Shown: positions 1-64,000 of the stretch, in pieces
Numbering within the stretch: the stretch's first letter is position 1
Layout: the number at the start of each line of letters is the position of its first letter
Assembly (NCBI GenBank): GCA_963696385.1
Contig: CAVOKF010000008.1
Span: 256,001-320,000, forward strand
Length of the DNA: 64,000 nucleotides
Source: an uncultured delta proteobacterium
GTDB taxonomy: Bacteria > Myxococcota_A > Polyangia > Polyangiales > Polyangiaceae
Direction of reading: 5' to 3'
Notes under the pieces: model-generated
Told to the model about the DNA's origin: nothing
The model's database searches: none
The model's input: the letters and a program-made list of their open reading frames with translations, nothing else
Translations under genes and position numbers: made by a program

Positions 1-2
1 AG

Positions 3-404
3 GCGAGTTTTCGGTCGGCGTCGATCGACCCCGCGGCCCACGCATTCGTCGTGGCCGACGTTCAATCGTTCCTCGACGCCGCCCGTGTGAGGGGGCTCCG
101 GTGGGACCTCATCATCAGCGACCCACCGAGCTTCGCGCCGAGCGAGCGAGCCTTGCCGCGAGCTCTCGCGGCCTACCGCACCTTGCACCGCGGCTGCGCG
201 GCCGTGCTGGCCGACGGAGGGATCTTTTGCGCCTCGTCGTGTTCGAGTCACGTCGATGCGGCGGCGTTCCTCGGCACGCTCGACGACGCGGCGTTGGGCG
301 GCCGCCTGCTCGCCGTGCTGGAAATGAGAGGGGCCGGACCGGACCATCCGACGCTCGCCGCGTTTCCCGAAGGGCGATATCTGAAGTTTGCGATCTTGGG
401 CTGA
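3..404 (+). CDS. Class I SAM-dependent rRNA methyltransferase (RlmI/RlmK-like), C-terminal part; starts before window
   Basis: WDLIISDPPSFA motif, SSCSSHV, and C-terminal DHP..AAFPEGRYLK typical of the RlmI family. Confidence 0.85.
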   Translation, partial: ASFRSASIDPAAHAFVVADVQSFLDAARVRGLRWDLIISDPPSFAPSERALPRALAAYRTLHRGCAAVLADGGIFCASSCSSHVDAAAFLGTLDDAALGGRLLAVLEMRGAGPDHPTLAAFPEGRYLKFAILG

Positions 405-410
405 CCTGGG

Positions 411-995
411 TCAGCGACGCTCGAGCTCGTAAAACTGCGCGGCGCCGCCGAGCACGTGATAGACGCCGCAGCCGAGGGGTTCGAAGTAGCGAGCGAGACT
501 GCGCCGGTAGAATGCCGCGGGGCGCGCCAGAACGCGCACGTCGGTGCGAGATCGGTCGCAGACGTCACGCAAATCACGCGCGGTAACCGCCTCGACGTAC
601 AGAAAGCCCCGGCACATGGCGGCCATGTTGGCGATGGCTCGGTCGCAGTCGCGGTCCGGCAAATACGGCAGTACGCCCTGGCACACGACGAGATCGTATT
701 TGGTGCGCCCACGCCACTTGGCAATGTCGCGCCGCTCGTGGCCGTATTTCTCGCACGCGTAGTCGCTCACGTCGATCGAGCGGTACTGGACAGCCGGCAT
801 GTGGGTCCGAAACCACCGGCCCCAGAGTCCGATGCCGGCCCCGACGTCGAGCACGCGCTCGATCTCGCAGCCGAACCACTGCGCGAAACCAGTGACGCCG
901 CTCGCGAGGCCGCCGATCTGATCGGCATCGTAGACACGCGACCGGCGCGACTCGTAAAACCGCCGGAAGTACGAGCCGTCGAACGAGACGCTCAT
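411..995 (-). CDS. Class I SAM-dependent methyltransferase
   Basis: VLDVGAGIG motif I and YDLVVCQGVLPYL; start taken at MSVSFDG. Confidence 0.8.
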   Translation of the reverse strand: MSVSFDGSYFRRFYESRRSRVYDADQIGGLASGVTGFAQWFGCEIERVLDVGAGIGLWGRWFRTHMPAVQYRSIDVSDYACEKYGHERRDIAKWRGRTKYDLVVCQGVLPYLPDRDCDRAIANMAAMCRGFLYVEAVTARDLRDVCDRSRTDVRVLARPAAFYRRSLARYFEPLGCGVYHVLGGAAQFYELERR

Positions 996-1149
996 CCGAC
1001 GAACGTCTAGCAGCTCCGCCGCGCCACCGGACCCCCAAAAACGTGCCGGCCGAGCTCCAGTGACATGGACGCGTCGGCGTGGATTGGCTACCTTCGGCAC
1101 GCCGGTCGCGAGTTCGTATGCACACCGCAAGATGGATGAGCGGACGACG

Positions 1150-1443
1150 ATGACCACCCGCCTGTACGTGGGCAATCTGTCGCACGACGCAACGGCTGAG
1201 ACGCTGCGGGCCGCATTCGGACTGTACGGCGAAGTCGTGGACGTTCACGTCTTGATCGACCGATACAGCGGGCGCCCGCGCGGGTTCGCGTTCGTCACGA
1301 TGGCCTCGCACGAACAGGCGGATCAGGCCATCGCGCGGATGAACGGCACGATGTTCGAAGGGCGTCCGCTGCGGGTGAGCGAAGCGGAGTCGGGCCCCTC
1401 GCACGCGACCGGTGGTCCGGGCGGCCCAGCGCGCCATCGGTGA
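1150..1443 (+). CDS. RNA-binding protein, single RRM domain
   Basis: RNP2 LYVGNL and RNP1 RGFAFVTM. Confidence 0.92.
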   Translation: MTTRLYVGNLSHDATAETLRAAFGLYGEVVDVHVLIDRYSGRPRGFAFVTMASHEQADQAIARMNGTMFEGRPLRVSEAESGPSHATGGPGGPARHR

Positions 1444-1447
1444 GGGG

Positions 1448-2599
1448 TCAGGCCGACGAGCAGATCGCGCGCACGTCGTCGTCGGTGAGCTCCCGCTTGC
1501 GGTCCGCGAGCGCCTGAAACGCCTTCAGCGCGCGGGCCAGATCGGCGCCGCCCAAATCGAAACCCAGAGCGCGAGCGCGGGCTTGAAACCCCGCCGTGCC
1601 CGAAAGCTTGCCGAGCACGATTTCGCTCCCGGTCGGGTGCCCGATCCGAGCCGGGTCGATGCACTCGAAGTTGAGGCGGTGCTTGAGTACGCCGTCCTGG
1701 TGAATGCCGGAGGCGTGGCGGAATGCGTTACGCCCGACGATCGCCTTGTTGGCCGGAACGGCTATGCCGCTTCGCTCTTCGACGAGCTTCGACAGCGGAT
1801 AAATGCCGGTGGTGTCGACGTCGGTGTGCACCCCGAGCGCTGCGCCGTGCACGGCGATCGCCATCACGACCTCTTCGAACGAGGTGTTGCCGGCGCGTTC
1901 GCCGATGCCGTTGACGCACAGTTCCACTTGCCGAGCGCCGGCGCGCACGGCCGCGAGCGCATTGGCCGATGCCATGCCCAGATCGTTCTGCCCGTGAAAC
2001 GACAGGACGGACCCCTCGATCTCGGGTACGGAGCGACGCAGATACCCAAACAGATCTTCGACTTGATGGGGAAGCGCGTAGCCGACCGTGTCGGGCACGT
2101 TGATCGTCCTGGCGCCCGCGAGCAGTGCCGCCCTGACGAGCTGAGCCAAAAAGCCCCTCTCGGCACGAGTCGCGTCCATCGGCGAGAACTCGACATCGCC
2201 CACCGCGCTGCGAGCCCGAGCGACCATGGCTGTCGCAAGCTGCAGCACCTCGTCACGGGTGCGCCTGAGCTGATGCTCGAGCTGCACGTCGCTCGAATTG
2301 ACGAACAAGTGGATGCGAGGGCGGGCCGCACCGGCGAGTGCCTCGGCAGCCGCGTCCACGTCGCCGGGAACGCATCGGGCAAGAGCGCAAACGCTGGCGG
2401 TCCTCACCGCGTGCGCGACGGCCCGAACCGCGCGTAGCTCGGCGGAGGAGGCCGCGGGGAATCCGGCCTCGATGACGTCCACGCGCATCGCGGCCAGCCG
2501 TTCGGCAATGTCGAGCTTGTCGCGATCCGTGAACAGGACGCCCGCGGACTGCTCGCCATCTCGCAACGTCGTGTCGAATACGATGACCCGTTCGGACAT
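1448..2599 (-). CDS. leuA: 2-isopropylmalate synthase-like enzyme, short form lacking the C-terminal regulatory domain
   Basis: DTTLRDGEQ, PDTVG, GIGERAGN, HASGIHQDG, LGKLSG; only 383 aa. Confidence 0.8.
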   Translation of the reverse strand: MSERVIVFDTTLRDGEQSAGVLFTDRDKLDIAERLAAMRVDVIEAGFPAASSAELRAVRAVAHAVRTASVCALARCVPGDVDAAAEALAGAARPRIHLFVNSSDVQLEHQLRRTRDEVLQLATAMVARARSAVGDVEFSPMDATRAERGFLAQLVRAALLAGARTINVPDTVGYALPHQVEDLFGYLRRSVPEIEGSVLSFHGQNDLGMASANALAAVRAGARQVELCVNGIGERAGNTSFEEVVMAIAVHGAALGVHTDVDTTGIYPLSKLVEERSGIAVPANKAIVGRNAFRHASGIHQDGVLKHRLNFECIDPARIGHPTGSEIVLGKLSGTAGFQARARALGFDLGGADLARALKAFQALADRKRELTDDDVRAICSSA

Positions 2600-2640
2600 G
2601 GCGGACGCCCGTAGCGCGAGGACCTCTCAGGCCAAGGTCT

Positions 2641-2667
2641 GTTATAGCGACCCCCCCCCTCTGTCAA
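2641..2667 (-). promoter_or_regulatory. Putative sigma70-type promoter TTGACA-N15-TATAAC with a G9 tract in the spacer
   Basis: Minus strand reads TTGACA gagggggggggtcgc TATAAC, ~40 nt upstream of the leuA start. Confidence 0.5.
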
Positions 2668-2669
2668 AC

Positions 2670-3599
2670 TCACGCGCGTACGCGCAGGGCATTTCGCACC
2701 AAATCGACTTCGACCGGAAGCCCCCCCAACGGCTCGCCGTCGACGTCGAGCAAGAACACGCTGCGCGCTCGGTCGTTGGCGAGATCGATGCGGATTCGAT
2801 CGCATCCGAAATGCTTTACGCCGGGCGCCGCCAGATGCCGACCGCGATAGATGAGCCGCGAAAAAGCGACGAACGCAAGCTTGCTCGGCGCGTCCATGCA
2901 GATCACTTCGAAGCGCCCATCATCGGGCTCGGCCATCGGCGCGACGTGCATTCCTCCGCCGAAGTACTGCCCGTTGCAGATGGCAATCATGTACGCGGCG
3001 ACCTGCCGATCCTGGGCCACGCCGGTGAGGCTCGACGCGCAGGCGAGCTCACCGCGCTCGCACTCCGCAAGCGCGCGGGTGCTGGCCCACGCGTACGCGA
3101 AGGACCCTCCCCAACGCTTGGTCGTGCGAGCGACGTGGCGATCGACCAAACCGCCGATTCCCGCGGACAAGATGTTGACAAACCAGCGGGTTCGCGATGT
3201 GCCGTCGGGCGCACGGAACGTGACCTTGCCGACGTCGATCGTCCGATCGCGCCCGCGCGCGATGGCGTCGACGTACCGATCGAGCCGGTGATCGATCCCG
3301 ATCGTCCGCCGGAAGTCACCTCCGGTCCCTTGCCCGACGTAGCCGACCGCCGTGTCGCCGGGACCCGCGAGCACCCCGTTGGCGACCTCGTGCAGCGTTC
3401 CGTCGCCCCCGACGGCGATGACGAGCTTTCGCCCCTCCCGGGCCGCCGCGAGCGACAGATCGATGGCGTGGCCGGGCCGCGCGGTGGCCAGCACGTCGAC
3501 GGGGCCCAGACGCCGCTCCAGGACCTGTTGGACCTGCGGAAACACACGACCGGCCCTGCCGCCGGCGGCGTGCGGATTGACGACGACGAGCGGACGCAC
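2670..3599 (-). CDS. Diacylglycerol/lipid kinase family protein (YegS/DgkB-like)
   Basis: VVNPHAAGG, AVGGDGTLHEVANG, GTGGDF, NGQYFGGG, DVDGEP. Confidence 0.9.
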   Translation of the reverse strand: MRPLVVVNPHAAGGRAGRVFPQVQQVLERRLGPVDVLATARPGHAIDLSLAAAREGRKLVIAVGGDGTLHEVANGVLAGPGDTAVGYVGQGTGGDFRRTIGIDHRLDRYVDAIARGRDRTIDVGKVTFRAPDGTSRTRWFVNILSAGIGGLVDRHVARTTKRWGGSFAYAWASTRALAECERGELACASSLTGVAQDRQVAAYMIAICNGQYFGGGMHVAPMAEPDDGRFEVICMDAPSKLAFVAFSRLIYRGRHLAAPGVKHFGCDRIRIDLANDRARSVFLLDVDGEPLGGLPVEVDLVRNALRVRA

Positions 3600-3610
3600 C
3601 GATCGGACCC

Positions 3611-4576
3611 TCAGTCGTCCCGCGGCCAGACGACGCCACGCACCCGCAGATCCTCGACCGTCTCGTAAAGCGTCACGTTGGGGTCACGAGCGGTCCAGCC
3701 GAGATCGACCCGCGCCTTGGTCGCATCGACGTACCAAAAGCATTGAGCCATATCGGCCGTCGCCTCGTCCACGGGAGAAGCCATCCCGAGGCGCGACGTC
3801 AGGCGATCGAGCCAAGACGCTCCCAGGCGAACGACTTCGCGAGACCGCGGAAGAGAAAGCCACGGCGCCGCGACACCCGAGACGCGAGCCAGCCGGTTCA
3901 GAAATTCCCGCATCGTCAGGTTGCAGCCGCCGATCAGGTACCGCTCGCCCGGCCGTCCGCGGTCCATCGCCAAGCGCAACGCCTGCGCTGCGTCGCGAAC
4001 GTCCACGAAGGACAGACCTCCCGCCGGAATCGCCCCGACCCGTCCCTCGAGAAATGTCCGAACGTCGCCCGTCGAGGAGCCGTTTACGTCTCCGGGGCCC
4101 AATAAGAGGCTCGGGTTGACGGAGACCACGTCGAACGCCTCGCGGCCGCGCGCCAATGCGAGCTGTTCGGCGAAGAGCTTCGCACGGTAGTAGGGCCAAC
4201 GCCCGATGAGACCGATCGGCGTCGCGGCGGTCTCGTCCAGAACGGGCACGGGCCTCTCGCTCACGGCCACCGTGCCGCTCGTGGACGCGATGACCACCCG
4301 CTTTACGCCCGCCGCCTGACATGCGTCGAGCACACTTCGAGTCCCCTCGACGTGGGTGCGGTAGAGCAACTCGGCGTCCGACGGCTTGCGCGACACCTTG
4401 CCGGCGCAGTGAAACGCACCGTCGCACTTGTGGGCGGCGCGTCGGACGCTCTCGGGATCCAGTACGTCGCCACCGCTCGATCGCGCGAAGCCGACGACCT
4501 CGTGACCCCGTGCTTTCAGATCCCGCACCAAGTGGGTTCCGAGAAATCCGGTCGAGCCGGTCACGAGATACTTCAC
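3611..4576 (-). CDS. NAD-dependent epimerase/dehydratase (extended SDR), positional equivalent of ElbE
   Basis: YLVTGSTGFLG Rossmann motif and YYRAK catalytic YxxxK; GTG start overlaps the upstream TGA (GTGA). Confidence 0.85.
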   Translation of the reverse strand: MKYLVTGSTGFLGTHLVRDLKARGHEVVGFARSSGGDVLDPESVRRAAHKCDGAFHCAGKVSRKPSDAELLYRTHVEGTRSVLDACQAAGVKRVVIASTSGTVAVSERPVPVLDETAATPIGLIGRWPYYRAKLFAEQLALARGREAFDVVSVNPSLLLGPGDVNGSSTGDVRTFLEGRVGAIPAGGLSFVDVRDAAQALRLAMDRGRPGERYLIGGCNLTMREFLNRLARVSGVAAPWLSLPRSREVVRLGASWLDRLTSRLGMASPVDEATADMAQCFWYVDATKARVDLGWTARDPNVTLYETVEDLRVRGVVWPRDD

Positions 4577-7500
4577 GACGCCTGATCGAGCTGGAACACC
4601 TTCTGGAACGTCATGAGCAGCGTCGGGTCGTTCGACTTGAAGGCACCGGAAAGAAAGTCGGCCGCGCTGGGCACGTACGCTTCGCGCACGATTTTGGCAA
4701 ACATCTCCGGGCTCGTCTTGAGCACGCAGTCGGCCTGACCGCCTTCGGGCTTTCCGGGGCGGACGTCGCACCCGTGCGAATCCACGCGCACGGTCCACTT
4801 GGCGAGGTCATCGCTGCCCAACGTGACATAGTAACTGACGGGCCGTTCGATCTCGCCGGCGCGGAACTTGGCGCCGAGCTCCGAGAAGAGTCGGACCAGC
4901 GGATGCACGCGTTCGTCCGGGACACCGCGCCCCGGCTGCGCGCGGGCGAGGTCGAGCACCCCGCCGTCGCGAAGCGCCGTGACGGCGGCCTGGGCCAGCC
5001 TGGCGACCTCGCGAGCCGCCTCCGCGGGCGTCATCCTCGTAGTGATCCGCCGCAGATCATCGATGCACAGCGGTGGACCGATGCGCGCGATCGAGATCGC
5101 GCCGCGTCGGAACGTGCGCGCCCTTGCGCATCGCGGCGTGAGTCCCCCCGAGGTGGATGGGAAGGATGTCGATTCCGTGAACGAGCGCCAGATGGCCGAC
5201 CATGGGCTTGAACGCCTGCATCTCGCCGGTCGGACTGCGGGTTCCCTCTGGGAAGATGAGGACCGTCTTGCCTTGCTCGATGACGTCGCTCGCCTGGCGG
5301 ATCGATTGGCGGAGCGACGCACGGCGGTCGATCGGCTTGAGATTGGTCAGGTTCTCGAAGAAAGCTCGGGTGATCCCGCTTTCGAAAAAGTAGTCCTGCG
5401 CCGCAAGCGAGACGATGCCGTCGCCGTACGTGCCGAGCGCGTGCCGCACGAGGCCCATGTCCAGATGGCTGGCGTGGTTGGCCACGACGATGACGCTGCG
5501 GTTGTGCGGGATGTGCGATTGACCAGAAACCCGAGGATTCATCAGGTCTCGATAGAAGACATCCTGCAGCTTGCCGACGAGGACCTTGCCGATCGCCCGA
5601 GCCGGCTCCGGAAGAACCATCGGGCTTTCGGTCGCGCGAGCGATCGGCGGACCGTCGCGATCCGCACCCCCGTCCTGTCGACTCGACAGTCGCTCGACGT
5701 CGGCCACTGTGACGCACGATTGAAGGTGTTGGGGGTCGACGGCACCGACGCGCGCCTCGAGGACCTCGAGTAGCTCGGTCAGCATCAGCGAATCGAAGCC
5801 GAGATCGCCCTGCAGAAGCGTCGCGCCCCGGATCCGATCGACCGGGACACCGCCGACGGTCGCGATGGCCGAGCGGACCGGGGTCGCTTCGCGGGATCGA
5901 TCTTCCGCGGGTGCGCTCGCGGTCATGATGCGCTGCAGGATGGCGCGGACCTCGTCGCGCTTGACCTTGCGCGTGGCCGTTCGCGGCAGTGGAGCTTCGT
6001 ACAAGTGCACGATCGCGGGGCGCTGCGACGCTGGCAGATCGTCGATCGCCTTTCGGAGGCTGCGACGCGCTCGTTCTCTCATCTGAGCACGCGGCATCGA
6101 TTCGTGATCCGAAGCAACGGCGAGGCACGCGAGCCTCTCCGCGCCTCGAGACGGCACGCCGACCACGGCGAGCTCCGCGACGTGACCCACGTCGCCGAGG
6201 CGGTGCTCGACGTCCTCCGGGTAGACGTTCTCGCCGGTCGGCGAGATGACGACGTTCTTGATGCGACCGACGATCTCGACGCAGCCGTTCGAGTCCATCC
6301 GGCCGAGATCGCCCGTGTGAAGCCAGCCGTCTCCGTCGATGGCGTCGCGTGTTGCGTCGGCATCGGTATAGCCGAGCATCACGTTCGGGCCCCGCGCGAC
6401 GACCTCGCCGATGCCACGGTCATCGGGTCGATCGATTCTCAGATCGACGCCGGGCACGGGCTTGCCCACGCCGGGGTCGAGTCGCAAACCAGGCCGCGCC
6501 ACGGCGAGGACCGGCGCAGCCTCGGTCAGCCCGTAGCCTTGGGTCAGACGCAGTCCCAAGCCACCGAAGAGCCGTTGGGTCTCGACGGGCAGAGCGGCAC
6601 CCCCGGAGATGAGCCAGCGGATGCTCCCTCCGAGCTCGGCATGAACCTCGCCGAACAGCACCCGGCCCGCATCGACCCCGAGGTTGGCCGCGAGCCAGCG
6701 GTTGACCTCGACCGCGGCATCGAATGCGGCACGCGCCATCGGGCCGCGAGCGTCCACGTCCGCCAGGATGCGTCGCTCGAGCAATTGCCAGAGCGCGGGG
6801 ACGCCGACCATCGCTTTGGCCTTGGACACGCGCAGAGCGCGCGTAATTTCCCCACCGCTCAGATCGGGCACGTACACGACGCGAGCTCCGCGCGACAGCG
6901 GCAGAAGCAGCCCGCACGTGAACTCGAACGTGTGATGCAAAGGCAACACGCTGACGACGGCGTCTCCTTCGCGAAGCGGAAACAACGGAGCCAATGCCGC
7001 AACGAGCGAAGTGAAATTGGCGTGAGTGAGCATGACGCCCTTGGGGCGTCCGGTCGTGCCGCTCGTAAACAAGATGCTGGCGACGTCGCCCGGCTCGGTG
7101 TCGATCAGCGGTGGATCGAGCCCATCGCTTGGTTCGACCGCAGCGTGAACGTCGAGCCATGCGAGATCCGGGCGATGAACGGCCAGATCGTGCTTCGCGG
7201 CGACGGTCTCGTCGCCCACGATCAGGCGCGCTCCGCTCTCCGCGAGCACGCCCGTCCAACCCGTCGCGTCGAGCGCGGGATCGACGGGAACCGCCGTGGC
7301 GCCGGCGCGCAGAATTCCAAAATAGGCGACCGCCCAGTCCGGATCGTTTTTTCCGCTCAGGGCCACGCGATCGCCGCGCCGCACGCCCCGATCTTCGAGC
7401 CGCGCAGCCATGGTGTCGGCGCCTCGCCGGATGTCGGCAAAGCTCACCCGCGTCAAGCCCTCGTCGGTCGACCGCTGCAGCGCAAGCGCGCCACCGTGCC

Positions 7501-9188
7501 GCTCCGCCATTTCCTCGAGAAGGGACACGAGCGTCGGGTGGGCGCCCATGGGTTTGAGCTCCCGCTTCAACTTGCGGTCCATCTGCGGGATGATCCGCCG
7601 CTCCATCGCCGGCATGTGGACGTTCATCATCCAGTCGGCCCAATCGATCGACTCCGGTGCCCACGGGAGCTTGCTCTTGTCTTCCTCGGACAGCCGCGCG
7701 CGCGCGGCCCGCGTGTTCGAGCAGTCGAAGGGGCCGATGAGCGTCGACGTGAACGGCTCGAAGAGCCGTTGAATGTCGGCGATCTTGGCATCTCGTCGTG
7801 CCAAGGCGTCGAGCGCTTCCGCCGCCGGCGCCAGGACGGGAACGGCGTCCTTCACGAAGGAAGCGACTCGGCGCGCGATTCGCGATCGCGCGGGCGCGCC
7901 GACTCGCTCGAACTGCGCGCGGTCGACGAAGGAAGGCTCGTAACGCGCCTGCAGCGCGTCGAACAGAAGGTTTTTCGTACCTTTGCCACGGTAATGGGCG
8001 CGCTTGTACAAGCCCACGAGCTCTCCGAAGCGCTGCACGGTGCACGGGTTCACGTCCGCCGCTCCAAACTGGTAGACCGGCTTGTGCGTGCCTTCCAAGA
8101 GCTCGACGAGCGCCAGAATCATCCCGGCGACGACGTAGTCGACCGGAATGAGGTCGAGCGGGACGTGCCGCCCGAGGATCTGCGTCTCGCCCTTCATGAT
8201 GAGGTAAATGAGCGGCGCGCTCGTGTTGATGCCTTCGTTGTAGGCCGGTACCGGGTAGGCCATGCTCGACTCACAGGCGGCCGGACGTGCGATCGTGAAC
8301 GGCAGGCCGCTCGCCGCGATCACCTGTTCGCCGATGGCCTTGGTGTACGTGTAAATATTGGGAAAACCCCAATGGCCGGCTCGAATCGAGCCCCGCTTCG
8401 GTGATTCGATCCCGGACAAACGATCGCTTCACTCGAGCCAGTTCCAAATCGTAGGGCCGACCCCGGGTAGGCTCTCCGCGGGCCAACAAATGGGCTCGGG
8501 CGCGCTCGTCGAACTCGTGCCGACGAAATGCGTCCTCGGATCGGTGCTTCGCTTGCGCGACCAAATCGAGGCACTCGGCAATCTCCCGGTCGGGGTCCCA
8601 GAGATCGGCGCCAATCGCCTCGGCGCGCGGGAACGGCACGGCGCGCGGGTCCTCTTCCAGGATGGGCCCCTTGCGCGACCCGGCCACGTAGGCCGTGCTC
8701 GTGTGCAAGATCGGTACGTCGCCGAGCGCTCGGGCGAGATCGACGAGATGGACCGCGCCGAAGGCATTCGCCGACAGGGCGTCGTCGAGGGCGGGGTTGA
8801 AGTCCACGACCCCAGCGACGTTGACGACGGCGTCCATCGTGCCACGCAGCTGCTTGACGCGCGCCTCGCCAAGGCCGCAGAGCGGCTCGCTCATCTCGCC
8901 ACCGATGGGCACCACCTTGTCGCGCAGAAAGTCCGCGTAGCGCGGACCGTGCGTGCGGCGCAGAGGCTCGAGGGCTTCGCTCGTGGCCACTTCGCTCGCG
9001 AAGCGGGCCTCGGGCGTGCTCAGATCGCCCTCCTTCGACCGTACGACCAGGTAAATCCGCTCCACGCCTGGATAGCGATCGAGCAGCATCGACCAAAAGA
9101 TCTTTCCCAAAAACCCGGTCCCGCCGACGACCAGGATTCGTGCGCCCCGCAGGGTGCGCGCGACGTCGAGCATGCCGCCACGCATCAT
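4573..9188 (-). CDS. elbD: ElbD-like multifunctional lipid enzyme (fatty acyl reductase + acyl-CoA synthetase + ACP + PlsC-type acyltransferase + SCP2-like domain); split here by two +1 frameshifts (~8384, ~5091)
   Basis: Joins ORFs 8271-9188, 5057-8419 and 4573-5322. Motifs: GGTGFLGK and YTYTK (FAR); FTSGTTGRPKG, YGLTE, HTGDLG (ANL); LGFDSL (ACP Ser); NHASHLD, FPEGTRS (acyltransferase); ADCVLKTSPEMF (SCP2-like). ~1537 aa if repaired. Confidence 0.8.
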
Positions 9189-9192
9189 CGCC

Positions 9193-10884
9193 TCAGACCG
9201 TCACGTCCGCCATGACGATCGGAGGCACATGAAGCATCGCCACGTCGGGGTGACGCCGCCCCTCCCCCGCCATCAGAATCGCCTCCGTCAGGTTTCGCGC
9301 GCGCTCCCAGCCGAGCAGCTTCGGAATGTACTCGTTGTCGGATCCAACGACGATGACGCGGCCCAGATGCTGGCGGCCGGCTTCACCCCAATACCACATG
9401 AAGAAGGGGTGGGCAGGGTGATAGGCATGTCCGCGCCGGTACATGGCAAGGTAAGCGGGGTTGGTCGCGAACTTTTCCTCGAACCTGTCGTGCATCACGG
9501 CCGCGTCGCGCGTAACGGGCAGAACGTCGTGCACGAACTCGACGTAGGCGGAGTGCTGATCGGCGTCGAACAGGTCGGTGCACGGGTGGAAGACGATCAT
9601 CGCGCCGCCCTTTCGGACGATCGGCGCCCCCCGGTACATGTTGAAGAGATAGCCCTGCGCCATCACCTGAACGAGCAGAGGGTTGAGGAATGCGTTGACG
9701 TTGTACGGACTGATGTACGGAATGCCGCATACGAGTATATCGGCCTGACCGCGCAGCGGTACGAGGTACTGCGCATAGGCCTTCTCGAGCGTTTTCGCGT
9801 GCACCGCCTCGCACTCTCCGGCGAACACGCCCGTCATGGAGAAGGGCGACGGAACGCGTTCGAAGATCGCCTGTCGCGCGGCGCGAGGAAGCTTCGCAAG
9901 GGTGTACGCGAGACCGCTGAAGGCAGCTCGCTCGGAGCCCGTCCAGTCGTCTTCGTTCTTGGACAGGAAGGAGAGCGGACGTTCGAACATCCGATTGTCG
10001 ACCGTGGTCTCGATGTGAAATACGTCGAGGGTCTTCTCGGCCACTCGGCCCATCCGGTCGACGCTCGTGGCGAGCGCGCTGGAGGCCGGGTCCATGTACG
10101 ACCAGCATTTTCGCATGACGTGCGGGTTGTGGTGAGCGCGCAAGCTGCGATACCCACAGAGACCCACGGCCACCGACTTGTGGCCTCCCGACATGGGTAC
10201 GAAATTCAGACTGACGTAGATGAGCAGATCGGCTTCCACCGCCTTGCGGTTGAGTTCCACGAGCTCGCCGTGATCGGTCGTCCCGACGACCTTCAGGCCT
10301 TTGGGATCCTCGGCATCGTGGCAATAGAGTCGATCCGGCCAATACGCATTGAAGATGCGATCGCCTGTCATGTGACGCACTTCGGCGGCCGTCATCCGTC
10401 GGTGAATCGAGGTCGCGATGACCATTTCGATGTCTTCGACGCCGTGGTCGGCCAGCATGCCGAGCACAATCGTGAGCACGCGCTGGCGCGTATCGGGCGT
10501 GCGCATCGGCGGCAGAGGCACCGACACGTCGTCGATGGCGATGACGACGCTCATTCCGGGCCGGAGTTTCGCGTGCAGCGGATCGCTGCCGAGCGGATGG
10601 TTGAGCGCGTAGCGGATGGCAGCGTCGGGATCTTTGAGCGACTCGAGTGGCGGTCGCGGATAGATCACCCGCGTGCCCTCCGGCAGATCCACGCTAACGA
10701 GCTGGTCCCCGCTGAAGACGGCCCGCGGCGCGCTTTTGCGGTCGATGGTCACGACCAGCGGATGCGTGTTGCGCACGCCCGGACGGGGAGCGACGTCGGA
10801 GGACCTTGCGATCGGAGCCGCGACGCCGGAGTCGTTCGGTTCGGCGGCATCGGCGTCGGGCAGCTGCAACGGCAGCGTCGTCAT
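9193..10884 (-). CDS. Lactate racemase (LarA/DUF2088)-domain protein in the elb-like operon
   Basis: IRYALNHPLGSDPL, IAIDD, IATSIHRRM, HDAEDP, SGGHK; ATG overlaps the HAD gene stop (ATGA). Confidence 0.75.
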   Translation of the reverse strand: MTTLPLQLPDADAAEPNDSGVAAPIARSSDVAPRPGVRNTHPLVVTIDRKSAPRAVFSGDQLVSVDLPEGTRVIYPRPPLESLKDPDAAIRYALNHPLGSDPLHAKLRPGMSVVIAIDDVSVPLPPMRTPDTRQRVLTIVLGMLADHGVEDIEMVIATSIHRRMTAAEVRHMTGDRIFNAYWPDRLYCHDAEDPKGLKVVGTTDHGELVELNRKAVEADLLIYVSLNFVPMSGGHKSVAVGLCGYRSLRAHHNPHVMRKCWSYMDPASSALATSVDRMGRVAEKTLDVFHIETTVDNRMFERPLSFLSKNEDDWTGSERAAFSGLAYTLAKLPRAARQAIFERVPSPFSMTGVFAGECEAVHAKTLEKAYAQYLVPLRGQADILVCGIPYISPYNVNAFLNPLLVQVMAQGYLFNMYRGAPIVRKGGAMIVFHPCTDLFDADQHSAYVEFVHDVLPVTRDAAVMHDRFEEKFATNPAYLAMYRRGHAYHPAHPFFMWYWGEAGRQHLGRVIVVGSDNEYIPKLLGWERARNLTEAILMAGEGRRHPDVAMLHVPPIVMADVTV

Positions 10885-11582
10885 GGAATGCGCTCCAGGA
10901 TCTGGGCGACCGCGGAAGGACGCGCGCCGAGGTGCAAGACCGGCCAAGAGTAGGTGCGGGCGAGCTTCATGAGACGCAGATCCGGATTGACGGCGCACGG
11001 GTGACCCACGATCGAGAGCATCGGCACATCGGAATAACTATCCGAATACGCGAAGCAGTCGTCCAGATCTTGCTTTTCGTGGCGCGCCCATTCGCGAACC
11101 AATCGCGCCTTCTCGGGACCCGCCACGATCGGGCGCAGCAGTCGTCCCGTCGCATAGCCGTCCTGAAACTCGAGCCGGTTGCTGATAACGGCCGTCGCGC
11201 CGAGGTGCGCCGCCAAGCGATCCATCAAAAAATCGAGCGCACCGGAAATCAGGACGACCTCGTGGCCCTCGGCCCGGCAGCGATCGACGAGTTGACGCGC
11301 GCCAGGAAATACGGCGCCCCGCAGTACGCGGTCGAAGGCCTCGTCGGCCAGCAGAAGGAGCCGATCCTGCGATATTCCCTCGTAGGCGGCGAAGAGCAGC
11401 TCGTTGAATCGGCGGCGATCGACCCATTCCGCCAACGCCATGCGCGGCCCCCGGGCAGCGGCGCGGGCCAGCGCACCGAAGCTGCGGAGCGGGTTGGGGG
11501 TATGGGTCAGGTAAAATAAGGTCGGGTGAAGCAGATTGGTTCGGACCAGCGTGCCGTCGACGTCGAAAAAGCTGGCGGGCAC
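10881..11582 (-). CDS. HAD-IB family hydrolase (SerB-like), positional equivalent of ElbB
   Basis: FFDVDGTL, LISGA, AYSDSYSDVPML, AVNPD. Confidence 0.9.
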   Translation of the reverse strand: MPASFFDVDGTLVRTNLLHPTLFYLTHTPNPLRSFGALARAAARGPRMALAEWVDRRRFNELLFAAYEGISQDRLLLLADEAFDRVLRGAVFPGARQLVDRCRAEGHEVVLISGALDFLMDRLAAHLGATAVISNRLEFQDGYATGRLLRPIVAGPEKARLVREWARHEKQDLDDCFAYSDSYSDVPMLSIVGHPCAVNPDLRLMKLARTYSWPVLHLGARPSAVAQILERIP

Positions 11583-11589
11583 GGGAGGG

Positions 11590-11619
11590 TGGCTAGCGCC
11601 AGACGGAAGCGAATGTCAA
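11590..11619 (-). promoter_or_regulatory. Putative promoter of the elb-like operon, possibly leaderless
   Basis: TTGACA-N18-TAGCCA ending 7 nt before the GTG at 11582; no SD visible. Confidence 0.35.
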
Positions 11620-11739
11620 CGGTTCTGCGCAGAACGACCGCCCGGCGCCCGGGCGACCCCAGACGGGTTCCCGCGAGCTGCCGGAAGGACGACGCGACCC
11701 CTTGCGCATTCGTGTGCGCCTGGTCTTTGATCGCCGGCC

Positions 11740-12666
11740 GTGGAACGCGTCACCCTGCCGATCGCCGAGATCCAGAGCCCCCGTACGCACGATCGCCGCC
11801 CGGACGACGATGCTCCGCTCGAAGCGAGTGAAGGCGGGCTCAGTCGCCTCGAACGAATGCAAATTCGCCTGGTCCGAGCCACATTGGAGCCCGGTCCGCT
11901 CGATTCGGCGATCCGTCTTTGCCAGCGCACGGTCGGCCAAGGATGGATCCGCGCCGTGTCGATGCGTCTTCGACGCGTCGCCGGCTTGAATCGCCTTCCG
12001 CCGTGGAATCCGTCGCAAAGCGTCATCCTGGTTGCCAACCATCGGTCGTTTTTCGATCTGTACGTGACGACCGCCGAGCTCGTGGCGCACGGGCTGCCGC
12101 AGCGCATTTTATTCCCGGTACGTTCGAATTTTTTCTACGACCACCCTCTCGGACCGCTGGTCAACGGGACGATGAGCTTCTTCGCGATGTACCCGCCGAT
12201 CTTTCGAGACCGCAAGCGGGCCGCGCTCAATCTGGCGAGCCTCGACGAGCTCTCGCTGCTGCTGCGCCGGGGCGGCTTTTTCGTCGGCTTTCACCCCGAG
12301 GGAACGCGCAACAAGAGCGCCGATCCGTACAGGCTTCTGCCGGCGCAAAGCGGTGTCGGCCGCGTCATTCACAAGGCCCGCGTGCCGGTCGTTCCCGTCT
12401 TCGTGAATGGACTGGGTAACGACCTGGTGCGCCAGCTTCGTGCGGGGGTCACCGGACGAGGCGATCCGATCTGGCTCGTGTTCGGGGCGCCCATCGATTT
12501 CGGCGACCTGCTGGACGCGCCAGCCGGGCCGGGAGCGTATCGGCGGATCGCCGAGCACTGCGTCAAGGCGATCGGAATGCTCGGCCAAGAGGAGAAGGAT
12601 CTTCGAGCGTCCTCGTCACTCGTTGACGCCGGCCTCGGTTCGCGTCACGAGATGGGCCAGCAGTGA
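11740..12666 (+). CDS. PlsC-family lysophospholipid acyltransferase
   Basis: VANHRSFFD (HX4D), FHPEGTRN, VPVVPV. Confidence 0.88.
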   Translation: MERVTLPIAEIQSPRTHDRRPDDDAPLEASEGGLSRLERMQIRLVRATLEPGPLDSAIRLCQRTVGQGWIRAVSMRLRRVAGLNRLPPWNPSQSVILVANHRSFFDLYVTTAELVAHGLPQRILFPVRSNFFYDHPLGPLVNGTMSFFAMYPPIFRDRKRAALNLASLDELSLLLRRGGFFVGFHPEGTRNKSADPYRLLPAQSGVGRVIHKARVPVVPVFVNGLGNDLVRQLRAGVTGRGDPIWLVFGAPIDFGDLLDAPAGPGAYRRIAEHCVKAIGMLGQEEKDLRASSSLVDAGLGSRHEMGQQ

Positions 12667-13544
12667 AGGCGTACCTCGATCTCGTCCGCACCGTGCTCGT
12701 CCGAGGCACGCGAAAAACCAACCGCACCGGCGTCGACACGCTGTCGACGTTCAACGTCAATTACGAGATCGACCTAGGGCTCGGCTTTCCGCTGCTGACG
12801 ACCAAAGAGATTTCGTGGAAGAATATCGTCGTCGAGAACCTTTGGTTTCTCAGCGGACAGACGGACATCGGAATCCTCAAAAGGCACGGCTGCAAGTTTT
12901 GGGACCCTTGGGCCGACGAGAACGGACGCGTGCCGAGCGCCTACGGCAACCTGTGGCGACACTTCCCCGTTCACGACGCCGAGGGTCGAGCCGCCACCAA
13001 TGACCAGTTGCGCTGGGTCGTGCGAGAAATCGCCCAAAATCCAATGAGCCGCCGGCTGGTCGTCACCGCGTGGGCCCCGGGCAACGCGCAGACCAGTCGC
13101 CTGCCCCCGTGTCACCTGCTCTTCGCGTTCAACGTGCAGATGGACGAGCGCGGCGAACCAACGCTGTGCTTGCACCTGACGCAGCGGAGCGCCGACGTCG
13201 CGCTCGGAATTCCGTACAACATCGCCGGTTATGCCCTCTTGCTCCATCTTTTTTCGAGATTCACGGGCATTCGTCCGGGCGTATTTGCCCATACTCTGGT
13301 GGACGCTCACATTTACACAGCCAAAGCGGACGGATCGATGGCGGAATACGACCACGTTCCCGGGCTGAAGCGGCAGCTCGATCGACCGCCGCGGCCATTG
13401 CCGACACTCGCCATCGATCCGAGCATTCGCACGCTCGATGACATCGAGCCCCTCCTCAAGGCCGACACCGAGACGGTCATGAAGCACTTCGTGCTCACGG
13501 GCTACGAGCCCCACCCGCCGATCGCGTTCAAGGTCGCGGTCTGA
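12663..13544 (+). CDS. thyA: Thymidylate synthase
   Basis: RTGVDT, FPLLTTK, LPPCH, QRSADVALGIPYN, DAHIY, C-terminal VAV. Confidence 0.96.
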   Translation: MKAYLDLVRTVLVRGTRKTNRTGVDTLSTFNVNYEIDLGLGFPLLTTKEISWKNIVVENLWFLSGQTDIGILKRHGCKFWDPWADENGRVPSAYGNLWRHFPVHDAEGRAATNDQLRWVVREIAQNPMSRRLVVTAWAPGNAQTSRLPPCHLLFAFNVQMDERGEPTLCLHLTQRSADVALGIPYNIAGYALLLHLFSRFTGIRPGVFAHTLVDAHIYTAKADGSMAEYDHVPGLKRQLDRPPRPLPTLAIDPSIRTLDDIEPLLKADTETVMKHFVLTGYEPHPPIAFKVAV

Positions 13545-13570
13545 CGGCCAAACCGCCAAAACGACGCGCC

Positions 13571-14059
13571 ATGCGGGGTCTCATCTACGCGGTGTCGCCG
13601 GAAGGCGTGATCGGAAAGGGCGGTTCGATTCCCTGGCATTACCCGGGCGACATGAGGCGCTTCAAGCGCGTCACGATGGGCTCGACCGTCGTCATGGGCC
13701 GCCACACGTTCGAGTCACTCGGAAAACCGCTTCCCGGACGCCGCAACATCGTCGTCACGAGCCGAGCGATCGACCGGCTGGGAATCGAATGCGTGAAAAG
13801 CATCGAGGAAGCCGTGACGCGCGCGGCGGATTCCGACATCTGGTTCATCGGCGGTGCGCGGATCTACGCCGAGGCTATGGACCTCGCAGACCTCATCGAC
13901 GTGGCGTACGTGCCCGACCGCGTCGATCCGGTCGATGCGGTGCGCGCCCCGACCATCGACGAGAGCGTCTTCGAGGCCGGCCCCATCGTCGTGCACGAAG
14001 ACGACCCGCGCTTGACGCGCCGTGTCTACGTGCGAAGGCGCGCGCGCGAGAAGGCGTGA
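13571..14059 (+). CDS. folA: Dihydrofolate reductase
   Basis: VIG..IPWH..D..RFK, VVMGRHTFES..KPLPGRRNIV, FIGGARIY. Confidence 0.95.
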   Translation: MRGLIYAVSPEGVIGKGGSIPWHYPGDMRRFKRVTMGSTVVMGRHTFESLGKPLPGRRNIVVTSRAIDRLGIECVKSIEEAVTRAADSDIWFIGGARIYAEAMDLADLIDVAYVPDRVDPVDAVRAPTIDESVFEAGPIVVHEDDPRLTRRVYVRRRAREKA

Positions 14060-14086
14060 GAAGAGCGACTTGCCGCGCAGGCCCAT

Positions 14087-15100
14087 TCAGCGCCGCACGA
14101 GGCTTTCGGCGGCCAAGAGCGAGGAGGCCTGCTGCGCCGCGATCTCGCTCGTGCTTCGCGCGTGCGCCGCCGCCATGCGATCGGTCAGCAACGCCTCGGC
14201 CGCGTCCGGGTCGCCGGGACGCAAGATGCTCCGCACGAATACTTCGGCAGCCTTGTACGAGCTTCGGACGAGCGGTCCCGCCGCGACGAACGAAAAGCCC
14301 AGCGCCCGGCCCTCGCGAGCAAACGCGTCGAACCGCTCCGGAGCGACGTAACGGTCGACCGCGGCGTGCTTCAACGTCGGTCGCAAATATTGGCCAACCG
14401 TCAGGACGTCGACCCCTATCGATCGCAGATCGCGCATCGTCTCGACGACTTCGTCGTCGCGTTCGCCGATGCCGACCATGATCGAGCTCTTCGTGACGAC
14501 CTGGGGCGCCCTTTGCTTGGCGCGCGCCAGCACACCGAGCGACTGATCGTAGTCGCAACGCACATCGCGAATCGTGCGTTGCAGTCGGCGCACCACTTCG
14601 ATGTTGTGAGCCCACACGTCCGGGCGCGCGTCGACGGTCAGGTCGACCGAGTCCAGGTGTCCGCCGAAGTCGCCGACGAGCGTCTCGACGAGCATGTCGG
14701 GGCGCAAATCTTTCAGGCGGCGCACCGTTTTGGCGACATGCGCAGCGCCGCCGTCGAGTAGATCGTCTCTGTCGACCATCGTCATCACGACGTACTGCAG
14801 CGGCAGGCGGGCCAGAGCGCGAGCGACGTGCTCGGGCTCGCGAACGTCGACCGCACCACGCGGTTGCCCGGTCGTGACGGCACAGAAGCGACAGCCGCGG
14901 GTGCAGGTGTCGCCCAGCAGCATGATGGTCGCCGTCCCTTCGCTCCAGCACTCGCCGATGTTGGGGCAGCGCGCTTCCTCGCAGACGGTATGGAGATCGA
15001 GGCTGCGGAACGCGTCGCGTAATCCGATGTACCGCTCGCCGCCCGGTGCCCTGACACGAAGCCACGGCGGCTTGGGGGCGAAGCGCAGAGTCTCGGACAT
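14087..15100 (-). CDS. lipA: Lipoyl synthase
   Basis: CEEARCPNIGEC, CTRGCRFC, GQYLRP, PLVRSSY. Confidence 0.96.
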   Translation of the reverse strand: MSETLRFAPKPPWLRVRAPGGERYIGLRDAFRSLDLHTVCEEARCPNIGECWSEGTATIMLLGDTCTRGCRFCAVTTGQPRGAVDVREPEHVARALARLPLQYVVMTMVDRDDLLDGGAAHVAKTVRRLKDLRPDMLVETLVGDFGGHLDSVDLTVDARPDVWAHNIEVVRRLQRTIRDVRCDYDQSLGVLARAKQRAPQVVTKSSIMVGIGERDDEVVETMRDLRSIGVDVLTVGQYLRPTLKHAAVDRYVAPERFDAFAREGRALGFSFVAAGPLVRSSYKAAEVFVRSILRPGDPDAAEALLTDRMAAAHARSTSEIAAQQASSLLAAESLVRR

Positions 15101-15159
15101 CCGCTCAGCGCGATAGCGGATGTCCACCGCATGTCAACAAGGCTTGCCCCAGCCGGCGG

Positions 15160-15256
15160 CGACCTCGACCTCGACCTTACCTCGACCCCGACCCCGACCT
15201 CGACCTTACCCCGACCCCGACCCCGACCCCGACCTCACCTCGACCCTCGACCTCGA
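15160..15256. repeat. CGACCY hexamer array with a 29-nt higher-order unit
   Basis: (CGACCT)3 TACCT (CGACCY)4 TACCC (CGACCY)4 CACCT CGACCCT CGACCT. Confidence 0.9.
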
Positions 15257-15261
15257 AGTCT

Positions 15262-15501
15262 TTAGGAGGGGGTGTCTCCGCGGGCGTGGGTCATGCGGGC
15301 GGCGATTTCGTCTGTCGCGGTGCCCAGTTCGAGCAGAGCCGCCTCCTTGTGACCGTGAAGGTAGGCGCGGACGCCATCGACGAGCGTGATGGCGAGGGCG
15401 ACGTTTACGCCGATTTCGGCAAGCTCGGCACCGACGGTGGGGTTTTTGAGCAACAGGTTCAGCTGGTCGAGGAGTTCGTCGAACTCGCGGGACTTCGTCA
15501 T
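15262..15501 (-). CDS. Small hypothetical helical protein (79 aa)
   Basis: AAGGA SD-like motif before ATG, 9 nt after the ATPase-TPR stop; protein-like composition. Confidence 0.7.
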   Translation of the reverse strand: MTKSREFDELLDQLNLLLKNPTVGAELAEIGVNVALAITLVDGVRAYLHGHKEAALLELGTATDEIAARMTHARGDTPS

Positions 15502-15510
15502 AAAATCCTT

Positions 15511-18171
15511 TCAGGCGACGGCGACCACTGGACCGGCCGAAGTCCGCGTTTTCGCCAAGAGATCTTCCGCCCGCTTCGCGAGCTGGGCCGCCTCGGCGGC
15601 GACTTCCGGATTGGTCGCGTGCTCTGGCGTCTGCCGCAAGACCTCGGCGTACGCCCGGCAGCTTCGTGCAAGCTCGACTTCGTTGCCGATGGTCTCGAAG
15701 ATCGCGATCGACCGCTTCAAGAGACCCGCGGCGTCCTGAGAGCCGGGAATGCGCATCGCAATCTTGACCTCGGCCAGAGATCGCAAGGCCATACCGAGCT
15801 CGATGGGACTCTCGACTTCGGTGAACAGATCGACGGCTCGCTGGGTGAACGCCCTCGCCTTTTCGTACTCTCGCCGCACGAAATAAGCCTTGCCGAGCGA
15901 GTGCAGCGCCTCCCCCAAGCCGCGTCGATCGCCGAGATCGTCGGTGAGATCCTCGGCTTGCTTGAGAAATTGTCGAGCCTTGGACGCGTCCCCCGAGCGA
16001 TCGTGCATGGCTCCGAGATTCGTGAGAATCGAGGCGATCCGATTGCGATCGCCCATCTCCTTGCCCGCTTCGTAGGCCTCCTGAAAAAGCGCAAGCGCTT
16101 TCTTGTGCTCTCGCATGTCGCGGGCAACGGCGGCAAGCCCGCTCAACGTGATGCTGACGCCGACCAGGTCTCCGATCTCGCGCCGAATGCGCAGAGCATG
16201 GTCGAACGCTTCCGCGGCCGCCGCGAAGTTACCCGCCTCGTGGTGCACGAAGCCCAGATTGTTCAGGCTCAGGGCTTCACTGGGCCGATCGCCGATTTTA
16301 CGCCGCATCGCCAGAGAACGAAGCGCGTACTCGAGCGCCAGCGCGTAGTCCGCTTTGAGCCAGTGCAGCTTGCCGATGTCGTCGAGGGCCGCGGCAATCC
16401 CACGATCGTCCTGGGCTTGGCCGAACAGCGACAGGGCCGCCGTCAGGTGACGGCTCGCTTGATCCATGCGGCCCGTCTCGCGGTGCAGGCGTCCGATGCG
16501 CGAGTGAGCCGTTCCCCCGACGCTGCGCAAGTCGAGCCGCCAGGCGCGAGCCAGCACTTGAGTGAACGCGCGGTGCGCGGCGGCGTTTCGACCGAGCGAC
16601 TGCAGCACGTCGCCGTAGTGATGCACGGCGCGCAGGCGCAGATCCTCGTCGGCATGGTCGCAGTCGTCGAGCAGATCGATTCCCTTGGCGAAAAGCTCTG
16701 CTGCTTTGGCGTTCGCGCAACGCGACCGGGCCACCTCGCCTGCGCGGACGTACGACGAGGCCGCGAGCGACAGCGCGCCCGCCTTCTCGCGATGGCGCGC
16801 GAGCATCTCGAGATACTCCTCGCTCGCGGCGACGTTGCCGCGGAAGCTCAACCACTCCGCGATGGCGCGGTGGTATCGCCGAGCCGACGCGGGGGGCGTG
16901 AGCCGTTCGAGCGCCTCGCGCTCGAGATTGTGTTTGAACACGTATTCTTCATCGCCCCCGAACGTGCTGTCCGGCAAACGCAAGACGTAGTCGCGATCGA
17001 CGAGCTCACCCAAGCGCCGTCGCAGTCCAAGAACGTCGTCGGCTTCGCCGCCCTCCCACACCTCGGGCGCCGATTCGCCTTGACGATGAATGGAGACCAG
17101 GCCGCCGAGCCAGAACACTCCGCCCATCGCAGCGGCACGTTCGAGCAGCTGCCGGTCGTCACGCGCGAGCGCGGCAATTCGCGCCTGCACGGCGTCCTCG
17201 ACCGTGAGCGGCAACCGGACGCCCGCGAGCTTGTCCGCGCGGATGACCCAGCGTTCGTCCTCGAAATCGTCGGTCGCCTCGAGCACTCCGGCGTCGTGGT
17301 AGATGCGCACGATTTGTTCCAGGAGCGCAGGATTGCCACCCGCCAAGGTGACGGCCGTATCCACCAGCTCTTCGATCGCGGGTGCCTCGCCGCATGGCGT
17401 CAGCAGATCGCGCACGAACGTGGCGGCGTCCGATTCATCGAGGGGCCCCAGTTCGATCACCGCGTGCCGATCGCCGCCATAGCGCCGCCAGCCATCGTGC
17501 CGGGTCAGCATCTCCGGACGCGACGCACACAAAAGCAATATCGGCCCTCGCAAATTCTCGACCAGATAGGCGAGCAGCTCGAGCGAGTCGTCGTGAGCCC
17601 ACTGCAGGTCGTCGAACACCAGAACGAGCGGGTCGGTCGCCTTGCTCGCGTCGGTCTCGAGGAAATTCTTGATGACGGCGCGACGCATCGACCGCATCGG
17701 CTGCGGATCGCCGACGACCGCGCGAACGAGCGGAGAGTCCTGAAACCCGAGTTCGAGCAGTTGGCCCAAGAAATACGCGACGTCGCCGACCTTCCGATCC
17801 TCGAGCACGGCGGCGAGCTGCGTTCGCACTTGCGCCTTGGCCGCCTCTTCGTCCATGCCTTCGACGATTCCGAAGCGACCGCGCAAGATCCGTGCGAAGA
17901 CCTCGTACGCGGGGCCTCCCTCACGAGCGGACCCGCGAAAGACGCGGGGCCTTCCCCCGAGCTCGCGGGATCGGACCAAAAACTCGCGCACCAGACGCGT
18001 CTTGCCGATGCCCGTCGCGCCCAGCACCGTCACGGTTCGCGCTTGGACCAGATCGCGTGCAAAAGCGTAGGCGCGCTTGAGTTCAGCCATCTCGGATTCT
18101 CGCCCCACCAAAACGGTGCGGCGCTCGGTAGCCGAGAAGCGAAGGGCCGGGAATAAGCTGTCGGGCGACAC
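15511..18171 (-). CDS. STAND-like (AAA_16) ATPase with C-terminal TPR repeats; start uncertain (ORF open to 18255)
   Basis: LVGRESE, Walker A GATGIGKT, Walker B LVLVFDDLQWA, AGGNPA, YVFKHNL, followed by TPR helices. Confidence 0.85.
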   Translation of the reverse strand: MSPDSLFPALRFSATERRTVLVGRESEMAELKRAYAFARDLVQARTVTVLGATGIGKTRLVREFLVRSRELGGRPRVFRGSAREGGPAYEVFARILRGRFGIVEGMDEEAAKAQVRTQLAAVLEDRKVGDVAYFLGQLLELGFQDSPLVRAVVGDPQPMRSMRRAVIKNFLETDASKATDPLVLVFDDLQWAHDDSLELLAYLVENLRGPILLLCASRPEMLTRHDGWRRYGGDRHAVIELGPLDESDAATFVRDLLTPCGEAPAIEELVDTAVTLAGGNPALLEQIVRIYHDAGVLEATDDFEDERWVIRADKLAGVRLPLTVEDAVQARIAALARDDRQLLERAAAMGGVFWLGGLVSIHRQGESAPEVWEGGEADDVLGLRRRLGELVDRDYVLRLPDSTFGGDEEYVFKHNLEREALERLTPPASARRYHRAIAEWLSFRGNVAASEEYLEMLARHREKAGALSLAASSYVRAGEVARSRCANAKAAELFAKGIDLLDDCDHADEDLRLRAVHHYGDVLQSLGRNAAAHRAFTQVLARAWRLDLRSVGGTAHSRIGRLHRETGRMDQASRHLTAALSLFGQAQDDRGIAAALDDIGKLHWLKADYALALEYALRSLAMRRKIGDRPSEALSLNNLGFVHHEAGNFAAAAEAFDHALRIRREIGDLVGVSITLSGLAAVARDMREHKKALALFQEAYEAGKEMGDRNRIASILTNLGAMHDRSGDASKARQFLKQAEDLTDDLGDRRGLGEALHSLGKAYFVRREYEKARAFTQRAVDLFTEVESPIELGMALRSLAEVKIAMRIPGSQDAAGLLKRSIAIFETIGNEVELARSCRAYAEVLRQTPEHATNPEVAAEAAQLAKRAEDLLAKTRTSAGPVVAVA

Positions 18172-18347
18172 GGACCCCTGAGAATAGCCTAGGCGCCGCA
18201 TCCGGACCGAAAGGTTACGCACAAGGAGCGACGTCGCGGCTCGCGAGGTCGGCAAAACTTGGCCGTCCCAGACCGGGCGTGCTCTCCCTCGACGTCGGGC
18301 CGAGCGGCCGCAGATCCGCGCCGCCGCCGCACCGTCAATCGACTCCG

Positions 18348-19277
18348 ATGCACCCCAAGACGATTGCCCTATCCGCCCTCGCGGCGATTCTCACCGCCGC
18401 CACGGGGGCCCTGCCCGGAGCGACAGCGCGGCAAGCTACATCGACGCGGATGAGCCTAGGACCGGCCGCCCTTCGCTTCGGACGCAGCCTAGGGTCGCCG
18501 ACCGAGGGTCGTCTGGTCGGGGGGACCCACCTCGACGAAACCGTCTACATCCGTGTCATGCCAGCCGACGCAGCCGGGGACGTGCGGTGGGGACTCGAGC
18601 CGCTCGTCGAGATGATCGATCGAGCCGCCCGCACCGTGCGCCGGCAATTTCCCGGTCTCGTGACGTCGGTAGGTCACCTTTCGCGCGAAGGCGGGGGCGA
18701 CGTGGAGCGCCACCGTTCGCACGAAAGCGGGCGCGATGCCGACATCGGTTTCTTCGTTCGTTCCGCAGAGGGCCGGCAGCTGTTCTCGACGCATTTCGTA
18801 CCCTTCCGGTCGGACGGCACCGCGACCGGATGGCCAGGGGCATACTTCGACGATGGCCCAAACTGGGCGTTCGTCGCCGCACTCGTGACCGATCCCGAGG
18901 CACACGTGACGCACGTGTTCGTCGCCTCGCCGCTGCGCGCGCGCTTGCTTGCCTACGCGGAGCGAACCGGTGTCGCAGCCGCCGTCCGGGTCCGGGCCGC
19001 CGAGGTCATGCAACAGCCGCGTGGTGCACTTCCCCACGACGACCACTTTCATGTGCGCATTGCGTGCCCCGCTCGCATGAGCGGGTGCGTGGAAAACCCA
19101 CTCAAGCGCAACGTTGCGTCCACTCGAAAAAGCAAGGCGACGCGCCGACCGGGCGCGACCCCGCCGGCGCCCGCATCGGGCTCGACACCGCCGTCGTCTC
19201 CGGTCGACCCGAGACGCGACGAGTCGGGCGTCTTGCCGGCGTCGATGCCCGCGGCGGTCGACGACGTCGACGGTTGA
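18348..19277 (+). CDS. Penicillin-insensitive murein endopeptidase family (MepA-like), secreted
   Basis: Signal-like N-terminus, HRSHESGRDAD, HDDHFHVRIAC, Pro-rich tail. Confidence 0.8.
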   Translation: MHPKTIALSALAAILTAATGALPGATARQATSTRMSLGPAALRFGRSLGSPTEGRLVGGTHLDETVYIRVMPADAAGDVRWGLEPLVEMIDRAARTVRRQFPGLVTSVGHLSREGGGDVERHRSHESGRDADIGFFVRSAEGRQLFSTHFVPFRSDGTATGWPGAYFDDGPNWAFVAALVTDPEAHVTHVFVASPLRARLLAYAERTGVAAAVRVRAAEVMQQPRGALPHDDHFHVRIACPARMSGCVENPLKRNVASTRKSKATRRPGATPPAPASGSTPPSSPVDPRRDESGVLPASMPAAVDDVDG

Positions 19278-19316
19278 TGGGGCGAGCGCTACGGTACCGG
19301 CGATGAAGAGGCAGGT

Positions 19317-20756
19317 ATGAACAAGCTGGTCTCGACCGCCGTCGAGGCCGTGCGCGACATTCGCGATGGGGCGACGATACTCGCCGGGGGCTTCGGGTTG
19401 TGTGGCATTCCGGAGAACTGCATCCGCGCACTGTGCGAACTCGGAACGAAGAATCTGACGGTCGTATCGAACAACTGCGGAGTCGACGATTTCGGCTTGG
19501 GCTTGCTCCTGCGCAATCGGCAGATTGTCCGAATGGTCTCGAGCTACGTCGGCGAAAACAAGGAATTCGAGCGCCAGTATCTGTCCGGCGAGCTCGAAGT
19601 CGAACTGACTCCGCAAGGTACGCTCGCGGAGCGGCTGCGGGCCGGCGGCGCCGGCATTCCCGCGTTTTTCACTCCGACCGGCGCCGGCACGGCCATCGGC
19701 GACGGAGGCCTGCCCATTCGGTACGGACCGGACGGGCGCGTCGCGCAGTTCTCGGCCAAGAAAGAGACGCGAGAGTTCGGCGGCCGCGCGTGTGTGCTCG
19801 AGCCCGCCATTACCGGGGACTTCGCCCTCGTCAAGGCGTGGCGAGGAGACCGCCTCGGCAATCTCGTGTATCGCCACACGGCGATGAACTTCAATCCGAT
19901 GATGGCCGCCGCCGCCAAGATCACAATCGCGGAAATCGAAGAACTCGTCGAGGTCGGCGCAATCGAGCCGGATCACGTCCACACGCCGGGCATCTACGTG
20001 CACCGGGTCTTGGTCGGCGCCTCCTTCGAGAAGCGCATCGAGCGACGCACGACGAGAGATTCGCGTCCGATGAGCCCGCCGGCGCCCGACGGGGCTCGCC
20101 TGGCGGTCGCGCGCGACCGGATCGCGCGCCGGGCCGCCCAAGAGCTGCGCGACGGTTACTACGTCAATCTCGGCATTGGAATGCCTACCCTCGTGTCCAA
20201 CTTCGTACCCGACGGCATCGAGGTCATCCTGCAGAGCGAGAACGGCCTTCTCGGGGTCGGCCCGTATCCGAAGCCCGAAGAGGTCGATGCGGACGTCATC
20301 AACGCCGGCAAAGAAACGGTCACGATGCTGCCGGGGGGCGCGATTTTTTCGAGTGCTGAGAGCTTCGCGATGATCCGCGGCGGACACATCGACCTCGCCA
20401 TCCTGGGCGCCATGCAAGTGAGCGCGAGCGGCGACCTTTCGAACTGGATGATTCCCGGGAAAATGGTCAAGGGCATGGGCGGAGCCATGGATCTGGTCGC
20501 CAGCGCGAAACGTGTCATCGTCATCATGGAGCACACAGCCAAAGACGGCAGCCCCAAGATTCTTCGGGAATGCACGCTGCCGTTGACGGGCCGACGCGTA
20601 GTGCACCGCGTCATCACGGATATGGCCACTCTGGACGTCACCGCCGAAGGGCTCATCTTGCGCGAAGTGGCGCCCGGCGTGAGCGCGCGCGAAGTGCAGG
20701 ACAGCACCGAGCCGACCCTCAAAGTCTCCCCCGATCTGGTAAGTATGCGCTTCTAG
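19317..20756 (+). CDS. 3-oxoacid CoA-transferase with fused alpha and beta subunits (SCOT-like)
   Basis: [42 protein letters not shown] catalytic Glu, GMGGAMDL. Confidence 0.92.
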
Positions 20757-20763
20757 AAGAAGC

Positions 20764-21642
20764 ATGCCCTGGCCTGAAAAGAAACCTCCCGAAGGCGACG
20801 CCGCCGAGAAAAAGACCCTCGGCAAAGGCGTCTTTCGCAAATGCGACGGCTGCGGGGAGACGCTGCCCTCCGACGCTCTCGCTTCGAACTTCGAAGTCTG
20901 TCCGCAGTGCGGGCGCCACCACAAGCTCAGCTTCGTCCGGTGGCGGCAGCTGATCCTCGACGACGGGTGCTTCGACGAGTGGGAGGCGCACCTTGCGCCG
21001 GCGGATCCACTGGAATTTACGGACGGAAAGACGTACCCGGAGCGGATCGCGGCCGCGCAGCGCTCCTCTCACGCCAAGGAAGCGATCGAAACCGGATCCG
21101 GACGCATCGGCGGCCACAGGGTGGCGTGGGGAGCTTTTCTCTTTGCCTTCATGGGCGGATCGATGGGCAGCGTCGTCGGCGAGAAGGTGACGCGTCTCTT
21201 CGAGCGAGCGACCCAGCAGAGGCTTCCGGTCGTTTTGCTGCACGCGTCGGGGGGCGCGCGCATGCAAGAGGGAATTCTGAGCCTGATGCAGATGGCCAAG
21301 ACCGTCGGCGCGCTGGAACGATTGAAGGCGGCGGCGCTGCCCTTCATCAGCATCCTGCTGCATCCGACGACCGGCGGAGTCGCAGCGAGCTTCGCTCTGC
21401 TCGGCGACGTCAACATCGCCGAGCCCGAGGCTCTGATCGGATTCGCCGGGCCGCGCGTCATCGAAAGCACGATCCGACAAAGGCTACCGGCCGGATTTCA
21501 GCGCAGCGAGTTCTTGCTGGCGCATGGAATGATCGACCGAATTGCCAGCCGGCTCGAGATGAAGCGCGAGATTGCGACTCTGCTCGGGCATTTCATGGGG
21601 CAGGCGGGGCATGCAAACGGACACGCGCCACCGGGAGGATGA
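20764..21642 (+). CDS. accD: Acetyl-CoA carboxylase carboxyltransferase beta subunit
   Basis: CDGC/CPQC zinc finger, FMGGSMG, SGGARMQEG, PTTGGV, GFAGPRVI, FQRSE. Confidence 0.96.
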   Translation: MPWPEKKPPEGDAAEKKTLGKGVFRKCDGCGETLPSDALASNFEVCPQCGRHHKLSFVRWRQLILDDGCFDEWEAHLAPADPLEFTDGKTYPERIAAAQRSSHAKEAIETGSGRIGGHRVAWGAFLFAFMGGSMGSVVGEKVTRLFERATQQRLPVVLLHASGGARMQEGILSLMQMAKTVGALERLKAAALPFISILLHPTTGGVAASFALLGDVNIAEPEALIGFAGPRVIESTIRQRLPAGFQRSEFLLAHGMIDRIASRLEMKREIATLLGHFMGQAGHANGHAPPGG

Positions 21643-22930
21643 ATCCGTCACTGTTTCGCTGCAGTCCGCTCTGTCGGACCTGTACGCACGAGTTTCGCTC
21701 GGAATGCGCCTCGGCCTCGAACGGATGCGGGCGGCGTGCGAACGACACGGGCATCCGGAGCAGGCACTGCGCGCCGTCCACGTCGCCGGGACGAACGGCA
21801 AGGGCAGCGTCTGCGCCATGCTCGAGTCGATCGCCCGATCTCACGGACTTCGAACGGGCCTGTACACGTCACCGCATCTTTGCCGATTCGCCGAGCGGAT
21901 CCGGATCGACGGCGAGCCCATCGACGACGCGACTCTCGCGCGTCTGCTGAGGCGCGTCCTTGCATCCGAAGCGGATCTCTCCTTCTTCGAGGTCGCCACG
22001 CTCGCGGCGTTCCTCGCGTTCCGTGAGGCTCGCGTCGACCTCGCGGTGATCGAGGTCGGCATCGGCGGCCGGCTCGACGCGACCAACGTGCTGCCTCTGC
22101 CGGCGGCAGCTGCGATCACGCGCATCGCGATGGACCACGCCGATCGCCTCGGCCCGACTCTCGCGCACATCGCCCGGGAAAAGGCCGGCATCGCCAAGCC
22201 CGGTCTCGATATCGTGCTGGGCCCCATGTCGGACCCCATCCGGGCGACGGTCGATGAGGTCGCGCGCGCCTGCGGGGCGACCACGAGCCGTCCGCGCCCG
22301 GCGTCCCTGCCGCGCGCGATCGGGCTCGCCGGCTTTCACCAACGGCACAACGCGCGCGTCGCTGCAGAGCTCGGCGCACGCATCGGCGCGTCGCGGACGG
22401 CCATCGACCGGGGACTCGCACTCGCCCGCTGGCCGGCAAGGCTCGAGCGCATCGGCCCTTACCTGGTCGACGCCGCGCACAACCCGGACGGAGCTCGAGC
22501 GCTCGCGCGGTACGTACGCGCTCTTTCACTGCCTCCCGAACAGGTCGCCCTCCTGTTCGGCACGCTCGCCGACAAGGAATGGCGACCGATGTTGAAGGCG
22601 CTCGCGCCCTTCGCCGCGACCCGCATTTACGTGGCCCCGGAGGCATCGGCCCGATCCGCGGTCGACCCGGACCAGATGCGCGCCCTCTGCCCGGGGACCG
22701 TCGCGGCGAATCTGGACGGTGCGCTCGCTCTGGCTGCGGCCTTCGTCGACCCCGGACGCGGCCTGCACGATGCCGCTTCGCCCTTGCCCGACGGGGGCAT
22801 CGGGGCCGACCGGGCCGGCCGCCCCACGGCCGCCCACCGGATCGTCGTCGTCGCCGGTTCCATCGTCCTCGTCGGAGACGTTCGCGGCAGGCTCTGCAAC
22901 CTGCCGCGCGACCCTCCGGTCGCACTTTGA
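21611..22930 (+). CDS. folC: Folylpolyglutamate synthase/dihydrofolate synthase; start uncertain
   Basis: HVAGTNGKGS, YTSPHL, EVGIGGRLDATN, EKAGI, DAAHN; accD-folC synteny. Confidence 0.92.
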   Translation: MQTDTRHREDESVTVSLQSALSDLYARVSLGMRLGLERMRAACERHGHPEQALRAVHVAGTNGKGSVCAMLESIARSHGLRTGLYTSPHLCRFAERIRIDGEPIDDATLARLLRRVLASEADLSFFEVATLAAFLAFREARVDLAVIEVGIGGRLDATNVLPLPAAAAITRIAMDHADRLGPTLAHIAREKAGIAKPGLDIVLGPMSDPIRATVDEVARACGATTSRPRPASLPRAIGLAGFHQRHNARVAAELGARIGASRTAIDRGLALARWPARLERIGPYLVDAAHNPDGARALARYVRALSLPPEQVALLFGTLADKEWRPMLKALAPFAATRIYVAPEASARSAVDPDQMRALCPGTVAANLDGALALAAAFVDPGRGLHDAASPLPDGGIGADRAGRPTAAHRIVVVAGSIVLVGDVRGRLCNLPRDPPVAL

Positions 22931-22970
22931 AGGCCCCGCCGCGAACGGCTAGCATGGCCCTCGATTCCCG

Positions 22971-23456
22971 ATGCCCAGTTTCGATGTCGTCTCGAAGGCG
23001 CAGCTGAACGAAATCGACAACGCGTTCAACCAGGCGCAAAAGGAAATCGCGCAGCGCTTCGATTTCAAGGACACCGACACGGTCCTCGAAAAAACGCCGG
23101 AGGCGATCACGATCCGATCGGGAAGCGAAGACCGCGCCAAGGCAGCGCTCGTCGTCGTGCAGGAAAAGCTCGTCAAACGCAAAGTTTCCCTTCGATTCCT
23201 CGACATCGGCAAGGCGGAACCGACCGCCAAGGGCGGCGCCCGCATCGTCGCCACGATCAAAGAAGGCATCGAGGTCGAGAAGGCCCGGGCCCTCGTTCAA
23301 ATGCTGAAGGAATCCAAGCTCAAGGTGCAGACGTCGATTCAAGATCGACAAGTGCGGGTCACAGGCAAGAACAAGGACGACTTGCAGGCCGCCATTCAGT
23401 CGATACGCGAGCGCGACTTCGGTATCGAACTTCAATTCGTCAACTTCAGAGATTGA
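22971..23456 (+). CDS. yajQ: YajQ family nucleotide-binding protein
   Basis: MPSFDVVS, RFDFK, RVTGKNKDDLQ, C-terminal QFVNFRD. Confidence 0.95.
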   Translation: MPSFDVVSKAQLNEIDNAFNQAQKEIAQRFDFKDTDTVLEKTPEAITIRSGSEDRAKAALVVVQEKLVKRKVSLRFLDIGKAEPTAKGGARIVATIKEGIEVEKARALVQMLKESKLKVQTSIQDRQVRVTGKNKDDLQAAIQSIRERDFGIELQFVNFRD

Positions 23457-23465
23457 ACCTTACGA

Positions 23466-24917
23466 ATGAAAAAAATCGTCGGCAGCAGCGTGACGAAGAC
23501 GAAGACGGCGCACCCCAAGGTTTCGAACGGCGGATCCATGAACGGCGGCGCGACCGGCGCCGGCGCGCGCAAGCTCTTCGGCACCGACGGGATTCGGGGC
23601 ATTGCCAACGAGTACCCGATGACGCCCGAGCTTGCTTTGCAGCTCGGGCGCGCCGTCACCTTCGTCGCCGGACGCGGCAAGGCGCATTCCCCCCGCGTTC
23701 TCGTCGGCAAGGACACCCGACTGTCCGGTTACATGCTCGAGCAGGCGATCGCCAGCGGTGTCTGCGCGACGGGAGGGCGCGTGATGCTGTGTGGCCCGAT
23801 GCCGACCCCCGCCATCGCCCACTTGACCGTGAGCATGCGTGCGGACGCCGGCATCGTGATCAGCGCGAGTCACAATCCTTATCAGGACAACGGAATCAAG
23901 ATATTCGGGTCCGACGGCTTCAAGCTGCCGGACGAAGCGGAGAGCGAAATCGAGCGGCTGATGGAAAACCATGAGCTGCTCGGCGCACGCTCGACCGGTC
24001 CCGGAATCGGCCGTGCGGAGAAGCTCGAGGATGCGCGAGGCCGCTACGTCGTGTTTCTCAAGCAGACCTTTCCGTCCGACCTCTCGCTCGACGGGGTGCG
24101 CGTCGTCGTGGACGCCGCGCACGGGGCCGCCTACCGCGTCGCTCCGTTGGTCCTTCAGGAGCTCGGCGCCCACGTCACGGCGATCGGCGTCAAACCCAAC
24201 GGCTTCAACATCAACAAGGACTGTGGAGCGCTGTTTCCCGAGCACGTGCGGGCCGAGGTCGCCAAGCGTGGCGCCGCCATCGGAGTGGCTCTCGACGGCG
24301 ACGCCGACCGGCTGATCGTCGTCGACGAGAAGGGCCAAATCGTCGACGGCGATCAACTGCTCGCCATGTGCGCCCGGCAGATGTGCTCGGACGGGAGCCT
24401 CAAGAAGAAGACCGTCGTCGCGACCGTGATGTCGAACCTGGGCCTCGAGCACGCCTTGACTCGATTGGGCGCCACGCTCATTCGCACCCAGGTCGGCGAC
24501 CGATACGTGGTCGAAGCGATGCGCAACGGTGGCTACAACCTCGGCGGCGAACAATCGGGACATCTGGTGTTTCTGGATCACGCGTCGACGGGCGATGGCG
24601 TCCTCGGCGCCCTGCAGGTGCTCGCGCTCATGTTGAGAACGGGCAAACCGTTGAGCGAGCTGGCGAACGAGGCGATGCAGCGCGTTCCTCAGGTCCTCGA
24701 GAACGTCACGTTGCCCGCCCGCAGGCCCCTCGGCGACATGCGACGTCTGGGGCAAATGACCTCCAGCATCGTGCGTGCACTCGGCGATCAAGGCCGTGTT
24801 CTGGTGCGCTGGAGCGGAACGGAGCCGAAACTCCGAATCATGCTCGAAGGACCCAGCGAACCGAGGCTCAAGGAGTGGGCCAAAGACCTCGCCGAGGCTG
24901 CAAGGCTTGAGTTTTAG
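23466..24917 (+). CDS. glmM: Phosphoglucosamine mutase (start may be 23538)
   Basis: LFGTDGIRG, ISASHNP, DGDADR, GGEQSGH, RWSGTEP. Confidence 0.95.
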   Translation: MKKIVGSSVTKTKTAHPKVSNGGSMNGGATGAGARKLFGTDGIRGIANEYPMTPELALQLGRAVTFVAGRGKAHSPRVLVGKDTRLSGYMLEQAIASGVCATGGRVMLCGPMPTPAIAHLTVSMRADAGIVISASHNPYQDNGIKIFGSDGFKLPDEAESEIERLMENHELLGARSTGPGIGRAEKLEDARGRYVVFLKQTFPSDLSLDGVRVVVDAAHGAAYRVAPLVLQELGAHVTAIGVKPNGFNINKDCGALFPEHVRAEVAKRGAAIGVALDGDADRLIVVDEKGQIVDGDQLLAMCARQMCSDGSLKKKTVVATVMSNLGLEHALTRLGATLIRTQVGDRYVVEAMRNGGYNLGGEQSGHLVFLDHASTGDGVLGALQVLALMLRTGKPLSELANEAMQRVPQVLENVTLPARRPLGDMRRLGQMTSSIVRALGDQGRVLVRWSGTEPKLRIMLEGPSEPRLKEWAKDLAEAARLEF

Positions 24918-24920
24918 GGT

Positions 24921-25148
24921 ACCCGGATCACCCTGAGCGTTCGCTCCGCCTCGACTCGCTTCGCTCGCTCGGCTCCGCTCTCGCCGACCCGGTACGTGCG
25001 ACACGTCGAGGGGAGCGAGTGCCGCTCCCCTCGAACACCCCAGCAGGCCCCAGCCGGCGGCGAGAACGTGACCCTGAGCTCTCGCCGACCAGTGCCCGCG
25101 ACACGTTGACGGGATTCGCCTCGGGCACCCCAGCGGTACGGGAGAACG
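24921..25148 (-). repeat. Left cluster of ~125-bp REP-like repeat (one full and one degenerate unit), inverted relative to 25730-26068
   Basis: Reverse complement of the right-hand unit; 12-bp hairpin at 25006-25034; starts 3 nt after the glmM stop. Confidence 0.85.
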
Positions 25149-25323
25149 GCCATGATCGTCGCTTCCTTCCAGCGCATGGGCGGCCCGGGCCTCGATGTTC
25201 GGCCTCGTGCTTCTCGTGCTCAAGGCGAGCCGCCATCTCTTGGGGGGTCTCGTCTCGGACGGCCAGGGTGCCGAGAGCGTCCGTCAGAGCGCTGATATCG
25301 AGCTTCTTCGTCGGCACCAGCAC
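25149..25323 (-). pseudogene. Truncated or frameshifted small gene downstream of the RHH gene
   Basis: SD-like GAAGAGG before GTG; MLVPTKK...RDETPQEMAARLEHEKHEAEHR continues out of frame as MRWKEATIMAVL, then runs into the repeat. Confidence 0.4.
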
Positions 25324-25331
25324 CCTCTTCT

Positions 25332-25544
25332 TCAGATCCCAACAATTTCGGTCGCTAGCTCTTGATCCTTGTGGGCGACCCCAAACTTCTTGCCATCTTC
25401 CTTCGCCTGGACGGCAACCTCCATCAGAACCACGGCACGGCGTAGAACGTCGCTCTTGGTCCCGTGAATCTTCTCGGCAAGCTCCTCCAGCTTCGCGTTC
25501 AGCTGGGACGAGACCTCAAGGCTCAGCCTAATCTTCTCGCTCAT
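25332..25544 (-). CDS. CopG/ribbon-helix-helix family DNA-binding protein (70 aa)
   Basis: Beta strand IRLSLEV, helix LNAKLEELAEK, helix TKSDVLRRAV; GGAG SD. Confidence 0.78.
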   Translation of the reverse strand: MSEKIRLSLEVSSQLNAKLEELAEKIHGTKSDVLRRAVVLMEVAVQAKEDGKKFGVAHKDQELATEIVGI

Positions 25545-25579
25545 TTGTCTTCGTCTCCATACAGGCGTCGGTGAATCAC

Positions 25580-25648
25580 ATACGCTTAAACAGCGTATTA
25601 AATACGCCTATTGTGAGCTGAACCTACGCTGAATCTGCGCGTCGTCAA
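25580..25648 (-). promoter_or_regulatory. Putative promoter (TTGACG-N16-TAGGTT) and TACGC operator palindromes of the RHH gene
   Basis: ATACGCT-N5-AGCGTAT (25580-25598) overlapping GCGTATT-A-AATACGC (25593-25607) in an AT-rich patch. Confidence 0.55.
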
Positions 25649-25729
25649 GCACCCCACGCGCCGAAGGTTAATCTGCTCCGAATGCCGAATGACCGGGTTC
25701 GTCCGCGAAACCAGAGGGCCATGGGCGAC

Positions 25730-26068
25730 CGACGCGTCGCGAGTGCCGGGTCGGCGAGAGAGGAGCCGAGCGAGCGAAGCGAGTCGAGGCGGAGCGAACG
25801 CTCACGTTCTCGCCTCCTGCTGGGGTGCTCGAGGGGAGCGGCACTCGCTCCCCTCGACGTGTCGCGAGTGCCGGGTCGGCGAGAGCGGAGCCGAGCGAGC
25901 GAAGCGAGTCGAGGCGGAGCGAACGCTCACGTTTTCCCCGTCCTGCTGGGGTGCTCGAGGGGAGCGGCACTCGCTCCCCTCGACGTGTCGCGAGTGCCGG
26001 GTCGGCGAGAGCGGAGCCGAGCGAGCGAAGCGAGTCGAGGCGGAGCGAACGCTCAGGGTGATCCTGGT
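25730..26068 (+). repeat. Right cluster of ~125-bp REP-like repeat (~2.7 tandem units)
   Basis: GTCGCGAGTG recurs at 25736, 25861, 25987 (period 125/126); hairpin TCGAGGGGAGCG-GCACT-CGCTCCCCTCGA at 25829-25857 and 25955-25983; abuts the ahcY stop. Confidence 0.92.
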
Positions 26069-27380
26069 TTAGTAACGATAATGCTCCGGCTTGAAGGGGC
26101 CCTCTGGCGAGATGCCCAGATAGCCGGCTTGGTCCCCGGTCAACTTGGTCAGCTTCACGCCGAGCTTGGGCAGGTGAAGTGCGGCGACCTTCTCATCGAG
26201 CTTTTTCGGCAGCGTGTAGACCTTGCGCTCGTACTTCGAATAGTTCTGCCAAAGCTCGATCTGCGCGATCGTCTGATTCGAGAAGCTCGACGACATGACG
26301 AAGGAGGGGTGTCCGTTGGCGCAGCCAAGATTCACGAGCCGCCCTCGAGCCAGCAGCGTCAGCCGCTTGCCGTCCGGAAACACGAACTGGTCCACTTGCG
26401 GCTTGACGTTCACCTCCTTGATTTCGGGGTTCTTCTCGAGCCACGCGACGTCGATCTCGCAATCGAAATGACCGATATTGCAAATGATGGCCTGGTCCTT
26501 CATTGCGCGAAGGTGTTCCTGCCGGATGACGCCGAGGCAGCCGGTTGCGGTCACGAAGATGTCTCCGATCGGAGCGATTTCCTCCATCGTGGTCACCTGG
26601 TACCCCTCCATGGCCGCCTGCAGCGCGCAAATCGGGTCGATCTCGGTCACCACGACGCGCGCGCCCAGCCCGCGAAGCGACTGGCAGCACCCCTTGCCCA
26701 CGTCGCCGTAGCCGGCGACGACGGCAACCTTTCCGGCAAACATGACGCCTGTCGCGCGCTTCAGTCCGTCCCCGAGCGACTCGCGACAACCGTAGAGATT
26801 GTCGAACTTCGATTTGGTCACGCTGTCGTTGACGTTCATCGCCGGGACTTGCAACGTGCCTTTCTTCGCCATGTCGTACAGACGGTGAACCCCGGTGGTG
26901 GTCTCCTCGGTGAGACCGCGGATCGGGTCGGCCCCGGAGAAGAGCCGGGGGTGCTCGGCGTGCACGATCTGTGTCGAAATCGCCGCCGTCATCGAGGAGC
27001 ATGTTCGGCCCCTTGCCCCCGCTGAACGCGCGAAGCTGCCTCTCGATGCACTCGTTGTATTCGGCTTCGGTTTCGCCCTTCCAGGCGAACACGGGAATCC
27101 CACGGTGGGCGACCGCCGCCGCCGCGTGATCCTGGGTCGAGAAGATGTTGCAGGTCGTCCATGTCACCTCGGCGCCCAGGTCGATGAGCGTCTCGATGAG
27201 CACGGCCGTCTGAATGGTCATGTGCAAGCAGCCCGCGATACGGGCGCCCCGCAACGGCTTGGTCGAGCCGAATTCGCCGCGCAGCGCCATGAGCCCGGGC
27301 ATCTCGCTCTCGGCGATTTCGATCTCCTTGCGGCCCCAATCCGCGAGCGTGATGTCTTTGACCTTGTAGTTATGAGCCAT
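26069..27380 (-). CDS. ahcY: Adenosylhomocysteinase; one +1 frameshift near 26976 in this sequence
   Basis: [32 protein letters not shown], then in the next frame [41 protein letters not shown]. Confidence 0.93.
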
Positions 27381-28401
27381 TTGTCCGTCCTTTCCCGTCC
27401 GGGTGATTCGGCTTGTTTGCCACGAGCACCTGCCAGGGCAGATGCCGATCCGGTCCATCTCCACAAAGCACGGATGGAATCCGTGCGACCACTGCGCCCT
27501 CGAGGCCGGCGGCGCGCGCAAATCGCCGGAGCGCCGCTGGGGCGAAGCCGAGCCACGCGTCGGCCTGATCGCGCATCGACTCGTCATCGTGCGCGGCATA
27601 CTCGATGACGACGACCGAACCGCCCGCCGCGCAGAGCGACGCCAGCTGTCCCAGTCGCTCTGCCGGCTGCGGCGCGTGATGCAGCACGCGCGAAGCGAAC
27701 ACCGCATCGGCACCCGGATCGGATCCGCTTTGGCCGGCGATGAGCCCCAGAGCACGAAGTACTTGCGGCGAATCGATCTCGGCATCGAGCAATTCAACGT
27801 TCGCGAAACCGCGCATCGCGATCCTCTCTCTCGCGCGCTCGAGCTGCACCTTCGACCGATCGACGGCGATGACGCGCTCGTACACCGGGGCAAGCACATC
27901 GAGAAGCCGTCCGTCGCCTGTTCCCGCGTCGACCGCCATCGAACGGCGGGGCAGCAAGCACGCGAGCGCACGGAGGTAGGCCCCCGTCTCGGCCGGCATC
28001 GCGTCGAGCCGCACCTTGCTCGGGCGCCCGAAGAACTCGCGCGTCGGCGCCTCGCGCGCGCGCAGCGCGTCGGGAATGCGAGAAAGACTTCCGTCGCGCT
28101 CGCAGAGAGCGCGCCCGCTACGTAGGGCATCCGCAACGACCGGATCGCGCGACGCGCCGGAGGCGGTCCGAACGAGCGTCCGGGTTCCTTCCCGCCGGTC
28201 CTGAAGCAGACCCGCTTGCCGCAACGCGGCCGCATGGCGGGAAATGTTGGGCTGGTTCTCCTCGAGCAGGTCAGCGAGCTCGCCGATACCGAGCTCCTCC
28301 TCCGCCGCGAGAGCCAGCAGGCGCAGCCGAACGGGCTCGGCAAGAAGCCTGTAGAGCTCCCAGCGCCGGGGACCCGCGAGATTCACGTCCACAAGCACCA
28401 A
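27370..28401 (-). CDS. sahR: ArsR-family regulator fused to a SAM-binding methyltransferase domain (SahR-like)
   Basis: ArsR HTH (RLRLL..ELADLL..QPNISRH), [16 protein letters not shown]; overlaps the ahcY start. Confidence 0.78.
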
Positions 28402-28457
28402 TTCTATGCACGCATGTGTATGGATGCAAGAAGGTCATTTCATGGCACTATGAGCCG

Positions 28458-31400
28458 ATGCGGCACCGCGCCGGCCAAGGCGAAGCCAGTGAGGCCGAAA
28501 CTCTACCGATTGCCCAGCTCGACGAGGTCGAGGTCGAAGAGGACGTCGTCGTCGATGCGACGTCGATGGACCGCCTCTTGGCGGTGACCGACGACGGATG
28601 GGACATCGACGACCAAGTCGTCACACTGCAGCGAGCCGCGGCCACCACGCACGCCGCCGTGGATGCGTCGAACGTCTCCGCGCGCGACTCGTCGCGGGTG
28701 GCTCGACCCTCGAAGGGCCCTCCTCCCCTGCCCCGCAAGGGGCCGCCTCCTTTGCCGGCCGCGGGCGGGCGAACCCCCGAGCCGGCTCCGCTTCGCACGC
28801 TCGCCGACATCCTTACGCCGAGCGGCCTGGTGGACATTCTTCAGGCCCGCGCGACGCACTTGGAACCGTCGGGCGACAAGGTCGGGCGAGCCCGGGTCTA
28901 CGTCGAGCTCGCGATCGCCAGCGAGATTCTGCTGGCCGACGACAAGCGTGCCGCGACGTGGGCCGAGGCCGCCCTGCAGGTGGATCCGGGCGCCGTGGCG
29001 GCCCACAGCATCCTAAGGCGGGCTCATCACGGCCGCGCGGCCCTATCGGCCATGCTCGACCATCTCGACCAGGAGCTGTCGGCCGCGACCGACGAAGCGC
29101 ATCGCGTCGAGTTGCTGTCGGAGCGAGCCAGGCTGCTCGAAGCCGTGGGCGCCCGAAGCGACGAAACGCGCGCCGCGTGGGAACAGGCGCTCGCGTATTC
29201 GCCGGAGAATCCCGCCGCGCTCAAGGGCTTGGAGGCCGAGCTCGTCGCCCGCACCCTGTCGAGCGGTTCTCCCGGCGACTGGGACGCGCTCGCGGGACAC
29301 CTCGGCCGGATGGCCGACGCGTACGCCGCCGATCCCGCGCTGGCATCGTGGCTGCACGTCGAGCGTGCGCGCGTACTCGAACGCAAGCTCGATCGGATCG
29401 ATGCCGCTCGATCGGCGCTCGAGCGAGCGGTCGAAGTCGACCCCAACGCAGGGCCCGTCCGGGACGCTTTCGTTCGGCACGTGGCCGCCCAGAGCGACTG
29501 GGGAGCACTCGTGCACTTGCTCGACGACGAGGCGCGTGTCGAGCCCAACGACGCGCGGGCGGCACGGCTCGAGCTCGATGCCGCGATGATCGCGACGTGG
29601 CGACTGGGCGAGGGACCGAGAGCCCGGGTGCTGCTCGAGCGCGCGGCCGCACGCGGACCGACCTCGTCGAGCGTGGACCGACGCGTCCTGGACGAGCTCA
29701 TTCGACTCGCCGAGGCGGAGGCCCGCTGGGCGGATGCCGCCCGAGCGCGCAGGGCGCGTTTGCGTTTCGTCGCCGAGCCGAGCGCGCTCGCCTACGAGCT
29801 CGGAGCGCTCGCCGCCATCGCGGAGCGAGAGGGCGAGATCGAGACGGCGATCGCGGACGTGCAGCGGGCTCTTGCCGTGGACAGCGCGGATCCGGCCTTG
29901 GTCGACTGGCTCGATCGCCTCCTTCGCACGGCCAACAAGCCCGAGCAGCGGGTGGCGATGTGGCTTCACGAGGCGGCCCGAACCCCCGACCGCGCGCGCC
30001 AGGCACGTGCGCTCGCACGCGCCGGACGAGTGTGCGAAGAGCTCGAACGGCCCGCCGATGCACTTCGGCACTTGCGGGCCGCCTGGGTCGCGTACCCCGG
30101 AGATCCCGACGCTCTCGACGGGCTCACGCGGGTGCTGGCACCGCCGCCCCCGGCGGCGACCGATGGCGGCGCGCGATCGCTCGTCGAAGTGTACGCGCAA
30201 GCGGCCGAAGACGCGCGCGAACCGGGTCGAAAGGTCGCCTTCCTCGAACGCGTCGCGATCATCTGGGAAGAGCTCCTCGGCGATCCATCGCGCGCATCGC
30301 GCGTCTACGAGCAGATCCTCGCGATCGACCGAGATCGACAGAGTGCCATGGTCGGACTGCAGCGCACGGCGTTACGCACCGGCGACGACCGAAATCTCGC
30401 GCGAGCGCTTCTCGACGAAGCTCGTGTCGTCGTGGACCGAGGCGCTCAGCTCGCATTGCGGGTCCGCGCCGCCGACGTGCTGTCCAGGCACGACGCGGCC
30501 CGAGCGATCCAGCTGGTGCGCGAAGTGATCGACGAGAACCCGCGGCTCGTTTCCGCCCGCGAGCTCGAGACGCGTCTCTACGAAGAGGCAGCCCGCTGGG
30601 AGCTCGTGGCGAAGTCGCTGCGCGCGCGAATCGACCTCGCCGCGACCCCCCGCGACAAAGTCGCGATCTGGCTGTCGTTGGCCCAGGTCCAGAGCCTGAG
30701 ACTTCGCGCCCCGGCCGATGCACTTCTGTCGATCGAGCGAGCCCGCGCGATCGACCCGAGCCATCCGGTGCCGGCGGAAGAAGCGACCCGCGTTCTGGAG
30801 GCCCACGGAGATGCGCGCGGCCTGCGCGACATGCTGGAGCGTCTCGCCTCGAGCGCCGTGACCCCGGAGGAGCGTGCCCGACGACTGGCGCACGCGGCCG
30901 AGATCGATGAACTGCGTCTGGGCGACGACGCAAGCGCCGTACGGACCTACCAGCGGGCTCTCGCCGAGACACCCGACGACGATTGGCTGGCCGACCGTCT
31001 GGCGCGCCTCATGACGCGCCGCGCAAGAAGGCGCGGCGGCGGCGAGCTCGCAGAGCTCGCGTCGTTGCTGGGAAAGCGCATCGAGCGCGCTCCCTCGGTC
31101 GACGCCAAGCGCGTGCTCACGTTCGAGTTGGCGTCGCTTCTCGTCGAAAGCGGACAGGAGCCGATGCGCGCGACGTCGCTGCTCGAGTCGCTGCTGGCCG
31201 ATCGCAGCGACCACGTCCCGGCCCTTCGGACGCTCGAATGGCTCCGACGCCGGGCCACGGTCGACGTGGCTTCGCTCGCGCGCGTGCTCGGGCGGCAGGC
31301 GGCCGCGTTCACCGCGACGAGCGCACGGCTCGGCGCGCTCTGGAATCTGGCGGCGCTCGAGGAATGGGTGCTGCCATCCGGCGATCCAGCCGTGACCTAC

Positions 31401-33956
31401 CGCGCCATCCTCGATCTCGATCCCACCGACCCCGCGGCACTCGGCGCGACCTTGCGCCAGGACCTCGCGCAAGCCCGACGCGGCGAGCCCGGGGCCAAGA
31501 AAAACGCGATCGCCGCCCTGCGCGCTCTCGTTCCGTTCAGCACGAACGCCGACACCCGCGTCGCGCGCGAGCTTCGCCTCGCGCTCATGCTCGAATCGGC
31601 CGCGGCGGACGCTCCCGAGCCGGAGGAGGCGCGCGAGCTCTTGGGCGAAGCACTCCACTGGTACCGCGACACGCTCGGCGCCGACGTGCGATCGCTCACG
31701 GCGGCGACGGGCGCGGCCCGGCTCGGCTCCTCGCTGGGCGATCCCGAGGCGGCGCTCGCCGCGTCGATCGCCCTTGCCGATCTCGCCGACGAGCCGCGGC
31801 TGAGGGCCCGCTGCCTTCTGGACGCGGCCGAACTCCTGCTCGGTGCGGCCGACGACCCTCGCCTGGGTTTGCGCGCGGACCGCCGGCAGCGCGCGGTCGC
31901 GTTGCTCGAGCGGGCGCTCGACGCCGATCCGGACTCGATCCCGGCCGCGGGGCGACTCGCGACAGTCCTCTTGGAAGACCGCCAGGGCGAACGGTTGCTG
32001 ACTCATTTCCGCACGGCGCTCAACCAATCCAAGTCGCCCGAAGCCGTCGTCATGTTCGGCTCGGAGATCGCGCGCGTGGCGCGCGACGAACTGCACGACT
32101 TGCCCGTGGCCATCGACGCGATGCGCCGCGTCCGCGCGCTGGCCCCGCAACACATCCCGTCGCTGCTCACGCTGGCGGAACTGTGCATCGCTCAACGCGT
32201 CTGGCCGGACGCCGTCGATGCTCTCGAAGCGGTCGTATCGACGAGCCGAGAGATCGCCCCGAAGCTGACGGCGCTGTTCGCACTCGCGAGCATCTACGAG
32301 AAGGTGCTCGCCCGACCCGCCGAGGTCGATCGCGTCTTGCGCGCGGCGCTCGCCATCGAACCGTCCAACGTGCGCGCCCTGCGTGCGTTGCTGCGGCGAA
32401 TGACCTCCGAGCCCCCGAAGGCGGCCGAAGACGCGACGCTTTCGCGGCGACGCGAGATCGCCGAGCTTTTGAGTCGTCTGGCCGACGCGGAGAACGACCC
32501 GGAGGTCAAGAGTGGCATTTTGATGGAAATGTCCGAGGTGCATCTGCGTATCCACGATCGGCAGGCGGCCGAGCGGGCGCTCGTCGCCGCCGTCGCGATC
32601 GCGCCGTCGAATGCGCGCGCCTTCGCGAGACTGACAGGCATGCTGCGGACGGACCCCGCCGGGCAAGCGCGCGCGCTGTCGGGCGTGATCGCGATCGGAG
32701 AGCGGATCGGCCACGCGGATGCGCGGTGGTTTGCGGCGCTGGGGCGCACCGAGATCGGCTCGCTCGACCGCCCGCGCGAGGGGATCGCTCACCTCGAACG
32801 CGCGATCGAGCTCGACCCGACCCTTTTCGAAGCGCGTTTCGAGCTCGCGAGCGCCTACGCCGCATCGAACGCGAACGACCAGGCGTCGCAGGTGCTCTTG
32901 GGGATGCTGGACCCCACGCCGCACCCCCTGCTCTCGCTCTCCGACCCCTCGATGGCCCTTCTGCTGTTGGAGCAGACGCTGACGGCGAGCGGTCGCGGCG
33001 AGGAAGCCATCGTCGTCTCGGAGCTGCGCAGCATGGCCGGGGATCTGGACGACGGACGTCGCGCGTGGCTCCGCGCGCGTCGGATCGTGGCGCCCGATGC
33101 GCAGCACGCCGCACTGGACCGCGCGACGCTCGTCACCCACGTGTTGCCGAGGGACGCTCGTCACGTCCTTCTGGAGGTTGCGGCCGCAATCGCCGGCGCG
33201 GAGTCCAAGATGCTCCGGTCCGAAATCGCCGATCTCGGGATCTCGCCGCGCGATCGGATCCCTTCGCGCAGCGGCCATCCCGTTCGAGTGATGCTCGACC
33301 GCGTCACGCGCCAGCTCGGGGTGAGCGAGGCCGAGCTCGTCATCTCGCGCAAGGTCACGAGCACTCGGGTTTTGGCGCAGGACACGCCTTGGGTGGTCGT
33401 TCCGGCATCCTTGATCGAGCGGTCGGAGACCGTGCAACTCGCCAGCCTGGCTCGCGCCGTCGCTCGCATTGCTTACGGAGTTCCGTGGCTTCGGGAGCTC
33501 AGCCCGGAGCATGTCCAAGCCCTGCTGGTGGCTGCCGCCCGGCAGGTCGTCGCGGGCTACGGCGCCCACACCGGCACGCTCACCGCCCCCTACGAGGCGA
33601 GCCTCGCGCGGGCGCTTACCCGTCGCCAACGCAAGCTTTTGGAGGAGCTCGTCCCGCATCTAGGGTCGACTCGATCGACGCTGCCGGATCCCCGCGAATT
33701 CGTCGATGCACTGGTGTCGGCCGAGTTGCGGACGGCGTTCTTGATCACCGGCGACCTGTTGGCTCTCATCGAGAACGTCGCCCTCGAGGACGACCCCTCC
33801 TTGGCGGACGTCGCCCAATCGAACGGATCCTCCAGCGCTCTCGCCACCGTGGTCAACCACGCGCGGGCGGGTGAAATCATTCGTTTTGCACTGACACCGG
33901 CAGCGACGGCTCTGCGCGTCCGCCTCGGAACTGTATGGTCAGGAACGTCGGCGTAG
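28458..33956 (+). CDS. Giant TPR-repeat protein (~1830 aa), myxobacterial type
   Basis: Single uninterrupted ORF of TPR-like helices (ALxxDP, YEQILAID), Pro-rich N-terminus, globular C-terminal domain. Confidence 0.82.
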   Translation: MRHRAGQGEASEAETLPIAQLDEVEVEEDVVVDATSMDRLLAVTDDGWDIDDQVVTLQRAAATTHAAVDASNVSARDSSRVARPSKGPPPLPRKGPPPLPAAGGRTPEPAPLRTLADILTPSGLVDILQARATHLEPSGDKVGRARVYVELAIASEILLADDKRAATWAEAALQVDPGAVAAHSILRRAHHGRAALSAMLDHLDQELSAATDEAHRVELLSERARLLEAVGARSDETRAAWEQALAYSPENPAALKGLEAELVARTLSSGSPGDWDALAGHLGRMADAYAADPALASWLHVERARVLERKLDRIDAARSALERAVEVDPNAGPVRDAFVRHVAAQSDWGALVHLLDDEARVEPNDARAARLELDAAMIATWRLGEGPRARVLLERAAARGPTSSSVDRRVLDELIRLAEAEARWADAARARRARLRFVAEPSALAYELGALAAIAEREGEIETAIADVQRALAVDSADPALVDWLDRLLRTANKPEQRVAMWLHEAARTPDRARQARALARAGRVCEELERPADALRHLRAAWVAYPGDPDALDGLTRVLAPPPPAATDGGARSLVEVYAQAAEDAREPGRKVAFLERVAIIWEELLGDPSRASRVYEQILAIDRDRQSAMVGLQRTALRTGDDRNLARALLDEARVVVDRGAQLALRVRAADVLSRHDAARAIQLVREVIDENPRLVSARELETRLYEEAARWELVAKSLRARIDLAATPRDKVAIWLSLAQVQSLRLRAPADALLSIERARAIDPSHPVPAEEATRVLEAHGDARGLRDMLERLASSAVTPEERARRLAHAAEIDELRLGDDASAVRTYQRALAETPDDDWLADRLARLMTRRARRRGGGELAELASLLGKRIERAPSVDAKRVLTFELASLLVESGQEPMRATSLLESLLADRSDHVPALRTLEWLRRRATVDVASLARVLGRQAAAFTATSARLGALWNLAALEEWVLPSGDPAVTYRAILDLDPTDPAALGATLRQDLAQARRGEPGAKKNAIAALRALVPFSTNADTRVARELRLALMLESAAADAPEPEEARELLGEALHWYRDTLGADVRSLTAATGAARLGSSLGDPEAALAASIALADLADEPRLRARCLLDAAELLLGAADDPRLGLRADRRQRAVALLERALDADPDSIPAAGRLATVLLEDRQGERLLTHFRTALNQSKSPEAVVMFGSEIARVARDELHDLPVAIDAMRRVRALAPQHIPSLLTLAELCIAQRVWPDAVDALEAVVSTSREIAPKLTALFALASIYEKVLARPAEVDRVLRAALAIEPSNVRALRALLRRMTSEPPKAAEDATLSRRREIAELLSRLADAENDPEVKSGILMEMSEVHLRIHDRQAAERALVAAVAIAPSNARAFARLTGMLRTDPAGQARALSGVIAIGERIGHADARWFAALGRTEIGSLDRPREGIAHLERAIELDPTLFEARFELASAYAASNANDQASQVLLGMLDPTPHPLLSLSDPSMALLLLEQTLTASGRGEEAIVVSELRSMAGDLDDGRRAWLRARRIVAPDAQHAALDRATLVTHVLPRDARHVLLEVAAAIAGAESKMLRSEIADLGISPRDRIPSRSGHPVRVMLDRVTRQLGVSEAELVISRKVTSTRVLAQDTPWVVVPASLIERSETVQLASLARAVARIAYGVPWLRELSPEHVQALLVAAARQVVAGYGAHTGTLTAPYEASLARALTRRQRKLLEELVPHLGSTRSTLPDPREFVDALVSAELRTAFLITGDLLALIENVALEDDPSLADVAQSNGSSSALATVVNHARAGEIIRFALTPAATALRVRLGTVWSGTSA

Positions 33957-34092
33957 TACCTCGCCGCGGCGTGGCATTTTGCTCCGTGACAATGCGGTCC
34001 TTTCGGTGTCCACTTCAAGGGTGACCTCGAATCGTCTTGGCCACTTGCGAGCACGGAATAAAGCGGCACGCCCGCTGCTCACTTGATCGCCG

Positions 34093-34530
34093 ATGTCTGG
34101 AGGAGCGCACCGACCCCCGTCCGGAACGAGGAATCGTGTGGCGCGCGTCCTCGTCATCGACGACGAATTGCTCGTGCTCGACTCGATTCGGCGCATCCTG
34201 TCCGACGAGTTCGATCTCATCGGAACGACTCGTCCCGAGCAAGCGCTCGAGTGGATCGCCGCCGGTGAGTACTACGACGTGATCTTGTGCGACGTCATGA
34301 TGCCGACACTCAACGGCGTCGATCTGCGCAACCGCATCGAAGCCGTGGCGCCCGAACAGGCCGCCCGGATCGTATTCGTCACCGGAGGGCTTCTCTTCCC
34401 GCAGGTGCGCGCCATGCTGGACGGCATCGCCAACACGGTGCTCGAAAAGCCGATCGACATCGATGGCCTCCGCGAGCTGATTCGAAGGCGCGTGCGCGGC
34501 GCTTGGCAAGCGCCCGGCCACGCGATATGA
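34093..34530 (+). CDS. Single-domain response regulator (start may be GTG 34138)
   Basis: VLVIDDE, DVILCDVMMP, FVTG, EKP. Confidence 0.9.
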   Translation: MSGGAHRPPSGTRNRVARVLVIDDELLVLDSIRRILSDEFDLIGTTRPEQALEWIAAGEYYDVILCDVMMPTLNGVDLRNRIEAVAPEQAARIVFVTGGLLFPQVRAMLDGIANTVLEKPIDIDGLRELIRRRVRGAWQAPGHAI

Positions 34531-34537
34531 GCGCTGG

Positions 34538-34762
34538 ATGCGAGGCTTTCTGCGACCTGCAATCCAATCCCAAGCCAGCGCGCCGCAAAGCGCCTTCGGG
34601 GCACTTTCGCGCCATCGTCGTTCGAAGCTCGCCACCGCGGCTCAAACCACCCTGGTCAAGGCCGATCAGTGGGCCCGCGGCGACCAGGTGGCCCCCGAAG
34701 TCGCCGCCGCGTTGGAATCCGGGCTGAAAGCGCTCCAATCGAAGGGTGCCAAAAAAGGGTGA
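34538..34762 (+). CDS. Small basic hypothetical protein
   Basis: 74-aa ORF 7 nt after the regulator; helical Ala/Lys-rich C-terminus; start uncertain. Confidence 0.4.
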   Translation: MRGFLRPAIQSQASAPQSAFGALSRHRRSKLATAAQTTLVKADQWARGDQVAPEVAAALESGLKALQSKGAKKG

Positions 34763-34914
34763 GGCCCCACCCGGCTTCGCCGGACACACGGTGGACGTTG
34801 TACGGTGCGTTCCAGGCAGAGCCGTATTCCTACAAAATAGCACACGACGAAGTGCAAAAGGGGACGTTGGAGTTCGTCCCCCATAGTGGCTCTCAATCGG
34901 CTGCCCACTCCTTT

Positions 34915-35031
34915 TGGGGGGTTTTCGGGGGGAGCGGCAGCGCGCCCCCCCGGGTGCAAGTGGGCCACGCAGTGGCGAGAGCGGAGCCGAGCGAGCGCCA
35001 GCGAGTCGAGGCGGAGCGAAGCGCTCAGGGT
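34915..35031 (+). repeat. Third, divergent copy of the ~125-bp REP-like repeat, downstream of serC
   Basis: GGCGAGAGCGGAGCCGAGCGAGCG..GCGAGTCGAGGCGGAGCGAA.CGCTCAGGGT at 34974-35031 plus a variant hairpin at 34925-34953. Confidence 0.8.
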
Positions 35032-35056
35032 CCCGCGGGGTTCTGACAAAAAGTCC

Positions 35057-36157
35057 TCACCCGTTTCGCCTCGCGAACTCCCCCATGAACGACACGAGCG
35101 CACGGACCCACTCGGGATCCACCGCGTTGTAGAGGGAGGCGCGGATGCCACCGACCGAGCGATGTCCGCGCAGGCCGATGAAGTCGTTTTTCTTGGCCAG
35201 GTCGAGGAACTTCCGATCGAGATCCTCGCTCGGGAGCCGAAAGACGACGTTCATGCGCGACCGGCTCCCGATCTCGACGGGGCACCGGAAGAAGCCCGCG
35301 TGGGCGTCCACCATCGCATAGAGATCGGCGGCTTTTGCGCGGTTGCGCTCCTCGATGCCGGCAAGCCCGCCTTGATCGCGCAGCCATTCGAGCACGTTTC
35401 GCACGAGGTAGATCCCGAAGGTCGAAGGAGTGTTCAGTAGCGATCGCGCCTCGGCGTGCGCGCGGTATTGAAGGATCTTGGGCAAGTCCTTGCGGCCCCG
35501 ATCGAGGAAGTCGCGCCGAGCCACGATCAGGGTGACGCCGCTCGGGCCTATGTTCTTCTGTGCCCCCGCATAGATGAGCGCGTACTGCGACACGTCGAGC
35601 TTGCGCGACAGGATGTCGCTCGACATGTCGCAGACCTGCGGGGCGCGCCCGAAACGCTGCAGGTCGAGGTATTGCACCCCGTCAATCGTTTCGTTGCTCG
35701 TGAAATGAACGTAGGCTGCCGCTTCGTCGAGCGAGGCTTGGGCGGGCAGCAACGCACGAATGTACCCCTCGGGCTTCGCCGTCGCCGCGCAGCGCACCTT
35801 CGATCCCGCCACGGTCGCCCACGCGGCGCCCTCTGCGTGCGCCTTTTCGCCCCACGTGCCGGTAACGACGTAGTCGGCCGAAGCGCCGGGCGGCAGGAAA
35901 TTCATGGGAACCAGAGCAAACTGCATCGACGCCCCACCTTGCAAGAACACGACGTCGTAGTCGCTCGGGACCGCCAGCAAATCCCGCACGAGAGCGAGGG
36001 CCTGATCATGAACGATCTCGTATTCCTTGCCCCGATGCGAGTGCTCGATGACGGACATGCCGGTGCCGGCGAAGTCGAGAAATTCGGCTCGCGCGCGTTC
36101 GAGAGCGGCGAGCGGCAGCGTTGCGGGACCGGCGTTGAAGTTCATCGGACGGCGCAT
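35057..36157 (-). CDS. serC: Phosphoserine aminotransferase
   Basis: NFNAGP, SHRG, LQGGAS, DMSS, GAQKNIGPSG, GHRSVGGIRASLYN. Confidence 0.96.
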   Translation of the reverse strand: MRRPMNFNAGPATLPLAALERARAEFLDFAGTGMSVIEHSHRGKEYEIVHDQALALVRDLLAVPSDYDVVFLQGGASMQFALVPMNFLPPGASADYVVTGTWGEKAHAEGAAWATVAGSKVRCAATAKPEGYIRALLPAQASLDEAAAYVHFTSNETIDGVQYLDLQRFGRAPQVCDMSSDILSRKLDVSQYALIYAGAQKNIGPSGVTLIVARRDFLDRGRKDLPKILQYRAHAEARSLLNTPSTFGIYLVRNVLEWLRDQGGLAGIEERNRAKAADLYAMVDAHAGFFRCPVEIGSRSRMNVVFRLPSEDLDRKFLDLAKKNDFIGLRGHRSVGGIRASLYNAVDPEWVRALVSFMGEFARRNG

Positions 36158-36262
36158 GGGCAACCAGTGTAGCGAAGAGGTACGGGCCCGCCGTCGTCCC
36201 GACGCGACCGGCCCCGACGCGACGTGCGGGCGACGCCATGGTAGCGTGCGACGAGGTTTCCC

Positions 36263-37207
36263 TTGCGAGCGCTCTTCTTCGGGTCGCCCGCGTTTGCGGT
36301 CCCGTCGCTCGACGCTCTTGCCGGGATCGCCGAGGTCGCGGGCGTCGTCTGCCAACCGGACAAGCCGGCCGGACGCGGCCTGTCCTTGCACGCTCCACCG
36401 ACCAAAATTCGCGCGGCGGAGCTCGGCCTTCCGGTCGTACAGCCGGCCAAGCTGAGGACCGGCGAGTTTGCCGCATGGCTGCGACAACACCCGGTCGACG
36501 TGGCGCTCGTCGTGGCCTACGGGCGAATTCTTCCCCCCGACGTCCTACTTTGCCCACGCCTCGGTTGCGTCAACGTCCACGCGTCGATCCTGCCCAAGTA
36601 TCGCGGTGCCGCGCCGATCCCGTGGGCCATCGTCCACGGCGAGACCGAGAGCGGAGTGACGCTCATGAAGCTCGACGAAGGGATGGACACGGGACCGACG
36701 TTCGCGACCCTCTGTACCCCGATCGGGCCGGAGGAAACGGCCGGGCAGCTCGCCGAGCGACTCGCGACCCTCGGAGCGCAAGCCGTGCGCGAATGGCTTC
36801 CGCGGTTCGTGACAGGGACCTGTTCGCTCGTACCCCAAGACGCCACCCAAGCGACCCTCGCGCCGATTCTGCAAAAGGAGCACGGGCGCATCGCATGGAC
36901 CGACAGCGCCCGCGCCGTTCACGACCACGTTCGGGGCATGAATCCCTGGCCCGGCGCGTTTACCCCTTTGCGCGATCGCACCCTCAAGATTCATGCAACG
37001 CACGTCGTCGACGGCGCGGTGACCGCAGCACCAGCCGGTCGGGTCATCCTCGCGGACAAGTCCCGCGTGCTGGTCGCCTGCGGGTCCGGCACCGTACTGG
37101 AGCTCGTGACCGTACAGCCCGAGGGCCGCCGCATCATGCGCGCGTCGGAATGGTCGCTGGGACGCGCGGTCCACGAGGGCGACTGGCTCGGCGGAGCGCA
37201 CGCCTGA
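36263..37207 (+). CDS. fmt: Methionyl-tRNA formyltransferase
   Basis: FFGSPAFA, QPDKPAGRG, NVHASILPKYRGAAPI, GMDTG, PWPGA. Confidence 0.95.
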   Translation: MRALFFGSPAFAVPSLDALAGIAEVAGVVCQPDKPAGRGLSLHAPPTKIRAAELGLPVVQPAKLRTGEFAAWLRQHPVDVALVVAYGRILPPDVLLCPRLGCVNVHASILPKYRGAAPIPWAIVHGETESGVTLMKLDEGMDTGPTFATLCTPIGPEETAGQLAERLATLGAQAVREWLPRFVTGTCSLVPQDATQATLAPILQKEHGRIAWTDSARAVHDHVRGMNPWPGAFTPLRDRTLKIHATHVVDGAVTAAPAGRVILADKSRVLVACGSGTVLELVTVQPEGRRIMRASEWSLGRAVHEGDWLGGAHA

Positions 37208-37271
37208 CCGGCAGCGCGGCCGGTTCGCGGCAGAATCGTCGGCCGGAGTCGCGGCCCCCAGGGCACTCCCG

Positions 37272-37751
37272 CTAACCGAACGCGCCGAAGCACCGGTCGC
37301 CCTTGTCGGTGATGAACGTGCACCACACGAAAATCGAGCCGACCGCCGTGAGCACCAGAGCCTGGACGATGATGACCGCGCGGGCGAACGCGAACAGCCG
37401 CCGAAGCTGAGCCAACGCGTCGACGAGATGGTCGATGTCGTGCCCGCGCGTCCGCAGAATCGCCGAAAGCGATCGGCCGGCCGACATGGTCCACCAAGCC
37501 GTCGGCGTGTAGACGGACGCCACGCCGACGAGCCCCGCCGCGACCCACGGGAAGCCCGTGGACAGGGCCACGACGGCGAACGCCGCGAGTAACCCGCCGA
37601 ACAGCATCAGACAGACGCCCACGAAGCTCATCGAAGCCGCAAGCGATCGAATCGATTCCTTCGTCTCATCCAAGAGCTCGAACGTCCGGCGCTGCGGAGC
37701 GACAGCGGACGAGGACTCGTTCGGAGGGCCTTGCCGAGTCGCGTCGCTCAT
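37272..37751 (-). CDS. Hypothetical membrane protein (about 3 TM helices)
   Basis: Three hydrophobic stretches; start taken at MSDATRQ. Confidence 0.6.
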   Translation of the reverse strand: MSDATRQGPPNESSSAVAPQRRTFELLDETKESIRSLAASMSFVGVCLMLFGGLLAAFAVVALSTGFPWVAAGLVGVASVYTPTAWWTMSAGRSLSAILRTRGHDIDHLVDALAQLRRLFAFARAVIIVQALVLTAVGSIFVWCTFITDKGDRCFGAFG

Positions 37752-37874
37752 CGGCCCACAACGTATCGCGCGCCGTGGCGAATCGTGAGCGGTTCCGCAA
37801 AGAGTCGAGCGGTTCGGTGTGCTCAGTCCGGGTACCATTCACTGGGGCGCTGTACTAAAAGGCGCGGCGTCGTA

Positions 37875-40800
37875 GTGCCCGCTCAGCCGCTCGACTCCTT
37901 CGTTCCGCCCGTCGCCGACTGGTTCCGGGCCGCACTGGGGGCACCGAGCGACGCCCAGGTCCTCGGATGGCCGGCAATCCGCCGCGGCGACTCGACGCTT
38001 CTGCTTGCGCCCACCGGATCCGGCAAGACGCTCGCGGCCTTCCTGGTCGCCATCGATCGCCTGCTGCGAAGAGGCGCTCCCCAGTCGCGCGCCGGGCGGG
38101 TGAGCGTCGTCTACGTGTCGCCTCTCAAGGCGCTCGCGGTCGACATCGAGCGCAACCTGCAAACGCCCCTGTCGGGCATCGCCGATTTCGCAGCGCGTGC
38201 CGGCATCGAGCTCTACCGCCCTACCGTCGACGTTCGCACCGGAGACACGCCCGGCACGCAAAGGGCACGGATGCGGCGCAGGCCAGCGGACATCCTCATT
38301 ACGACACCGGAGTCGTTGTACTTGATGCTCACGTCGGCCGCGCGCGACGCCCTCGAGTTCGTAGAAACGCTCATCATCGACGAGGTTCACGCGCTCGTGC
38401 CGACCAAGCGCGGCGCACACCTGATGGTGTCGGTCGAGCGGCTCGCGGCTCGGAGACCACCCGACGCCCCGCCGCTTCAACGCATTGGATTGAGCGCGAC
38501 GCAGCGGCCGATCGACGAAGCAGCCCGCTGGATCGGCGGATTCGAGAACCGGCTGGCCCGGCCCGTCACGATCGTCGATGTGGGGGCGCGAAAAGAGCTC
38601 GACCTGACCGTCGAGGCCATCCCCCCGGCCGTGCTCGGCGGCGCGCCGCTTCCGCCCGATCGAATCGATGCGACGCGGACTCCACCGGCGAGCGTGTGGC
38701 CCGATCTGCACACCCGCATCGTCAATCTGGTGCGCGGACATCGGGCGACGCTCGTCTTCGTGAACAGCCGCCGCCTGGCCGAGAGGCTCGCATCGGCGGT
38801 CAACGACCTTGCCGGCGAAGAAATCGCGCTCGCCCATCATGGCTCACTGTCGAGAGAGAGGAGGACGGCCATTGAAGACCGGCTGAAGCGCGGACAGTTG
38901 CGAGCGATCGTCGCCACGTCTTCTCTCGAACTCGGAATCGACATGGGTGCCCTCGATCTGGTGGTCCAGGTCGAGGCCCCACCGAGCGTCGCGTCGGGCC
39001 TGCAGCGCATCGGCCGGGCGTGCCACGGCCTCGGCGGAATTCCGCATGGCGTCCTGCTCCCGAAGCATCGGCAGGATCTGCTCGCGTGCGCGGCCGCCGC
39101 GATCAGCATGCGGACAGGGCAAGTCGAAGACACCTCTTATCCGCGCAACCCGCTCGATGTCCTCGCCCAGCACATCGTCGCCATGGCCGCGATGGATGAC
39201 GCTTCGGTCCCGGATCTCTTCGACCGCGTACGGCACGCGGCGCCCTTCGCGGATCTGCCGCGATCGGCCTTCGACGGCGTGCTCGACATGCTGAGTGGTC
39301 GTCATTTTTCCGACGACTTCGCGGAGCTCCGGCCGCGCATCACGTGGGATCGCCGCCGGGATATCGTCACGTCGCGCGCGGGCGCGCACAGGATCGCCGT
39401 AACGAACGGCGGAACGATCCCCGACCGCGGATCCTACGGGGTGTTCGCGGCGGCACCGGGCGGAGACCTCGGCGCCCGCGACCCCGGCCGTCGGGTCGGC
39501 GAGCTCGACGAAGAAATGGTGTTCGAATTGCGACCGGGCGAGGTGTTCACGCTCGGAGCGTCGTCGTGGCGCGCCGAAAGGATTACGGCCGACCGCGTGA
39601 TCGTCACGCCGGCGCCCGGTGAGCCCGGAAAGATGCCGTTCTGGCACGGCGATCGACCCGGTCGGGCACGCGCCCTCGGACTGCGCATCGGAGAGCTCGT
39701 CCGGCGCGTGGCTGACCGAGACCTGGCGCCGTCCGATCTTCGGTCGACCCATGCGCTCGACGCGGTCGCCGCGGATGCACTGGTCGGCTACGTCCGCCGG
39801 CAAGTCGAGGCCGGACAGGTGCCGCACGATCGCGCCGTGGTGATCGAACGGTTCGTGGACGAAGCCGGCGACTGGCGCATCGTGGTCCTCTGCCCTCTGG
39901 GCACCGCCGTCCTCACACCCTGGACGATGGCGATTGCCGCGAGGCTGCGCGAGACGTACGGCCCCGTCGACTACCACACGACCAACGACGGATTCGCGCT
40001 TCGGGTCCCGGCGTGCGACGCACCGCCTTCCGCCGAGCGTATCGTGCCGTCACCCGTGGAGATCGAGGCCATGGTCACGGCCTGCCTGCAGGGCACCGCA
40101 CTCTTCGCGGCACGATTCCGAGAGTGTGCCGCACGCGCTCTTCTTTTGCCCCGGCGCGACCCCACGCGCCGAACGCCCCTGTGGGTGCAGCGCAGGCGGG
40201 CCGCGAACCTGCTCGCCGTTGCGTCACGCCATCCGACGTTCCCGATCGTCCTGGAGACGTACCGCGAGTGCTTGCGCGACGTCTTCGACATGCCGGGACT
40301 CGTTTCGACCCTGCGCGATATCGCCGAGCGCCGAGTCCGCGTCACGACCGTGGACGCCCGAGGACCGTCGCCGTTCGCAGCCAGCATCCTATTCTCGTTC
40401 GCCGCTACCTTCGTCACCGAGAGTGCCGCGCCGCCGGCCGAGCGGCGCGCCCAGGCGTTGACGATCGACTTCGGTCGGTTGCGCGACCTCTTGGGCGACG
40501 CCGAGACCGAGCGGCTCCTGGATCCCGAGGTCATCGAAGACTACGAGCGCGGACTGCAGCGCATGGCCCGGCCGGTAACGAGCGCGGACGGCATTCACGA
40601 CATGCTGCTCGCGATCGGCGATCTGTCGGTGCCGGAAATCACCGCGCGTACCGCGCCCGCCGACCGCGCGAACGCCTGGGTGCGTGATCTGCTGAACGCG
40701 GGGCGCGTCGTCACGCTCCGGGTGGGCGGCCAGGATCGCCTCGTCGCGGCAGAGGACGCGGCAAAGTTTCGAGACGGCATCGGCATCGCGTTGCCCGACG

Positions 40801-42317
40801 GCATTGCCGAGGCGCTTCTCGATCGCGCCCTTCACGCGACGCGTGACCTGGTCGCGCGCTTCGCACGCACCCACGGCCCATTCACCCCCGACGACGTGGC
40901 GACGCGACTCGGTCTGGACCGCCCGACCGTCGATTCTGCGATCCACACGCTCGAACGCGAAGGGCGAATCGTGCGGGGCCCGTTCTTGCCGGCGGGCCCA
41001 GAACAGCCTTGGTGCGACGCCGACGTTCTCGATGCGGTCCGGCGGAACTCGCTCGCGCGGCTGCGGCGCGCCACAGAACCGGTCGACGCGCGCGCGCTCG
41101 CGCGGTTTTTGCCCGAATGGCAGGGGATTACGAGCAAGCGGCGCGGGCGCGACGCGCTTCTCGCCGTCATCGCCGAGCTCGAGGGGTGCCCGCTCATCGC
41201 CTCAGCGCTGGAGACGGAAATCCTGCCCGCACGCCTGCAGGACTATCGGCCATGGGATCTCGACGCACTGTCGGCGTCGGGCGAAGTGGTGTGGGCCGGA
41301 ATCGAGGCGCTGGGAGCGACCGACGGACGCATCGCCTTTTACCTCGCGAAACGAGAGACCTTGCTCGCCCGCGCGATCGTGCCGGTCGAGGGTGCGATGG
41401 CCAAGGCGCTGCGCGACACTCTGGCGCAACGCGGCGCCGTCTTCTTCTCGGACCTCGCGCGCGCGGTCGGGGGCTTTCCCGGCGAAGTGCTCGAGGTCCT
41501 CTGGCAGATGGTATGGGCCGGGGAAGTCACCAACGACACGATTGAGCCCTTGCGCGCCCGGGCCCTGTCGCCGCGCCGCCATCGCCCGGGCCGCCCCCCA
41601 CGCCCGCCGCTCGCCTCCCGGGGCGGCGAAGGACGGTGGTCGCTTCGCACCTCGCGCTGGTCCTCACGGCCGAGCGACGTGGAGCGCCGAACGGCGCTGG
41701 CGCAGGTGCTGCTCCAACGATACGGAATCGTGACCCGCGAGGTCGCGCGCGCCGAGGCCGTCCTTGGCGGATTCTCGTCGGTGTACCGAGTGCTCAAGAT
41801 TCTCGAAGACCAGGGGCACGTGCGCCGCGGCTACTTCGTGGAAGGGCGCGGCGGGGCCCAATTCGCGTGGCCGGGAGCGGACGAACGCTTGCGGGATCGA
41901 CACGAGGGGCAAGGCGCCTCCCTACCCCTGGTGTTGGCCGCGAGCGATCCCGCCAATGCATGGGGCGCTGTTCTCGATTGGCCTTCCGGCCGGGGCGACG
42001 AGCGCCCGCAGCGAAGCGCCGGAGCGCTCGTCGTGTTGCAAGACGGCGCCTTGCTCGGATGGCTCGGCCGCCGCGACCGCTGCCTGCTCACGTTCATGCC
42101 CGATGACCCCGACCGCCGGTTGGAAGCGGCAGCGGCGCTCGGGGCTGCTCTCGCAGGCTTGGTCGACGGGACGCGCAGGCGAGCGTTGCTCTTGTCGACG
42201 ATCGACGGCGTCGACGCCGCACGAAGCGACGTGGCACGATCGTTGGTCCAAGCCGGGTTCGCTCCGACCGCGAGCGGGTTGGTTCGACGCCGGGCGCGCC
42301 TGCCCGAGGGGCCGTGA
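37875..42317 (+). CDS. lhr: Large Lhr-type ATP-dependent helicase
   Basis: APTGSGKT, SPLKAL, TTPESL, DEVH, GLSATQ, HHGSLS, SSLELGID, QRIGRA; C-terminal RRGYFVEGRGGAQFA and DPAN. Confidence 0.93.
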   Translation: MPAQPLDSFVPPVADWFRAALGAPSDAQVLGWPAIRRGDSTLLLAPTGSGKTLAAFLVAIDRLLRRGAPQSRAGRVSVVYVSPLKALAVDIERNLQTPLSGIADFAARAGIELYRPTVDVRTGDTPGTQRARMRRRPADILITTPESLYLMLTSAARDALEFVETLIIDEVHALVPTKRGAHLMVSVERLAARRPPDAPPLQRIGLSATQRPIDEAARWIGGFENRLARPVTIVDVGARKELDLTVEAIPPAVLGGAPLPPDRIDATRTPPASVWPDLHTRIVNLVRGHRATLVFVNSRRLAERLASAVNDLAGEEIALAHHGSLSRERRTAIEDRLKRGQLRAIVATSSLELGIDMGALDLVVQVEAPPSVASGLQRIGRACHGLGGIPHGVLLPKHRQDLLACAAAAISMRTGQVEDTSYPRNPLDVLAQHIVAMAAMDDASVPDLFDRVRHAAPFADLPRSAFDGVLDMLSGRHFSDDFAELRPRITWDRRRDIVTSRAGAHRIAVTNGGTIPDRGSYGVFAAAPGGDLGARDPGRRVGELDEEMVFELRPGEVFTLGASSWRAERITADRVIVTPAPGEPGKMPFWHGDRPGRARALGLRIGELVRRVADRDLAPSDLRSTHALDAVAADALVGYVRRQVEAGQVPHDRAVVIERFVDEAGDWRIVVLCPLGTAVLTPWTMAIAARLRETYGPVDYHTTNDGFALRVPACDAPPSAERIVPSPVEIEAMVTACLQGTALFAARFRECAARALLLPRRDPTRRTPLWVQRRRAANLLAVASRHPTFPIVLETYRECLRDVFDMPGLVSTLRDIAERRVRVTTVDARGPSPFAASILFSFAATFVTESAAPPAERRAQALTIDFGRLRDLLGDAETERLLDPEVIEDYERGLQRMARPVTSADGIHDMLLAIGDLSVPEITARTAPADRANAWVRDLLNAGRVVTLRVGGQDRLVAAEDAAKFRDGIGIALPDGIAEALLDRALHATRDLVARFARTHGPFTPDDVATRLGLDRPTVDSAIHTLEREGRIVRGPFLPAGPEQPWCDADVLDAVRRNSLARLRRATEPVDARALARFLPEWQGITSKRRGRDALLAVIAELEGCPLIASALETEILPARLQDYRPWDLDALSASGEVVWAGIEALGATDGRIAFYLAKRETLLARAIVPVEGAMAKALRDTLAQRGAVFFSDLARAVGGFPGEVLEVLWQMVWAGEVTNDTIEPLRARALSPRRHRPGRPPRPPLASRGGEGRWSLRTSRWSSRPSDVERRTALAQVLLQRYGIVTREVARAEAVLGGFSSVYRVLKILEDQGHVRRGYFVEGRGGAQFAWPGADERLRDRHEGQGASLPLVLAASDPANAWGAVLDWPSGRGDERPQRSAGALVVLQDGALLGWLGRRDRCLLTFMPDDPDRRLEAAAALGAALAGLVDGTRRRALLLSTIDGVDAARSDVARSLVQAGFAPTASGLVRRRARLPEGP

Positions 42318-42973
42318 TCCGAGCGGCCGGCGGCGGGCCGCCCGAACGCTTGCCGCCGACTGCAGGCGGTGCCAGACTCGGGTCCAGTCGCACGGCCGAT
42401 CGATCCCAATCTCTGCTCGCCGAAATTCAGCGCGAGTTTCCCGACTTCAGGATTGTCCCGAAGCGAGACAGTGCGGTGCAGCGCGCGATCGCGATCGCGC
42501 TCCGCATCGTCACCGTCGGCGGGCAACGGCACTATCTAACGCGCTATCACACCGTGCTCTTCGGGCGACTCTACGTCCCGGACGCGTGGGACGCGATGAG
42601 CGACGACGCGCGCTACGTGCTCTTGCGCCACGAGCGCGTTCACCTTCGGCAGAGCCGGCGCATGGGCCAGGTGACGATGGCGTTCGTTTATCTGTTCCCA
42701 TGGTTGCCCTTGGTCTTATCCTGGGGTCGCGCACGCCTCGAATGGGAGGCGTACGTCGAAACGATTCGGGCTACGGCCGAGATTCACGGAATCGACGCAG
42801 CCCGCGACTTGGAAATAGAAATCGTCCGGCGCTACGTCGGTCCGGACTACGGATGGATGTGGCCCTTTCCGAAATCGATACGTCGCTGGTTTCATCACGT
42901 GATTGCAGAATTGGAGACCGAATTGGAGACCGAATCAGCCTGCGTCGATCGAGATCGGAAAAGGCGATCCTAG
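42314..42973 (+). CDS. Hypothetical protein with HEXXH motif (possible zinc metallopeptidase)
   Basis: LLRHERVHLRQ followed by EWEAY; coupled to lhr (GTGA) and to hsp70 (TAG-ATG). Confidence 0.7.
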   Translation: MIRAAGGGPPERLPPTAGGARLGSSRTADRSQSLLAEIQREFPDFRIVPKRDSAVQRAIAIALRIVTVGGQRHYLTRYHTVLFGRLYVPDAWDAMSDDARYVLLRHERVHLRQSRRMGQVTMAFVYLFPWLPLVLSWGRARLEWEAYVETIRATAEIHGIDAARDLEIEIVRRYVGPDYGWMWPFPKSIRRWFHHVIAELETELETESACVDRDRKRRS

Positions 42974-44746
42974 ATGGCAGTCGTCGGAATCGACCTCGGA
43001 ACGACGAACACCGTCGTCGCCTCCGTAGGCGGCGGCCGCGTGCAGGTCATCGCCGACGATCACGGGCGACGCCTTCTGCCGAGCGTCGTGTCGTTCCATC
43101 CGAGCGGCGAAGTCCTGGTCGGATACGCCGCAAAGGAACGAATTGCCATCGACGCCAAAAATACCATCGCCAGCGTCAAACGGCTCATTGGACGCGCATG
43201 GGATAGCGACGAGATAAGGCGGTCGCGGCAGCGCTTTGCGTTCGATCTCAAGGAAGGCGGCGGTCAGGGTCCCCTGGTGGTCGCGCGCGGTCACGAATAC
43301 ACGCTTCCGGAGATCAGCGCGTTCGTTCTCAAGCGGGCAAAGCAGGTGGCCGACAGCGCACTCGGCGAGCCCGTCGACCGAGCCGTGATCACCGTTCCGG
43401 CGAATTTCAACGAGCTGCAGCGCGCCGCCACGAAAGTCGCCGGGCGCATCGCGGGGCTCGATGTCCTGCGCATCATCAACGAGCCCACCGCCGCCGCGCT
43501 GGCGTACGGACTCGGGCGGGCGAATCGCGAACGGATCGCGATCTACGACTTCGGCGGCGGCACGTTCGACTGCACGCTCCTTCACCTGTCCGGAAGCGTC
43601 TTCGAAGTCCTGGCGACCGCCGGCGACAGCTTTCTCGGGGGCGACGACATCGATCTCGCGATTGCCGAACGCATGGCCGACGCGTTCGTCCGAGCGCACC
43701 GATACGACGCTCGCGCGCACCCGCAGGCGTTCGAGCGGCTGCGGTCCGCCGCGGAAGGCATCAAGATCGCGCTTTCGACGCAGCCGCAGGCGGTGGCAAA
43801 GCTGCGCGAAATCGCGTTCGGAGTGGGCGGTGCGCAGCTCGACCTCGACTTCACCATGACCCGAGACGAGCTCGACGCCATCGCGGCTCCGCTGGTCGAG
43901 CGCACGTTCATGGTCTGTCAAGAAGCGCTCTCGATGGCGCGGCTCCCCGTCGCGGCGTTCGACAAGGTGATCCTCGTAGGCGGCACGACGCGCGTAAAGC
44001 TCGTACGGCGGCGGGTGGAGCACTTCTTTCGCAGAGATCCGCTCGACCGGGTCAACCCGGAGGAGGTCGTCGCGATGGGAGCGGCCATTCAGGCGGCCGC
44101 GCTCACCGACCTGTCGCGACGCCACAGTGTCCCTCCGCCGCCCGCGACCTCGACCTGGCGAACGCCGCCGCCCGAGGCCGGATTGGACGACGACGACATC
44201 ACGCTCGCGACTTCGGTGCCCGCGCAGATTGCCGCTTTGCATCGGTCGTCACGGCCTCCGGCCGGCGGTTTCGAACCCGTGCGGCCCAGTTCGTCACCGC
44301 CCTCCTCGGGGCCGGGCGGCCTCGTAGGCGCCCCGGTGCTGGTCGACGTGACGCCGCGCGCCCTCGTCGTCGAAACCGTCGGCGGTTGGTGCGATGTCGT
44401 CGTACCCCGCAACGCTAAAATTCCGTGCGAACACTCCAGAGCCTTCGCCACGTCGGCCGACGGGCAAACGGTCGTGCGGGTGCGCGTGGCGCAGGGCGAG
44501 GAGGCGTTCTTTCGCCACAACACGTTTCTGGGCGAGGTCGAGTTGACGGGGCTTCGCGCCGCCGCGCGCGGCGGGGTGACCATCCAGGTGCGCTTCGAGG
44601 TGGACGAAAGCGGGACGTTGCAGGTCTTTGCCACCGATGTAGCCACCGGCCGCGAGGCTCACGCGCTTTTGCAGCTCGTGGGAATCGCCGGAGCACAGAG
44701 CGTGGCCGAGATGCGCGTGCGTCACGCTGCGGTCCAGGTACGTTGA
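42974..44746 (+). CDS. Atypical Hsp70-family protein
   Basis: GIDLGTTN, TVPANF, INEPTAAALAYG, DFGGGTFD, LVGGTTR; Pro-rich insert before LVDVTP; little or no lid. Confidence 0.9.
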   Translation: MAVVGIDLGTTNTVVASVGGGRVQVIADDHGRRLLPSVVSFHPSGEVLVGYAAKERIAIDAKNTIASVKRLIGRAWDSDEIRRSRQRFAFDLKEGGGQGPLVVARGHEYTLPEISAFVLKRAKQVADSALGEPVDRAVITVPANFNELQRAATKVAGRIAGLDVLRIINEPTAAALAYGLGRANRERIAIYDFGGGTFDCTLLHLSGSVFEVLATAGDSFLGGDDIDLAIAERMADAFVRAHRYDARAHPQAFERLRSAAEGIKIALSTQPQAVAKLREIAFGVGGAQLDLDFTMTRDELDAIAAPLVERTFMVCQEALSMARLPVAAFDKVILVGGTTRVKLVRRRVEHFFRRDPLDRVNPEEVVAMGAAIQAAALTDLSRRHSVPPPPATSTWRTPPPEAGLDDDDITLATSVPAQIAALHRSSRPPAGGFEPVRPSSSPPSSGPGGLVGAPVLVDVTPRALVVETVGGWCDVVVPRNAKIPCEHSRAFATSADGQTVVRVRVAQGEEAFFRHNTFLGEVELTGLRAAARGGVTIQVRFEVDESGTLQVFATDVATGREAHALLQLVGIAGAQSVAEMRVRHAAVQVR

Positions 44747-44762
44747 CGGGCGGAGACGATCG

Positions 44763-45308
44763 ATGAGCAGCTCCAGCCAATCCAACGAGTACATCCTGGC
44801 ATGGGTCGAATTGCTGGATGATCTCACCTATTACGAACTTTTCGGCATACCCCCCGCCGCCAGCGAGGACGATGTCCGTGCAGCGTTTCACCGGTTCTGC
44901 GACGCATTTCACCCCGACAGGCATTTTGGCCGGCGACAGGAAGAGCGGGCGGCACTGTCGAGGATCTTCAAGCGCGGCACCGAGGCCTGTCTCATCCTCT
45001 CGGACGCGGTGCTTCGCGCTCAATACGACGGACAGCTCGGCACGACCGCGGAAAACCGGCCGCCACGCATGCATCAGGCCCAGCGAACCCGCCCTCCGAG
45101 CCAGGCTTCCGCCTTGCCACGTCTCGAAGAGGCGGCCCGATCGCCCTCGTCTCGCCCCTTCGCCCGCCGCGCCGAGGAGCTCATGCAGATCGGCGACTTT
45201 CGGCAAGCCAAGCTGCAGCTGGTCATGGCCAATCATCTCGACCCGGACAACCGCGTGCTCGAAAGCGCACTCAAGCAAATCGAAGCGCGGTTGGCAGGGC
45301 CCAAGTAG
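44763..45308 (+). CDS. J-domain protein with C-terminal TPR
   Basis: YYELFG, FHPDRH, LRAQYD; single TPR ending LDPDN. Confidence 0.85.
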   Translation: MSSSSQSNEYILAWVELLDDLTYYELFGIPPAASEDDVRAAFHRFCDAFHPDRHFGRRQEERAALSRIFKRGTEACLILSDAVLRAQYDGQLGTTAENRPPRMHQAQRTRPPSQASALPRLEEAARSPSSRPFARRAEELMQIGDFRQAKLQLVMANHLDPDNRVLESALKQIEARLAGPK

Positions 45309-45329
45309 GCGCGCTAGCGTGCGTTTTAC

Positions 45330-46055
45330 ATGACGCGCCAGCGACACCGGCCGGTCGACGTCGTCGCGCAGACGCTGGTGGCCGTGACAGCCATCCTGTT
45401 CGTCTGCGAGATCCTGTTCGTCTTCCTGGTCGCGCCGATCGAAGCTCGAATGGGCATCGTGCAAAAGATCTTCTATTTCCACGTACCCAGCGCTTACGCC
45501 GTCTACATCGGAGCCGCCGCGTGTTTCGGCGGATCGATCGCATACTTGGCGCACCCATCCGACGTCGCGGACGCGATCGCGCGGGCAGGGGCCGAGGCGG
45601 CGGTCGCGTTCGGTGCGATTGTCTTGACGACCGGACCGCTCTGGGGTGCGAAGGCGTGGGGGGCGTTCTGGACATGGGATCCGCGCCTGACCACCGAGCT
45701 TTTGAGCGTTCTCATCTACGTCGCGTACCTGGTGCTCCGCACGTTTGCGGGGGACGGACCGGGCGAGCGCCGGTTCGCCGCAGCGCTCGGCGTCGTCGGC
45801 GCGGCCAATCTACCGATCATCCACTACAGCGTTCAAAAGTGGGGAGGGCAGCACCCGATGGTCATCACCGGCCGGGGGGGCGGACTTCAACATCCAGACA
45901 TGAAGATGGCGATCGCATTAGGGTTTTTGGCATTCACGCTTCTGGCCGTTTTGATCATCTGGATGCGCGCACGGGTGGAAATCGCGTCGAGTCGATTGCG
46001 GCAAGCCGAAGAGGACGCCGTCGATCTCGGCCTGGACACGAGGACGGAAGCATGA
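45330..46055 (+). CDS. ccmC: Cytochrome c biogenesis heme exporter protein C
   Basis: IFYFHVP, WWD domain TGPLWGAKAWGAFWTWDPRLT, PIIHYSVQKW, QHP. Confidence 0.9.
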   Translation: MTRQRHRPVDVVAQTLVAVTAILFVCEILFVFLVAPIEARMGIVQKIFYFHVPSAYAVYIGAAACFGGSIAYLAHPSDVADAIARAGAEAAVAFGAIVLTTGPLWGAKAWGAFWTWDPRLTTELLSVLIYVAYLVLRTFAGDGPGERRFAAALGVVGAANLPIIHYSVQKWGGQHPMVITGRGGGLQHPDMKMAIALGFLAFTLLAVLIIWMRARVEIASSRLRQAEEDAVDLGLDTRTEA

Positions 46056-46315
46056 CGCAACCATCCACGTCGCTGGCGCACGGACCGGAGGACCGCGCGA
46101 CGTCGTTTCAGGCGGTGCAGGGGCCTGCCGAGCCGCACTACAGCGGAGAGGTCCTTCTCGTGACGGCCTACGCCATCGTCTGGGCCGTCGTTCTCCTCTG
46201 GGTGGCGCTCATCTGGCGAAAGCAGAGCGGTCTGAACACCCGGCTGGACGAGCTCGAGCGGGTGATCGACAAGGCCGCCGCGCAAGCCCCGGCCGGCGTT
46301 CGCGACGTCGAATGA
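46052..46315 (+). CDS. ccmD: CcmD-like small membrane protein (87 aa)
   Basis: ATGA overlap with ccmC; one TM helix (LLVTAYAIVWAVVLLWV) followed by a coiled coil. Confidence 0.7.
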   Translation: MTQPSTSLAHGPEDRATSFQAVQGPAEPHYSGEVLLVTAYAIVWAVVLLWVALIWRKQSGLNTRLDELERVIDKAAAQAPAGVRDVE

Positions 46316-46319
46316 ACCG

Positions 46320-46454
46320 ATGAACGCGCCGGGCTCGGAGCACTTCATCTTCATTCCTGGTGTGCTGCTCGTGGGCCTCGTGCTCGGCTACATCATGGGC
46401 ATGCGCGCGGCCAAGTCCGAATTCGAACGCCGCCGCCGACGCGCGCGGCAATGA
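46320..46454 (+). CDS. 44-aa single-TM protein absent from the ORF track
   Basis: MNAPGSEHFIFIPGVLLVGLVLGYIMGMRAAKSEFERRRRRARQ; fills the gap after ccmD. Confidence 0.65.
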   Translation: MNAPGSEHFIFIPGVLLVGLVLGYIMGMRAAKSEFERRRRRARQ

Positions 46455-46496
46455 ATGCCATCGGTCGGTGCGACCGCCGAGAAACGAGGCCCTGCC

Positions 46497-47642
46497 ATGT
46501 TCGACTTCGAGCCCAGCGACGAGCAACGCGAGCTCGTCGACACCACGCGACGATTCGTGCGAGAGCGCGTCACCCCGATCGCAGCCGAGTGCGATCGCGA
46601 ATCGCGCTTTCCGAGGGAGGTCTTCGAAGAGGCGTACGCCCTCGGCCTGGTCAATCCCACTTTACCGGCCGAGCACGGGGGCACGGGGCTCGGCGACGTC
46701 GACGACTCGCTCATCACCGAAGAGATCGCCTACGGCTGCACCGGCATCCAAACGAGCTTCACGGCCAACACGCTCGGGATGACGCCGATCAAGCTCGCGG
46801 GGAGCGCGGAGCAAAAGAAAAAGTATCTCGGATGGCTCGCGACCGAGCCGATTCTCGTTTCGTATGCGACGAGCGAGCCCTCGATGGGCAGCGACGTGGC
46901 GGGGATGCAGTGCCGAGCGATCCCGGACGGCGCCGGCGGCTACGTGATCAACGGCACCAAGCAATGGATTACCAATGGCACGCTCGCGAGCTTCTACGTG
47001 GTGTTCGCGACTCAGGATCCGGCGCTGAAACACCGCGGCATCGGCGCGTTCATCGTCGAACGCAGCCAATCCGGGGTGAAGCCCGGCCGTCACGAAGACA
47101 AGCTCGGCCAGCGCGCGAGCGATACGGCCGCGGTCGTGCTCGAAGAGGTCCGCGTCCCCGCGCATCAGGTGCTCGCACCACCGGGTCACGGTTTCAAACT
47201 GGCGATGGAGACGTTCAACCAGACCCGGCCGGCCATCGGCGCGAGCGCGGTCGGCCTCATGCGCCGATGCCTCGACGAGTGCCTCCGCTACGCGCGGGAG
47301 CGAACCGCATTTGGAGTCCCCATCGGCGATCACCAGCTCGTCCAAGCGATGCTCGCCGAGATGAAGATCCGGATCGAGGCGACCAGCCTGTTGGTCCGCA
47401 AGGCCGCGTGGGGCCTCGATCGAGGAATCCGCGACCCGGTCATTTCCTCGTGCGCGAAGGCGTACGGCGCCGATAGCGCGATGCAAACGGCGATCGATGC
47501 GGTCCAGATCTTCGGCGGTTACGGGTACGTGAAGGAATTTCCGGTGGAAAAGCTCATGCGCGATGCCAAAATCCTCCAGATCTACGAGGGCACAGCCCAG
47601 ATTCAGCGGCTGCTCATCGCACGAAACGTTCTCGGACGTTGA
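46497..47642 (+). CDS. Acyl-CoA dehydrogenase
   Basis: SEPSMGSDVA, NGTKQWITNG, KLGQRASDT, QIFGGYGY, RDAKILQIYEGTAQIQ. Confidence 0.95.
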   Translation: MFDFEPSDEQRELVDTTRRFVRERVTPIAAECDRESRFPREVFEEAYALGLVNPTLPAEHGGTGLGDVDDSLITEEIAYGCTGIQTSFTANTLGMTPIKLAGSAEQKKKYLGWLATEPILVSYATSEPSMGSDVAGMQCRAIPDGAGGYVINGTKQWITNGTLASFYVVFATQDPALKHRGIGAFIVERSQSGVKPGRHEDKLGQRASDTAAVVLEEVRVPAHQVLAPPGHGFKLAMETFNQTRPAIGASAVGLMRRCLDECLRYARERTAFGVPIGDHQLVQAMLAEMKIRIEATSLLVRKAAWGLDRGIRDPVISSCAKAYGADSAMQTAIDAVQIFGGYGYVKEFPVEKLMRDAKILQIYEGTAQIQRLLIARNVLGR

Positions 47643-48145
47643 GTCCGTGGGACCGCGCTCCGTGGCGTGCGAGGCCCGTGCCGTGGGTCGCCCTCGCTTG
47701 CTGGTCGTGCTCGGCAAGCGCCCGCGACGTCGTGCCGGCATCCCGCGACGAGGTCGTCGACGTGTCGATGTCGGCTCGCTCCTCAGGCGGATACGACTAC
47801 ATCGCACGAGGGCCGCTCGCCGTCGTCGCCCTCGCTGAAGCACGCGGTATCGCCGCGGCCGCCGCGCATGCCGCGGTCGATCGACTCGCCAGCGCCCTCG
47901 ACATTTGCGTCCGAAACCGCGGGCGCCAGTCCGACCCGATTCACGGAGCGGCCCGGGTGATCGCCCAAGTGACACCGGACGGCACCGTCGCCGCGACGAG
48001 CCTTCGAATCGATCCCGGGTCCGCACCCGTCGACATCGCCGTGATCTGCCTGCTCGCGCCGACCCGGATGTTGACCTTTGGGCCGACGGATGCGGGTACG
48101 AGGGGCCTCGCGATCGAAGCCATCTGGGGGCCCGTCACACCGTAG
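47639..48145 (+). CDS. Hypothetical protein, possibly a lipoprotein
   Basis: Overlaps upstream stop; short hydrophobic leader with Cys; two further Cys. Confidence 0.5.
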   Translation: MSPWDRAPWRARPVPWVALACWSCSASARDVVPASRDEVVDVSMSARSSGGYDYIARGPLAVVALAEARGIAAAAAHAAVDRLASALDICVRNRGRQSDPIHGAARVIAQVTPDGTVAATSLRIDPGSAPVDIAVICLLAPTRMLTFGPTDAGTRGLAIEAIWGPVTP

Positions 48146-48188
48146 GCCGTTCGCGACTTTCAGGCGACCGGTAGAGCGGCGGGCACCG

Positions 48189-49244
48189 TCAAGCCCTGCC
48201 GACCAGCTGACCGCATGCGGCCCCGACGTCGCCACCGCCGCTGTAGCGCACGTGAGGACGCAGTCCGCTCGCAACGAGGTGCTGGATGAACCGAGCGACG
48301 TCGCCTCGCGCAAACGGATCCTTGTCGACGGCGTCGATGGCGTTGTACGGAATCACACTGACGCGCGGCCTGATCCCCGTCCGATTCTCGAAATCGAGCG
48401 CGAGGGCGGCAAGTGCTCGAGCGTCTTCCTCGGTGTCGTTCACGCCGGCCAGCGGCGTCACCGCCCACATGGGCGCAAGCCCCGTGAACCGGGCGTGATC
48501 CTCGACGGCGTCGATCACGTCTCGGAGCGGATGGGTCCGATCGATAGGCATCAATTTCCGCCGGACTTCTCCGCGTGCGCTCGTGATCGACAGGCCGAGG
48601 CGCACCTTGGGCAGGTCGCGCGCCAGGCGCCGGATGCCGCTCGGAATTCCCGCCGTGCAGACGGTGATGGCTCGGCCGTCGATCGCGAGCGCGCACGGCT
48701 CGGTCATGACATGGATCGCCTCGATCACTCGATCGATATTGGCGAGCGGCTCGCCCATTCCCTGAAAGACCACGCCGTGCACGCGCTGCCCCGGGCCGAG
48801 CGTGCCCCGTAGGATTCTCACCTGCTCGACGATCTCCCAGGTCGCAAGGTTTCTCACCAAGCCGAGCCGTCCCGTGGCGCAGAATGCACAAGCGAGCGCG
48901 CAGCCCGCTTGGGAGCTCACGCAGGCGCTGAAACGCCCGGCCCGCTCGAGCGGAATGCGCACGGCCTCGACCACGTGCCCGTCGGCGGTCCCAAGGGCCA
49001 GTTTGACGAACGGATCGACGGCGCTATGCCGCACCGACCGCACGTCGAGGGCCGGCACCTGTCCTTTCGCCCGCGCCGCATCGACCGCCACCCGGCGAAC
49101 ACCTTGGCAACCGGGCACCACGGTCCAGTGACCGCGATGCACTGATGCTATAATCTTTCGCGCTTCCGCCAGCGCGATTTGCAACGTGTCGGCCAGGACG
49201 TCGGGCGTCACAGCCTGAAGGGCAAGCACGCAGCTGGTTAGCAT
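48189..49244 (-). CDS. rlmN: RlmN/Cfr-family radical SAM RNA methyltransferase
   Basis: CVSSQAGCALACAFCATG, GMGEP, GVND, C-terminal AACGQL; may be a paralog. Confidence 0.8.
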   Translation of the reverse strand: MLTSCVLALQAVTPDVLADTLQIALAEARKIIASVHRGHWTVVPGCQGVRRVAVDAARAKGQVPALDVRSVRHSAVDPFVKLALGTADGHVVEAVRIPLERAGRFSACVSSQAGCALACAFCATGRLGLVRNLATWEIVEQVRILRGTLGPGQRVHGVVFQGMGEPLANIDRVIEAIHVMTEPCALAIDGRAITVCTAGIPSGIRRLARDLPKVRLGLSITSARGEVRRKLMPIDRTHPLRDVIDAVEDHARFTGLAPMWAVTPLAGVNDTEEDARALAALALDFENRTGIRPRVSVIPYNAIDAVDKDPFARGDVARFIQHLVASGLRPHVRYSGGGDVGAACGQLVGRA

Positions 49245-49265
49245 GCGACGTGCTAATCTGCTGAC

Positions 49266-49796
49266 GTGTTCGGCCTTAGTTTCGGCGAGATGATCATGGT
49301 GCTCGGAGTCGCCATGGTCGTACTCGGGCCCAAGGAGCTGCCTCGCTACCTCCGACGGGCGGGTCAATTGGCCGGTCGACTGCGCCGACTCGCGGCCGAC
49401 ATGCGCGAAAAAAGCGGGATCGACGAGGTTCTACGAACCGAGGGCATCGACCGCGACATCGCCGAGATCCGCAAGCTCACGCGGGGTGAACTCGCCGGCA
49501 TCGTCACGTCGGTCCGGTCCGTTCCGAACGCCATCCGCTTCACCAATCCGCCGGCAACCCCCTATACCCCGCCGCCGGCCCCTCCCCCTCCCCAGCTCGC
49601 GGCCCCCATCGACCGTCAACGCGAGTACCCGATCGAAGGCGCCGACTCGTACGGAGCGCTCCCGGACACGGCGCCCGGGTACGCCGGTTCGATCGTTGCC
49701 GCGCCGACCCCCACCCCCAGTACCCCGGCTCCGATCGCGATCCCCGAACCAGAGGGCACTGCCCCTCCTGCAGGCGCCTCCGAGGTACCCTCGTGA
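49266..49796 (+). CDS. tatB: Sec-independent translocase TatB
   Basis: MFGLSFGEM..VVLGPKELP, Pro-rich tail, upstream of tatC. Confidence 0.88.
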   Translation: MFGLSFGEMIMVLGVAMVVLGPKELPRYLRRAGQLAGRLRRLAADMREKSGIDEVLRTEGIDRDIAEIRKLTRGELAGIVTSVRSVPNAIRFTNPPATPYTPPPAPPPPQLAAPIDRQREYPIEGADSYGALPDTAPGYAGSIVAAPTPTPSTPAPIAIPEPEGTAPPAGASEVPS

Positions 49797-50659
49797 GCGC
49801 CGCAGCACCCGAGGCGCCGCCGCCTCCCGCTACTGCCGGGTCGCCCCCCACCGACGCAGGGCCTCCCCCCGCGGAACAGCCGGCCGCCGAGGCCCGAATG
49901 ACGATCTGGGAGCACCTCGACGAGCTCCGGCGCCGAATCGTCGTGTCGGCCATCGCCGTGGCCGTGACCACCATCGGCGCGTGGGCCTTCCGCGAACGAT
50001 TGCTCGCGTGGCTGGTCACGCCGTATCAGCGGACTTGGATCCAGCACTTCCACCGACCGCTCGTCCTCCAGACGCTGCGACCGGCAGACGCGTTCTTGGG
50101 TTACTTCGAGCTCTCGATCATGACGGGGATCGTCGCGGCCGCGCCGATCATCTTTTATCAGCTCTGGAGCTTCGTCTCGCCGGGCCTCTATCACAAGGAG
50201 CGGAGGCTCATCATTCCGTTCGTCGTGAGCTCGACGACGCTCTTTCTCTCCGGCGTGGCGTTTGCGTATTACGTCGCGTTCCCGTTCACGTTCAATTATT
50301 TCCTGTCGCTCCTCGGCACCGTCAAGGAAGGCGTCGAGCTCACGCAGATCGTGACCCTCGAGTTCTTCCTCGACTTCACGACCCGATTCCTTCTGGCTTT
50401 CGGTGCCGTGTTCGAGCTGCCGCTTTTCATCGCGTTTCTGGTGCTCGCAGGGATCGTCACTCCAAAGCAGCTGCTCGGATTCGGCCGGTGGGCGACCGTC
50501 CTTGCGTTCATCGTAGGAGCCATCGTCACACCGGGACCGGAGGTGACGAGTCAACTCGCCGTCAGCCTCGCTCTCATAGGGCTGTATTTCCTATCCATTC
50601 CGCTCGCGTACGTCCTCAAGCCACGCGAATCCGCGAGCGATCCGCCAAAGAGCGCCTGA
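49793..50659 (+). CDS. tatC: Sec-independent translocase TatC
   Basis: HLDELRRR, YQLWSFVSPGL, FELP, TPGP, multiple TM helices. Confidence 0.95.
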   Translation: MSAAAPEAPPPPATAGSPPTDAGPPPAEQPAAEARMTIWEHLDELRRRIVVSAIAVAVTTIGAWAFRERLLAWLVTPYQRTWIQHFHRPLVLQTLRPADAFLGYFELSIMTGIVAAAPIIFYQLWSFVSPGLYHKERRLIIPFVVSSTTLFLSGVAFAYYVAFPFTFNYFLSLLGTVKEGVELTQIVTLEFFLDFTTRFLLAFGAVFELPLFIAFLVLAGIVTPKQLLGFGRWATVLAFIVGAIVTPGPEVTSQLAVSLALIGLYFLSIPLAYVLKPRESASDPPKSA

Positions 50660-50817
50660 GCGGGCCCAGGCCACGTTAGGGCCACACGCGACGAATGAGC
50701 GATAGGGCGTCAGCGCGTCCCTCACGAGTGCGTCCGCGGCTCCGCTTGCGGCGAGCCGCGGCGATCGCGCCGGCGGTGCTTCGTGTTCGAATCGGGCCAC
50801 GACGCTAGAACGCGCGA

Positions 50818-51402
50818 TCAGTCCGAGGGAGCGGCCGCAGGCACCGCCACCCGCTGAGCGTCGAGCCAGAGACCCTCGATATCGTAGAGTTGGCGCGTGT
50901 CGTCCTGGAAGACGTGGACCACGACGTCGCCGAAATCCATGAGGACCCACGTTCCGTGCGGCAGCCCCTCCACCGCGACCGGACGAACCCCCCTCTTTTT
51001 CAACGCCTCCTCGATCCCGTGCGCGAGCGCATGGGCATGCCGATCGCTGCGCCCGGTCATGATCACGAGGAAGTCGGCGTAGTCGACCCTCCCGGCGACA
51101 TCGAGGATCTCGAGACCGACGGCCTTCTTGTCGATCGCGGCCACCGCAATGGCCGCGGCCGTGTCGCGCGCCGACTCGCTCGCGACGCTCCAGGGCCCGC
51201 GCGGGTCGCGCGTCTCCTCGGCCGAACGAGCCTTTTTCACCGTTCGGGTGCGAACCGGAGACACCTTCACGGAGCGAGCGCGCGCCGGCGGGGGCACCGA
51301 TCGACGCGCGCCGCCATCGGCCTTCACCTTTTCGTGGGAGATTTTGATTCGCGGCCGAGAACCTTCGCCCGAACCGCCAGCACCGTACCTTCGCGTCGCC
51401 AA
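50818..51402 (-). CDS. rsfS: Ribosome silencing factor; N-terminal extent uncertain
   Basis: DKKA, ADFLVIMTG, WVLMDFGDVVVHVF, RQLYDIEGLW. Confidence 0.9.
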   Translation of the reverse strand: MATRRYGAGGSGEGSRPRIKISHEKVKADGGARRSVPPPARARSVKVSPVRTRTVKKARSAEETRDPRGPWSVASESARDTAAAIAVAAIDKKAVGLEILDVAGRVDYADFLVIMTGRSDRHAHALAHGIEEALKKRGVRPVAVEGLPHGTWVLMDFGDVVVHVFQDDTRQLYDIEGLWLDAQRVAVPAAAPSD

Positions 51403-51482
51403 CCGTGTCCCTTTCTCTAGTCTTGCCCGCTATCGATGCCTCATCGTAACGCACCCCCGCTCGATGCCGGCATGACTTCGGT

Positions 51483-52730
51483 TCACTTTCGAACCTGCCC
51501 GTCCCCGTCGAGAACCCACTGAAATGTCGTGAGCCCCTGCAGGCCCATCGTGCCGCGCCAGTGGAGCTTGCTCGTCGCAGTGCCGATTTCGGCGCCCATG
51601 CCGAGCTCTCCGCCGTCGTGCAGGCGCGTGCTTGCGTTGACGATGACGCACGCCGAGTCGACCTCGCGGCGCCATCGGTCCGCGTGTGCGGCATTTCGTG
51701 TGCAAATCGCATCCGTGTGACCCGAACCGAAGCGCGCCACGTGACCGAGCGCGCCTTCGATGCCGTCGACCACGCGAACCGCCAGAATGCGATCGAGGTA
51801 CTCGCGCCCCCAATCCTCATCGGTCGCGGCCTTGGCTTGGGCCACGAGCGATCGCGTCCGATCGCAGCCCCGCAGTTCGCACCCCCCCGCGAGGAGGGCG
51901 GCCGCGATGGGGGGCAACAACCGGTCGACGTCGTGAACGTCGACGAGCAGGCACTCCAGCGTGTTGCATGTCGCCGGGCGGTGCAGCTTGCTATTGACCG
52001 CGAGACGCACCGCCATGTCGACGTCCGCGCCGGCGTCCACATAAAGATGGCAGACGCCTTTGGCGTGCGCGATGACCGGCACGCGCGCCGTTTCCTGAAC
52101 GAACCGAATGAGCGCTTCACCGCCGCGCGGGATCGCAAGATCGACGGTATCGACCTGTTCGAGCAGTTCGCGAATGGCGTCGTAATTGCCGGGCGGCACC
52201 ATTTGAACCGCGTCGTGCGGCAGGCCGGCCGCTTGAATGCCCTCACGCACGACCGAAAGGATGGCGGCGTTCGAACGCCCCGCGTCCGAACCTCCCCGCA
52301 AGACCACCGCGTTGCCCGCCTTCAGGCACAAAGCCGCGGCGTCGGTCGTCACGTTGGGGCGCGACTCGTAAATCACGGCAACGACACCGATGGGAACGCT
52401 CACGCGGCGCACGCGCAGACCATTCGGACGCGTCGCCTCGAACAGCACACGACCCACCGGATCGTCGAGATCCGCGATCTCGGCGACGGCATCCGCCATT
52501 TGCGCGACGCGCTTCGGATCGAGCCCCAGTCGATCGACCAGCGCGGCGCTCGAGCCCGCCGCGCGCGCCTCGTCCACGTCGCGCGCGTTGGCGTCGACGA
52601 TCTCGGCGGACCGGGTCCTAAGCCCCGCGGCAACGGCACGCAAGGCGGCGTCCTTGGCGGCCCGGTCGTACGGCGCGAGCTTTCGCGCGGCACCGCGCGC
52701 CCGACGACACATGGCTGAAATGTCGGACAT
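51483..52730 (-). CDS. proA: Gamma-glutamyl phosphate reductase
   Basis: [42 protein letters not shown]. Confidence 0.95.
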
Positions 52731-52871
52731 TGGAACGGAGGACAAATAGCACGCGAGAGGCCAAGCGTCCCGCACGGATGGGACCTCCCGAGCCCGGACA
52801 TGGATCGCCGGATTCGATCGTCCGCGTCTGACGCCGGCCGTCGCGCGACGTCTGGGTTATGCTCCGCGCCA

Positions 52872-54200
52872 ATGGCCGGATATCGCGCTGTTTTCCGTTG
52901 CTTCGCAGGGTGCGCCGGGGAACATCCGCTGACCCAGGCCCTCTACCGGTGCCCGACTTGCGACGGCTTGCTCGAGGTGGCCCACGACATGACCGCGCTG
53001 CGCGACCGGAGCGCCGCGTCGTGGATGAAACTCTTCGAGGATCGGTGGATGCGAACGGAATGGCCGTACGGGTCCGGCGTATGGGGCAAGCGCGAATGGG
53101 TAGCCCCCGGCGTACCCGACGAGTCCATCGTCTCCGCGGGAGAGGGGGGAACGAATGTCTTCTGGGCGGAGCGGCTCGGGCGAGAAATCGGTGTACCGGA
53201 CCTGTGGGTCAAGCTCTGCGGCAATTCGCACACGGGCAGCTTCAAGGATCTCGGGATGACTGTGCTCGTCAGCGTCGTCCGGCAGGCGATCGCGGAGGGA
53301 AAACTGACGACCCGAACGCTTTGTTGCGCCAGCACCGGCGACACGAGCGCTTCGCTGGCGGCCTACGGGGCCGCGGCAGGCTTGCCCGTCGCGGTTCTTC
53401 TGCCCCGCGGCCGCGTGTCGACGGCGCAACTCGTCCAGCCTCTCGCGCACGGAGCTCGCGTCTTTGCTCTCGACACGGACTTCGACGGCTGCATGGCGGT
53501 GGTCAAGGAGCTGGCGCGCCGCGGCCTCGTGTATCTCGCAAACTCGATGAACCCCCTGCGGATCGAGGGACAGAAGACCGTCTCGCTCGAAATCGTGCAG
53601 CAATTCGATTGGGAGTCGCCCGACTGGATCATCTTGCCGAGCGGCAATCTGGGCAATGCCGCCGCGCTCTACGCGGGATTCAAGATGATGCGCGAGCTCG
53701 GCCTGGTCGCTCGCATACCGCGCCTCTGCGTCGCGCAGGCGGAGCGCGCGAACCCGATGTACCGCGCCTTCAAGGCCGGCCGGAACGTGGTCGAGCCGAT
53801 GGCCGCCGGGCAAACGCTGGCGAGCGCCATCCAAATCGGAAATCCGGTGAGCGCGCCGAGGGCGATGGCGGCCCTGCACGCGATGAACGGAGTCGTCGAG
53901 CAGGCCACGGAAGAAGAGCTCGCGGACGCTTGCGCACGAGCCGACAGAACGGGTCTGTACACCTGCCCGCACACCGGCGTAGCCCTCGCCTGTCTCTTCA
54001 AGTTGCGCGAGCAAGGACTCATCGATCGCGATCAGCGCGTCGTCGTCGTATCCACGGCCAACGGGCTCAAGTTCACGGAATTCAAACTTGCCTACCACGA
54101 ACGGCGTATCGCCGGCGTGGACAGCCGACGCGCGAACGATCCCATTTACATGGATCCGGACATCGATCGGGTCGCCCGCGCGATCGCGGAAATGGATTGA
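52872..54200 (+). CDS. thrC: Threonine synthase
   Basis: [10 protein letters not shown] (PLP Lys), [27 protein letters not shown]. Confidence 0.93.
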
Positions 54201-54233
54201 GAGCGCGCGACTTCGACCGGGACCCCGGAGCCA

Positions 54234-54836
54234 TCAGTCGCTCGCGTCGTCGTCTCCGCCGTCGGCCGCAGCCTCCGAGGAGCTGGCGCCGTCGTCCGCC
54301 TCGGTAGCGCCGTCGACGGCAGCGTCCGCCGATGCGTCGACGACGGCAGCGTCCGCCGACGCGTCGACGGCAGCGTCCGCCGATGCGTCGGCGGCAGACG
54401 GTCCAGCGTCGCCGGACCCTGGCAGCGCATCCGTCTGGACGTCGGCGCCGCCCTCTGCCGCCGCGTCCGGGACAGTCGGCTGAGCGTCGCTCCCGGCGTC
54501 GGCGGCGTCCGCGACGGACAGGGCATCCGACGCATCCGGTGAGCTGGCGACGTCTTGGATGGCGTCCGGCCCGGCGTCGGCAACGGTCGCATCCGTGGGG
54601 ACAGACCCATCGGTCACGGCGACGTCGGCCGTCACGTCCTCGGCCGTCACGTCCTCGGCCGTCACGTCCTCGGACGGCGCGTCCTCGGACCCGCCGTCGC
54701 CGGCAGGGATCAAGCTGCGATCGAAGTTGACCAGCAGCTCACAGCCGATTGCCCCGCCACAGACTGCGCACAGCGCCGCCATCAGCAGCCACCCGCGCTT
54801 GCCGGAAGAATTCATGGACATTCCAGTTTTTCTCAT
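54234..54836 (-). CDS. Putative lipoprotein with Asp/Ala-rich low-complexity repeats
   Basis: Signal peptide ending AIGC; EDVTA x3 (15-bp tandem 54625-54673) and DASADAAV repeats. Confidence 0.65.
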   Translation of the reverse strand: MRKTGMSMNSSGKRGWLLMAALCAVCGGAIGCELLVNFDRSLIPAGDGGSEDAPSEDVTAEDVTAEDVTADVAVTDGSVPTDATVADAGPDAIQDVASSPDASDALSVADAADAGSDAQPTVPDAAAEGGADVQTDALPGSGDAGPSAADASADAAVDASADAAVVDASADAAVDGATEADDGASSSEAAADGGDDDASD

Positions 54837-54850
54837 CGCATCGCCGCCGA

Positions 54851-55933
54851 TCAAAAGCTCACGACGAGACCGCCACCGCCCCAGTGGGCGCCGACGATGG
54901 GAACCGGACTCCAGCTGACCCCGTGCTCCGTCTTGCCGCGCAAGTGGGCCATCTTGGTCTTCGAACGGGCCGAACTGATCGCAGCGGGCGCTTCATCCTT
55001 GGTCGCGAAGAGCACGACGCTGGTCACGCCGAGCGTGATCGCGACCCCAAAGGACATATCCGCGATGAGCGCATGGGTGTCGCCGTTGTCTGCCGTCGTC
55101 GTCGTCGGATTCCGGTTGAAGCTGGCCTTGTCGTTCAAGGTCAGAATGCCGAAGACGGTCCCGACGCCCGCTGCGGCAACCGCCAGCGCGCCGGTGATGT
55201 AGGCGGGCACGAGACTCCGGGGCTCGGCAGGCGGGGGAGCCGCGACCGGAAGCGGCGCCGGAGCGGGCGCTACCGCCACGGGAGCGACGGGAACGCTGGG
55301 CGGCTCCGGAGCGAGGTCCACCGTCAGGGCCCCAGACGACGCAAATGCCACGGTCACGCCCCTTTCGGCGGGAAGGCGGCCCGCATGCTTGAACCCCACC
55401 TGGTGCGCCCCCGGCGCAAGCTCGACGTCGAGCGGGGTCGGCGTGGACTGCAGCGTGCCGTCGATCGTCACGTCGGCGGCCGGCGGGTCGGACTCGATGT
55501 GCAGTTTGCCGGGCATCGCCCGGATCTCGCCCACCCGTTTTCGAACTTCGTCGCCCTGAACCAGCATCTTGGCGGGGACGTGGCCTAGAAACTGGTCGTA
55601 CCAGTCGGCGGCCGCCGAATAGTGGCCCAGAGCGTCCTCGCAGAGCCCGAGGTACCGCTCGGCTTGGGGGGTGGACTTGATGTCGTTGGCTTCCTTGAAG
55701 TCGGAAAGCGCACCCGCGAAGTCCCCCGTCTTGTACTTTTTCTCGCCGGATGCGTAGTGCTTCTTGGCGGACGCGATGTCGACGCTCGACACCGGTGTGG
55801 CCGCGGCCCGCCTCCCCGAGCCGCCCTGGGCAAGGGCGACCGGAGCCTGCGACATGATGAAGGCGCCGCCGACCAAGCCGGCCACGACCCTGCGTCCGCA
55901 CGAGGACCACGCTGCGATCCACATTTTTTTCAA
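54851..55933 (-). CDS. TPR + PEGA domain envelope protein
   Basis: Signal peptide, TPR helices, PEGA (LHIESDPPAADVTIDG..TP..LAPGAH), C-terminal hydrophobic segments ending in F. Confidence 0.8.
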   Translation of the reverse strand: MKKMWIAAWSSCGRRVVAGLVGGAFIMSQAPVALAQGGSGRRAAATPVSSVDIASAKKHYASGEKKYKTGDFAGALSDFKEANDIKSTPQAERYLGLCEDALGHYSAAADWYDQFLGHVPAKMLVQGDEVRKRVGEIRAMPGKLHIESDPPAADVTIDGTLQSTPTPLDVELAPGAHQVGFKHAGRLPAERGVTVAFASSGALTVDLAPEPPSVPVAPVAVAPAPAPLPVAAPPPAEPRSLVPAYITGALAVAAAGVGTVFGILTLNDKASFNRNPTTTTADNGDTHALIADMSFGVAITLGVTSVVLFATKDEAPAAISSARSKTKMAHLRGKTEHGVSWSPVPIVGAHWGGGGLVVSF

Positions 55934-55996
55934 GGCGCCGCCTCCTGTACCAAGCGAGCTTCCGGGCGGCAGGATACTTGGCCGAGCCCGTTCCGG

Positions 55997-56518
55997 CTAG
56001 AACCCTTCAGGCGAGACCATGGCGGTACGCGCTCCGCGAGACGCCGAAGGTCCCCCAGCCGGCGCATTCGGAACCGTCTGCGACGAGCCCGGAGACCCCT
56101 CCGCGCCGGCTGCAGAAGACTCGACGAGTTCAATCAGCACGCCTGCAGTGGCACTCGGGTGGACAAAGGCCACTTTGTGACCGCGCGCGCCCGTCCGAGG
56201 CGACTCGTCGATCAGAGGGACCCCGAGGCTCTTGAGAAGAGCGAGCGCTTCGCCGATGCCCTCAATCTCGATCGCCACGTGGTGCAGTCCGGGGCCTCGC
56301 CGCTCCAAAAAGCGAGCGAGCGACGCATTTCCCCGGGGCATCACGAGCTCGAGGCCGGTTGCGCCGATCGGCAGCAGGGCGATCTCCGCCTGTTGCGACT
56401 CGACGACCTCGCGCACGCCGGGGGCGATGCCCAAAAGAGTCCGGTATCGGCCGATCGCCTCGTCGATGTCGGCGACGCAGACCGCGACGTGATCGATCTT
56501 CTTGATCCGGAGTGCCAT
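55997..56518 (-). CDS. mce: Methylmalonyl-CoA epimerase (VOC family)
   Basis: IDHVAV, LELV, GPGLHHVA, VAFVHP..GVLIELVE. Confidence 0.88.
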   Translation of the reverse strand: MALRIKKIDHVAVCVADIDEAIGRYRTLLGIAPGVREVVESQQAEIALLPIGATGLELVMPRGNASLARFLERRGPGLHHVAIEIEGIGEALALLKSLGVPLIDESPRTGARGHKVAFVHPSATAGVLIELVESSAAGAEGSPGSSQTVPNAPAGGPSASRGARTAMVSPEGF

Positions 56519-56625
56519 GGGCGTGCTCTGCACAGCCATCGTGGAATCTTGCCTCCGCCCCTCCAGACATTCAACGCCGGCGCAGTCACGATCGCAACGC
56601 TCTCGGATATAGTTGCCGCCGGTCC

Positions 56626-57252
56626 ATGTCCTTGCGGCTCTGTTCGACGCCCGTTTGCCCGGCCCGCATCCACCGTGCCGTTCAGGCCGCCGTCCTGACC
56701 GCCGCGTGCGCGGGATGCGCCACGCTGTCGCCTCCGTTCGACAGGATGAAGGGATCGCAGATGACCGTCTACCGCTTGCAAAACTACGAAGCGCCCTCCG
56801 AGCCGCATGCCCCACCGACGGGCTTGCAGCTGCCCGTGCAGATCCAGCAATGGATTCAGGCCGGTGCATCCCTTCTGCCGCCGGGGCTCCTGCCGCCGGG
56901 CCTGATCCCGGGCACCCCCGCCGGCCCTCCGGTCGCCGATGCACCGCGGTTTCATGGATTCCGAGTTCTCGACTACCAGCCCATCACTGACGCCAGCCTC
57001 AAATCGGACATCGTCGACGCCTTCGGGTATAGGGGTGGATTCCAAAGCTCCACGTCGAATTGCATGTACGCGGAGTTTGGCTTCGCGATCGCGCAGCCCA
57101 CCGCCCCAACGCCTGCCGACATTCTCGTCTCGCTCTCCTGCGAGCAGGTCCAGGCGTTCAATTTCACGTGGCCCTACGCGGCTACCGGTCTCACCCCCGA
57201 CACCTCGAAAAGGATTGCCGCGATTGCCCAACGCACGTTTCAGGGGCGGTGA
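56626..57252 (+). CDS. Hypothetical lipoprotein
   Basis: Lipobox-like CAGC, Pro-rich segment, paired Cys. Confidence 0.6.
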   Translation: MSLRLCSTPVCPARIHRAVQAAVLTAACAGCATLSPPFDRMKGSQMTVYRLQNYEAPSEPHAPPTGLQLPVQIQQWIQAGASLLPPGLLPPGLIPGTPAGPPVADAPRFHGFRVLDYQPITDASLKSDIVDAFGYRGGFQSSTSNCMYAEFGFAIAQPTAPTPADILVSLSCEQVQAFNFTWPYAATGLTPDTSKRIAAIAQRTFQGR

Positions 57253-57282
57253 CACGTCCCACGTGCCGTGCGCGGCGATGTC

Positions 57283-59898
57283 ATGAGCGAACGCCATCCC
57301 CGTCTACCGCAGTACGATCCGAATCCGATCTTCGCGCGGATCTACCCACGCCTCTTCGACAGCATCGCGGTCGATGAGGCGTGGCTCCGCGCCGTGCGCG
57401 AAGCGATGGCGCGCGGCACGGTGGTTTACGTCCTGCGCAATCTGTCGCTCGTCGATTTTCTAGCGCTCGACTACCTCACCAAGCGTCACGATCTACCGCG
57501 CATCCGCTTCGCGAACGATCTGGGCCTGCGCGTGCTCGAGCCGATGAGGCACGGCTTTCGCCATGCGCTTCGCCCCCGGGCTCCCGAGGCCGACGAGGCG
57601 GAGCTCGAAGCCGCCGTGGCGAGCGGCGCGAGCGCCGCCCTCTTTCTCAAGCGCCCCCCCCACGTTCTCGCGGGGCTTTCGCGCGGCCGAATCGAGGGTG
57701 ACCACCTGGTCCGGGCCCTCTTCAATCTTCAGCGGCGCGGCGAGCGCCGGGTTCTGTTGGTGCCCCAGGTGTTCGTCTGGTCACGTCGAGCAGGCACCCG
57801 AGGCGGCAATCTGGTCGACGCCCTGTTCGGCCCGAGCGAGTGGCCCGGTAGCTTGCGCTCGATGGCTCAGTTTCTCGCGAACTTTCGTCATGCCATCCTG
57901 CGCGCCGGCGAGCCGGTCGACCTGCAGGAGTTTCTCGCACGCGACGCCGACGGTGCGAGCGACGACGTGCTCGTGCGACGGCTCACGTACACGCTGTTGC
58001 GGCGGCTCGAGCGCGAGCGGCGCGCGATCCTCGGACCGGCGCGAAAGCCGGCCGACCGGCTGCGCGAAGAGGTGATCCGAAGCCCGAAGTTGCAAAAGGT
58101 CATCGCCGACATGGCGGGGGAAGGCGCCCGCGAGCGCGCCGTCATCACCGAGCGCGCGATGGCGATGCTTCGCGGCCTTCAAGCCGAACTCGACATGAAC
58201 GCCATCGCAGCGCTCGATCAGGTCGTCGCTCACGCCGCCGCCCGCATGTTCTCGGCGGTCGAGGTGGACCAACCAGGCATCGAACTGTTGCGCGAGCACG
58301 CGAAGGAGGGGACCCTCGTACTCCTTCCGTCGCACAAGTCCCATATGGACTCGATCGTGCTGGCGTGGGTGCTCTATCGGCACAAGTTGCCGATGCCGCT
58401 CGTGGCCGCCGGCGACAATCTCAACTTCTTTCCGATGGGCCCGCTGCTTCGTCGCGCCGGCGCCTTCTTCATCCGCCGGACATTCGCCGGCGACCGGCTC
58501 TACGCCGCCGTCGTCGACGCCTACGTGCGCCGGACGATGAAAGACGGTTCGCCTTTGGAATTCTTTCTGGAGGGCGGGCAATCGCGGACCGGCAAGCTGT
58601 TGCCGCCCAAGCTCGGGCTGCTCTCGCTCGCAGTCGACGCCGCGCTGAGCGTCCCGACGAGGACGACCTGGTTTTGCCCGCTGAGCATCGGCTACGAACG
58701 GTTCATGGAGGAAAAGGCGTTCGTCCGCGAACTCAGCGGCGGCGAGAAGCACAAGGAGAACGTGCGCGGGCTGGTCCGCTCGATGGATCTCATGGTGGGT
58801 CGCTACGGCCGCTTGAGCATTCAATTCGGCCGGCCGCTCCGGCTGGCGGACGTCCTCCGCGAGATCGACCCGAAATCGACACCGGAAGACCTTTCGACGA
58901 TGAGCCCCTCGCGCAGACGTGCGCTCATCACGCGGCTCGCATACCGGGTCATGAACGAGATCAACTCGGTGACGGCCGTCACGGCCGGCCCGCTCGTCGC
59001 GACCGCACTGCTCGCGCACGACCGGCGGGGGCTGCCCCAAGCCGACTTGCGTGCAACGTGCCAGCGCCTCGCGCGCACTTTGCACTCGAAAGGGGCCCGC
59101 TTCAGCCCCTCGCTCGCGACCGCCGGCAGCGGCGGCGAAGTGCGCACCGCAGCCCTGAGCGAGGCCACGGATCTGTTCGTTCGAGCCGGTCACGTCCAGG
59201 CGCACGGCAGCGGCGACGACGTCATTTACGTCGTCTCCCCCGAAGCGCGCATGTCGCTCGACCTGGCGAAAAACGTCATCGTCCACTTCTTTGCGCCGAG
59301 GGCCATCATCGCGACGGCGATCCTCGCGAGTCCCGGCCCCATCCTGCCGGTCGGCGCGGTACGCGAGCGCGTCCTCTCCCTGTCCCGTCTGTTCAAATAC
59401 GAATTCACGTTCCGCGCAGACGCGCCGTTCGAGCAGATCTTCGAGGAAGAGATCGCCGCCATGGAGGCCGACCGCGAGATCGTGCGCGTCGCACCCAAAC
59501 CGGGCGAAGGCGCGCTGGGGGTGGCTCCCAAAGGCGACGACGGCCTCGATCAGGTCGCGCTCTATGCGAGCATCCTTGCGAACTTCATCGAAGGATATCG
59601 CTTGGCCGCCCGCAGCTTGACCGCTCTGCTTCGCGGCCCGCTCCTCAGCAAGGAGGTCGTGCGCCGCGCCATCGCGATCGGGCAGCGGATGTTCCTGGCG
59701 GGCGATCTGTCGCGTCGCGAGGCCGTGAGCAGCCCGATCATCGAGAACGCCTACGCGAGCTTCATCGACCAGGGGTACGTCGCCCGGAGCGGCGGCAAGC
59801 TCACCTTGACCGAATCGTACGCGACCGCCGACGCGGTTGCGACCATCGAAGCGCGCATCGCGGCGATGAGGACGTCGACCAGCCCACAGACACCCTGA
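57283..59898 (+). CDS. plsB: Glycerol-3-phosphate O-acyltransferase
   Basis: PSHKSHMD, AGDNL, GAFFIRR, FFLEGGQSRTGK, ~870 aa. Confidence 0.88.
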   Translation: MSERHPRLPQYDPNPIFARIYPRLFDSIAVDEAWLRAVREAMARGTVVYVLRNLSLVDFLALDYLTKRHDLPRIRFANDLGLRVLEPMRHGFRHALRPRAPEADEAELEAAVASGASAALFLKRPPHVLAGLSRGRIEGDHLVRALFNLQRRGERRVLLVPQVFVWSRRAGTRGGNLVDALFGPSEWPGSLRSMAQFLANFRHAILRAGEPVDLQEFLARDADGASDDVLVRRLTYTLLRRLERERRAILGPARKPADRLREEVIRSPKLQKVIADMAGEGARERAVITERAMAMLRGLQAELDMNAIAALDQVVAHAAARMFSAVEVDQPGIELLREHAKEGTLVLLPSHKSHMDSIVLAWVLYRHKLPMPLVAAGDNLNFFPMGPLLRRAGAFFIRRTFAGDRLYAAVVDAYVRRTMKDGSPLEFFLEGGQSRTGKLLPPKLGLLSLAVDAALSVPTRTTWFCPLSIGYERFMEEKAFVRELSGGEKHKENVRGLVRSMDLMVGRYGRLSIQFGRPLRLADVLREIDPKSTPEDLSTMSPSRRRALITRLAYRVMNEINSVTAVTAGPLVATALLAHDRRGLPQADLRATCQRLARTLHSKGARFSPSLATAGSGGEVRTAALSEATDLFVRAGHVQAHGSGDDVIYVVSPEARMSLDLAKNVIVHFFAPRAIIATAILASPGPILPVGAVRERVLSLSRLFKYEFTFRADAPFEQIFEEEIAAMEADREIVRVAPKPGEGALGVAPKGDDGLDQVALYASILANFIEGYRLAARSLTALLRGPLLSKEVVRRAIAIGQRMFLAGDLSRREAVSSPIIENAYASFIDQGYVARSGGKLTLTESYATADAVATIEARIAAMRTSTSPQTP

Positions 59899-59980
59899 AC
59901 CAGGGTGCCGCTCGCGCTTTTTGAGCGGTTCCCGGTGGACGGCACGGGGTCATCGGCACGCCATCGATGGGCTCGCGTGT

Positions 59981-61417
59981 CTACTCGATCTCGAAGTGAG
60001 CCAAGTCGATCTTGGGTCCCTTGAAGCGTGCGCGGACGCGCCATCTCCAGACGGCGACCAGGACCCCTGTAAGGCCGGCGAATGCGGCCACGGCCCCTGC
60101 ATTTGCCAACGCCAAGATCGCTGCGACCGCGACCGTCCAACCGACCGCGGCCCAAGCGACGGGAATGCCGGCGCGGCCGAGGTTCCAGGATCCCCGCTGG
60201 GTCCAGCGGCCACCGGCCCGTGCGGCTGCGCCGAGCGCGATCGGCACGGCGTACGACGCATAGAGCGCCGCCGTCGCCAGAACCGCGACGGTCAGAAAGA
60301 CGGCGTCGCTCCAGGGCGCGGTGACGATGACCAACGCGATCGAAACGAGGACACAGACCGCGATCGCACGGATCGGCGTGCGGGTACGGCCGTCGACATG
60401 CCGAACAAAGGCGGCCATCGGAATGCCGTCGTCGCGTGCGAATGCGAAGAGCATGCGCGACGCGCTCGTCACGCTGGAGAGCCCGGCGAACCACATCGCG
60501 AGCACCGCGAGTCCCATCGCGAACCGTCCGGTTTGCGGTCCGAGGGCGCCGCGCAGCACCCCGAGCGCGGCGTCGGGGGCCTCGGCCGTCACGGCCCAAT
60601 CCCGCACCGAGAGCGTCAGAGCCGCCACCAGCGCGAACCCCGCCACCGCGCTCACCGCCACGGCGGAGACGATGCCGACCGGGGCACGCCTTCCCGGGCG
60701 GCGAGTCTCTTCGCTCACGTGCGCCGCGGCGTCGAATCCGGTGAAGGTCCAGACCCCGAGCACGAGGGCCTGGACAAAGCCCACGACGTAGAGGCCGTCC
60801 GGTCGGACCGTGCCGCGCACGCGAACGAGGTACGACCAAGGATGTACCGCCCCCTTCCAGAAAAGCGCACCCACGAGCACCGCCACCCCGACCATGTGCA
60901 CGGTGGCCGACGCATCGTTGAGCCAAGCGACGAGTCGGATCGATGCGGCGTTGAGGGCGCCATGGACGGCCACGACGACCGCGTACAGGGCGAACGCCGC
61001 GCGACGGTCCAAGCCGACCACCTGTGCAAACATCTGGGCGCAGGCGAGGTCGATGGCCGCAACAATCGCGATCTGGCCGGCGAGGTTGAGCATCGCGGTC
61101 GACCATCCCCAGCCAGGTCCGCCGAGCAGCGAAGCCCAATGGTACAGGGCGCCGGCGGTCGGAAAGGCGCTCGACAGCTCGGCCATGGCAAGAGCGACGA
61201 GCATCGTGCCGCAAGCGACCAGGGGCCAGCCGAGCCCCAGTCCCATGGGCCCGCCCGCCGCGAGCGCATCGCCAAAGGTGGAAGTAACGCCGGTGAGCAC
61301 GCTGATGACCGAAAAGCCAATCGCGAAACTCGAGAAGCCGCCGAACCGCCTTGCGAGCTCTTGGGCGTAACCGAAGCGTGCGAGTTCGCGATCGTCGTCG
61401 TCGGGTCGCCGCGCCAC
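59981..61417 (-). CDS. APC-family amino acid/polyamine permease
   Basis: GYAQEL, FAIGFS, AELSSAFPTAGALYHW, HVSEET, SRMLFAFARD. Confidence 0.9.
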   Translation of the reverse strand: MARRPDDDDRELARFGYAQELARRFGGFSSFAIGFSVISVLTGVTSTFGDALAAGGPMGLGLGWPLVACGTMLVALAMAELSSAFPTAGALYHWASLLGGPGWGWSTAMLNLAGQIAIVAAIDLACAQMFAQVVGLDRRAAFALYAVVVAVHGALNAASIRLVAWLNDASATVHMVGVAVLVGALFWKGAVHPWSYLVRVRGTVRPDGLYVVGFVQALVLGVWTFTGFDAAAHVSEETRRPGRRAPVGIVSAVAVSAVAGFALVAALTLSVRDWAVTAEAPDAALGVLRGALGPQTGRFAMGLAVLAMWFAGLSSVTSASRMLFAFARDDGIPMAAFVRHVDGRTRTPIRAIAVCVLVSIALVIVTAPWSDAVFLTVAVLATAALYASYAVPIALGAAARAGGRWTQRGSWNLGRAGIPVAWAAVGWTVAVAAILALANAGAVAAFAGLTGVLVAVWRWRVRARFKGPKIDLAHFEIE

Positions 61418-61439
61418 CGGATCGACCGACCCCTTGAAC

Positions 61440-61988
61440 CTACTGGTGGGATCCGGAAAACGTGTAACTCGTGGAGCATGGGAGCGTCATGTACGACCCG
61501 CCCGACGCGGTGAGCTGATCGGTGCAGTTGTTCGTACTCGATACCCCGGTGGCCGCCGAAATCGTCTGCGCGTAGGTCGCCGTGAAGCTCGATGGCGTCA
61601 AGCCCGCCGCAAGCGAGACGTCGAGGGTACTGGCGACGGTAAGGTCACACGGCCCCGGAGCCCCCGCCTCGGTGGCGTCGACGTTTGCCGTCACCACAGT
61701 CGCAATGACCGCCTTGGTGGCCGAAGTCAGGTTGCCTGAGGACGAACTGGCGCCCGATGGCAACCAGTACAGTACCGTTCCGTCCTCGGACATTTGCACG
61801 GTGAACGTCCATGGATTCATCGCATTGCCGCAAGTGTCGCTCACGAGCGTGCCGGTCACGTTGTAGGTCCCGAGCGACGTGCCGGGAAGTGCGGGGCCAC
61901 AGAACATCGACAGGGCGGCGATCGCGCACGCCACGACGGTCACCAGAGGCCTGGACCTTCGGAGACATCCCGCGCGCTCGGCGACCAT
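61440..61988 (-). CDS. Hypothetical secreted Ser/Thr-rich protein
   Basis: Signal-like leader with Cys, beta-rich S/T composition, several Cys. Confidence 0.6.
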   Translation of the reverse strand: MVAERAGCLRRSRPLVTVVACAIAALSMFCGPALPGTSLGTYNVTGTLVSDTCGNAMNPWTFTVQMSEDGTVLYWLPSGASSSSGNLTSATKAVIATVVTANVDATEAGAPGPCDLTVASTLDVSLAAGLTPSSFTATYAQTISAATGVSSTNNCTDQLTASGGSYMTLPCSTSYTFSGSHQ

Positions 61989-62139
61989 GAACGCCCTATA
62001 ACCCCGGATCTCGGGAGCGGACAAGCTTAGCGCCCCTCGACGCGTCGATCGGATTTGCGGATGGGTCTCGCCGCACGATTCGGATCGCCCGCGTTCCGCG
62101 AGCCGCTTGCGGAAAGCGCAGACTCTCCGCTTCTCGAAT

Positions 62140-62214
<75 letters not shown>

Positions 62215-62359
62215 ACACCAGAAGCGAAACGGGCGCGCGAAAAATACGCGCAAGGCCCGGCGAGTCAAGCCGTGACCGCGCGCGCCTGCCAACGGGATGC
62301 GATTTCGGGTCGGCGAAAGACGGAGACCGATCGCTAGGGCCGGCGCGGCCCCTGTCCAC

Positions 62360-63205
62360 CTATGCCGTCTTGCCCTTGTTGCCGGCATTCACGTGCATGG
62401 TTGCTTTCACCGGGACTCCGGGCGTGGGAGACGGGTGACGCCGCGACCAGGCGCCATCCAAGACTTCGAGCGTTCTTCGCGTAAGCTGGCGCGCCGCTTC
62501 GCCGTCGCGCGACCGAATCAGATCGATGACGGCGGGGTAGAGCGCGGCGGACGACGCGCAGTCGTCGTAGAGCGCCGCCACGAGCTGCGGGTGATCGTCC
62601 GGCCATCTCGCAAACGTGTTGAGAAAAAGCTCGAGTCCGACGTTGCGCGCGGCCTTGCATACCGCTCGCATGAACGCCAAGTCGAGACGCGCAAACGCCA
62701 CGGGGTCCTCGACGTGTTCGCGAAGGACTTGGGCGCACGCGCCGATGGCGATGAGATCGGCTTCGTCATGGCGCTCGGCGGCCAGAGCAACGGCTTCGGA
62801 CGCGAGAATGCGGCGAATCTCGAGAGAGCTTCGGACGAGCTCGTGCCATGCGGGCTCGGCCACTTTGAGCCCGCGCACCAGCGTTCCCAGCATTTCGAGA
62901 CCGGCGCGCTCGCGCCACGACGCCACGACGGTGCCCGCGCCATGCCGCGTTGTGATGAGCCCGAGGGCCTCGAGTCGCGCGAGGGACGCGCGCAGCGTCA
63001 AGCGGTTCACGCCCAACGCAAGCGAAAGCTCTCGCTCGGAAGGCAAACGCGTGCCCGGCCGCAAGCGGCCCGCAAGGATCTCTCCTCGGAGCCGATCGGC
63101 TACGGCATCGACGACGCTTTGGCGCGCCACCGGAGCGATCGACGCGAGCGTATGCGCCGCGTCCGGCGCGAACGGCGTCGTAGGCGGCTTCGAGTCGTCC
63201 GGCAT
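62360..63205 (-). CDS. GntR/FadR-family transcriptional regulator
   Basis: RLPSERELSLALGVNRLTLR wHTH, HGAGT wing, FCD-like C-terminus. Confidence 0.9.
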   Translation of the reverse strand: MPDDSKPPTTPFAPDAAHTLASIAPVARQSVVDAVADRLRGEILAGRLRPGTRLPSERELSLALGVNRLTLRASLARLEALGLITTRHGAGTVVASWRERAGLEMLGTLVRGLKVAEPAWHELVRSSLEIRRILASEAVALAAERHDEADLIAIGACAQVLREHVEDPVAFARLDLAFMRAVCKAARNVGLELFLNTFARWPDDHPQLVAALYDDCASSAALYPAVIDLIRSRDGEAARQLTRRTLEVLDGAWSRRHPSPTPGVPVKATMHVNAGNKGKTA

Positions 63206-63215
63206 TGAAACCCCG

Positions 63216-63230
63216 ACTGGTTGAACCAGT
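63216..63230. promoter_or_regulatory. Candidate FadR-type operator ACTGGTT-G-AACCAGT
   Basis: Perfect palindrome with TGGT-N3-ACCA core, 10 nt upstream of the regulator ATG. Confidence 0.7.
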
Positions 63231-63308
63231 TAACCTCTACCGCCCTCCGAGCTTCTGCGCAACAACCTGCGCAGCAAACATCGATACGCAGCCGCTTCGG
63301 CGGATCGA

Positions 63309-63401
63309 CGACCTCGACCTCGACCTCGACCTCGACCTTACCTCGACCTCGACCTCGACCTCGACCTTACCTCGACCTCGACCTCGACCTCGACCCTTAC
63401 C
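63309..63401. repeat. CGACCT hexamer array with a 29-nt higher-order unit
   Basis: (CGACCT)5 TACCT (CGACCT)4 TACCT (CGACCT)3 CGACCC TTACC. Confidence 0.92.
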
Positions 63402-63440
63402 GCTAGCCTGCGGTCGGCTAAGGCTTACGTTGTTTTTTTT

Positions 63441-64000
63441 ATGATTGATCTACGCAGCGACACCGTGACACGGCCGTCTTCCGCAATGCGCGAAGCGATG
63501 GCGCGCGCGGAGGTAGGTGACGACGTCTTGGGCGAAGACCCGACAGTGCGCGCCCTCGAGGAAGAAGTGGCGCTCATCACGGGCAAGGAGGCCGCACTTT
63601 TCGTCACGAGCGGCACGATGGGAAATCAGCTTGCGATTGCCACGCAAACACGCCCTGGCGACGACGTCATCGTCGGCGAAGGGGCGCATCCGGTGCATCA
63701 CGAGGCCGGCGCGGGGGCCGCCCTGAACGGCGTGCAGTTTGCCATTGCCGGCCGCGGCGGCTTGTTCGCGCCCGACGATATCGACGCAGTTTTGCACCCT
63801 CGCAGCGACTGGGCGGCGCGAACCGCGCTGGTCGCGATCGAGAACACGCACAACCGATCCGGCGGACGCGTCTGGCCGCACGCCCAAGCTCTCGCAGTCG
63901 CCGGTCGAGCCCGCGATCACGGACTCGCCACGCACTTGGACGGCGCGCGCATCTGGAACGCGAGCGTCGCGAGCGGCGTGGACGTCGCCACGCTTTGCGC
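63441..64000 (+). CDS. ltaE: Low-specificity L-threonine aldolase, partial (runs off window)
   Basis: [46 protein letters not shown]. Confidence 0.92.

Follow-up and report, generated by a model that had tools for sequence, protein, structure and literature searches.

In Myxococcus xanthus, alkyl-ether lipids are attributed to the elbABCDE operon (MXAN_1531-1527; PMC9131029, PMC13012113). The ElbD protein of this organism was demonstrated to activate a fatty acid and to load its own ACP, and the steps by which that fatty acid becomes an alkyl ether are described as unknown (PMC9131029). The elb genes serve to guess ether-lipid producers in soils, sediments and sponges, and diacylglycerol (DAG) kinases together with glycerol-3-phosphate acyltransferases have been recorded beside elbD/elbB in two clades (Poribacteria/Acidobacteriota, sponge; bioRxiv 10.64898/2026.06.23.733905). 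As to the LarA superfamily, the gene contexts of its LarAH groups 14/15 include HAD, SDR, ACS, FAR and PlsC (PMC7583248), and a Frankia LarAH14 protein was inactive in seven hydroxyacid assays.

The window analysed here is a stretch of 64,000 nt from an uncultured delta proteobacterium (Polyangiaceae; GCA_963696385.1, contig CAVOKF010000008.1, positions 256,001-320,000, forward strand). On its minus strand, at nt 2670..11582, it carries five co-oriented genes in the order elbB-elbC-elbD-elbE-kinase, accompanied by a divergent PlsC gene (Table 1). The tight coupling described by an earlier sequence-only reading was confirmed at all four junctions, namely an ATGA overlap for elbB/elbC (10881-10884), a 4-nt gap for elbC/elbD (9189-9192), a GTGA overlap for elbD/elbE (4573-4576) and an 11-nt gap for elbE/kinase (3600-3610). 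The order HAD, elbC, ElbD megaenzyme, SDR is that of elbB-elbC-elbD-elbE, and gene order and domains match these genes as reviewed in PMC9131029, in agreement with the elb assignment already proposed; as judged from the sequence, the locus is very probably an elbBCDE alkyl-ether lipid operon. No elbA was present upstream of elbB, where the divergent PlsC gene stands instead, and since elbA is reported to be dispensable (PMC9131029) its lack was not counted as defining. A promoter scan of the locus gave 0 sites against 0.9 expected; no terminator-like site was found between elbE and the kinase gene, the overall count (11 against 6.6 expected) being uninformative. RNA run X17 yielded contigs of a ~94%-alike relative, some spanning gene junctions; as these may stem from DNA, they were given no weight as signs of transcription.

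Table 1. Features of the elb locus and its divergent neighbour (positions in the window)
Feature	Position (nt)	Strand	Support
YegS/Rv2252/BmrU-family soluble lipid kinase, 309 aa	2670..3599	-	TIGR00147 141 bits, cut-off 118.65
elbE, extended short-chain dehydrogenase/reductase, 321 aa	3611..4576	-	PF01370 121 bits
elbD, FAR-Sterile-ACS-ACP-acyltransferase-SCP2-like megaenzyme, ~1537 aa	4573..9188	-	Pfam domains; catalytic motifs of every domain
SCP2-like lipid-binding domain, ElbD C-terminus	4576..4905	-	PF02036, Pfam 22.6 bits vs cut-off 21.3
elbC, LarA-superfamily protein, LarAH14/15/16 family	9193..10884	-	NF052592 789.6 bits, cut-off 740
elbB, HAD-IB phosphatase, 233 aa	10881..11582	-	TIGR01490 145.6 bits, cut-off 98.3
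divergent PlsC-type acyltransferase, 308 aa	11740..12666	+	PF01553 63.4 bits

In the window elbD is read as three overlapping frames (9188-8271, 8419-5057 and 5322-4573), split by one-base insertions near 8384 and at 5091/5093. These extra bases are missing from the contigs of 3 runs belonging to 3 studies (the contigs of a fourth run did not reach the insertion sites), the base at 5091 is also missing in a relative with 94% DNA identity, and in relatives elbD is a single open frame with the same C-terminus. Because the contigs of three runs lack both extra bases and the relative lacks the one at 5091, the frame breaks are assembly errors; a pseudogene or a programmed frameshift was thus ruled out. 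Once the two insertions are discounted, FAR, ACS, ACP and acyltransferase lie in one ElbD chain. The five genes and the ElbD-like domains had been correctly called from the sequence, the two insertions and the C-terminal SCP2-like domain having been missed. Among 10 ElbD copies scanned, PF02036 scored above cut-off in 3, more weakly in 2 and gave no match in 5; by tblastn, 51 of 60 loci from outside the family showed the SCP2-like tail, which was not detected in the 7 loci of families f7-f9, in L173, in the L175 region or in the cut locus L168. A search for M. xanthus ElbD (Q1DC43) gave no Myxococcus-named protein among the 120 entries listed.

ElbB keeps the DxD, SGA, K and SDxxxD motifs, and a HAD phosphatase gene was found in nearly all elb loci. 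ElbE carries TGxTGFxG and YxxxK, its nearest solved relative being 3wj7 (Gox2253, with an aldehyde-reductase role), followed by cinnamoyl-CoA reductases. The PlsC gene, overlapping thyA by GTGA, lies divergent ahead of elbB in 16 of the 34 relatives' loci holding elbB, while 12 of them lack it and 6 are ambiguous; thyA, dhfr and leuA adjoin the locus in the closest relatives only.

The LarA-like gene passes the NF052592 cut-off and hence falls in the family holding MXAN_1529, which is listed in LarAH group 15 (PMC7583248), corresponds to elbC according to the locus tags of PMC13012113 and shows, judged by eye, the same motifs as the window's protein. Since its family includes MXAN_1529, the gene is elbC and not an addition to the cluster, so that a novel insertion was ruled out. 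The ElbC model (pLDDT 94.6) has its best fold match in 9q3k (TM 0.79/0.86), and alignment to 9q3j/9q2u assigns the thioamide lysine to K236, the nickel histidine to H251/H252, the first catalytic histidine to H161 and the ribose aspartate to D119. Residues D119, H161, K236, H251 and H252 are kept in 92 of 92 aligned sequences and D118 in 91, while the second catalytic histidine is lost, position 227 being N in 77 (as in the window's copy) and T in 15. A role as a LarA-proper 2-hydroxyacid racemase was therefore rejected, the equivalent of H174 being lost and group 15 being recorded as lacking R75 and K298 (PMC7583248). By these predicted features, ElbC is a single-histidine nickel-pincer protein of LarAH group 15, with cofactor binding predicted, and a candidate for the ether-forming step. 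As for cofactor synthesis, larC is present in 97 of 98 elbC genomes and larB, larC and larE all score above cut-off in this genome, where, because a second, canonical-looking LarA homologue is encoded as well, their presence cannot be ascribed solely to ElbC. A literature search retrieved no link between the nickel-pincer cofactor and ether lipids, no paper joining elbC and lactate racemase and none naming MXAN_1529, and a plasmid search with ElbC gave no match.

The gene following elbE is intact and codes for a protein with DAGK_cat and YegS_C domains, in which the NPxA, GGDG, DVG, DDG and DGE motifs are all present. It scores under the cut-offs of every named equivalog (PRK13337, 101 of 385; PRK13054, 97 of 284), and its best solved relative is DgkB (2qv7, E 4e-18).

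Among the relatives, 24 of 80 loci have the kinase gene directly behind elbE, as do 15 of the 30 kinase loci viewed in addition, which brings the total to 39 of 80 genomes; this arrangement occurs at ElbD identities ranging between 95% and 50%. A cultured bacterium with the order elbD-elbE-kinase is Labilithrix luteola DSM 27648 (locus L050). The elbE-kinase pair is intact at 10 loci where elbE stands off elbD (elbD-elbE distance 270-7956 nt), and one genome (L052/L199) keeps the pair ~0.5 Mb from elbD. In at least 29 of the 80 family loci, elbE is present but not directly followed by the kinase gene (8 with the kinase elsewhere in the locus, 21 with none in the locus). Outside the family, neither tblastn nor HMM detected a kinase at any of 60 elbD loci; elbE is present in 56 of these, and 53 of those 56 extend at least 1.2 kb past it. 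Of 80 more distant elbC loci, 10 have a family kinase at the cluster, 9 of these kinases falling outside the clade of the window's own, whereas the density seen in this genome would lead one to expect 0.49; examples are the orders kinase-elbD-HAD-ZnADH-elbC (L243) and elbD-HAD-ZnADH-elbC-kinase (L240), and these kinases are 25-47% identical, one close pair excepted. The link of the kinase to elb loci thus exceeds chance. Quick trees, built on relatives that are not independent, gave three forced label changes, which may equal one gain plus two losses.

A kinase homologue at E 1e-20 is missing from 11 of 95 elbD genomes, and 153 of the 206 genomes that lack elbD have one; genome G002 holds a kinase of the window's clade and neither elbD, elbC nor larC. 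The loci outside the family and the elbD genomes without a homologue exclude the view that every elb operon has the kinase as its sixth gene. The proposal that it extends the described cluster survives as regards linkage beyond chance and fails as regards novelty, DAG kinases near elb-like clusters being already on record (bioRxiv 10.64898/2026.06.23.733905). Co-conservation, on which that proposal had been made to depend, was observed in much of the family and was missing from the loci outside it.

According to our main reading, to which we assign a probability of about 50%, the kinase acts mainly on an elb-derived alkylglycerol-type substrate, re-phosphorylating it for PlsC. That it repeatedly lies next to elbE or elbC hints at a product that leaves the cluster unphosphorylated, and neutral 1-O-alkylglycerols have been found in M. 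xanthus (PMC9131029). On the other side, a general lipid-recycling job is indicated by most genomes holding no close family member other than the linked kinase (a single match in 42 of 45) and by the other myxobacterial kinase type being often beside lgt (5 of 10) or lnt (4 of 8 loci fetched). The enzyme might then be the lineage's ordinary DgkB-like, single-copy DAG-recycling kinase with no ether preference, settled behind elbE once in the ancestor of some Polyangiaceae and retained at that place through inheritance or common lipid regulation. The kinship with DgkB, the homologues in elbD-less genomes and the retention of unlinked copies next to unrelated neighbours, among them HlyD, FtsH, panE and lpxC, agree with such an origin, which fails to explain why the kinase travels with elbE and not with elbD and why distant kinases occur at elbC in other lineages; we regard it as the main, though less probable, alternative.

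The patchy linkage would also fit an accessory role in salvage or remobilisation, the kinase standing off the de novo route and re-phosphorylating alkylglycerols that derive from prey or from neutral ether lipids in store, while ElbB would oppose it at another growth stage. Indeed, M. xanthus lipid bodies accumulate neutral ether lipids under starvation (PMC9131029) and the kinase of ACAD10 serves salvage in animals (PMC13596139). However, the 11-nt gap suggests expression of the kinase alongside the synthesis genes and the phosphatase, making opposed timing hard, and we consider this role improbable. It comes nearest to the cycling between alkylglycerol and its phosphate that the sequence-only reading had offered as the special feature of this variant, an idea that did not hold, since the phosphatase is near-universal in elb loci and the kinase is patchy and occurs also without elb; the data agree better with recycling or with a hand-over in one direction.

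Ceramide and sphingosine kinases share the YegS-type fold, and sphingolipids are made by some myxobacteria. Another lipid alcohol (a fatty alcohol, a sphingoid base or ceramide) might thus be the substrate, for instance with a fatty-alcohol phosphate formed from the ElbE product, as the position of the kinase gene after a reductase gene and a weak similarity to sphingosine kinase 1 (E 2e-4) would allow. Yet an alkyl-phosphate donor would be required in every elb genome, 11 of 95 of which lack a homologue, and sphingolipid genes were not seen among recurrent neighbours, making this substrate very improbable.

Returning to an alkylglycerol-type substrate, the following route may be proposed. ElbD would activate a fatty acid and load its own ACP; from its domains, the FAR part would give a fatty aldehyde or alcohol and the acyltransferase would acylate a C3 phosphate, either glycerol 3-phosphate or DHAP. 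The phosphate would be removed by ElbB, and ElbC, with a nickel-pincer nucleotide that LarB/C/E supply from genes outside the locus, might exchange acyl for alkyl through a transient hydride transfer or a covalent adduct. ElbE would reduce the remaining carbonyl to give 1-O-alkylglycerol, which the kinase would phosphorylate again, as such or as the 2-acyl derivative, allowing PlsC to acylate sn-2 and yield membrane ether phospholipids; where no kinase is linked, this step would fall to a family member encoded at another place in the genome. The case for an obligatory dephosphorylation is weakened by the M. xanthus elbB insertion, whose partial effect was put down to polarity (PMC9131029). An AGPS query on the genome found none, two FAD-oxidase_C matches fitting D-2-hydroxyacid dehydrogenases far better, and CarF/PEDS1 gave no match in this genome and 5 others, a search in which the positive controls gave no match either.

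Taken jointly, the two clues would describe an AGPS-free, nickel-pincer ether formation, with ElbB unmasking the glycerol, the ElbC cofactor acting as a transient hydride or carbanion acceptor in the acyl-to-alkyl exchange, ElbE, whose place a zinc alcohol dehydrogenase would take in other lineages, reducing the product to free 1-O-alkylglycerol, and a bacterial alkylglycerol kinase recruited more than once; we think it rather unlikely that the whole combination holds. If ElbC is a nickel-pincer enzyme, ether-lipid synthesis should need nickel and larBCE, and if both the ElbC and the kinase readings are true, a new reaction for the nickel-pincer cofactor and an alkylglycerol kinase of non-ACAD10 fold would follow. 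If the kinase merely recycles DAG, the locus is an ordinary family-level variant. The two gene-level clues, ElbC and kinase placement, open the missing ether chemistry to small experiments. Literature searches returned, by title or abstract, no paper on elb kinases among those on bacterial alkylglycerol kinases and ether lipids, and nothing relevant among the papers listed for Sorangium.

Compared with the known systems, the locus shares with M. xanthus elb the HAD, elbC, the FAR-ACS-ACP-acyltransferase megaenzyme and the SDR in the order elbB-C-D-E, and differs in having no elbA-like SDR before elbB, a kinase after elbE and a divergent PlsC. The sponge elb-like clusters belong to other phyla, and the kinase, whose family is unnamed in the available text, is read there as a phosphatidic acid producer; the same text leaves elbC unmentioned. 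Like LarAH groups 14/15, the window's ElbC keeps the equivalents of D72, H108, K184 and H200 and loses that of H174 (PMC7583248), a source whose main text does not mention 'lipid' and does not tie these groups to ether lipids. The single-histidine LarA_Sp and LarA_Bw (PMC12611868; PDB 9q3k, 9q3j) likewise lack the H174 equivalent, 9q3k being the closest fold, but they differ from ElbC in their sugar-gene surroundings and at ~20% identity, and are not tied there to ether lipids. The kinase belongs to the same two-domain family, with the same catalytic motifs, as Staphylococcus-type DgkB (2qv7) and E. coli YegS (2jgr), but falls under both NCBIfam cut-offs. Finally, in animals, ACAD10 likewise pairs a 1-O-alkylglycerol kinase and a phosphatase in ether-lipid metabolism (PMC13596139), a likeness by analogy only, as its kinase has an aminoglycoside-phosphotransferase fold unrelated to the DAGK_cat/YegS_C protein of the window.

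The five co-oriented genes and the divergent PlsC-type gene described in the sequence-only reading were all found in the window, and the four gene junctions have the overlaps and gaps given there. Catalytic motifs are intact in every ElbD domain and in the other four operon proteins. In M. xanthus, elbA-E correspond to MXAN_1531-1527 (PMC13012113). According to PMC9131029, elbB codes for a HAD protein, elbC for a protein of no known function, elbD for a FAR-ACS-ACP-acyltransferase and elbE for an NAD-dependent epimerase/dehydratase; only the ACS and ACP activities of ElbD are experimentally established, in M. xanthus. Compared by the published description of the genes, the elbB-C-D-E core is common to both loci, and we take the core genes of the window to be the elb operon (probability about 0.9).

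Coordinates of the elb-like operon and of the divergent acyltransferase gene in the window
Feature	Position (nt)	Strand	Remark
HAD-IB phosphatase (elbB)	11582-10881	minus	
Lar_N protein (elbC)	10884-9193	minus	
Megaenzyme (elbD)	9188-4573	minus	
Extended SDR (elbE)	4576-3611	minus	
DAGK_cat/YegS_C kinase	3599-2670	minus	
PlsC-type gene	11740-12666	plus	start 157 nt from elbB

The source genome (6.9 Mb, 8 contigs, 96% complete) has its nearest relatives in the Polyangiaceae. Among 301 genomes of the phylum as defined by the search tool, which may not include Myxococcales, elbD was detected at E 1e-100 in 95, all of them also carrying elbC, and elbC was present without elbD in 3 more. Plus-strand thyA and dhfr follow plsC, with lipA converging (window:12663-15127), an arrangement retained in the closest relatives only.

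As assembled, elbD occupies three frames. One base fewer is found at 5091 in a relative with 94% DNA identity. Contigs of sequencing runs X1 and X17, from other studies, and X4, which may be the source sample, are one base shorter at each of two places, 8384 and either 5091 or 5093; contigs of run X8 lack coverage of these positions. Because the extra bases are absent from the relative and from these three runs, the breaks are assembly errors, and without the insertions elbD would be 1537 codons long. Its last piece is an SCP2-like domain, in frame in relatives and found in most elbD loci outside the family. ElbD proteins of three families of the same class (L126-L132) are without this tail, and the Pfam list of a 1936-aa ElbD relative (P0410) suggests an additional fused SDR, perhaps ElbD-ElbE.

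The ElbC of the window scores over the LarAH14/15/16 cut-off. Desguin et al. 2020 (PMC7583248) assign MXAN_1529 to group 15 and name HAD, SDR, ACS, FAR and PlsC in the gene context of groups 14-16; lipids do not come up in their main text. Across 92 aligned ElbC sequences (93 extracted, 2 discarded for stops, that of the window added), the residues corresponding to D72, H108, K184 and H200 never vary, and Asn or Thr takes the place of H174. The best match of the structure model (pLDDT 94.6) is the single-histidine LarA_Sp structure, in which the cofactor is bound along with a covalently attached ligand that has not been identified (PMC12611868). The genome of the window encodes larB, larC and larE, as well as a second LarA homologue. 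Presence of larC in 97/98 elbC genomes versus 109/203 others is a contrast inflated by kinship; larC accompanies ElbC in 41/41 genomes where this is the sole Lar_N match, and since it also occurs in 40/40 genomes whose only Lar_N matches are proteins other than ElbC and in 69/163 lacking any such match, it is common in any case. In one metagenomic locus (L292:2014-11192) larB-larC-larE lie immediately before a FAR-HAD, elbC, acyltransferase cluster. Overall, ElbC probably binds the nickel-pincer cofactor. A search with FAD-oxidase_C found no AGPS in the genome of the window. ElbC may, at less than even odds, form the ether bond. Against a universal role of ElbC count both the cluster families with elbD and elbB only, described in a sponge preprint (10.64898/2026.06.23.733905), and some distant ElbC-like proteins (P0007, P0008) without the cofactor lysine and the nickel histidine, a loss resembling group 16 as outlined in PMC7583248.

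The kinase scores over the YegS/Rv2252/BmrU subfamily cut-off and below every equivalog cut-off. Among 80 Polyangiaceae loci it lies at most 200 nt behind elbE in 24, elsewhere in the locus in 8 and is absent in 21 having at least 1.2 kb of flank, the other 27 being cut or without elbE. Direct linkage was lacking in 56 genomes, 45 of which were searched further (9 with the kinase already in the locus and 2 with very short loci were omitted); all 45 gave a match, single in 42, and in 15 of the best 30 loci elbE immediately precedes it, bringing adjacency to at least 39/80 genomes (24 + 15). The pair stays intact where elbE is separated from elbD, by 270-7956 nt in 10 loci and by about 0.5 Mb in one genome, and therefore the partner of the kinase is elbE, not elbD. 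Co-conservation with elb, on which the sequence-only reading made its proposal depend, is seen within much of the family, but not at the 60 elbD loci outside it, where tblastn and HMM searches found no kinase (0/60). A quickly built tree of 79 kinases places the linked kinases in a single Polyangiaceae clade, interspersed with unlinked members (six label changes by parsimony).

Kinase homologues are general, being common also without elbD (84/95 genomes with elbD versus 153/206 without), and the genome of the window has three additional, more distant DAGK_cat proteins, besides one phosphofructokinase false match. With such a distribution on one side and the pairing with elbE on the other, we give even odds to a kinase working mainly on an elb product; a plain DAG recycler is a weaker candidate, a salvage enzyme improbable and action on another lipid alcohol more improbable still. 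A second DAGK_cat gene of the same genome (L113, G000:C3:404218-407508) has a PlsC-type acyltransferase on one side and an acyl-CoA ligase on the other. Kinases of the other myxobacterial YegS type (L216-L232) often adjoin lipoprotein lipidation genes, lgt in 5/10 and lnt in 4/8 fetched loci, according to a scan of 70 selected neighbours. The kinase is followed after 70 nt by an isopropylmalate-synthase-like gene (383 aa; window:1448-2599, minus strand) that lacks the C-terminal regulatory domain and is a candidate link to branched-chain precursor supply; it adjoins the kinase only in L001, L009, L010 and L186, and longer paralogues sit on contig C7.

A metagenome scan with distant ElbC sequences returned 80 of 511 confirmed loci, 10 of which have a YegS-family kinase at the cluster, 9 outside the kinase clade of the window; 0.49 kinases would be expected in these 853 kb at the density of the window's genome, the loci not being independent and including two near copies. 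Four of the nine carry full elbD, one is a variant cluster and four have elbC alone beside the kinase. Except for the near-copy pair, the distant cluster kinases are 25-47% identical. A quick tree of 30 kinases (23 hand-picked from earlier sets and 7 of the 10 new, 3 short ones omitted) needs four label changes, three of them forced; on its own, this is no proof that the kinase was placed there independently more than once. Several distant clusters have a zinc alcohol dehydrogenase at the expected place of elbE. In the low-GC cluster L239 (5196-8303), an acyl-CoA synthetase fused to an HMG-CoA-reductase-family domain, possibly a different fatty-acyl reductase, stands at the expected place of FAR, with PlsC, GpsA, zinc alcohol dehydrogenase, kinase, HAD, ElbC and GPAT as neighbours.

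From domains and gene order, the likeliest route would begin with ElbD as the source of both the acylated C3 backbone and the reduced fatty chain; ElbB would take off the phosphate, ElbC would make the ether by a hypothetical chemistry, ElbE would reduce the product, the kinase would put phosphate back and PlsC would attach the sn-2 acyl chain. The scheme is unlikely to be right as a whole. The interest of the locus rests on two testable predictions on the elb pathway.

The kinase, proposed from the sequence as an addition to the known cluster, is genuine and recurrent: confined to the family in the elbD survey, it recurs in distant elbC loci. Part of this is already in print, since the sponge preprint (10.64898/2026.06.23.733905) reports elb-like clusters that have DAG kinases and glycerol-3-phosphate acyltransferases next to them. 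The locus is a variant of the elb system, with a core already known and a kinase addition partly published.
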